From IMG/VR virus record IMGVR_UViG_3300031628_000018, positions 1-33,189 of that record: DNA of 33,189 bases; one strand, written 5' to 3'. The DNA is from a virus (taxonomy: Duplodnaviria; Caudoviricetes). The position numbers were made by a program, and so were the translations under genes. Of the stretch, positions 1 to 33,189 are shown one piece after another (position 1 is the first letter of the stretch; every line of letters begins with the position of its first letter). The notes below the pieces were generated by a model. The model was not told the origin of the DNA, searched no databases, and was given only the letters and a program-made list of their open reading frames with translations.

Positions 1-104
1 ATAACGAACCCAGTAATAAGAGAGTTAGGTACCTTATCATCCTCCAGGGACCTTACCACTGTGGTTCCTACTTTCGTTTTTCTTTTTGTACTAAAAAGAC
101 CCAC
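1..104 (-). CDS. N-terminus of N4 gp53-like virion structural protein (partial, runs off window)
   Basis: Not in ORF track. GGAG SD then GTG at 104, reading MGLFSTKRKTKVGTTVVRSLEDDKVPNSLITGFV. The MGLFS start and the position after the gp54-like gene fit N4-like synteny. Confidence 0.7.
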   Translation of the reverse strand, partial: MGLFSTKRKTKVGTTVVRSLEDDKVPNSLITGFV

Positions 105-121
105 TATACTTCTCCAAAGAG

Positions 122-153
122 AAAAAAGGGGAGCAGATAGCTCCCCTTTTTTT
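122..153. terminator. Intrinsic terminator, potentially bidirectional
   Basis: AAAAAAGGGGAGC-AGATA-GCTCCCCTTTTTTT is a perfect stem with A and T tracts on both sides, just past the stop of 175..804. Confidence 0.85.
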
Positions 154-174
154 GTTAGCTATTAATACAGCTAA

Positions 175-804
175 TTATATCCCAACTCCAGTTAATAACT
201 TATCTACTACGCTACCAACAGATGCATCATCTAGCTTATTAGTAGAGTTAGCAGCAGTTGCTTCATCTGTCATTCGACGAGCACTCCAGGTTTCTACTAG
301 AATCTTAGCAGCCTTTTGCTCAGCATCTCGGGTAAATCCAGCAGTTTGTGCTGTATACAGTCCTTTTTGTACACCTACTAAACTAGTAGCATCTACACCA
401 GCTGCTATCGTCTGTGCTTTTTCAGTTAGCACTTTTTGTAGGAGGAGTGCAGTTTCCTGCTGTACTTTCAGTTTAGTGAGTACTAATACATCAAATTCAG
501 CATTAAGTTTACACTTCGTAGACTCTAGGACCTCATGTTCTTTAGCAGCATTAAGTATTTGTTGTGCTACTAGATCTGCGTCCAAACTTGCCTTATCTTT
601 CGTTAGCAAGAATTGAATCGAGGCACTTAAAACTGCCTGAAGTGAACCTAAGTATACAGTAGCATACTCAGCCCCTTTAATACGATTCTTAGCAAACTCA
701 GCATCCAAGTGTGCTTTATTTGCGCGTATTAAAGTATCGAATACTCCTGTACCGTCAAGTGCTGTGGTAGTTAAAGCGGCTGTACTAACAGGTGTAATTG
801 GCAT
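175..804 (-). CDS. N4 gp54-like virion structural protein
   Basis: 209 aa with DGTGVFDTL and RIKGAEYATVYLG motifs and a helical body. Synteny downstream of the MCP. Confidence 0.7.
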   Translation of the reverse strand: MPITPVSTAALTTTALDGTGVFDTLIRANKAHLDAEFAKNRIKGAEYATVYLGSLQAVLSASIQFLLTKDKASLDADLVAQQILNAAKEHEVLESTKCKLNAEFDVLVLTKLKVQQETALLLQKVLTEKAQTIAAGVDATSLVGVQKGLYTAQTAGFTRDAEQKAAKILVETWSARRMTDEATAANSTNKLDDASVGSVVDKLLTGVGI

Positions 805-814
805 TGTTTATCCT

Positions 815-1378
815 CTATCTATCAATAGATTTAGAAGCAGCTTGTCGAGCTGCTAGTTTAGAAATATCTAATTCGGTTAGTGCAGGTAAGTCCTGAATAG
901 CAAATTCTTTAATTAGTTTACCAGAACGTCCTTTATTTCCACGAGAGTCCGTAGTTACAGAGAATACTTGACACATACGGTCATCCATCGCTTGTACAAC
1001 AATACTAGGTAGATGCCAACCGTCTTCGGCATTAAAAGGTACATAATGTGTAACGGTACCTACTACAGAGTTTCCAACTGTGAATAATTCACCATTCCAT
1101 TCTTTCTTAGCAGGATTCATGCAAGTAATTTGCACACGCTTCAATGCATGAGCCTCTTTTCTTAGGCGAATACGTATTGCATTTTCGCTTTCAGGCTTTG
1201 ACTCTTCAATAGAAGTGGCTTCTTCATTAGACGCTGCTTCTAACACAGCATTAACCTTATCACGGAGTTTAGTTAACCCGATTGAAGGATGGTACGTAAT
1301 GCCCATTAAATCAGCCCGCTTTTTGAGGTTGGCCTTTTCGTCTTGACCAGTTACTTCATTAGTTTCGGTATTTGACAT
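815..1378 (-). CDS. N4 gp55-like conserved protein
   Basis: LKKRADLMGITYHPSIG and RVQITCMNPAKKEWNGELFTVGN motifs. Lies immediately downstream of the MCP as in N4-like phages. Confidence 0.75.
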   Translation of the reverse strand: MSNTETNEVTGQDEKANLKKRADLMGITYHPSIGLTKLRDKVNAVLEAASNEEATSIEESKPESENAIRIRLRKEAHALKRVQITCMNPAKKEWNGELFTVGNSVVGTVTHYVPFNAEDGWHLPSIVVQAMDDRMCQVFSVTTDSRGNKGRSGKLIKEFAIQDLPALTELDISKLAARQAASKSIDR

Positions 1379-1407
1379 AGTGTCTTTTAAAATCCCAAGT
1401 TAGTGTT

Positions 1408-1442
1408 AAAAAAAAGAGGGATGAGCATAAACCCACCCCTCT
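1408..1442 (-). terminator. Intrinsic terminator after major capsid gene
   Basis: Minus strand reads AGAGGGGTGGGT-TTAT-GCTCATCCCTCT followed by a T run. The G-U pairs favour the minus-strand RNA. Confidence 0.8.
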
Positions 1443-1452
1443 AAGACTTACT

Positions 1453-2874
1453 TTACATCGTTGCTGAAGTTAAAATCAAGCCAATACGTTCTGAACGCAA
1501 GGTCATGAATCCATAATACCACTTAATGGACATGAACCCAGTTTCACCGTAAGGATCGGTTTTATCCGCTGTTGCTTCACCCGGTGCTTTATGGAAGATC
1601 CGGAATTTCACGGTTTTGCCATCGGTTTGGAAACCAATAGTTGTGAAAGCCTCATCACCCACTACCAAGATAGGGAACACATCGAAACGTCCTGCTGTTT
1701 CATAATGTGTTGCACTACCAGAAGCATCTGCACCAGCGCCAGACCATTTTTGCATTTCAGGTACCACTACAATACGTAGGGCATCTATTGAACCAACTTC
1801 ACCAACAAGTACGTTGGCAGCATCAGCATATCTATTTGCTGGTACAAAAGCTGGGCTAGAATGGAAATCTGACATTGCTTTCAATGTTGGTAGTAGTTCA
1901 GACCCAACATACGCAACGCGTCCACCGGAAATGGTGCGAGTATCAACCATACGTGATCCAGCAATAACTTTGGTGGATTTAGGAGTACGGTTGTTATCCA
2001 GATCAATAGCTAGCAACATTAGATCTTTAAAGACTACTACAGAACTAGCAGCAATAGTTTGTCTAGATGTAGCAGATCCGCTATAACGAATTACACCAGC
2101 AGCGTTTAACAAATCAACCTGTAGTGCAGCTTCGGTTAATTCATTAGCACCTTTAACCATTTCATCATTGATATGTTGTGCTAGATCAGCATCAGTATCA
2201 AAGTTCATTGATTCTTCAGTGTATTCATCAAAGAAACCGAATTTCTCAAACGTACCTTCTAGTTCTACACGTTTGAAACCTACCCGGTTAACACGACCAC
2301 CGTTTTCAGATACTGCTGGCAATTTACCAGAAATAACACCAATATCTTTAGATGAACCGTATAAGTTACCAGAACCTTGCTGTTTCACACCACCAATGTT
2401 GAGATCTACTACAGCGGTAGCTTTAGTATCATCAGCATATTTAAGTGTTAGTGAGCCAGTAATGGTAAGAGTAGCTAGCCCAGAGCCGCCAGAACCATCA
2501 GCACCTGCAACACAAGGAGTGCCGGTAAGGTTGTTAATAGCGGTAGCAGCAGCTGCTTTCGTAGCATTTGTTACAGCCATAACAGCTCTAGGTAGTGTTA
2601 CGTAAAAAGCTGTGCCTGCAATGGTTACACCTGCAGCATCAATGCCTTGATCATTTAGATTAGCATCATCTAATAGAGGCAAATAATGGTACCGCTTTAT
2701 TTTTTGTCCCATGTTTTTAGGCATGGATGTAACGTCAGCTAGTTGACCAAAAAAGGCTTCCTTAGCTGCTGTAACTAGTGCTTTCTTTTGATAGTAAGCA
2801 CTGTTGATTTGTGGACCGATATCCGAGGCTGTACCTGAAGCCGTGGTTGACGGTGCATTATAGTCGCGTGTCAT
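1453..2874 (-). CDS. Major capsid protein, N4 gp56 family, with ~80-aa insertion
   Basis: Hallmark motifs YLPLLDD.N.NDQGIDA.G, GNLYGSSKDIG, ENGGRVNRVGF and DPYGETGFMSIKWYYG. Confidence 0.95.
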   Translation of the reverse strand: MTRDYNAPSTTASGTASDIGPQINSAYYQKKALVTAAKEAFFGQLADVTSMPKNMGQKIKRYHYLPLLDDANLNDQGIDAAGVTIAGTAFYVTLPRAVMAVTNATKAAAATAINNLTGTPCVAGADGSGGSGLATLTITGSLTLKYADDTKATAVVDLNIGGVKQQGSGNLYGSSKDIGVISGKLPAVSENGGRVNRVGFKRVELEGTFEKFGFFDEYTEESMNFDTDADLAQHINDEMVKGANELTEAALQVDLLNAAGVIRYSGSATSRQTIAASSVVVFKDLMLLAIDLDNNRTPKSTKVIAGSRMVDTRTISGGRVAYVGSELLPTLKAMSDFHSSPAFVPANRYADAANVLVGEVGSIDALRIVVVPEMQKWSGAGADASGSATHYETAGRFDVFPILVVGDEAFTTIGFQTDGKTVKFRIFHKAPGEATADKTDPYGETGFMSIKWYYGFMTLRSERIGLILTSATM

Positions 2875-2895
2875 AATATTTCCTTATAATAAATT

Positions 2896-4050
2896 TTATG
2901 CATAACGGGATGCAGCAAGTTTGCTGAATTCCTCGTCTGACATAGATAATGGATTAAAATCCTTTGCAGGTGCCGTTGGGGCTGCAGCTGGTGTACTACC
3001 AGCAGCTCTGCGCTTGTCCTTTAATGCTGGATCATTAACTTTTTTCGTTTTTGGAGTAACTACTATAGGCGCTTCTTCTTTGGATCTCTCCTGGGGTACA
3101 CCCAGATGGTCAAATCCTCCATTAGCTTGTATAGCATCTCCAACTTTACGGTAAGCTTCAATGTCCGAAACACCGTTCAGGTGACCAAGCATACGTCCAC
3201 GTTCTACTTCAGTATTGATTTGATCATAAATACCACTAGCCATGTGGTCATTAATCACTTTAAGCAACTGAGGTTGTCCCGCTACTGTTCGCTTGCTAGC
3301 ACTGTCCCATTCCTTACTGATTACATCAAGAGTTCTATTATATGTTGGTGTACCTTGGATATCATCCAATACAGAGTCCAACTCTAACTCACGATCATCA
3401 ACCGAATGGGTTTTCGGTGCGTATTCACCTGCCTTTTCTGCGTCTAGTTCCATAGGATCTAGCCCGCTGTCTTTTACCAGTTTATTAATTGCTTCAGGAT
3501 TCTTTTTATCCAAGTCAATCAAAAAACTTAATTTTTCTTCACTTAGAAGACCGTTATTCTCTAACAGCTTCAAAATCTTTAGGCTAGGTTTCAAACCAGC
3601 CATCTTTTTGTTGTAATTAGCACCCATTTGCATCAGTGAGATAGCATCATCCACTGTATCCACCGTAACATCCCTCCCATTAGCTTTAAAGGGTTGTAGT
3701 AGGCGCTTGTATTCGGCTTCATAGTTTATGCTCTTAGAATCGGTCTCAGGAGCCTCTTTTTCCTCTATATCTTTTTCAACAGGCTTTTCTGCCGCTTCTA
3801 CTGGTTCAGGTATCTTATCAGCTACTTCTTCGGGCTCTTCGGCTTCGCCGGAGCCCTCAGCAGGTTCTTCAACTTTTTCGTCAGCAGCAGCAACTTCTAC
3901 AACAGCTTCTTCTGCAACTACATCTTCAACTGCTACTTCCTCAGGAGCAACTACTTCCTCCTGTGGAGGTGGCGACGCTAGAAATTCTTCATCTGTCATT
4001 TGAAGAGGGGAAATTACTTCTTCAACCTTTTCTTCTTTAGTATCAGCCAT
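2896..4050 (-). CDS. N4 gp57-like protein (acidic N-terminus, probable scaffold; often annotated as tape measure)
   Basis: E/A/V/P-rich N-terminus, PFKANG and LMQMGANY..KM motifs, NPLSMSDEEF C-terminus. Directly upstream of the MCP. Confidence 0.8.
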   Translation of the reverse strand: MADTKEEKVEEVISPLQMTDEEFLASPPPQEEVVAPEEVAVEDVVAEEAVVEVAAADEKVEEPAEGSGEAEEPEEVADKIPEPVEAAEKPVEKDIEEKEAPETDSKSINYEAEYKRLLQPFKANGRDVTVDTVDDAISLMQMGANYNKKMAGLKPSLKILKLLENNGLLSEEKLSFLIDLDKKNPEAINKLVKDSGLDPMELDAEKAGEYAPKTHSVDDRELELDSVLDDIQGTPTYNRTLDVISKEWDSASKRTVAGQPQLLKVINDHMASGIYDQINTEVERGRMLGHLNGVSDIEAYRKVGDAIQANGGFDHLGVPQERSKEEAPIVVTPKTKKVNDPALKDKRRAAGSTPAAAPTAPAKDFNPLSMSDEEFSKLAASRYA

Positions 4051-4433
4051 TATTCATTCCCCTGTTCAGTATAAAGTTCAGCCAAACTAGCTGCATCATC
4101 TTCTAAGGTTTTACTAGCCATAGTTGCTTTAGCAAGTAGAGTATTTAGATAATTACTAAAACAACCAATTGCGTCAATTTGTAATATGAGAGCACGTTGG
4201 TCATCTACTGATTGCATACTTGGGGCAGATTTAAGATGAACTAAGCGGATTGCTTCTTCTTCAAAGTATCCTTTTAAAACCATACTCTTAAAGTCTCTAT
4301 TTGACTTAAGTCGGGCAAGTGAGGTAACAACATCAGCAACACTTTTTGCACTAGCTATACTACGCTCAGTTGCTTCGATTCTCTCACTTCTTTCCAATCT
4401 CTCGATTGCATCATACGATTCATTTATTGTCAT
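4050..4433 (-). CDS. N4 gp58-like protein
   Basis: RL.SNRDFK...LKGYFEEEAIRLV motif. Lies between portal and gp57-like gene, with a TAATG overlap to the latter. Confidence 0.75.
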   Translation of the reverse strand: MTINESYDAIERLERSERIEATERSIASAKSVADVVTSLARLKSNRDFKSMVLKGYFEEEAIRLVHLKSAPSMQSVDDQRALILQIDAIGCFSNYLNTLLAKATMASKTLEDDAASLAELYTEQGNE

Positions 4434-4498
4434 TTATCTACCATTGTTTTAAAAAAAGTTAATAGATTGTCCGTAACTACCGTAACTATATACCAGTT

Positions 4499-6700
4499 TT
4501 ATCCTCTATTAGTCAAATATTGTTGTAATAAGTTTGTATCTTGTTTTGCTTCTTCTTTTTCTAATCCAAGCTCATGGTCAAGTAATTTTAACTTTTCCTG
4601 TGCTTTTGCTTGTGCACCATGACGTTCTAAGTCACGTTCTTGTGTAACACCCAATTCCTGTTCTACATAGTTAAGGTTACGTTGGTCAGTATCTGCTGAA
4701 AGATTAGCGCCTTTAACAGACTCAGTATTGGTCTTAGCTTGTGCTAGCCCAGCATCTACCATGATCTTTTGTGTTTTAGCTTGCATTTCAGCAATCTCAG
4801 CTTCTAATTTAGCAACTTCTAGCTGTTGTACTTTTTGAGCAACAGGATCAGGCTCAGGTTTATATGTTGTAATACGTTGTGCTAAATCAGGCATCTTACG
4901 TAATTTAGCAATATCCCCTAAGATCATCTTAGTCATTTCTGGGTCCATAGTGGGTCCAGTAGTCTGAAGCATAAAGGCTAGCTGTTCAGCTTTATTATTA
5001 TCTTCTTCTGCAGTGGATATAGATAATGTTAAGTCGAATTTACCGGCAAGGTCATCTCTACGAATAGTCACAAATTCTTTATTAGTGACTCGGACAACCT
5101 CTTCATCTGATAGGAACTCTGCATTCATACTAATAAGCTTACGACCTATCTTTACTATACCGCTGGAAAGTCTGCGAAGTATTCCAAGCTCCCGTTTAGA
5201 AGCTGCATCCAAAGCTCCACGTATGCCTGCGGCTACGTCACCTAATACAGCACCTGAAACACCTTGGGACCAAGATTTTACACCGGTCATAGATTCAGCT
5301 TCCATACTTTGTAGCTGCAACATAAATTGTGCAGATGCTGGGATCTCTGGATAAGTATGCATAAACACGCCTTGGCGTGGATCTACATTAGCATTAAACT
5401 CATAGTCTCTACCTTGATCAAACTTACGTCGATTAGTTGTATCCAACATATCTTTACGTATCCCGGTCTGCCCATTCGCAGATTTACCCATGATATCTAT
5501 CATCCCACGAGTTACTGCGCCAATAACCTTTTGATTATCTTCTAGCAATGAACCATCTGGTTCACCGTAGTTACTTTTACGTACAGGTAGGTAATGTTCA
5601 ATAACAAATGGTAATGCCCCATCTGGAAAAGGGACCTCTTCCATACGAATCATCACATCACCAACCCATTCAGCTACAAATGCTGTGACAAGACCACTAC
5701 CATCTACATCTCGTTTACCCCAATACTGATGTACTACAAATTTCTTACGTGCTTCATCAGTAAAGTTGAAGTTATCTTCGTCCTCTCTAGGAGTATGGTC
5801 TGGAGTTGATAAGATTGAATTATTATCAATACTAATCTTGTCTATATTCTGATATTTTTTACCATCCTTATTAAGTGCAGACTTACTTGTTTCATAAGTT
5901 TTTATGAGGAAGCCCGCTTTTTCGATATCCCCATTAGCAGTAGGATCGATCATTACATTACGAAAATCACATACTTCTAAGGTTGGTTTATTACTTAGGA
6001 TGCGAGTTTTCTCTTCCTTACGTACTTCACCAGTAAATATAGGCACAATCGGGCGACCTTCTTGCATTGTTAACTCATGCGCCTCTTTTAATTCCTCTGG
6101 TACATCGGTAGCATACTGACTAGGAGATTCTTGCATTAACTGATGTATATGCTCATGTAGTGGAGCTTGCGCCTCATCTACTTGAAACTCAATTACAGGT
6201 ACATCTTCTTCGTAGGTTTCCTCAGCGAATTCCCAACCAACTTGAACAATGACTGTGCCCTCATCTACTGCAGTGCGTATATACTCGTCAATAAATCTAG
6301 TTTTATCAATTTTAGTATTTAATTGGTAGTTTAATACTAGTTCATTCTGCTGAGCTGCATCACGATCTTCCCAGGTTACTGGTCGCACATTAAATACATC
6401 ATCAGTAGATAGGAAAGGTTCACTTAGAGAAGCATATCGCCATTCTGCTTGCTTACGTATAAGTTTTGGCTGTATTGCGGATTGCCCAGCTATTGTTTTT
6501 ATAGCCGCTGTGCCAGTAATATTTAGATTATCTAACCATACACCGATCTTATCTACTTGAGCATCATGGATTGTCTTAGCAATTAGTCGATCTGCTTTCA
6601 TTTCCTCAATAGTAGGTGGCGTAGTCCATCCTTCAGGAGCAGTAATACCAATAGATTTCTTAATGCCTGTCTCTACTGTCTTTTGATTTTTTTCAGCCAT
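4499..6700 (-). CDS. Portal protein, N4 gp59 family
   Basis: QPKLIRKQAEWRY.SLSEPFL and GAVTRGMIDIMGKSANGQ motifs, coiled-coil C-terminus. Start moved to the ATG at 6700 (TAATG overlap with the upstream gene). Confidence 0.93.
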   Translation of the reverse strand: MAEKNQKTVETGIKKSIGITAPEGWTTPPTIEEMKADRLIAKTIHDAQVDKIGVWLDNLNITGTAAIKTIAGQSAIQPKLIRKQAEWRYASLSEPFLSTDDVFNVRPVTWEDRDAAQQNELVLNYQLNTKIDKTRFIDEYIRTAVDEGTVIVQVGWEFAEETYEEDVPVIEFQVDEAQAPLHEHIHQLMQESPSQYATDVPEELKEAHELTMQEGRPIVPIFTGEVRKEEKTRILSNKPTLEVCDFRNVMIDPTANGDIEKAGFLIKTYETSKSALNKDGKKYQNIDKISIDNNSILSTPDHTPREDEDNFNFTDEARKKFVVHQYWGKRDVDGSGLVTAFVAEWVGDVMIRMEEVPFPDGALPFVIEHYLPVRKSNYGEPDGSLLEDNQKVIGAVTRGMIDIMGKSANGQTGIRKDMLDTTNRRKFDQGRDYEFNANVDPRQGVFMHTYPEIPASAQFMLQLQSMEAESMTGVKSWSQGVSGAVLGDVAAGIRGALDAASKRELGILRRLSSGIVKIGRKLISMNAEFLSDEEVVRVTNKEFVTIRRDDLAGKFDLTLSISTAEEDNNKAEQLAFMLQTTGPTMDPEMTKMILGDIAKLRKMPDLAQRITTYKPEPDPVAQKVQQLEVAKLEAEIAEMQAKTQKIMVDAGLAQAKTNTESVKGANLSADTDQRNLNYVEQELGVTQERDLERHGAQAKAQEKLKLLDHELGLEKEEAKQDTNLLQQYLTNRG

Positions 6701-7380
6701 TACTTCCAACCCCCATCCCTAAATCGCGCATTCTTAGTAGTATTCTCAACTTGCGGGTTTAGATTAGTTAATAATTGCGAAGCCATCTCGTATTTTTGCA
6801 TATAATTATTACTTGCTAGTCCCTCAAACTGCCCTGTTCCAGTATTAGCAAGCATTCTAGAAGCTACAAAGTATATTAAAGGTTCTATATACGTATATGG
6901 TATTTCCAACTCCAATTCATCAGGATCTAGGTCAGCATCCTTCTCCTGGAGTTTAGGGTGATTAGCACGATAGACTAAATCCAATGATGTAGCCTTCAGA
7001 GCGGTTGGTAAAGTAGTGCTATTATCAACTATAGCAATGGGAACCACCAAGACTTTGGGACTTGTAGTAAAACAACTATATATATCTATCTCATTATTAA
7101 GACTTAACTCTTCTTTTAGAGCAGAGTCAGTAAAAATACGTTCTATTCTATTAATATCCTCGCCTACAACTGTATAAGTATATGTTCCTGTTACTAAAGG
7201 GACATTGACTCGCCCTTCTTTTAATGGGAATCGTTTATATATTGCAGCTAGTGCCATATTGACATGTGGGATCACCCGTTCACGATTAGATACGCTGATA
7301 ACACCAGCTTCATTACCACCAATACTTAACTGGGAAAGTTCACCATAAGTAAGCTGGTCAAAGACTTCTTGTAATTTCAT
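6700..7380 (-). CDS. N4 gp67-like head-tail adaptor/virion protein
   Basis: MKLQEVFDQLTYGELSQL start, EPLIYFVASR, and RF..GGW end. Lies between TerL and portal. Confidence 0.75.
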   Translation of the reverse strand: MKLQEVFDQLTYGELSQLSIGGNEAGVISVSNRERVIPHVNMALAAIYKRFPLKEGRVNVPLVTGTYTYTVVGEDINRIERIFTDSALKEELSLNNEIDIYSCFTTSPKVLVVPIAIVDNSTTLPTALKATSLDLVYRANHPKLQEKDADLDPDELELEIPYTYIEPLIYFVASRMLANTGTGQFEGLASNNYMQKYEMASQLLTNLNPQVENTTKNARFRDGGWK

Positions 7381-7389
7381 AATTTTACC

Positions 7390-9003
7390 TTACACAATAT
7401 AAGAAGATATGCGATCAGTATCTTTAACATCAACGTCCACATGCCACATGTTGTCATCCTTACCAGAACTAACTATGGGAGCTTCCTCTGAAGGCTTCCA
7501 AGGCATAAGGGAGCTTAACATAGATATTGTATCTAGGAAGTCATCATTCTTGCTGCGCATACCCCCCACTGCAATTAAACTAAGTTCATTTATCGCTTCT
7601 ACCATTGGCGCTTCAGCTTTACGTTCTATAGGAAAAAATACTTTTCTTGCTTTAAACCAAGGGACTACAGTATTGAATCGTACAAGTTTATTTGTACTAG
7701 GTCGCATACCAGCTTTACCTTGATTACTTTCACTTGCTAGAGGGAAATAAATGTTCCGTTCTAGCATTTGTGATTGAATCCATTGAATGAAGCCTCCCTG
7801 TTGCCCACTTACCTCAATACCTACAGATTGGGGTTTGTATTCTTGGGCTAACCGGAATAAATCATCAATGTTCTTATCCATTAACTGGCGTTTACAGATA
7901 CCATCTACCCATAACCAATCGCCTACATTATTATACGCCCATACACTAATAACTGAGAAATCTGCCTTTTCCTTCTCTGAAGTGGCGAAATCAGTAGTAA
8001 TATAGAAGTTAAACCTACCCTTGTTCCGTAAGACAGCATCTATCTTGTACCATCCAATATCCCCATCCTGTATCATCCGGTCCTCTTCACTCATAATACG
8101 CAACATTAATTCTTGATTGAATGTATCAATCTTATTATTCTTCATTGCCGTATCATATTTCTTCTTAACGAAATCATAAGTGAATCGATCAGGCCAACTC
8201 CCCCTAAATTCTTCCTCAGTACAAGGAAATGATTCACATACCGGGAATACATTAACTGCCCAAGCACCAGACTCAACTGCCTTATACAGTGGGTCTTTGG
8301 CATTAAAGGGTGTGCCAGACCATATGATCATGTTCCTAGTAGGATGTAATGCATAAGTAACAGCCTTATAGACTGTATCTTCTACTGAAGCAATGACTGT
8401 TGCTGATCTAGCGTCTTCATCACTGATTAGATCATCTAGTACCGCCAACTGTGGGCGCATACCCATCTCTTTAGCACCACGAACACCTGTTTTTGCTCCG
8501 TATCCACGGACAATAAAAACATTACCATCGGCATTCTTAAATTCCCATCGGATATCTGTAAACCGCACAGTCGGTATATATTGTTTTAGGAAATCTGAAT
8601 TTTCCCAGCGGAACTCTAAGTTCTTCCGCATATTTTTTATACCATTCTCAATGGAATCTGATACGTATAAAGCTAGATCTACTTTACCAAAACCAGGCAA
8701 GGTCCCATAAACACCTAGGTATAAGAATAAATACTCACCCATCACTGTAGTTTTACTTATACCACGGTGACATAGATTAATAATCTGGGTACCCCCGTTG
8801 GTAATAGTATCCAACATTCTATAATGGACTACCGGGGTTTGGTGTTCTTCGCCGCGCTCGCCATTAACCAGTTTAATAAAGGTTACGAACTCTAATGCAA
8901 ATTCACTAGGCACATAGTCCTTATCGTCCTCATAACTAGTGCTATTAAGGTATTCCTCAACTTTCTTGGGTGAAAATATTTCTTTAGTCGCTGTTTGGCT
9001 CAT
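7390..9003 (-). CDS. terL: Terminase large subunit, N4 gp68 family
   Basis: HRGISKTT Walker A-like, LAVLDDL Walker B, SGTPFN coupling motif, and nuclease acidic motifs TTDFA and DDFLD. Confidence 0.95.
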   Translation of the reverse strand: MSQTATKEIFSPKKVEEYLNSTSYEDDKDYVPSEFALEFVTFIKLVNGERGEEHQTPVVHYRMLDTITNGGTQIINLCHRGISKTTVMGEYLFLYLGVYGTLPGFGKVDLALYVSDSIENGIKNMRKNLEFRWENSDFLKQYIPTVRFTDIRWEFKNADGNVFIVRGYGAKTGVRGAKEMGMRPQLAVLDDLISDEDARSATVIASVEDTVYKAVTYALHPTRNMIIWSGTPFNAKDPLYKAVESGAWAVNVFPVCESFPCTEEEFRGSWPDRFTYDFVKKKYDTAMKNNKIDTFNQELMLRIMSEEDRMIQDGDIGWYKIDAVLRNKGRFNFYITTDFATSEKEKADFSVISVWAYNNVGDWLWVDGICKRQLMDKNIDDLFRLAQEYKPQSVGIEVSGQQGGFIQWIQSQMLERNIYFPLASESNQGKAGMRPSTNKLVRFNTVVPWFKARKVFFPIERKAEAPMVEAINELSLIAVGGMRSKNDDFLDTISMLSSLMPWKPSEEAPIVSSGKDDNMWHVDVDVKDTDRISSYIV

Positions 9004-9956
9004 GCAATATTAGTTTCTAATCGTTTAGCTAACCTTTTTGACCTATTACCCACCTGACCCCACCATTTTGAATCTTTCATTTCTGTGATAGCTTTATTCA
9101 TATCACCAGCTTCAAAACCTTCTTTCATCTTCTTAAATTTAGATAATCCGCCCCTACCTAGATTAAACGCCATATTTACGAGAACTTCCCTGGATGTATC
9201 ATTTAAATTTACACCCTTGTAAAGTGTATCCACATCATTATTAGCTGTTTTAAAATCTGCTTTGAACCATTTATCCACTTGTTCCTGTGGAACAGCCATC
9301 CCCCCTTCGTATTTCCCTGATGCTAATTCTGCCTTAGTAAGTTTATGACCTATGCCTGCAGTTAAATACCCCTCAGTATCTGGGTAAACAACATGGTCCC
9401 CTTGCTTATTTCGTTTTGTTCCTTCATCCGTCTGTAGTTGTTGTACTGCAGGTGAGAATGTTTGTGGTTGCTGTGGATTCTCAACAAGATCTTGATTTTC
9501 ACTCATACTACGAGAAGCTGCAGTAGCAGCGTCTGGGCTATCATACATGCCTAAATGTTCACCTGTTTTTCTATAGTAATCTTTTGCTTCTTCCTCTCCC
9601 ATATCTTCTCCAGTTTCTGGATGAACCGTTGGTATCAGTGTTTCTACTCCATCTATATTGTACGATGTCCCTAAGATGGTTTTTTGTTGCCCATTTCCAG
9701 CATCAAATCGAGTTCTATTTGCTAGATTAATATTTCCTGGTGCTAGCTCTCCGTTTTCATATTCAGGTGTGTATTGTTGTAGGGTCTCTACCATATTACT
9801 ATTATAGTTTGGTACAACTGCTTGCTGTGCTTGGTAAGCATTTCCATAATCTATACTAGCCGGAGCTATTGGTTGTTCTGGGCCCTCATTGAAATATTGT
9901 TTAAAGCTATCCCAAGCATTACCAGCTGAGTTCCTAAGATCGTCGTAAAGTGCCAT
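9000..9956 (-). CDS. Multi-domain protein with C-terminal T4-lysozyme-like (GH24) muramidase
   Basis: DEG...YPDTEGYLTAGIGHKLT, LVNMAFNLG and SKWWGQVGNRSKRL parallel T4 lysozyme DEG..YKDTEGYYTIGIGHLLT, LINMVFQMG and SRWYNQTPNRAKRV. The N-terminal ~170 aa are Q/N/P-rich plus a GNINL..R...LIPTV...TGEHLG domain. Confidence 0.85.
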   Translation of the reverse strand: MALYDDLRNSAGNAWDSFKQYFNEGPEQPIAPASIDYGNAYQAQQAVVPNYNSNMVETLQQYTPEYENGELAPGNINLANRTRFDAGNGQQKTILGTSYNIDGVETLIPTVHPETGEDMGEEEAKDYYRKTGEHLGMYDSPDAATAASRSMSENQDLVENPQQPQTFSPAVQQLQTDEGTKRNKQGDHVVYPDTEGYLTAGIGHKLTKAELASGKYEGGMAVPQEQVDKWFKADFKTANNDVDTLYKGVNLNDTSREVLVNMAFNLGRGGLSKFKKMKEGFEAGDMNKAITEMKDSKWWGQVGNRSKRLAKRLETNIA

Positions 9957-10384
9957 TAGTTAGATATTCCTACATTAGTCACACTACTAAGGGCGGGATC
10001 GCCATAGTATTTTTGTAAAAGCGCATAAATCTTAGCTCTAGCGCTTTCTTCTGGTTGTTTCATCATAGGAGGTGCCTCTTGCGGTTGTAAATCTGTTACC
10101 TCACCTCCAGGACCATATGCACTCATTGAGCCCAGAAAATCAGGTTGTTTTACCTCTCCATGCTTTGCAAGTCGATCATAAACTGTATTCCCGTCTTCTC
10201 CTCGATTTCTACCACTTGCTAAGAACTGAGCCCAAGAATCCCCACCCGCCGCAGGCGCTTGAGATGTAGGAAAGGGTGTTGGTTGTGTTCTCACTACTGG
10301 GGTGGCAGAAGCGAAAGGGGCAGTGGCCCCTTGAGCTCTTGATTTTGGATATATATTATTAAATGTATTAACTGCATTATACAT
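9956..10384 (-). CDS. Hypothetical P/A/Q-rich protein
   Basis: 142-aa ORF coupled by a 1-nt overlap to the lysozyme gene. Low complexity. Confidence 0.6.
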   Translation of the reverse strand: MYNAVNTFNNIYPKSRAQGATAPFASATPVVRTQPTPFPTSQAPAAGGDSWAQFLASGRNRGEDGNTVYDRLAKHGEVKQPDFLGSMSAYGPGGEVTDLQPQEAPPMMKQPEESARAKIYALLQKYYGDPALSSVTNVGISN

Positions 10385-10387
10385 ATA

Positions 10388-10582
10388 CTATGTTTCCCAA
10401 TCGCGCTTATCGCGCTCTATATCATCTAATTCTTGTACTGTATGCTGTTTGCCTGCTGAAAACCGCAAGCTTTTGACTATCTTATCCTTACCAACTTTGC
10501 GCCAGTTAGATATATGCCATAGTAAAGTATTCCTGCGACCACTACCAGAACCGTGAAGGAGCTTCTTTTTAGCCATTGACAC
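10388..10582 (-). CDS. Hypothetical small basic protein
   Basis: 64 aa, packed 3 nt from the next gene, AAGGTGA SD-like upstream. Confidence 0.5.
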   Translation of the reverse strand: MSMAKKKLLHGSGSGRRNTLLWHISNWRKVGKDKIVKSLRFSAGKQHTVQELDDIERDKRDWET

Positions 10583-10637
10583 ATTATTTCACCTTTTAGA
10601 ATAAAATCTAGCTACAATATGAGCATTCTACCACCAA

Positions 10638-11342
10638 TTAACTAATTATCTCCGCATCATCAACCTCAGTTGGCACTACTTCTAGCTTCGACCCAGCAAT
10701 AATACCGGCTGTAGTCTGCCCCGCCTTCATTAATAATCTCTGATTGGCTACTAATTCCAGCGTAGCCGTCCTAAGTACATTGATTGAACTGTCTTCTTTA
10801 ATACCAATATCAAGCTCAACTTTCTTAACTTCAGGCATTTTAAGCTGTGTTAGCAGTGAATTAGCTGCATCAGTCCTAACCTTCTCGCTTTTAGCAGTTA
10901 CCATCAGCTCCGCCTGTACATTTAGGGCCTTTTGGTACATATCCTGATTTAGCACATAACTAGGTATCAATGTCTGCTCATATATAAGATTGACCAATTT
11001 ACTCTTGTTATATGCAGTCACATAACTAGCTATATCTTTAGACGCTACCCCTTGTGTAGCAAATCGTAATATTTTTTCTGGGAACGTCTTACTATACCCA
11101 TCAATATGAGAACAGCCCATGAGCTTATGGCTCACGTATTTCACCGCAGAGATATACTCGCGCATCTTAAACCTGCCATCCTTCATAACCCCTGCGTAGC
11201 TAATCAGATTCTCCCTATAAGCCTCATACAGCTCTGGTTCAGTCAATGTCTTGTTGATTTGATCTATCAAAGCTTGGTTAACTGATTTTCTTACCTTATC
11301 TGGTAATGCATGCTTGAATTGCTCAACTGTTAATGCCGTCAT
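10638..11342 (-). CDS. N4 gp69-like protein, putative terminase small subunit
   Basis: Y.SAVKYVSHKLMG, DIASYVTAYNKSKLVNLI.EQ and SEKVRTDAANSLLT.LK motifs. Upstream of TerL. Confidence 0.85.
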   Translation of the reverse strand: MTALTVEQFKHALPDKVRKSVNQALIDQINKTLTEPELYEAYRENLISYAGVMKDGRFKMREYISAVKYVSHKLMGCSHIDGYSKTFPEKILRFATQGVASKDIASYVTAYNKSKLVNLIYEQTLIPSYVLNQDMYQKALNVQAELMVTAKSEKVRTDAANSLLTQLKMPEVKKVELDIGIKEDSSINVLRTATLELVANQRLLMKAGQTTAGIIAGSKLEVVPTEVDDAEIIS

Positions 11343-11627
11343 GTAAGACCCTTTTGGGTTAGTGTATCGGGAGAGTATAGATTAAATCCAGAGGGTTAGG
11401 GGAAAAATTATTTTTTTGGGTTTTGAGAAATTTATAATTTGGGTACGATTGCAGGGATTGAACTGTCAAGGACTAGAAGCAAATACTCCCCCCCTCTATA
11501 TCTGCAAATTAGGTTATGGGCACGACTCACCACCCAAAGGCACACCTCAGGTCAAAACCGAAGGCACACTAAGGTCAACTACCACAGTAGTGATTGCTGA
11601 ACACGACTCACGCGCTACGCGGGAGAA

Positions 11628-11641
11628 ACAGGCAAGCCTGT
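11628..11641 (+). promoter_or_regulatory. Candidate hairpin promoter (copy 1) ACAGGC-AA-GCCTGT
   Basis: Perfect inverted repeat ~50 nt upstream of the first + strand gene. A covarying second copy lies at 13003. Confidence 0.5.
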
Positions 11642-11690
11642 ACGGGCTGGAACATTCACCCGAATGCTTCCCAATTAATTGGAGACTAAT

Positions 11691-11882
11691 ATGAGTAACG
11701 CTTTCGGTATGGTTTGGAAGTTTCTTTACCACCTCTTCAGCGGTGCAAACAAATGCGCCGTAGCTTTCGAGAACATTGCTACCGTAGGTGAGATTAGTTC
11801 AGTAATCTACCTAAACGAGCAGAAGCACAACCTCGCTAAGCTTGAGAAGGTGTCTAAGAAAGAGCTCGATGCTATGAAATAG
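11691..11882 (+). CDS. Small early protein (paralog A)
   Basis: GGAG SD and ATG at 11691, 63 aa. Shares S..Y..EQ..NLA.LEK with the next gene. Confidence 0.75.
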   Translation: MSNAFGMVWKFLYHLFSGANKCAVAFENIATVGEISSVIYLNEQKHNLAKLEKVSKKELDAMK

Positions 11883-11944
11883 TAGCACGACTCATACCTG
11901 TGCACCGCTCGGTGTGCAGGTTGTTAATCAACTTCGGAGGATGT

Positions 11945-12172
11945 ATGTACAAAGACATTTGTGCTTTCTTTAAGCTTTTAAAAGCAGCTTTTGTAGCAAC
12001 TAATACGCTTGCTACTATGCATGATTGCGGCTATCGTGGTACGCCTGTGTATTCTCAGGTGTATGTTGATGAGCAAAGGAAAAACCTTGCTCGACTCGAG
12101 AAACAGGCGAGTACACAACTCACAGAGCGTAACTACATGCCTGTGGAACCTGTTGATTACATTAGAAGATAA
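11945..12172 (+). CDS. Small early protein (paralog B)
   Basis: GGAGG SD and ATG at 11945, 75 aa. SQVYVDEQRKNLARLEK aligns with SVIYLNEQKHNLAKLEK. Confidence 0.7.
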   Translation: MYKDICAFFKLLKAAFVATNTLATMHDCGYRGTPVYSQVYVDEQRKNLARLEKQASTQLTERNYMPVEPVDYIRR

Positions 12173-12241
12173 ATCCACGACTCATCTATCCCACACTGGG
12201 GTAGGTGGGTCCAACCCTTTAACCCAAAGCCACACATAAGG

Positions 12242-12316
12242 TTCAAGATCAAAAGCAACGTCAACATCAACATCAAAGGCAGAATCAAAGGCAAAAGCGA
12301 TAAGGTCAAAAGCAAG
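12242..12316 (+). repeat. Degenerate hexamer tract (NNCAAN)
   Basis: TTCAAG ATCAAA AGCAAC GTCAAC ATCAAC ATCAAA GGCAGA ATCAAA GGCAAA AGCGAT AAG GTCAAA AGCAAG. Confidence 0.7.
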
Positions 12317-12456
12317 TTCTAGGACAGTCACGACTCATTTACTGAGTAGGGTATCGGACAGTCAGTAGCTAGGTTTACTGATTACCTGTTATTCCTACTT
12401 ACTTAAGTACTTTACTTAGATAGTCCAAATACGATATCACTACGGTATCTTTAGTC

Positions 12457-12753
12457 CTATACCTTCCTATTCTTTCCATACACTTCTGGAGAACTTCTTC
12501 GCCATCCTTTATTCTTCTTCTCACCTACTACTTTGAGGTTACTTAACTTAGTATCACCACCCTTATCCAATAACCTAACATGGTGTACGTTCTTACCATC
12601 ACCCTTGCTAGCCTTGCCTGCCTTCACAGCTATTGCTCTAGCTTGGTTCTGTTTAACCCTACTAGCTATCCTATCAGGATGTGCGTTGTAGATTGCTTTG
12701 TTACGTCTGGCTTTATCATACGCTGCTTGGGATTGTCCTTCCTTCTTAGGCAT
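12457..12753 (-). CDS. Small basic HNH-family nuclease
   Basis: KGDGKNVHH...L.KGG....SNL.VV....N is a beta-beta-alpha-Me pattern. AAGGA SD upstream. Confidence 0.7.
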   Translation of the reverse strand: MPKKEGQSQAAYDKARRNKAIYNAHPDRIASRVKQNQARAIAVKAGKASKGDGKNVHHVRLLDKGGDTKLSNLKVVGEKKNKGWRRSSPEVYGKNRKV

Positions 12754-12886
12754 AGTGTTTCCTTATATATATAAGAATACTAACTTCCAAACGCACGCCT
12801 GTTCCCGACTCGCGTCGGAAACGCTGAGCGTTTGTAAGCATTGGGTGGGGTTGCTTTTGATTATAGTACTTGCCTCGGTGTAAAAA

Positions 12887-12916
12887 GTTATATCACATAC
12901 ATAATATCATTGTCAA
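12887..12916 (-). promoter_or_regulatory. Host sigma70-type promoter, leftward
   Basis: Minus strand reads TTGACA-18 nt-TATAAC with an extended -10 TG, ~130 nt upstream of the HNH start. Confidence 0.7.
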
Positions 12917-13002
12917 GTGAAAGGTCAAAATCTCGGGAAGTGCTCCCTCTCGATATCCTTCATCTCTTATCGTCTTATTTTCGTATTAGGTTGGAAACAA
13001 TC

Positions 13003-13016
13003 ACGGGCAAGCCCGT
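13003..13016 (+). promoter_or_regulatory. Candidate hairpin promoter (copy 2) ACGGGC-AA-GCCCGT
   Basis: Perfect inverted repeat ~55 nt upstream of the ATG at 13071. Differs from copy 1 by one compensatory base pair. Confidence 0.5.
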
Positions 13017-13070
13017 ATTTACGGCGATATTCTCAGCCAAATAACGTACTATTTATTTAGGAGATTTAAA

Positions 13071-13337
13071 ATGATTGACTTTAAAGATTCAGACAAAACA
13101 GTAGATTCCAACTCAACTTGGAAGAAAGCTGATGGTTTTATTAACATTACTTTAGAAGGAACTGATGGTTCTTATCCTAAGTTAGGCGCAATTGGGTTGC
13201 ATTTGAACAAAGCCCAAGACAAACGCCTAATTGAGTGGCTTTCAAAAGATCCAGAAGGTAACAGTGCAAAATTAGCTCAGAGACTTAGAGTTAATTATCG
13301 TTCAGCTCAACCAGCAGCTGAATTCAAATTAGATTAA
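13071..13337 (+). CDS. Conserved N4-like early protein, possible ssDNA-binding transcription cofactor
   Basis: AGGAG SD. The WK.A.GFINI and KLGAI.L pattern is recalled from N4-like early genes preceding RNAP II. Function is inferred only. Confidence 0.55.
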   Translation: MIDFKDSDKTVDSNSTWKKADGFINITLEGTDGSYPKLGAIGLHLNKAQDKRLIEWLSKDPEGNSAKLAQRLRVNYRSAQPAAEFKLD

Positions 13338-13345
13338 AGTCCCAC

Positions 13346-13386
13346 ATAGCCTTTACTGACACATAGTCAGTAAGGGTTATTTTATT
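13346..13386 (+). terminator. Intrinsic terminator
   Basis: ATAGCCTTTACTGAC-ACATA-GTCAGTAAGGGTTAT followed by TTTATT. Confidence 0.75.
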
Positions 13387-13434
13387 AGATAGATAGTCAG
13401 AAAGTCCCTTACTACTACTATAGGAGTTCAGGTC

Positions 13435-14343
13435 ATGGATACAAATCAGCAGATTCTAGCCCAAGAAATAATCGAAGGTACCTATAACCGTAGACATATT
13501 GATACTAAGATCCGGAAGGTTATAGAAAGTCATCCACTAATACAATCTAAAGTTCTTCAAGGTATTGATTTAATTAATAAATACTTACAAGGAACATATT
13601 ATGATAGTAAAATGAAGAGAGTCGCTCAGTTAAAACTGATGGATATTCGTGAGTTAGTTATAGATATCTTCATAGGTATCACATACTTTCAAGCTCCTGA
13701 ATTATTCACTTCAGCATCTGCACAAATTGCAATGCGGTTGAAGTTTAGTAACCAAGTAGAAGCTATTGCAGCTACAGCTGACTTACTAGCAGTACTCTGT
13801 AATACAGATGCCTTTGATATCACTAAGGAATCTAAAGGTGCTAGCCTTAAAGTAGTATCACGTATACCTATAGAAGATAGTTTAGTATCTTTCATTAAGG
13901 ACAGTGAGTTCTTACCACCTATGGTATGTGCACCTTTACCACTAACTCATAACTTTAGTAGTGGCTACCTTACTCATAACGACAGTCTAGTACTAGGTAC
14001 AGGTAATCATCATGATGGAGACTTGTGTCTATCAGTACTTAACACTATGGGACAAGTAGCTATGAAACTAGACACTGAGTTCTTACTTGAGATGGAGGAG
14101 ACACCTAACTATAAGTTAGATACCGCTGATAAGATTAGTCACTGGCAAGACTTCAAACAACAGAGTAGCTACTTTTATATACTTATGCTCCAACAGGGCA
14201 ACCGTATATATTTCAATCATAAAGTCGATAAGAGAGGGCGTATCTATGCTAGTGGCTACCATATCAATCCTATGGGCACTAGTTATAAGAAAGCTATGCT
14301 CGAATTTGCTAACGAAGAACTAACAGAGGGAGTACCGCTATGA
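13435..14343 (+). CDS. N4-like RNA polymerase II subunit 1 (gp15 family)
   Basis: LPPMVC.P, SGYLT, and the T7-like motif HKVDKRGRIYASGYHINPMG...KKA (DxRGR). Confidence 0.92.
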   Translation: MDTNQQILAQEIIEGTYNRRHIDTKIRKVIESHPLIQSKVLQGIDLINKYLQGTYYDSKMKRVAQLKLMDIRELVIDIFIGITYFQAPELFTSASAQIAMRLKFSNQVEAIAATADLLAVLCNTDAFDITKESKGASLKVVSRIPIEDSLVSFIKDSEFLPPMVCAPLPLTHNFSSGYLTHNDSLVLGTGNHHDGDLCLSVLNTMGQVAMKLDTEFLLEMEETPNYKLDTADKISHWQDFKQQSSYFYILMLQQGNRIYFNHKVDKRGRIYASGYHINPMGTSYKKAMLEFANEELTEGVPL

Positions 14344-14633
14344 AAGTAATACTAGAATTTGAAAGTGAAGAAGAGTTTAGGGAATACAAATACAAATTAG
14401 CAGGTAAAAGAAAATTTGATCCAGGGAGTTTTCATATAAATAGCCTTGAGATTAGTAATGCTATAAAAAGAAGGCTTGTGGCCGCAAATAAGAATTTGGT
14501 CCGAGATATCAGCAGTATGACAAATATAGAGTTATATAAATTACCGGGCATTAGTTGGCAATCAGTTGCTGAGATAGTTGCAGCCCAACTTTTACTCACT
14601 AATACATCACTTAAAATAACCTTTACTGACTAA
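14340..14633 (+). CDS. Protein with RNA polymerase alpha-CTD-like helix-hairpin-helix domain
   Basis: INSLEISNAIKRRLVAANKNLVRDISSMTNIELYKLPGISWQSVAEI aligns by eye to alpha-CTD [47 protein letters not shown]. ATGA overlap with RNAP subunit 1. Confidence 0.7.
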   Translation: MKVILEFESEEEFREYKYKLAGKRKFDPGSFHINSLEISNAIKRRLVAANKNLVRDISSMTNIELYKLPGISWQSVAEIVAAQLLLTNTSLKITFTD

Positions 14634-14647
14634 TTTAAGGAAACCAA

Positions 14648-15895
14648 ATGATTAACTATTCAGGATGGCAATGGCTACTCATAGATGTAGCAAACCAGTT
14701 CGGACTTGACAAGCTTACCTTTGAAGACCGTATTAAATGGACTGAAGATAACCTTGAGAAGTTAGAATCCTTAGACTCTGAAGTGTCTATAAAGAAGAGA
14801 GCGTTGTATATAAAAGCTCGTCTTGCAGTTCGTAAAGCACTAAATGGTTTTCCTACAGGGCACATGGTAGGTGTAGATGGTACATGTAGTGGCATCCAGA
14901 TAATGTCAGCTCTAACAGGCTGCGTAGAGGGTGCTAAAGCTACTAATCTGACTGATCCTACCACTCGATATGATGCATATACAGAAGTTACAGAAGCTAT
15001 GTCTAAGACTTTAGGTAGTTCTATCTCAGTATCTCGAGATGATGCTAAAAGCGCCACAATGTGTAGTTTCTACGGCTCAAAAGCTGAGCCTAAGAAAATC
15101 TTTGGTGAAGGATCTCCTCAATTAGAGGCCTTTTACAAAGCTACTACTAAGATTGCACCGGGTGCATGGGAACTATTACAAGACCTCCTATCTAGCTGGC
15201 AGCCTTATACTTTAAGCCATAACTGGAAATTACCTGATGGATTTGATGCACATGTAAAAGTCATGACTAAACGTACTGTACGTATAGAAGTGGATGAACT
15301 TCCAGGACATCCTACTTTTAGTTATGAACTTTATGATAATGCAGGTGAAAAGAAAGGCTTAAGTAATGTAGCTAATGTAGTGCACTCCATTGACGGATTT
15401 ATCGTAAGGGAAATGCATCGTCGCTGTAACTATGACCGTAAAGTTATAGATCAAGCAGCTCTGACTGTTGAAATTGAACTAGTTGCACGGAATATAGGCA
15501 AGGTTTACGATGATAAATGTTTTGATTCAAACATTGAATATTATCGTGATCAATACCATTACAGCGGTATGCCTAGTATAGTAATTGCTCCGTATATAGA
15601 TACAACTACTGTTGCATATCTAAGTACAAAGCATCTTGTGGCTCTATCCAAGATAATGAATGGGATGCTTCAGTATCGTCCATTCGATTTAGTTACTGTA
15701 CATGATGAATTCCGATCCCTTGCAAATAATGTTAATTGGGTTAGATGGCAATACAAAGAAATTCTGGCACAGATTGCAGATAGTGTATTACTTGATGACC
15801 TAATAAGTCAATTACATCAATCAGTTGGTACATTCCGAAAATTGTCGCCTAACTTAGGTGATCAAATAAGGAATTCTAACTATGCTTTAGTGTAA
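14648..15895 (+). CDS. N4-like RNA polymerase II subunit 2 (gp16 family)
   Basis: Motif A DGTCSGIQ, motif B R...K...M...YGS, ANVVHSIDG and motif C VHDEF. Confidence 0.95.
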   Translation: MINYSGWQWLLIDVANQFGLDKLTFEDRIKWTEDNLEKLESLDSEVSIKKRALYIKARLAVRKALNGFPTGHMVGVDGTCSGIQIMSALTGCVEGAKATNLTDPTTRYDAYTEVTEAMSKTLGSSISVSRDDAKSATMCSFYGSKAEPKKIFGEGSPQLEAFYKATTKIAPGAWELLQDLLSSWQPYTLSHNWKLPDGFDAHVKVMTKRTVRIEVDELPGHPTFSYELYDNAGEKKGLSNVANVVHSIDGFIVREMHRRCNYDRKVIDQAALTVEIELVARNIGKVYDDKCFDSNIEYYRDQYHYSGMPSIVIAPYIDTTTVAYLSTKHLVALSKIMNGMLQYRPFDLVTVHDEFRSLANNVNWVRWQYKEILAQIADSVLLDDLISQLHQSVGTFRKLSPNLGDQIRNSNYALV

Positions 15896-15939
15896 CAGCC
15901 GGACTCCGTGCGGTTTTTTGATTTAGTGATACTTTTATG

Positions 15940-15975
15940 TGGACAGACCCGAAAGGGTTTGTCCATTTTCTTTTT
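15940..15975 (+). terminator. Intrinsic terminator after RNAP II genes
   Basis: TGGACAGACCC-GAAA-GGGTTTGTCCA followed by TTTTCTTTTT. Confidence 0.85.
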
Positions 15976-15990
15976 ATATCGGAGATAATT

Positions 15991-16377
15991 ATGGGCTTAG
16001 ACCAGTATGCGTATTCCATTTCTAATCGAGTTGCCGGAACTAAACAAGTAGATATAGAAATGCCACCTAGAACTAAGAAAAAAGAACTTGCATTTTGGAG
16101 AAAATTCAACCATTTACATGGTTGGATGCAATCTCTATATTACGACAAGAAAGGTCTAGATAATCAGTTTAACTGTGCGTCTGTTCGCTTAATGCCTGCA
16201 GATTTAGATGCTCTTGAGAAGGCTTTAATAGCCAATACATTACAGCATACACCGGGGTTCTTTTTCGGTAGTGCTGAGATATATCCTGAAGATGTTAAGA
16301 ACACTTTAGAGTTTATTACAGAAGCTCGAGTTGCCATTAAAGAAGGGCGTGCAGTAATCTATGATAGTTGGTGGTAA
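15991..16377 (+). CDS. Conserved phage hypothetical protein (MGLDQY...WRK.N.LHGWM...YDSWW type)
   Basis: GGAG SD before the ATG at 15991. The longer 15937 start would lie inside the terminator. Confidence 0.75.
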   Translation: MGLDQYAYSISNRVAGTKQVDIEMPPRTKKKELAFWRKFNHLHGWMQSLYYDKKGLDNQFNCASVRLMPADLDALEKALIANTLQHTPGFFFGSAEIYPEDVKNTLEFITEARVAIKEGRAVIYDSWW

Positions 16378-16463
16378 TCCAGGACTTATAAAAATACTCA
16401 ACCCGATATACTATTTTCATCAGAAAGTCATTTTTTGACTATATACAGCCTGCAAGGAGACAA

Positions 16464-16682
16464 ATGGCAAATAACAATAAACAATTACAACTGTTCCCCG
16501 AAATAGAACCGACAGTCGCACCACTATTTCCAACCATGGGTAGCTTACAGGATGTAATTAATTTAGCTGAAAGTAGCTTACCCATAACAAATAGAAATGG
16601 TATTTATGCGCTATTAATGACATATCACAATACTTTATTAACAGAAGTTCAACAGCCTTCGAGAGAATATTATGAAGATTAA
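16464..16682 (+). CDS. Hypothetical protein, conserved upstream of N4-like AAA ATPase
   Basis: AAGGAG SD, LLMTYHNTLL motif. Confidence 0.65.
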   Translation: MANNNKQLQLFPEIEPTVAPLFPTMGSLQDVINLAESSLPITNRNGIYALLMTYHNTLLTEVQQPSREYYED

Positions 16683-17685
16683 TATAGAACAGGCTTTACG
16701 CGTTATACCTACATGCATTAAATCTAGACTGGTTCCTATGTTGGTTGGTAGCCCGGGGATTGGTAAATCACATATTGCCCACCAAATAGCATTAGAAAAT
16801 AATCTAAAGGTTATTGATCTACGTTTAGCGCAATGTGACCCTTGTGATATTTTAGGTTTTCCTAACATAGTTGGAGATAAAGCTGGTTACATCCCGATGG
16901 AAACATTCCCCATAGAGGGTGATGAGCTTCCTGAAGGGCATTCAGGTTGGCTACTCTTCTTAGATGAATTCAATGCAGCTCCACCAGCTGTTCAAAGTGC
17001 AAGCTATAAACTTGTATTAGATCGTATGGTTGGCATGCACAATTTACATAGTAGAGTAGCCATCATGTGTGCAGGTAATCTAGATACTGATGGTGCTATT
17101 GTTCAAGAAATGAGCACAGCACTGCAGTCACGGCTTATTCACTTTGAATTAACAGCAGATCCAACCACTTGGTTGAACTGGGCTATGAATAATGAAATTG
17201 ATCATCGAATTACAGATTACATTAAGTTTAAACCAGGCGATTTGTATACATTTACCCCTGACCACACAGATAAGACCTATGCCTGCCCACGTACTTGGGA
17301 ATTTGTTAGTCGTTTACTACCTGATATGACTGAAGATGACCCTGATATGCTTCCAATACTATCTGGGACTCTTTCAGAGGGCGTAGCTCGTGAGTTTGTT
17401 GTATTTATGAAAATCTACGCTAGCTTACCTAAGCTTTCCGAGATTCAAAAGGACCCTCAGACAGTCTTCATTCCAAAAGAGCCTAGTATCTTATTCGCAT
17501 TAACTGGCTCACTTAGCCATAACATGAAAGCAGATACTGCTGATCAAATAATGTTGTATGTCTCCCGACTACCAGTTGAATTTCAAGTAGTGACATTACG
17601 AGAGACTGTAAGGCGCAACAAAGAAATGTTAACTCACCCAGCTATACAAAAATGGGTTAATGAATCCTCAGCTAAACTATTTTAA
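16672..17685 (+). CDS. MoxR-like AAA+ ATPase (N4 gp24 family)
   Basis: Walker A GSPGIGKS, Walker B LLFLDEFN, AGN, STALQSR and CPRTWE. Confidence 0.9.
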   Translation: MKINIEQALRVIPTCIKSRLVPMLVGSPGIGKSHIAHQIALENNLKVIDLRLAQCDPCDILGFPNIVGDKAGYIPMETFPIEGDELPEGHSGWLLFLDEFNAAPPAVQSASYKLVLDRMVGMHNLHSRVAIMCAGNLDTDGAIVQEMSTALQSRLIHFELTADPTTWLNWAMNNEIDHRITDYIKFKPGDLYTFTPDHTDKTYACPRTWEFVSRLLPDMTEDDPDMLPILSGTLSEGVAREFVVFMKIYASLPKLSEIQKDPQTVFIPKEPSILFALTGSLSHNMKADTADQIMLYVSRLPVEFQVVTLRETVRRNKEMLTHPAIQKWVNESSAKLF

Positions 17686-17694
17686 GGAAGACTA

Positions 17695-18189
17695 ATGGGT
17701 GATCGTTGTATTGCAGATCTAGTAATACTAGAACCACATAAAAAGAAGGTAATTGAAATAATTAATAAATATGCAGATTTTAGTTTAGACCGTCGCCCCA
17801 TTACAGAAAAAATGTCTTCTAGAGAAGATGGTATTTCTCTTATATGTTTCTATTTTGATGATGTAAATTATGGACACTTAGACTTCTTACAAGACCTCCC
17901 AAATAAAGGTATACCTTATGATTATAGTTGGGGACAAGGTGATGAGTATGACCCAGGGAATGGGTATTGTCGGTATCTTGAAGATGGGACTTTATTCGAG
18001 AGAGTAATCTCAAGTGAAGATGTTAACCCACCTATGTCCTCACTTATAGAGCTTATTGATAAACCATTCGCATTAGCCGAGTATGTCAAAAATCATGCTA
18101 ACTGGATGAAGATTCCTTCATGGAAGAACCAAGATACATATGCAGATAAGTTTCGTACTTTACAACTAATAACTGAAAATAAAGGCTAA
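17695..18189 (+). CDS. Hypothetical protein
   Basis: 164-aa ORF with AAGGAAG SD between the AAA and VWA genes. Confidence 0.65.
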   Translation: MGDRCIADLVILEPHKKKVIEIINKYADFSLDRRPITEKMSSREDGISLICFYFDDVNYGHLDFLQDLPNKGIPYDYSWGQGDEYDPGNGYCRYLEDGTLFERVISSEDVNPPMSSLIELIDKPFALAEYVKNHANWMKIPSWKNQDTYADKFRTLQLITENKG

Positions 18190-18194
18190 GACCT

Positions 18195-19325
18195 ATGGAT
18201 TCACTACGAATAGTTGAAGCTAATGATGCACTTGATAAATCTAAAATAAGTTTAATGAGTAGAACAGACTCTGCTTTCTTTACTAGACTTTGTTTTAGTA
18301 TGAAGCATACATGGACAGATGACCTTCCTACAGCAGCTTGTGATGGTAAGACAATATTCTGGAATCCAGATTTCTTCTTAAGTCTTGCTAATGCTGAAGA
18401 ACGTATATTTATAATGCTGCACGAAACTATGCATGCAGCCTACTTACATATGGACCCAGTACGTCTGAATGGTCGTTGCCCAGATCGCTGGAATATCGCA
18501 GCAGATCATGTTATTAATTTACAACTAATTGAGCGTGGCTTCACAATGCCTACTGGTAATAATAAAGGAGTGGCCGACTCAATTTATAAAGATATGTGTA
18601 CTGAAGATGTATATGCTAAGTTACCTAAAAATCCAGGTAAACCTACTATGGTAGATCTATTGACACCAAGTGGGGATACTGAAGAGCTTAGAAAATTAGT
18701 ACAAGACAATTTAATCCAAGCATCAATTCAATCTAGGATATCTCATGATAAGGCAGGAACTATTCCAGGAGAAATACAAATTTTCCTACGGGAATTACTT
18801 ACTCCAGAATTACCTTGGACTCGTCTATTGCAAAAGTATTTACAAAACTTTGCTAAGAATGATTATTCATTCAAAAGACCGAATCGAAGATTTTTCCCTA
18901 AGTTTTACTTACCAAGTATGCTAAGTGAAAGTCTAATTGATCTGTGTATCGCAGTCGACACCTCTGGGTCAGTATCAGATACAGATTTTCTACGATTTAT
19001 CTCTGAAATACATGGAGTATTTAAGATGATGAAACCTAAGAAAATTACCCTAATACAGTTTGATTCAGAAATCAAAGATGTAACCGAAGTGTCCAGTATA
19101 AAGGACTTAATGGATGTTAAGTTTGCTGGACGAGGTGGAACAGTAGTAAGTCCTGTACTGAAGTGGGCTAAAGAGAATAAACCCCAGCTATTGTTAGTTT
19201 TCACAGATGGTGAATTCAACTTCCCTAGAACAGAGATAGAACTGAAAAGTAAAGTTATATGGCTCATCCATAATAACAAACAATTTAAAGCACCAATAGG
19301 AGAAACAATACATTACAGCATTTAA
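18195..19325 (+). CDS. Metallopeptidase-like plus VWA domain protein (N4 gp25 family)
   Basis: HETMH (HExxH), WNIAADHVIN, MIDAS DTSGS, GRGGT and FTDG. Confidence 0.9.
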   Translation: MDSLRIVEANDALDKSKISLMSRTDSAFFTRLCFSMKHTWTDDLPTAACDGKTIFWNPDFFLSLANAEERIFIMLHETMHAAYLHMDPVRLNGRCPDRWNIAADHVINLQLIERGFTMPTGNNKGVADSIYKDMCTEDVYAKLPKNPGKPTMVDLLTPSGDTEELRKLVQDNLIQASIQSRISHDKAGTIPGEIQIFLRELLTPELPWTRLLQKYLQNFAKNDYSFKRPNRRFFPKFYLPSMLSESLIDLCIAVDTSGSVSDTDFLRFISEIHGVFKMMKPKKITLIQFDSEIKDVTEVSSIKDLMDVKFAGRGGTVVSPVLKWAKENKPQLLLVFTDGEFNFPRTEIELKSKVIWLIHNNKQFKAPIGETIHYSI

Positions 19326-19336
19326 TAAGGATAGGA

Positions 19337-19570
19337 ATGATGAAATTTCTTGATTTGAAAAATAAAGCAGATGAGAAAATATGGTTAAAAATAATTGATG
19401 AAGGACATAGTGCAAACTTACATAGGTGCCCATACGATCAAGACTTTGAGGCATCTAAAGCATGCCCAAAGTACGAAAAATATGGAGATACATTGGAGCG
19501 TGAGTGTCAATTCGTTCTTATTACTAATTCTAAATGTTTTTGTGAATTACAACCAAGCACTAAAGGATGA
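19337..19570 (+). CDS. Hypothetical Cys-containing protein
   Basis: 77 aa with an SD-like sequence, overlapping the next start (ATGA). Confidence 0.55.
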   Translation: MMKFLDLKNKADEKIWLKIIDEGHSANLHRCPYDQDFEASKACPKYEKYGDTLERECQFVLITNSKCFCELQPSTKG

Positions 19571-19917
19571 CTATGAATATTAAAAAAGACTTTTTAAATG
19601 CAAAGAAGGAATTAAAATCTAATAGGCGGGACCAGAACTATATGACCATAGCATGGGGATATAGTACAGAGCTAATCCTTCCCTATGACGATGCACTTAA
19701 ACTCTTAAGCTGCTTAGAGTATGCAGAAGAGTTCACTGGTGAGTATGGGAACAAGAGAATTACATCTTTAAGCAGCGACGCTATTAAAGTAGCTCGTTTA
19801 CCTCGTATAGAATATGAAAATCATAAAATAGCAGCTTTACTTAATGTTAACTACACAGACATACAAGACCATATCAATGACGTAACTCTAGCAGAGAGTG
19901 TGAAATGCAGAACATAA
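19567..19917 (+). CDS. Hypothetical protein
   Basis: 116 aa in a tightly packed operon. Confidence 0.6.
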   Translation: MTMNIKKDFLNAKKELKSNRRDQNYMTIAWGYSTELILPYDDALKLLSCLEYAEEFTGEYGNKRITSLSSDAIKVARLPRIEYENHKIAALLNVNYTDIQDHINDVTLAESVKCRT

Positions 19918-21221
19918 CTCTAACTACTGACCAAGAAGCCGCACTCTCCGCTATTAATGCATTCTTACTCGACCCTATTGAGACAGTATTCGTATTACGA
20001 GGATATTCTGGTTGTGGTAAATCTACTTTAGTTCGTGAAGTAGTCAAGGGAATGCCTGCTTTCCTACAATCAAACAAGTTAATCCATCCGGCTCTTAAAG
20101 AATATGAGCTAATGCTCACCGCGACTACAAATAAAGCAGCTGAGAATTTAGCATCTATTACTGGAATGGACGTTAGAACAATTCATGCATTCCTAGGATT
20201 ACGTGTACATACTGATTATAGAAATAATACTACCCAGCTAATTCCTGCTACTGGAGAGATATTACATGACTATTTAATATTCATTGATGAGGCTAGCTAT
20301 ATAGATAGTCAGCTCTTAGAGCTTATTTTTAAGAAACTAAGAGATTGTAAAATCATTTTCGTTGGTGATCCTGCACAGCTAGTACAAGTAAAAGCTAAGG
20401 ATGCTCCTGCATTTAAAATTAACTATGCTGGTGCAGCACTAACTCAAGTAGTACGCCAAGCCAAAGATAACCCTATCATTGATTTATCTGTCAAGTTTCG
20501 TAGAACAGTAAACACAGGTGAATTTTTCCAATTTGTTCCTGATGGGGAGTATATTCAACACTTAAGTCGTACAGATTTCATACAAAAAGTTATAAGCGAA
20601 GTTAGTAAACCTGAGTGGGAATATACACATTCAAAGGTACTTACTTGGACCAATAAATGTGCAATTACCTTTAATGACCTTATTCGTGCGAGTACTAAAG
20701 GAAACCACCGTTTTCATCCTGGAGAATATGCCCTCTGTAATTCATATACAGAAACAATTGTAGCAAACAGTACAAATCTATCAGGTACTGGACGGAGGAG
20801 CGTTAAAAAACAAGGTATTAGAGCTGATTCATTAGTACAAATTCTAAAAATTTCTAAGGATCATGACCGGCATGATGTACCGGGCAATATGTTTACTCTA
20901 AAAGCACATGATGCAGCTGACGCTTTTGCTATATTTATGCCACATAAAAGAGAAGACCGAGCTGCTCGCATTAAATTAGCTAGAGCAGATGGCAGTAAAC
21001 AATCTATGGACGTTATAGAAGAAATTGGGAGGCACTGGATAGATTTACGTGCGGCTTATGCACAAACAATCAATAAATCCCAAGGCTCTACTTATGATCA
21101 AGTATTCATTGATCTTGATGATGTTTCTAAATGTCGTAATCCTAACCAACTAGCTAGGATGTTATATGTTGCAGTATCAAGGGCGAGAACTAGAGTATAT
21201 TTCACTGGAGATTTCAAATGA
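19905..21221 (+). CDS. SF1B (Dda/RecD-like) DNA helicase, N4 gp37 family
   Basis: GYSGCGKST, ATTNKAA, FIDEAS, GDPAQL, TINKSQGSTYD and LYVAVSRAR. Confidence 0.93.
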   Translation: MQNITLTTDQEAALSAINAFLLDPIETVFVLRGYSGCGKSTLVREVVKGMPAFLQSNKLIHPALKEYELMLTATTNKAAENLASITGMDVRTIHAFLGLRVHTDYRNNTTQLIPATGEILHDYLIFIDEASYIDSQLLELIFKKLRDCKIIFVGDPAQLVQVKAKDAPAFKINYAGAALTQVVRQAKDNPIIDLSVKFRRTVNTGEFFQFVPDGEYIQHLSRTDFIQKVISEVSKPEWEYTHSKVLTWTNKCAITFNDLIRASTKGNHRFHPGEYALCNSYTETIVANSTNLSGTGRRSVKKQGIRADSLVQILKISKDHDRHDVPGNMFTLKAHDAADAFAIFMPHKREDRAARIKLARADGSKQSMDVIEEIGRHWIDLRAAYAQTINKSQGSTYDQVFIDLDDVSKCRNPNQLARMLYVAVSRARTRVYFTGDFK

Positions 21222-21745
21222 GACAACCAAATCCACATGCAAAACAATTAATAAGAAATGATATTTTAAGCCATTTATATGAGGTCCCTTTTGAAAAAAG
21301 TGTAGAAGAATTAAAAGCCCTTATTATACGTAATACCCTTATTGGGCAACATTTACATAAATCTTTTACATATAAAGATTCATTATATTCCTGTGTTACA
21401 GCTCCACCACCTAGAGTAAAGAACCGGCTACTACCAGCAATACGTCCAGATATGGAGATATATTTAGATAATAGGGATGCTTTGATAGAGGAAAAAAATG
21501 CTGTTTCTGGATTCCTTACTCGTATGCTTAATGCAACAGAGACACTAGAAGATTACCTAGCTGTATTACCTGAAACACTGCATGAAAGGTTAGGAAAGAC
21601 TATTGAATCTTTATATACATCATGGCCACCATTTAGAGATTCCCCTAAGAGATTCTCAAATGATGAATTAATGCTTTTTAAACAAAATAACCAAACATAC
21701 AGCGATTTAATGAAGAATCGTATGGTTGTTAATCTAATAATATAG
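21218..21745 (+). CDS. Hypothetical protein (N4 gp38 position)
   Basis: ATGA-coupled to the helicase, in the usual position between helicase and polymerase. Confidence 0.65.
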   Translation: MRQPNPHAKQLIRNDILSHLYEVPFEKSVEELKALIIRNTLIGQHLHKSFTYKDSLYSCVTAPPPRVKNRLLPAIRPDMEIYLDNRDALIEEKNAVSGFLTRMLNATETLEDYLAVLPETLHERLGKTIESLYTSWPPFRDSPKRFSNDELMLFKQNNQTYSDLMKNRMVVNLII

Positions 21746-21755
21746 GAGGACTTAA

Positions 21756-22208
21756 ATGGGGTACCGATCACAAATAGCTATAGCCGTAGATAAACATATC
21801 ATTACTCAAGACCTTATTCACCCGCTCATTCCCCCAGTACTTCGATTTGAAGAAGAACGTAGGATAACGAACGCAGGTTGTTTTTGGGTTCTTGAGGATT
21901 GGAAATGGTATGACAGTGACTCTGATGTTAGGGACATTTTAAGATTCTTTGACGAGATGGATGATATGCCTAGATTTACATATAAGATAGAGAGAACTCA
22001 TCTTGTCAAACACCATAACGACAAAGGCACGCCTAGTGACTTAGTTGAATATACACAAGCTGCTTATGGAGCGATCCGTATAGGTGAAGATAACGACGAT
22101 AGTGACTACTGGGGCTCCCCAGGAGAGTTTGAGATATATACGGACCGTAGACTTGTTACTCCATATTATTCAAACGACGATAATCCTGATGGCATTTTAT
22201 TTGTATAA
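21756..22208 (+). CDS. Hypothetical phage protein (MGYRS...WKWY...RIGED type)
   Basis: AGGAGG SD, 150 aa. Confidence 0.7.
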   Translation: MGYRSQIAIAVDKHIITQDLIHPLIPPVLRFEEERRITNAGCFWVLEDWKWYDSDSDVRDILRFFDEMDDMPRFTYKIERTHLVKHHNDKGTPSDLVEYTQAAYGAIRIGEDNDDSDYWGSPGEFEIYTDRRLVTPYYSNDDNPDGILFV

Positions 22209-22226
22209 AACAAGGTAAAATTTATT

Positions 22227-22724
22227 ATGCACAGTCTTACACAAGAAGAATTAAAAAGAATAATGGAATTTGACCATGTTACTGGTATTTTCACTTGGTC
22301 AGGTGCTGCTAAAAATAAAATGCGAGCTGGAAGTAGAGCTGGGACTAGTAATACTACTGGCTATATTTGTATTATGATATATGGCAAGCACTATCGAGCA
22401 CACCGATTAGCCTGGTTATGGGAATACGGAGAGTTTCCCGCAAAGGAAACAGACCATATAAACGGAATCCGTAATGATAACCGTATAGCTAACCTTAGAC
22501 AGGCAACTCACCATGAGAATATGCAGAATCAACGAAAGATGCATAAGAATAACTGCTCAGGGTATCTCGGAGTTTATCCTTCAGGCTATATGAAGAAACC
22601 TTGGAGAGTTACCATAAGTGTAGACAATAAAACAAAACATGTAGGGCATTTTGTAGGTAAAGAGGAAGCACGCGATGCTTATATCGAGGCTAAAAGGATG
22701 TATCATAAATTCTGCACCATATAG
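22227..22724 (+). CDS. Free-standing HNH homing endonuclease with AP2-like C-terminal domain
   Basis: YRAHRLAW...DHINGIRNDNRIANLR.A...N, then SGYLGV...W...I...HVGHF...EEA..AY. Confidence 0.9.
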   Translation: MHSLTQEELKRIMEFDHVTGIFTWSGAAKNKMRAGSRAGTSNTTGYICIMIYGKHYRAHRLAWLWEYGEFPAKETDHINGIRNDNRIANLRQATHHENMQNQRKMHKNNCSGYLGVYPSGYMKKPWRVTISVDNKTKHVGHFVGKEEARDAYIEAKRMYHKFCTI

Positions 22725-22748
22725 CCACCCATATAAGGAGCTATCACT

Positions 22749-25373
22749 TTGAAACACCATATATTTAAAAAGTCAACCAATAACAATTACCCAATTGCAG
22801 TATTAATAAAAAATACTTCATTCAATAAGAAAGAATTACAAGATAACTACATCACAGCATTAAACCAACAGAACATACCTAGTGATACCATCATTGCATT
22901 TACACTTGATTACAATGATACGAATAAAGCACCTGTTAAGTTTATCAAGAATTACTTGGCTAAACTACTACCGGCCCTTGATTCTCTAGGTACTAAGACT
23001 TTATATGTAGCTGACTCAGCTTACTTTAAGGTCTTAGTTGGAAAGTCAAAGGCTGAAACTAGTTTTGGTTATGTACTCCGATGCAATATTAAAAACTTTG
23101 AACATATAAGTGTAGTGCTAGGTTTGAATCATCAGGCATTAATTTATAATCCTCAATTAAATTCAAAACTATCCCTAAGTTTAAAAACCCTAGTTGATCA
23201 TGTAACTGGGTTCTATAATCCTCCAGGATTAGACATTATTCACTCGGCTTCATACCCAAGGGACCCTGAGGCGATCTCTGCTGCGCTTGCAGCGCTGCAT
23301 CGTCACCCAAGTCTTACTTGTGACATTGAAGGCTTCTCACTGCGTTTTAACGAGGCTGGTGTAGGTACCATTGCTTTTGCTTGGAATGAGCACAACGGGA
23401 TTGCATTCTGTTGTGATTATCAGGATGGCTCCTTTCAACCGAATGAAGCGATAAGAAAATTACTACTAGAATTCTTTGTTACCTATAAAGGTGAGCTAAC
23501 TTTTCATCATGCTCCTTATGATGTGAAAGTATTAATCTATACCTTATGGATGCAAGACTTACTAGATACCCGTGGCTTACTAGCCGGGTTAGATGTAATG
23601 ACCAAGCGTATGCATGATACTAGAATTATTACTTACCTAGCTATTAACTCCACAGCGGGGAACACTTTAGGATTAAAGTACCTGGCTCATGAGTTTGCAG
23701 GTAACTGGGCTGTAGAGGATATAAAAGATATCCGCCTTATCCCTGAAGATATACTACTTAAATACAATTTAATAGATGCCTTATCCACACATTATGTTCG
23801 TAATAAGTATGAACCAATAATGGAGAAGGATAACCAAGGGGATCTATATCGAGGACTAATGTTAGATAGTCTAAAACTGATTATTCAGTTAGAACTAACA
23901 GGCATGCCAATGTCCCGAAGTAAGATACAAAGAGTTAAAGCTAAGCTTGAAAAGATCCAGAAAGTTCAGCTAGATATCATTCAGAAAAACATTGTTGTCC
24001 ACGAAGTGAATCATATTATACGTGACAGAGCAATGGTATCTGCCAATATGAAGCTTAAAGTTAAGCAGCACCCAATAGAAAAATTTGCAGACCTAAGCTT
24101 CAACCCTAACTCTAGTTCTCAATTGCAGATTCTTCTATATGATCAAATGTGGTTGCCAATAATAGACACAACAGAAAGTGGAGCGCCTGCTACCGGTGCT
24201 GAAACAATAGAGAAACTAATCAACCATACAGATGTCTCTGAATATAAAGAATTGCTTACTGCAATAATTGCCTATGGTGGAGTAGGTACAATGTTATCTA
24301 CATTTATTCCAGCATTTGAGAAAGCAATTTCTAAGGATGAGAGCGACACAGTATGGTTACATGGCTCACTTAATCTTGGTGGAACTGTATCTGGAAGATT
24401 ATCTTCTAGTAATCCAAACTTAACCAATCTACCTTCTGGTTCAACATATGGTAAATTAGTTAAGAGCTGTTTTAAAACGCCCACTGGCATAATAATGGTC
24501 GGTGCTGATTTTAATAGCCTAGAAATGATGATAGATGCACTTACTACTCAGGACCCAAATAAACTCCGTGTATACGAAAGTGGTATGGACTCTCATGCAT
24601 TTAATGCTTCAGTTTACTGGCCTGAGAAAATGCCTGTAATCGTTAAAGCTATGCAAGCTGCAACTACACCTACAGAATATGCTAAAGCAGTTAATCGTGT
24701 AAAGAAGGAATTCCCTGAATTACGCCAACGATCAAAGACTGTATCTTTTGCTCTCCAGTATGCAGGCACAGCTCACACCTTAGTCAAGAACTCCGGTTTC
24801 TCTAGGGAAGAGGCAAACAAAATCTACAATAACTATCACGAAACTTACTCAACTTCTAGAGAGTATTCCAAAGTTAAAGTTAAGCAGGCATCTAAAGATG
24901 GTTATGTCACCGTAGCTTTTGGATTACGTGTTCGTACTCCTCTACTTGCACAAGTTGTCTACGGTGCTCCTAAAGTACCCTATAAAGCAGCAGCTGAAGC
25001 TAGGACTACAGGTAATTCATTATCTCAGTCCTACGGCTTACTCAATAATAGAGCTGCAGTTGCTTTCATGAAGAAAGTATGGAAATCTAAGTATCGCTAT
25101 AACATATTACCAATTAGCTTAATACATGATGCATGCTACTTCTTGATTAAAGATGATGTTGAAGTACTTGAGTGGGTAAACCAAGAGTTAATAACAGCTA
25201 TGCAATGGCAAGACTTACCTGAGCTAAAGCATGATGAAGTAAAGCTAGGCGCAAACCTTGATGTTTTCTATAAAGGGTGGCACCAGCCAATTACGTTACC
25301 TAATGTATCCACTGCACAGGAAATACAGAAGCTAGCCAGGGAAACCCAGAAAATCTACGATGATAAAACATAA
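22749..25373 (+). CDS. Family A DNA polymerase with 3'-5' exonuclease (N4 gp39 family)
   Basis: TTG start after AAGGAG. Exo I CDIEG, TVSGRLSSSNPNL, motif A GADFNSLE, motif B RQRSKTVSFALQY and motif C IHDA. Confidence 0.96.
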   Translation: MKHHIFKKSTNNNYPIAVLIKNTSFNKKELQDNYITALNQQNIPSDTIIAFTLDYNDTNKAPVKFIKNYLAKLLPALDSLGTKTLYVADSAYFKVLVGKSKAETSFGYVLRCNIKNFEHISVVLGLNHQALIYNPQLNSKLSLSLKTLVDHVTGFYNPPGLDIIHSASYPRDPEAISAALAALHRHPSLTCDIEGFSLRFNEAGVGTIAFAWNEHNGIAFCCDYQDGSFQPNEAIRKLLLEFFVTYKGELTFHHAPYDVKVLIYTLWMQDLLDTRGLLAGLDVMTKRMHDTRIITYLAINSTAGNTLGLKYLAHEFAGNWAVEDIKDIRLIPEDILLKYNLIDALSTHYVRNKYEPIMEKDNQGDLYRGLMLDSLKLIIQLELTGMPMSRSKIQRVKAKLEKIQKVQLDIIQKNIVVHEVNHIIRDRAMVSANMKLKVKQHPIEKFADLSFNPNSSSQLQILLYDQMWLPIIDTTESGAPATGAETIEKLINHTDVSEYKELLTAIIAYGGVGTMLSTFIPAFEKAISKDESDTVWLHGSLNLGGTVSGRLSSSNPNLTNLPSGSTYGKLVKSCFKTPTGIIMVGADFNSLEMMIDALTTQDPNKLRVYESGMDSHAFNASVYWPEKMPVIVKAMQAATTPTEYAKAVNRVKKEFPELRQRSKTVSFALQYAGTAHTLVKNSGFSREEANKIYNNYHETYSTSREYSKVKVKQASKDGYVTVAFGLRVRTPLLAQVVYGAPKVPYKAAAEARTTGNSLSQSYGLLNNRAAVAFMKKVWKSKYRYNILPISLIHDACYFLIKDDVEVLEWVNQELITAMQWQDLPELKHDEVKLGANLDVFYKGWHQPITLPNVSTAQEIQKLARETQKIYDDKT

Positions 25374-25383
25374 GGAATTTCAG

Positions 25384-25761
25384 ATGAGTAAAGAAGCTTG
25401 GCAAGAAAGTAGTGATGAAGATGCACATGAATATAACAGACAAGAAGAGTGGATGGAGCAGCGACAAAGGGAGCAAGATGTACAAGAAGATCTAGAACTT
25501 GGTCTCATGACCAATACCCATGATGACGCTATAAACCACCCAAAGCACTACACAAATTCTAGAGCCAGATGCCCTGATTGCAATGCTACAGTAGAATGTA
25601 TCACAGTAGCTAAGCATATGGGATTCTGTCTAGGTAATGTCCTTAAGTACGTTTGGAGGGCAGGCGAGAAGGGCGATGCCATAGAAGATTTAAAAAAAGC
25701 AGCTTGGTATCTCCAGTGTGAGATTGATAAACGATGCACATCTTATGGGAAACCAAAATGA
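25384..25761 (+). CDS. DUF3310-like protein with acidic N-terminal extension
   Basis: DAINHPKHY...ECI......GFCLGNVLKYVWRAGEKGDAIEDLKKAAWYL. Start uncertain (25360 or 25384). Confidence 0.8.
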   Translation: MSKEAWQESSDEDAHEYNRQEEWMEQRQREQDVQEDLELGLMTNTHDDAINHPKHYTNSRARCPDCNATVECITVAKHMGFCLGNVLKYVWRAGEKGDAIEDLKKAAWYLQCEIDKRCTSYGKPK

Positions 25762-25859
25762 AAATAGTAATAGAGCTTATATTTTTCTTAGGCGTAGTTT
25801 ACGCCACATATCTTCTTTTTACCACAGGTACGATTCTAATTACAGGAGGAACAGAGTGA
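25758..25859 (+). CDS. 33-aa membrane microprotein
   Basis: Not in ORF track. MKIVIELIFFLGVVYATYLLFTTGTILITGGTE, with an ATGA overlap upstream and a GTGA overlap downstream. Confidence 0.6.
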   Translation: MKIVIELIFFLGVVYATYLLFTTGTILITGGTE

Positions 25860-26008
25860 ACAAAATAGTTGAGAGTATTGCGACGGTTTGTGCTGGAATT
25901 GCAGCGGCTGCAGTAATTATCGGTGTATTCATAATACAGTGTGTATTAGCAGTAATACCAGTAGCAATAGGTATCTACGTAATTCTATGGTTTCTAGGGA
26001 AAGCGTAA
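25856..26008 (+). CDS. 50-aa hydrophobic membrane protein
   Basis: GGAGGA SD and GTG at 25856. One long hydrophobic stretch sufficient for two TM helices. Confidence 0.65.
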   Translation: MNKIVESIATVCAGIAAAAVIIGVFIIQCVLAVIPVAIGIYVILWFLGKA

Positions 26009-26100
26009 TGAAAGATCAAAGAAAGATAAGTGCCATTATAGCTATTGCTTTAGTGGCGGTTTTATCACTTATATCATTACTTTTTTGTTTAACTACTTAA
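26008..26100 (+). CDS. 30-aa membrane microprotein
   Basis: TAATG overlap. MKDQRKISAIIAIALVAVLSLISLLFCLTT. Confidence 0.55.
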   Translation: MKDQRKISAIIAIALVAVLSLISLLFCLTT

Positions 26101-26117
26101 GAGATTGAGAGGTCAGA

Positions 26118-26414
26118 ATGAAAAAACTTATAACTTTAACAATATTAATTATATTTATGTTTTGTTGGACACAAAGCTATGCAGATAGTAATCCATACAG
26201 CGCTGCTAATAACCCTTACAGTGCCCAGAATAATCCATATAGCACTAATAACAACCAGTACAGCTCTGAGAATAATCGCTACAATACAAATAGTACCAGA
26301 ATAATTCGTAATGGCTCCGGTGAAGCTATGGGGTATGCAGTACCTAGATCCGACGGTGGTACTAACTATTATAGTTATGATGGCGGGTACATAGGCTACC
26401 AATCTCCTGAGTAA
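26118..26414 (+). CDS. Secreted protein with NNPYS heptad repeats
   Basis: GAGG SD, Sec-type signal ending SYA, and five degenerate 7-aa repeats. Confidence 0.75.
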   Translation: MKKLITLTILIIFMFCWTQSYADSNPYSAANNPYSAQNNPYSTNNNQYSSENNRYNTNSTRIIRNGSGEAMGYAVPRSDGGTNYYSYDGGYIGYQSPE

Positions 26415-26475
26415 TCTCTTAGTGTGTTAATATTTGCCTAAGACCCATGGAACAATAAAGGAGGTGATCCTATCT

Positions 26476-26550
26476 ATGCCTTATCTAGAAGCCTTAAAAA
26501 GTTTTTGGTATAAGTTCCTTTCATTGGTAACAAAAGGAGAATCAAAGTGA
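26476..26550 (+). CDS. 24-aa amphipathic peptide
   Basis: Not in ORF track. Follows AAAGGAGGTGATCC and reads MPYLEALKSFWYKFLSLVTKGESK. GTGA overlap with the next gene. Confidence 0.5.
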   Translation: MPYLEALKSFWYKFLSLVTKGESK

Positions 26551-26732
26551 AACGAACACCAGTATTCTTAACAGGAATAGCTTTCTTTATTCTATCTTTT
26601 ATATGGTTCTCAAGCGCATCCATAGCAGATACACACAAAGTATGCCATGTAGCTTCAGCAGGCTGCAACAAGGTAGAGTGTATTAATAAAGATTGTAGCT
26701 CAAGTTGTAAATCCCATTGCAAACATGAATAA
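26547..26732 (+). CDS. Secreted Cys-rich miniprotein
   Basis: AAGGAG SD, signal peptide ending SIA, and a mature ~34 aa with 6 Cys and 4 His. Confidence 0.7.
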   Translation: MKRTPVFLTGIAFFILSFIWFSSASIADTHKVCHVASAGCNKVECINKDCSSSCKSHCKHE

Positions 26733-26743
26733 AGGAGATTCAC

Positions 26744-26827
26744 ATGCCCCAAGGTCCAGGAACTTACAAAAACCCAGGAAGACCCCGTACTAAATCTAAA
26801 ACTAAAAAGAAGAAGTGCTTTAGGTAA
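26744..26827 (+). CDS. 27-aa basic peptide with AT-hook-like GRPR
   Basis: Not in ORF track. AAAGGAG SD, MPQGPGTYKNPGRPRTKSKTKKKKCFR, TAATG overlap with the next gene. Confidence 0.65.
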   Translation: MPQGPGTYKNPGRPRTKSKTKKKKCFR

Positions 26828-27024
26828 TGTGGTACTTACTCGTATCCCTGTACTTACCTGTACAGGATGTGGGTATTACTTACCGCTTTGATGAGTGGGG
26901 GTCTGAGTGGGCTTGTACTCAAGCAAAAGCTAAACTAATAGACCATCAAATAGATCTACTGAGAACAACCGGCAAAGATTCATTTATAACCAAGATAGAG
27001 TGTAAGGAAGTAGAGAATGGCTAG
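26827..27024 (+). CDS. Hypothetical protein
   Basis: 65 aa with a hydrophobic N-terminus and two Cys. Coupled to its neighbours. Confidence 0.6.
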   Translation: MWYLLVSLYLPVQDVGITYRFDEWGSEWACTQAKAKLIDHQIDLLRTTGKDSFITKIECKEVENG

Positions 27025-27142
27025 TATCCCCGCCGAGTTGATTACTATGTGTGTATTAATTCTATCAATTGGAATGGTAGGTATAGCCATTAGTGGCATC
27101 CTATGGGTACTAACACAGATAGCAGAAGATATTAATAGGTGA
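27017..27142 (+). CDS. 41-aa single-TM microprotein
   Basis: Not in ORF track. MASIPAELITMCVLILSIGMVGIAISGILWVLTQIAEDINR, with a GTGA overlap downstream. Confidence 0.6.
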   Translation: MASIPAELITMCVLILSIGMVGIAISGILWVLTQIAEDINR

Positions 27143-27342
27143 GAAAATGCAGGACCTGTAGGCTAGAAAAGCCCCTGGTTGACTTTATAAGAAATTTCCC
27201 TCATTGTAATACTTGCATTACTGAGTATAAAAAAAGTTGGGAAAAAAGGAATAGAATAAAATTGGAAGAGTATCTAGAACTAGGCGATGATAAAGAATTA
27301 CCAGTAGGTGGTGGAGTAGTACCAAACTATAAACCTAAGTAA
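27139..27342 (+). CDS. Small CxxC...CxxC zinc-finger protein
   Basis: KCRTC..EKPL.DF...CNTC resembles the N-terminal Zn module of phage endonucleases, but no nuclease domain follows. Confidence 0.6.
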   Translation: MRKCRTCRLEKPLVDFIRNFPHCNTCITEYKKSWEKRNRIKLEEYLELGDDKELPVGGGVVPNYKPK

Positions 27343-27410
27343 TACGAAAGGTAGTTAGCGTCGTAACCCAAAGCTTGGAGAGGCAGAGGAGTTAGCTACC
27401 TTTCTTATTA
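27340..27410 (+). other. Long intergenic RNA stem-loop
   Basis: TAATACGAAAGGTAGTTAGC pairs with GTTAGCTACCTTTCTTATTA (one mismatch, two G-U), enclosing an inner CCAA-AGC-TTGG hairpin. Confidence 0.65.
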
Positions 27411-27436
27411 GAAAGCTTATCAAAGGAGTAGTTCTA

Positions 27437-27601
27437 ATGAATAGGTATAAGATTGAAACAGTAACAACATCAGGTAGTAAAATCACTTCCCATGTAATAG
27501 CAACTTCCGCAGACAAAGCCATTAAAATGATACAAGTCATTATTAAAAATGCCGAGATTCTGCATTTAACTTTAGAAGACGAGACAGAAAAGGCTGATTA
27601 A
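27437..27601 (+). CDS. 54-aa hypothetical protein
   Basis: Not in ORF track. AAAGGAG SD, MNRYKIETVTTSGSKITSHVIATSADKAIKMIQVIIKNAEILHLTLEDETEKAD. Confidence 0.6.
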   Translation: MNRYKIETVTTSGSKITSHVIATSADKAIKMIQVIIKNAEILHLTLEDETEKAD

Positions 27602-27621
27602 TTTCAAACGAGTCTTTTTGT

Positions 27622-27658
27622 GAGGGGACTTGCTCCATCAAGCATTTCCCCTCTTTTT
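27622..27658 (+). terminator. Possible intrinsic terminator
   Basis: GAGGGGA...TCCCCTC stem followed by TTTTT. The loop is large. Confidence 0.45.
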
Positions 27659-27685
27659 ACTTATATACAAGATAGAGGAGTACAG

Positions 27686-27886
27686 ATGAGTAACCCTGAC
27701 ACAATAGTAGAGGTTGGTAATTACTGGATTTACGATAAACCACCAGAAAATGCTAGTAAGAAAATGCTTCTACTTACTGCTGGGAAAATTTGTATTCTAG
27801 GGCCCTGGCATGGAACAGTGGGTGTTATAGCTTGGCATCCAGTACCAGATCGAAATAAAAAATTAGAATTATCTTTAGGCCTTTAA
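27686..27886 (+). CDS. Hypothetical protein
   Basis: GAGGAG SD before the ATG at 27686. PP...KMLLLT.G...LG.W...IAW.P.P pattern. Confidence 0.65.
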   Translation: MSNPDTIVEVGNYWIYDKPPENASKKMLLLTAGKICILGPWHGTVGVIAWHPVPDRNKKLELSLGL

Positions 27887-27905
27887 ACAAAGGGGAAACT
27901 AAGCG

Positions 27906-28130
27906 ATGATAACAAGTAAATTAGATATGGAATTCGTCTACATGTATACCGTAGATGATACCGAAGAATTTAAATCACAAATACTTAGATGGCGTGACCT
28001 AGAGGATATGGGTCAAGATTGGATATCAGGCTGGGACGACGGTTACGAGAACGGTGTTTTAAGCCTTAAAGTTGGAGAGAATCTAAATGTTAGTGATGTC
28101 AATAGCGAATATATTATTCGTATTAAATAA
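27906..28130 (+). CDS. Hypothetical acidic protein
   Basis: 74 aa, SD-like AAGGGG. Confidence 0.55.
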   Translation: MITSKLDMEFVYMYTVDDTEEFKSQILRWRDLEDMGQDWISGWDDGYENGVLSLKVGENLNVSDVNSEYIIRIK

Positions 28131-28367
28131 ATGAGTATCTATCTAGAAGCCGATCAATTCTTAACTCTAGCTGCAGAGCTAGCAGAACGTAAACTTGACC
28201 TTCTAGAACATATTGACGGTATCGAAAGGATACATGTTCTTCATGATGACGGTGATAGCAGTTACTCTTGTAATGCTCAATACGTTTTCACTAGAGAAAT
28301 GGGTATAGTATGCGAGATTTTAAATGAGAATGGGATATACCAGAGGGAGCCAAATGGACGTACATGA
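28131..28367 (+). CDS. Hypothetical protein
   Basis: 78 aa, abutting the upstream stop. Confidence 0.55.
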   Translation: MSIYLEADQFLTLAAELAERKLDLLEHIDGIERIHVLHDDGDSSYSCNAQYVFTREMGIVCEILNENGIYQREPNGRT

Positions 28368-28524
28368 TAATGAAATAAAAAGACTTAAAGCATTACGTTT
28401 CCCAAGAACTTACCGAGAAGCAACAGGCAGTAACTTCTACGCGGAACCTAAAATAAAATCTTCTTGGAAAAGTTGGGTATCCCTTTTACTGTTTATAGTT
28501 ATCCTACTAGCAGTTGTAGAATAA
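28354..28524 (+). CDS. Small protein with C-terminal TM helix
   Basis: GAGGGAG SD before MDVHD, RFPRT..EA motif, hydrophobic C-terminus. Confidence 0.55.
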   Translation: MDVHDNEIKRLKALRFPRTYREATGSNFYAEPKIKSSWKSWVSLLLFIVILLAVVE

Positions 28525-28725
28525 ATGAGCACATATACTGAAAGTAGTGCAGAGGCCCAGGGCAGGGAAGATTTCTTCTCTACAGCAGAGAATGAATGCG
28601 ATCCTGTGTGTCCCCATGAATGGGGCACACCGGAAGATATTGCTTGGCGGAAAGGGTTTTATGAAGAGAAAAGCCTTTGGCTAAAAGCTATGGCTGATAG
28701 TTTTGTAAACGGAGACTCAGAATGA
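28525..28725 (+). CDS. Hypothetical protein
   Basis: 66 aa with a G......CP......W..G pattern that is loosely RMF-like. Not confirmed. Confidence 0.5.
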   Translation: MSTYTESSAEAQGREDFFSTAENECDPVCPHEWGTPEDIAWRKGFYEEKSLWLKAMADSFVNGDSE

Positions 28726-28991
28726 ATGATACTGTTAAAGTGAAAAGAAGAGCTATCCATGTTAGAAGATGCAGCTATGCAGGCAAGCTAGTTGTACAGA
28801 CTCGATCACTAGACTTAGCGAATGGGGAACAAGTTCCAGCTATAGGTAATATGTACAGTATGCTCACAATATATAACAATATAATATCTAAGGAAAAAGA
28901 GATCAAGGACCGCCTAGAGTTTAATAAGGGCAGATGCAGGCGTATACGCGCTGAAGCAAAAGCACAAGCTAGACTAATTACTAACTTGTAA
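28722..28991 (+). CDS. Hypothetical basic protein
   Basis: GGAG SD, ATGA overlap. Confidence 0.55.
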   Translation: MNDTVKVKRRAIHVRRCSYAGKLVVQTRSLDLANGEQVPAIGNMYSMLTIYNNIISKEKEIKDRLEFNKGRCRRIRAEAKAQARLITNL

Positions 28992-29257
28992 TGAAAAAGA
29001 AGTATTACAACTACAATTATAATCCCTATAAGGATACAGGTAAGCCTGTTAGGGTGTTTAGTAGTTGTTACTACTGGGAAGTACCTGTCCATCCAACACA
29101 GTTTGAGTTGCTGCAGCATTTAATAAAGGATACTGCAATAACTAAAGCAAACGCTATAGCACAGCGGGAGTTAATTGAACTTAGAATGGATAAACTAAAG
29201 AAGACTCTTAATGAGAAAAGAGTTAAACGCTTAGCCGACAGTGAAGACTTTGACTAA
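28991..29257 (+). CDS. Hypothetical protein
   Basis: TAATG overlap. Last + strand gene, converging with the exonuclease. Confidence 0.55.
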   Translation: MKKKYYNYNYNPYKDTGKPVRVFSSCYYWEVPVHPTQFELLQHLIKDTAITKANAIAQRELIELRMDKLKKTLNEKRVKRLADSEDFD

Positions 29258-30006
29258 ACATTAGAGGTCTTCGTATGTACCGGTATCTTACATACCGCTT
29301 CATGACCACGGAACCAATGATGGCAGGAGTTACAACTGTATCTCTTGTACACTCCAGATGCTGTAGCAATATTACCCCTCGCTATAAAATGTTCAGACCC
29401 ACAAGTAGGGCAGCGCATCTCATCTAATACCTTATCTTCATATAGATTCTGGTTAGGATGATTCTTAATCCATGGCAATAACTTAAAATATACCTTTTCA
29501 GTTAGCGCCACATCTTTCTTATTATAAGAAATCATTTTTTTCCAGGACTTTTCATCATTGGACATGCAACCCTTCCAATCGTCCATGTTCATTCCCTTAG
29601 TTTTATGACCAATACCAAGAGCTTGTGCAACATAATCTAATTTATTACTTGGAAACTTGAATTGACTACGAACAGTACGTAGTAAGTCAATTTGTTTATA
29701 AGGACTTGGTGGAAGAAGTGGAGGCTCGGCCAATAAAAACTCACTATGGACCCAAGGCATATCAAAACGCTGGCCATTATAATGAATTACTGCATCAGCC
29801 TCACTTATCAAGGCGTGTAAACACGTTAGAAAGTCTTTATCACCTTTGGATCGGCTATAAATACCTCTCTTAGTTGTCCATTTCGCCGCCCAGCACAGCA
29901 TATACCCTGACTCAATTAATTGACTTAAGGAGATATTCTGTTGCCATAAACCCCAACAATAACCTGTGTTGGGTGCCGTCTCGATATCAAGGGTAAGTAA
30001 ACGGAT
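29254..30006 (-). CDS. RNase H-fold (DEDD, RNase_H_2/YprB-like) exonuclease with C-terminal Zn ribbon, probable ATC start
   Basis: The frame is open upstream of the track start and gives IRLLTLDIETAPN (Exo I). It continues with HYNGQRFD (Exo II), YNKKDV (Exo III) and CPTC...CNSC. GGAG lies 5 nt before the ATC at 30006. Confidence 0.8.
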   Translation of the reverse strand: MRLLTLDIETAPNTGYCWGLWQQNISLSQLIESGYMLCWAAKWTTKRGIYSRSKGDKDFLTCLHALISEADAVIHYNGQRFDMPWVHSEFLLAEPPLLPPSPYKQIDLLRTVRSQFKFPSNKLDYVAQALGIGHKTKGMNMDDWKGCMSNDEKSWKKMISYNKKDVALTEKVYFKLLPWIKNHPNQNLYEDKVLDEMRCPTCGSEHFIARGNIATASGVYKRYSCNSCHHWFRGHEAVCKIPVHTKTSNV

Positions 30007-30079
30007 AGGATCTCCAAAGCGTGTAACACCTTGTCTATATTACATGAAGTTGAGGTTATTTGGCTAAACGGGGGGAAAC

Positions 30080-30289
30080 TTACTTAACTGCTCTCTCGAG
30101 TTCTAAAATATACACAGCCAGTTCTTCGGCATTTTCAGAATCCATGCACATTCTTCCATCTGACATTTGTGTAATTTCAAGACTTGGTTTCGTCGGAGCT
30201 ATCAGTCTTGTTGGGTGGCTTTGACAAGCCATTAGAGAAATGGTTAGCAAACCAAGCACTAGGGTTCTTTGAAATTTTATCTCGCTCAT
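30080..30289 (-). CDS. Lipoprotein, putative o-spanin (Rz1-like)
   Basis: AGAGGGG SD and ATG at 30289. Lipobox-like LMAC after a hydrophobic run, followed by a Pro-containing linker. Starts inside the upstream gene in another frame. Confidence 0.6.
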   Translation of the reverse strand: MSEIKFQRTLVLGLLTISLMACQSHPTRLIAPTKPSLEITQMSDGRMCMDSENAEELAVYILELERAVK

Positions 30290-30386
30290 GTTGAGCCCCT
30301 CTCTTTTCGTCTGTACGCTTATACGCAAGTAACAGCCACAACAGCTTATCCAATACAGCGATAAGCGTTGTGCTAAGAGCGATCAT
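30177..30386 (-). CDS. Putative short i-spanin (Rz-like)
   Basis: N-terminal hydrophobic segment then a charged tail. Overlaps the lipoprotein gene by 113 nt. Confidence 0.45.
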   Translation of the reverse strand: MIALSTTLIAVLDKLLWLLLAYKRTDEKRGAQHERDKISKNPSAWFANHFSNGLSKPPNKTDSSDETKS

Positions 30387-30592
30387 GCAGAATCTGTAGA
30401 TTTAGCTATACGTTTAACAGCTTTGATGCGCCCGAATATGGCTACAGCACCACCTACTAAAGCAGTTACTTGTTCTGCTAAACCATTTGTATCTCCAAGA
30501 TCCCATCCAGCAAGTTGTGAGATAGTCGCAAAAATAGCGATTAATGCTCCCCAGATAGTTTTACTTTCTAGTAAACCTTTTATATCATCCAT
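30383..30592 (-). CDS. Putative holin (2 TM, basic C-terminus)
   Basis: SKTIWGALIAIFA...LVGGAVAIFGRIKAVKRI, GGAG SD, next to the spanin-like pair. Confidence 0.6.
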   Translation of the reverse strand: MDDIKGLLESKTIWGALIAIFATISQLAGWDLGDTNGLAEQVTALVGGAVAIFGRIKAVKRIAKSTDSA

Positions 30593-30652
30593 AATGATCT
30601 CCGGTTAAATTACGAACAACTATACTACTCTTTTTTTATCTTGCTGCAAAGA

Positions 30653-30907
30653 CTAATCTTTATCAGCCTTACGACTAACCTTTGCTTCAATTCTGTCAAG
30701 CTTATTAAAAACTGTTTTCATTACATCTGAAAGTTCTGCCCTTGTCATGTAACTCCCTGCGACAAGAACCTCAATTGAAGAAACTTTTTTCATTATATCT
30801 TTATCAGCAGTTTGTAATTCTTTTACTGCTTGCCAGATAACATGGAGCAAAAATCCGAGCAAGGTTCCTAGTCCACCTAAAACCCAATTAACCATTATTT
30901 GTTCCAT
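30653..30907 (-). CDS. Single-TM plus coiled-coil protein (holin/antiholin-like)
   Basis: N-terminal TM, then a heptad-rich tail ending KLDRIEAKVSRKADKD. Confidence 0.55.
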   Translation of the reverse strand: MEQIMVNWVLGGLGTLLGFLLHVIWQAVKELQTADKDIMKKVSSIEVLVAGSYMTRAELSDVMKTVFNKLDRIEAKVSRKADKD

Positions 30908-31052
30908 AAATAAGCCTCTTTACATACTATAAAATAGATATTGGACCATAAAATCGTACCAGGGTGTCTAAGACGCTCTCTAAGAGCTTTTAATACAAAT
31001 TTGATGCTATCCTATTCCCTTATACTAAATAAACCACTGTACGATGGTACTT

Positions 31053-31310
31053 TTACTCATGTCGATGGTTTTCTACCATCGCGCTATTCTTTATTGCTAA
31101 TTCTTTAGCTTCTAGTGCTAATGTTATACTAAAAGTAGTTCGGGAGCTCTCTTTTTCGTCAACTCCTTTTGATCTGTCCACCTCATTTACATGAGCTGTA
31201 TCTTGACCGAAGTTAACTACAGTAGCATTTATTACTCCACCTGTCATTGCTACGATATATGCAGTAATAAGACCGATAGCTAATTTACTGTCTTTAATAG
31301 AGTCCCACAT
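31053..31310 (-). CDS. Hypothetical single-TM protein
   Basis: 85 aa with hydrophobic residues ~10-32. Confidence 0.55.
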   Translation of the reverse strand: MWDSIKDSKLAIGLITAYIVAMTGGVINATVVNFGQDTAHVNEVDRSKGVDEKESSRTTFSITLALEAKELAIKNSAMVENHRHE

Positions 31311-31311
31311 A

Positions 31312-31578
31312 TTAGGTTAGTATATAAAACCAACCTGCAGCAGATGCTGCTATTCCTGAAACAACACCAGCATAACTCCATTTTAAATCTAGGTTAAAGA
31401 AGTTAAGCGCTGCTACATTCTCAGTGAATGAATAATCATGGTCCTTATGCTGATAGTACTCTCGTGTAATTGCCCATAAGATAACAATATGAGCACCGAA
31501 TCCAGCTGTTATTAATGTAAGTCCGAAACAACTTCCAAAATGTGCAGATTGATCCCTCAATTCTTTATTCACGGTCAA
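31312..31578 (-). CDS. Hypothetical multi-TM membrane protein
   Basis: 88 aa with two to three hydrophobic segments and a HF...RE..Q...DL pattern. Confidence 0.55.
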   Translation of the reverse strand: MTVNKELRDQSAHFGSCFGLTLITAGFGAHIVILWAITREYYQHKDHDYSFTENVAALNFFNLDLKWSYAGVVSGIAASAAGWFYILT

Positions 31579-32014
31579 CTCCCATACGTTTCACAGGCTG
31601 TGGTCTACGCTTTTCATCCACTGCCACATAAGTTAATATAGCTTCCGTTACTTTAATACAGATTTCCTCATTTCCTTCACGAGGTCCTCGCTGTGCGTAA
31701 ACAGTAACATCTACTGTAATTGAAGTATACCCTACCTTAGTAACCTCAGTATAGAAACTAACCAAGTCACCTACATATACAGGGTGTTTAAATACAAAAT
31801 TATTTACTGCGACTGTAACTACGTGCCCACCTGAATGGCGAATTGATGCCATACTACCGGCTATATCAACCTGGGACATTATCCAACCTCCGAATACATC
31901 CCCTGAATGGTTAGTATCCGATGGCATAGGAACTATTCTTAGTGTTGGGTTAAGTCCTTTTGGTAGTGAAGTATAAAATGGTGTCAATAATCTTTCCTTA
32001 TCATTTATTGTCAC
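31565..32014 (-). CDS. yciA: Hotdog-fold acyl-CoA thioesterase (YciA family)
   Basis: LRIVPMPSDTNHSGDVFGGWIMSQVDIAG...VVTVAV..FVFKHPVYVGDLVSFY.EV.KVG.TSITV.V...VTEA.LTYVAVD is the YciA signature. Confidence 0.9.
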   Translation of the reverse strand: MTINDKERLLTPFYTSLPKGLNPTLRIVPMPSDTNHSGDVFGGWIMSQVDIAGSMASIRHSGGHVVTVAVNNFVFKHPVYVGDLVSFYTEVTKVGYTSITVDVTVYAQRGPREGNEEICIKVTEAILTYVAVDEKRRPQPVKRMGVDRE

Positions 32015-32307
32015 TTTTGCTTCTCTTTAGGATATTTCAGTTTAACTGCTAGACATTCATCAATGTATCTCTGTACCTGGAGGTCATCAGCTTTAGCAAT
32101 ACCATCCAAGTAATCAGCTACAGGTGGATACTCTCTTACTCTTAATTCTTGATAAGTAGGTGGTGTAGGTTTATCAGCATCAAGAGCTACATTACCTGCC
32201 TTTAACCACTTAAGATACTCTACATAATCTGAATTAGCCTTATCCTTTGGGATAGATGCTCCGTCTTTAATTCTAATAATTGTGTCTGTGTCTGTTAATT
32301 TATACAT
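32011..32307 (-). CDS. Tail fibre-associated/assembly chaperone-like protein
   Basis: IP.D.ANSDY.EYL.WL..GN and YQ..R..EYP...D.LD...VK.KYPK motifs are typical of genes that follow phage fibres. Confidence 0.65.
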   Translation of the reverse strand: MYKLTDTDTIIRIKDGASIPKDKANSDYVEYLKWLKAGNVALDADKPTPPTYQELRVREYPPVADYLDGIAKADDLQVQRYIDECLAVKLKYPKEKQK

Positions 32308-32310
32308 AAT

Positions 32311-33189
32311 TTATAGCTCCGCTGATGCTGTAAATGTACCTGTGTTTAAAAACAATGCCGCACGCAGACCTAAAGTGTTTGTCAGGGCTGAAGCACAAGT
32401 CATATCGTATTGAATCATTTCAGGCTTACAGTAACTTGCGCCTAATGTTGCATTTGCCCCAATAGCACCGCCATTCCACAAACCGCAAGTACCAGACAAA
32501 GCCCCAGTAGGGGCAGTGCGCATAACAACGGGGAGTTCAAATCCCCACCGATGAACAGTAGTTGCGTTGTTAGTGTTTCCTGACCCAAGCATAGTATTTG
32601 CGTGCGGCCCATAATGTTGATAATACCTCTGACACAAAGCAAACTCAGTTCCATAACTTCTATGTTCAAATGGTGTGGCTACTGAACCTACTTCTAGTTG
32701 AACACCTGTGATATAAATTGTAGCATTTAAGACACTTATTAACTTTACATCAGCAGCCTTGCGCTTAAAATTCCCTGCTTGCCATGTATCTGCTGTTGAT
32801 GTTTCGAAAGCTGAACCAGACCCTATATCACAGATACCTACATATATGCTAACTCCATTAGTGCTATCAGCAGTAACCCAACCTGTTCCTGTTGTATCTC
32901 CGGGAACTGTTACACTATGTTGTACCCAAGAATTAGCTTGTCCCGCAGAGACAGTTACGGCGGTAGTATATGACCTATTGCTTTGTGCCATATTGCCTAA
33001 GAATGAAACCCCGTATGATCCTGCGGTATTGGCATACATCCAAAAACTTAAAGTAAAGGATTTCGCATTAGCTGTACCAAAACTCATGTTCGTGAAATTA
33101 AACCCTTCAACAGCTTGCCATATAGCATTTATATCTCCTGATGAAGCGGTTGCTGCCGTAGTTGTTTTTACTTCAAAACAGTCAGCGAA
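32311..33189 (-). CDS. Tail fibre / carbohydrate-binding receptor-binding protein (C-terminal part, 5' end outside window)
   Basis: The frame stays open from 33087 to the window edge. Q.VEG.N....FGTANAKSFTLSFW and ITGVQLEVGSVATPFEHRSYG.E.ALCQRYY motifs. Confidence 0.8.
   Translation of the reverse strand, partial: FADCFEVKTTTAATASSGDINAIWQAVEGFNFTNMSFGTANAKSFTLSFWMYANTAGSYGVSFLGNMAQSNRSYTTAVTVSAGQANSWVQHSVTVPGDTTGTGWVTADSTNGVSIYVGICDIGSGSAFETSTADTWQAGNFKRKAADVKLISVLNATIYITGVQLEVGSVATPFEHRSYGTEFALCQRYYQHYGPHANTMLGSGNTNNATTVHRWGFELPVVMRTAPTGALSGTCGLWNGGAIGANATLGASYCKPEMIQYDMTCASALTNTLGLRAALFLNTGTFTASAEL

Follow-up and report, generated by a model that had tools for sequence, protein, structure and literature searches.

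Between the two subunit genes of its T7-type RNA polymerase II (RNAP II), a marine N4-like phage carries an optional 308-bp cassette with a 97-aa open reading frame. Judged by profile and pairwise comparison, this ORF appears to be a diverged C-terminal domain of the alpha subunit of bacterial RNA polymerase (alpha-CTD), the likeness being weak but real. The cassette is present or absent in near-identical phages, and the polymerase genes are intact either way. It is very probably a dispensable, alpha-CTD-derived cassette and not a core subunit of the phage polymerase or a substitute for gp2.

Results

The RNAP II region

The window, which is the whole stretch of 33,189 nucleotides analysed here, is part of an N4-like (Schitoviridae-type) phage: N4-type families are matched by its portal, major head and terminase, by its DNA polymerase and helicase, and by both RNAP II subunits. 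Its relatives in culture are remote (RNAP2 identity no higher than about 47%). A 57%-identical RNAP2, the sole genome match among 185,579 species searched, lies inside a long bacterial contig of Xenophilus sp. Marseille-Q4582 (L096, 914 kb). Among the related IMG/VR records, four carry the label provirus, a state that is unusual among N4-like phages. The relevant features are:

13071..13337, + strand: Drc-like ssDNA-binding RNAP II cofactor (gp2 equivalent), 88 aa; phrog_6271 and pairwise match to LUZ7 gp14
13435..14343, + strand: RNAP II subunit 1 (RNAP1, N4 gp15-like), 302 aa; phrog_2166, E 4e-88
14287..14319, + strand: RNAP1 3′ segment resembling, in frame, the first 11 codons of the insert; sequence comparison
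14326..14332, + strand: Shine-Dalgarno-like GAGGGAG inside RNAP1; precedes the insert ATG, and the RNAP2 ATG in the empty allele
14340..14647, + strand: optional cassette, 308 bp; absent from sister phage L003
14340..14343 and 14648..14651, + strand: ATGA at the two cassette boundaries; sequence
14340..14633, + strand: alpha-CTD-like ORF (the insert), 97 aa; ORF calling and Pfam/RpoA profile likeness
14340..14402, + strand: leader, residues 1-21 (predicted helix 10-21); model and sequence comparison
14415..14615, + strand: alpha-CTD-like helix-hairpin-helix (HhH) domain, residues 26-92; alignment and predicted model
14637..14641, + strand: cassette-borne Shine-Dalgarno-like AAGGA serving RNAP2; sequence
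14648..15895, + strand: RNAP II subunit 2 (RNAP2, N4 gp16-like), 415 aa; phrog_2051, E 7e-138, and N4 RNAP2 structure 6dt7, E 5e-60

The arrangement originally predicted for the insert, 97 codons with the ATG on the RNAP1 stop codon (ATGA) and 14 nt between its own stop codon and the RNAP2 ATG, is confirmed in the sequence, and both neighbours belong to N4-type RNAP II subunit families. Terminator-like hairpins at 13346-13380 and 15939-15966 (+) flank the RNAP1-insert-RNAP2 unit (three found, 1.5 expected); a search for sigma-70-like promoters gave five, none meaningful, where 11 were expected. Elsewhere in the window, a lysozyme-like gene (9003-9956, −) lies between the terminase and portal regions and a free-standing HNH-AP2 endonuclease gene (22227-22724, +) ahead of the DNA polymerase gene.

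The cassette is present or absent in near-identical phages

Sister phage L003 encodes an RNAP1 99.7% and an RNAP2 99.0% identical to those of the window and has no insert; its RNAP1 stop codon overlaps the RNAP2 start codon, and both polymerase genes are whole without the cassette. The two phages differ by exactly 308 bp between the two ATGA motifs, the only indel across 9000-18078 (8.8 kb aligned). The insert is found in one of 50 related records, and that record represents the same phage.

Metagenomic runs point to both forms in nature. Of 22 listed runs, none of them an RNA run, 20, all marine metagenomes, contain at least half of the words of 13435-15895; seven (X1, X6, X7, X9, X13, X19 and X20) were examined at the junction. 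In X13, a 90-base contig spans the empty junction with 48 and 38 letters on its sides (depth 13.4), and a further contig has 304 extra letters (depth 16.8), whose identity as the insert is deduced from their length. Empty and filled junctions thus occur in one sample, with the filled form identified by length. Insert letters are present in X1, X6 and X19, and in X20 a contig is 304 letters longer at the junction. X9 contains no real part of the window and is uninformative. Most of the insert is without cover in X7, where the flanks are covered, and this was not taken as evidence.

A third junction form is indicated in X7 at position 14364 (depth 2.8): loose ends of 30 letters, read by hand, give it a start that resembles that of the insert in about 10 of the first 13 residues and then diverges. 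This start had no match in viral contigs.

The ten L003 differences clustered in RNAP2 codons 3-48 might have marked a conversion tract linked with the cassette, a reading that was rejected: X13 shows only window-type letters there despite both junction forms, and RNAP2 is mosaic across the cluster. More generally, 54 of 415 RNAP2 residues vary, in blocks, among 13 full-length cluster members.

With these data, the claim that the insert is a third subunit of RNAP II is not supported as far as an essential part is concerned, because a near-identical sister phage has no gene there. For phage LUZ7, too, expression of ORF20 and ORF22, which encode the two subunits, yielded RNAP II with ORF21 skipped (PMC7145618).

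Nor is substitution for gp2 supported, since a gene for the gp2 equivalent already lies upstream. The ORF at 13071-13337 matches phrog_6271 (E 3e-7), whose label 'toxin' is that given by RefSeq to LUZ7 gp14, and is 30% identical to LUZ7 gp14 over 46 aa (pairwise E 2e-5). LUZ7 gp14 is Drc, an ssDNA-binding cofactor of RNAP II, according to PMC7145618. The assignment rests on the PHROG and pairwise matches; a PDB sequence search for a Drc structure found none. The Drc homologue is identical in the empty-allele phage and recurs in 15 more distant loci; L015 holds two copies. It matches the role of Drc and N4 gp2, and the insert shows no likeness to it and has no match in PHROGs.

The junction is a variable insertion site

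In the description by Amgarten 2017 (PMC5418858), the number of spacer genes that N4-like phages have at the RNAP1-RNAP2 junction ranges from zero to eight. We examined 77 loci, which gave 69 complete junctions (not dereplicated), the other eight having no RNAP1 in the flank. A spacer of at least 100 bp with 0-9 ORFs is present at 59 of the 69 junctions, and the other 10 have less. The 142 spacer ORFs form 39 clusters, of which the two copies of the insert make up one of their own. The largest cluster comprises 66 paralogous, aromatic-rich ORFs of 70-90 aa, often in tandem (L004-L093), with a shared C-terminal Pro-x-Glu-Phe/Leu...Leu-Leu motif. When 7,738 six-frame segments of the junction loci were compared with an alpha-CTD profile, the insert alone stood out (E 0.019; next 0.28). 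The proposed survey between gp15 and gp16 homologues thus revealed spacers at most junctions and no other alpha-CTD among them.

As an unrelated gene between intact RNAP1 and RNAP2 genes, the insert qualifies as a 'G7C-type' RNAP spacer gene (Amgarten 2017, PMC5418858; LUZ7 gp21, PEV2 gp20-22). It shares with these their site, the overlap-coupled small genes and the variable number. It differs in having no relation to any of the other 140 spacer ORFs sampled, in not being an HNH nuclease, and in its presence or absence within one population. The original prediction would be refuted if the insert were one of many random inserts at a known variable site with no interactions; the first half of this holds, the site being known as variable and harbouring many unrelated inserts. 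Most likely, the insert lies between the polymerase genes because insertions are tolerated and well expressed there, not because of a partnership.

Likeness of the insert to alpha-CTDs

RNA_pol_A_CTD (PF03118) is the only Pfam family matched by the insert and by all 12 of its variants. The match spans residues 31-81 (E 4.7e-4; best among the variants 4.2e-4), and at 20.3 bits lies under the curated cut-off of 23.8 bits, so that the suggested Pfam search singled out the expected family at a score below its threshold. The NCBIfam RpoA model matches at E 0.002 over profile positions 241-305 of 320, with a chance-level OXA match at E 0.034. The only PDB sequence match at E ≤ 10 is the E. coli alpha-CTD (1coo; E 1.6), which alone is non-significant. 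The score against E. coli RpoA was reached by one of 5,000 shuffles, and an HMM built from RpoA-type rows alone gave 16.4 bits for the insert, whereas neither the reversed sequence nor any of 3,000 shuffles exceeded 9.0. By the Pfam result, the shuffles and the FDP motif, the insert is nearer to RNA_pol_A_CTD than to other HhH families, and the likeness is above chance. The alignment to RpoA covers residues 23-79, the FDP motif at the linker end included, and a weaker tail; the predicted alpha-CTD pattern is therefore borne out over more than the 47 aa or so first given. The hydrophobic core is mostly retained, with a change at one core position (I275>K). Identity to any RpoA fragment found is about 28%, and the N-terminal assembly domain of RpoA is absent from the 97 aa.

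In a set of 1.84 billion representatives, the insert and four other sequences pass E 0.001: three are tandem alpha-CTD proteins, and the fourth is repetitive and has no matched stretch; outside its own cluster this set holds no homologue at E < 1e-5. tblastn against 50,697 phage records gave no match at E ≤ 1. A profile search of short proteins retrieved mostly RpoA fragments and no nearer relative among the best 120 of 7,351. Scanning viral contigs with an alpha-CTD alignment produced 104 pattern matches, none confirmed, the query for confirmation being the diverged insert itself.

AlphaFold reached a pLDDT of 47 with the 12 near-identical variants, and of 87-93, for residues 31-80 only, with a 64-row alpha-CTD-rich alignment; the latter is circular, since the alignment holds alpha-CTDs. 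That model found RpoA CTDs first (Z 10.7, rmsd 1.7 over 64), followed by RAD51-family N-terminal HhH domains (Z 9.7), and its best Foldseek match had E 7.7e-3. We read the model as compatible with an alpha-CTD fold and nothing beyond that.

Surfaces kept and lost

The alpha-CTD uses determinants known as 265, 261 and 287, the last being the patch for CRP and other activators, as described in PMC1874639. Alignment to E. coli RpoA confirms the predicted changes at DNA-contacting positions: A41 replaces R265, R44 replaces N268, and residues 70-75 (GISWQS) take the place of E. coli 294-299. For the comparison of whole faces, we assumed the residues of the DNA face beyond R265 and C269, those of the 287 face beyond V287, and the membership of D259 in the 261 face, the sigma region 4 determinant. 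With these lists, the insert is identical to E. coli at one of eight DNA-face positions, one of six on the 261 face and three of seven on the 287 face, plus V287>I. In the 287 patch, T61, I63, E64 and L65 align with T285, V287, E288 and L289; losses on this face are G315>K and R317>T. The equivalents of R265, G296 and K298 are all changed, positions that are R in 61/61, G in 61/61 and K in 56/61 RpoA-type rows. N294 has become the glycine of a canonical HhH hairpin. The only residue kept on the 261 face is E261, and 10 of 12 variants have Q there. Residues 27-97 have a pI of 8.4, compared with 5.1 for the E. coli alpha-CTD, so the domain has turned basic. Judged from the alignment, the UP-element DNA determinant (265) and the sigma region 4 determinant (261) have been lost.

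Compared with the RpoA CTD (PF03118; E. coli 1coo, B. subtilis 1z3e_B), the insert has a like sequence pattern, running from the FDP motif at the linker end to the last of four helices, and a similar fold in the model built from the alpha-CTD-rich alignment. It differs in being free-standing, in its divergence and its altered, basic surface, and in having its own 21-residue leader. Over its first 33 nt, the insert agrees at 24 positions, in frame, with the RNAP1 3′ end lying 53 bp upstream; this is the best match in the window, for a length that was picked after the match had been seen. All 28 other gene starts score 19-23, and among 20,000 codon shuffles 11 attained 24. The likeness could stem from a duplication at the junction, be due to chance or serve to mimic a docking element.

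Other alpha-CTDs in phages

The E. coli alpha-CTD matches 24 of 50,697 phage records; five of these are at least 90% identical and look like bacterial rpoA, and of three matching records examined two are true phage genes. Annotated phage alpha-CTD proteins outside RpoA are Goe8 c00050, Ruegeria phage V16 gene 23, Mycobacterium phage Mithril A0A5Q2WLP1, Rhodococcus phage Finch A0A2P1JY10, Erythrobacter phage L02 ORF 40 and a protein of the N4-like record G004. Of those seen, none lies between RNAP II genes or shows close sequence kinship to the insert. The Bacillus phage Goe8 protein (L027 1951-2583; 210 aa) is encoded near the genome end, at two places in the record, and has a C-terminal alpha-CTD with an intact DNA face. 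In V16 gene 23 (L028 2432-3298), an N-terminal alpha-CTD is fused to a domain named pyrophosphatase by RefSeq. The 160-aa G004 protein (L094 1471-1953, −) is encoded at another locus and has a C-terminal alpha-CTD in which R265 and the hairpin are retained. G004 and the present phage are the two of 50 related N4-like records with an alpha-CTD match (one of 34 near-complete ones). The three aligned domains, of Goe8, V16 and G004, keep R265, N294, G296 and S299, and six of the eight DNA-face residues in total, whereas the insert does not; their 287 faces keep two to four of seven. Of the four phage domains compared, the insert is the only one to combine E288 with a branched hydrophobic residue at 287. 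In BFVD, several small phage proteins bear the name alpha-CTD, and the ESM Atlas contains small clusters at 0.89-0.90, taken as a lead only.

Variation of the insert

Among 12 full-length variants, 8 of 97 sites of the insert vary, compared with 6 of 302 in nine RNAP1 variants (p 0.008). All 12 cluster members are full length without stop codon or frameshift, although membership of such a cluster favours intact genes. Codon usage of the insert (0.70) is within the range of its neighbours (0.65-0.78). Relative to L001, the insert has three non-synonymous and no synonymous differences, the flanking genes two and eight (p 0.035). All five DNA-level codon differences in the insert alter the residue; under neutrality, five changes with none synonymous would arise 30% of the time (p 0.30). 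Common variants occur at four sites, one of them tri-allelic, in every pairwise combination. Variable sites 35, 37 and 47 align with D259, E261 and K271, placing three of six variable domain sites on the 261 face (post hoc, p 0.004-0.04 depending on the residue list). The counts are tiny and fit relaxed as well as diversifying selection.

Discussion

Our tentative reading is that the insert is a free decoy for host partners of the alpha-CTD, acting through the partly kept 287 patch. An optional accessory gene derived from a bacterial RNA polymerase alpha-CTD, its DNA-reading face lost, would be expressed by translational coupling together with both RNAP II subunits early in infection. The product would fold as an alpha-CTD and compete with host RNA polymerase for activators. 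Host activator-dependent transcription would be damped in some hosts only, and we propose that both alleles persist for this reason. Loss of the DNA face, in a domain whose phage counterparts keep it, counts in favour of a decoy. On the other side, mimicry of a host surface would be expected, yet both the 287 and the 261 face are poorly conserved. As the 287 face is kept to a similar extent in other phage domains, much of its conservation in the insert is probably structural. The basic pI fits DNA binding equally well, and the all-replacement codons fit relaxed selection. The version of the decoy that titrates NusA through AR2 is weakened: NusA-AR2 is reported to bind the alpha-CTD via the UP-element site (Schweimer 2011), which is the lost face, and an AR2 contact is unlikely here. 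A second alpha-CTD contacts NusA-NTD in the sections of PMC5842316 and PMC6614797 that treat it.

The basic charge, the hairpin glycine gained at N294 and the RAD51-family N-terminal HhH domains as next-best folds (within 1 Z unit of the top) would suit a sequence-non-specific DNA-binding HhH protein, nucleoid-type or promoter-occluding, using basic helix 1 (K43 R44 R45) and the P-G-I-S hairpin. Since the DNA face is kept in other phage alpha-CTDs, DNA binding looks like the usual use of the domain in phages. RAD51-type hairpins also tolerate Ser at the second Gly. Against such a protein stand the R265, G296 and K298 equivalents, changed at (nearly) invariant positions, and a bulky Trp following the hairpin; we rate it only a little below the decoy.

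Equally, the insert might be relaxed cargo, a gene that once had a function and has since been drifting, at a site that tolerates it, with fitness hardly affected. The excess of replacement changes and of variable sites agrees with drift, as do the isolation of the insert among spacer ORFs and in the databases and its absence from the sister phage. That all 12 variants are free of stop codons and frameshifts speaks against decay, and the free combination of common variants together with clustering on the 261 face would suit diversifying selection, tiny as the counts are. We rate cargo level with the DNA binder.

Far less plausible is an optional RNAP II adapter, in which the RNAP1-tail-like leader docks on RNAP2 and hangs the alpha-CTD on the phage polymerase, thereby recruiting host factors or regulating assembly. 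Translational coupling, the leader likeness and the similar start of the third allele speak for it; against it stand polymerase genes 99% identical with and without the insert, the lack of another alpha-CTD in 69 junctions and the presence of Drc. The leader likeness is as easily a relic of cassette origin or a common strand-helix start, and the tail of RNAP1 itself would presumably occupy the docking site in the heterodimer. That the leader is a true copy of the RNAP1 C-terminal tail, plugging a captured host alpha-CTD onto the T7-type polymerase so that this enzyme can contact NusA or activators of the host, and that the cargo following this leader can be exchanged, is in our view highly improbable.

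Free alpha-CTDs are already annotated in many phage genomes. One phage paper mentions an alpha-CTD ORF, as an annotation only (PMC9127768), and the accessible portions of PMC4193335, PMC7824862 and PMC8515928 contain nothing on free phage alpha-CTDs. A functional study was not found in the literature searched, most subscription journals and supplements being outside its scope. Known phage strategies against the alpha subunit include its modification by T4 Alt and ModA and by phiKMV Rac, as covered in part of PMC7824862.

If the insert is cargo, it would be one more passenger at a known hotspot. The existence of phage copies with an intact and with a lost DNA face suggests two uses of the domain. 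If the decoy reading is true, the insert would stand for host takeover by polymerase mimicry rather than by modification, and near-identical phages with and without the insert in one sample offer a natural control.
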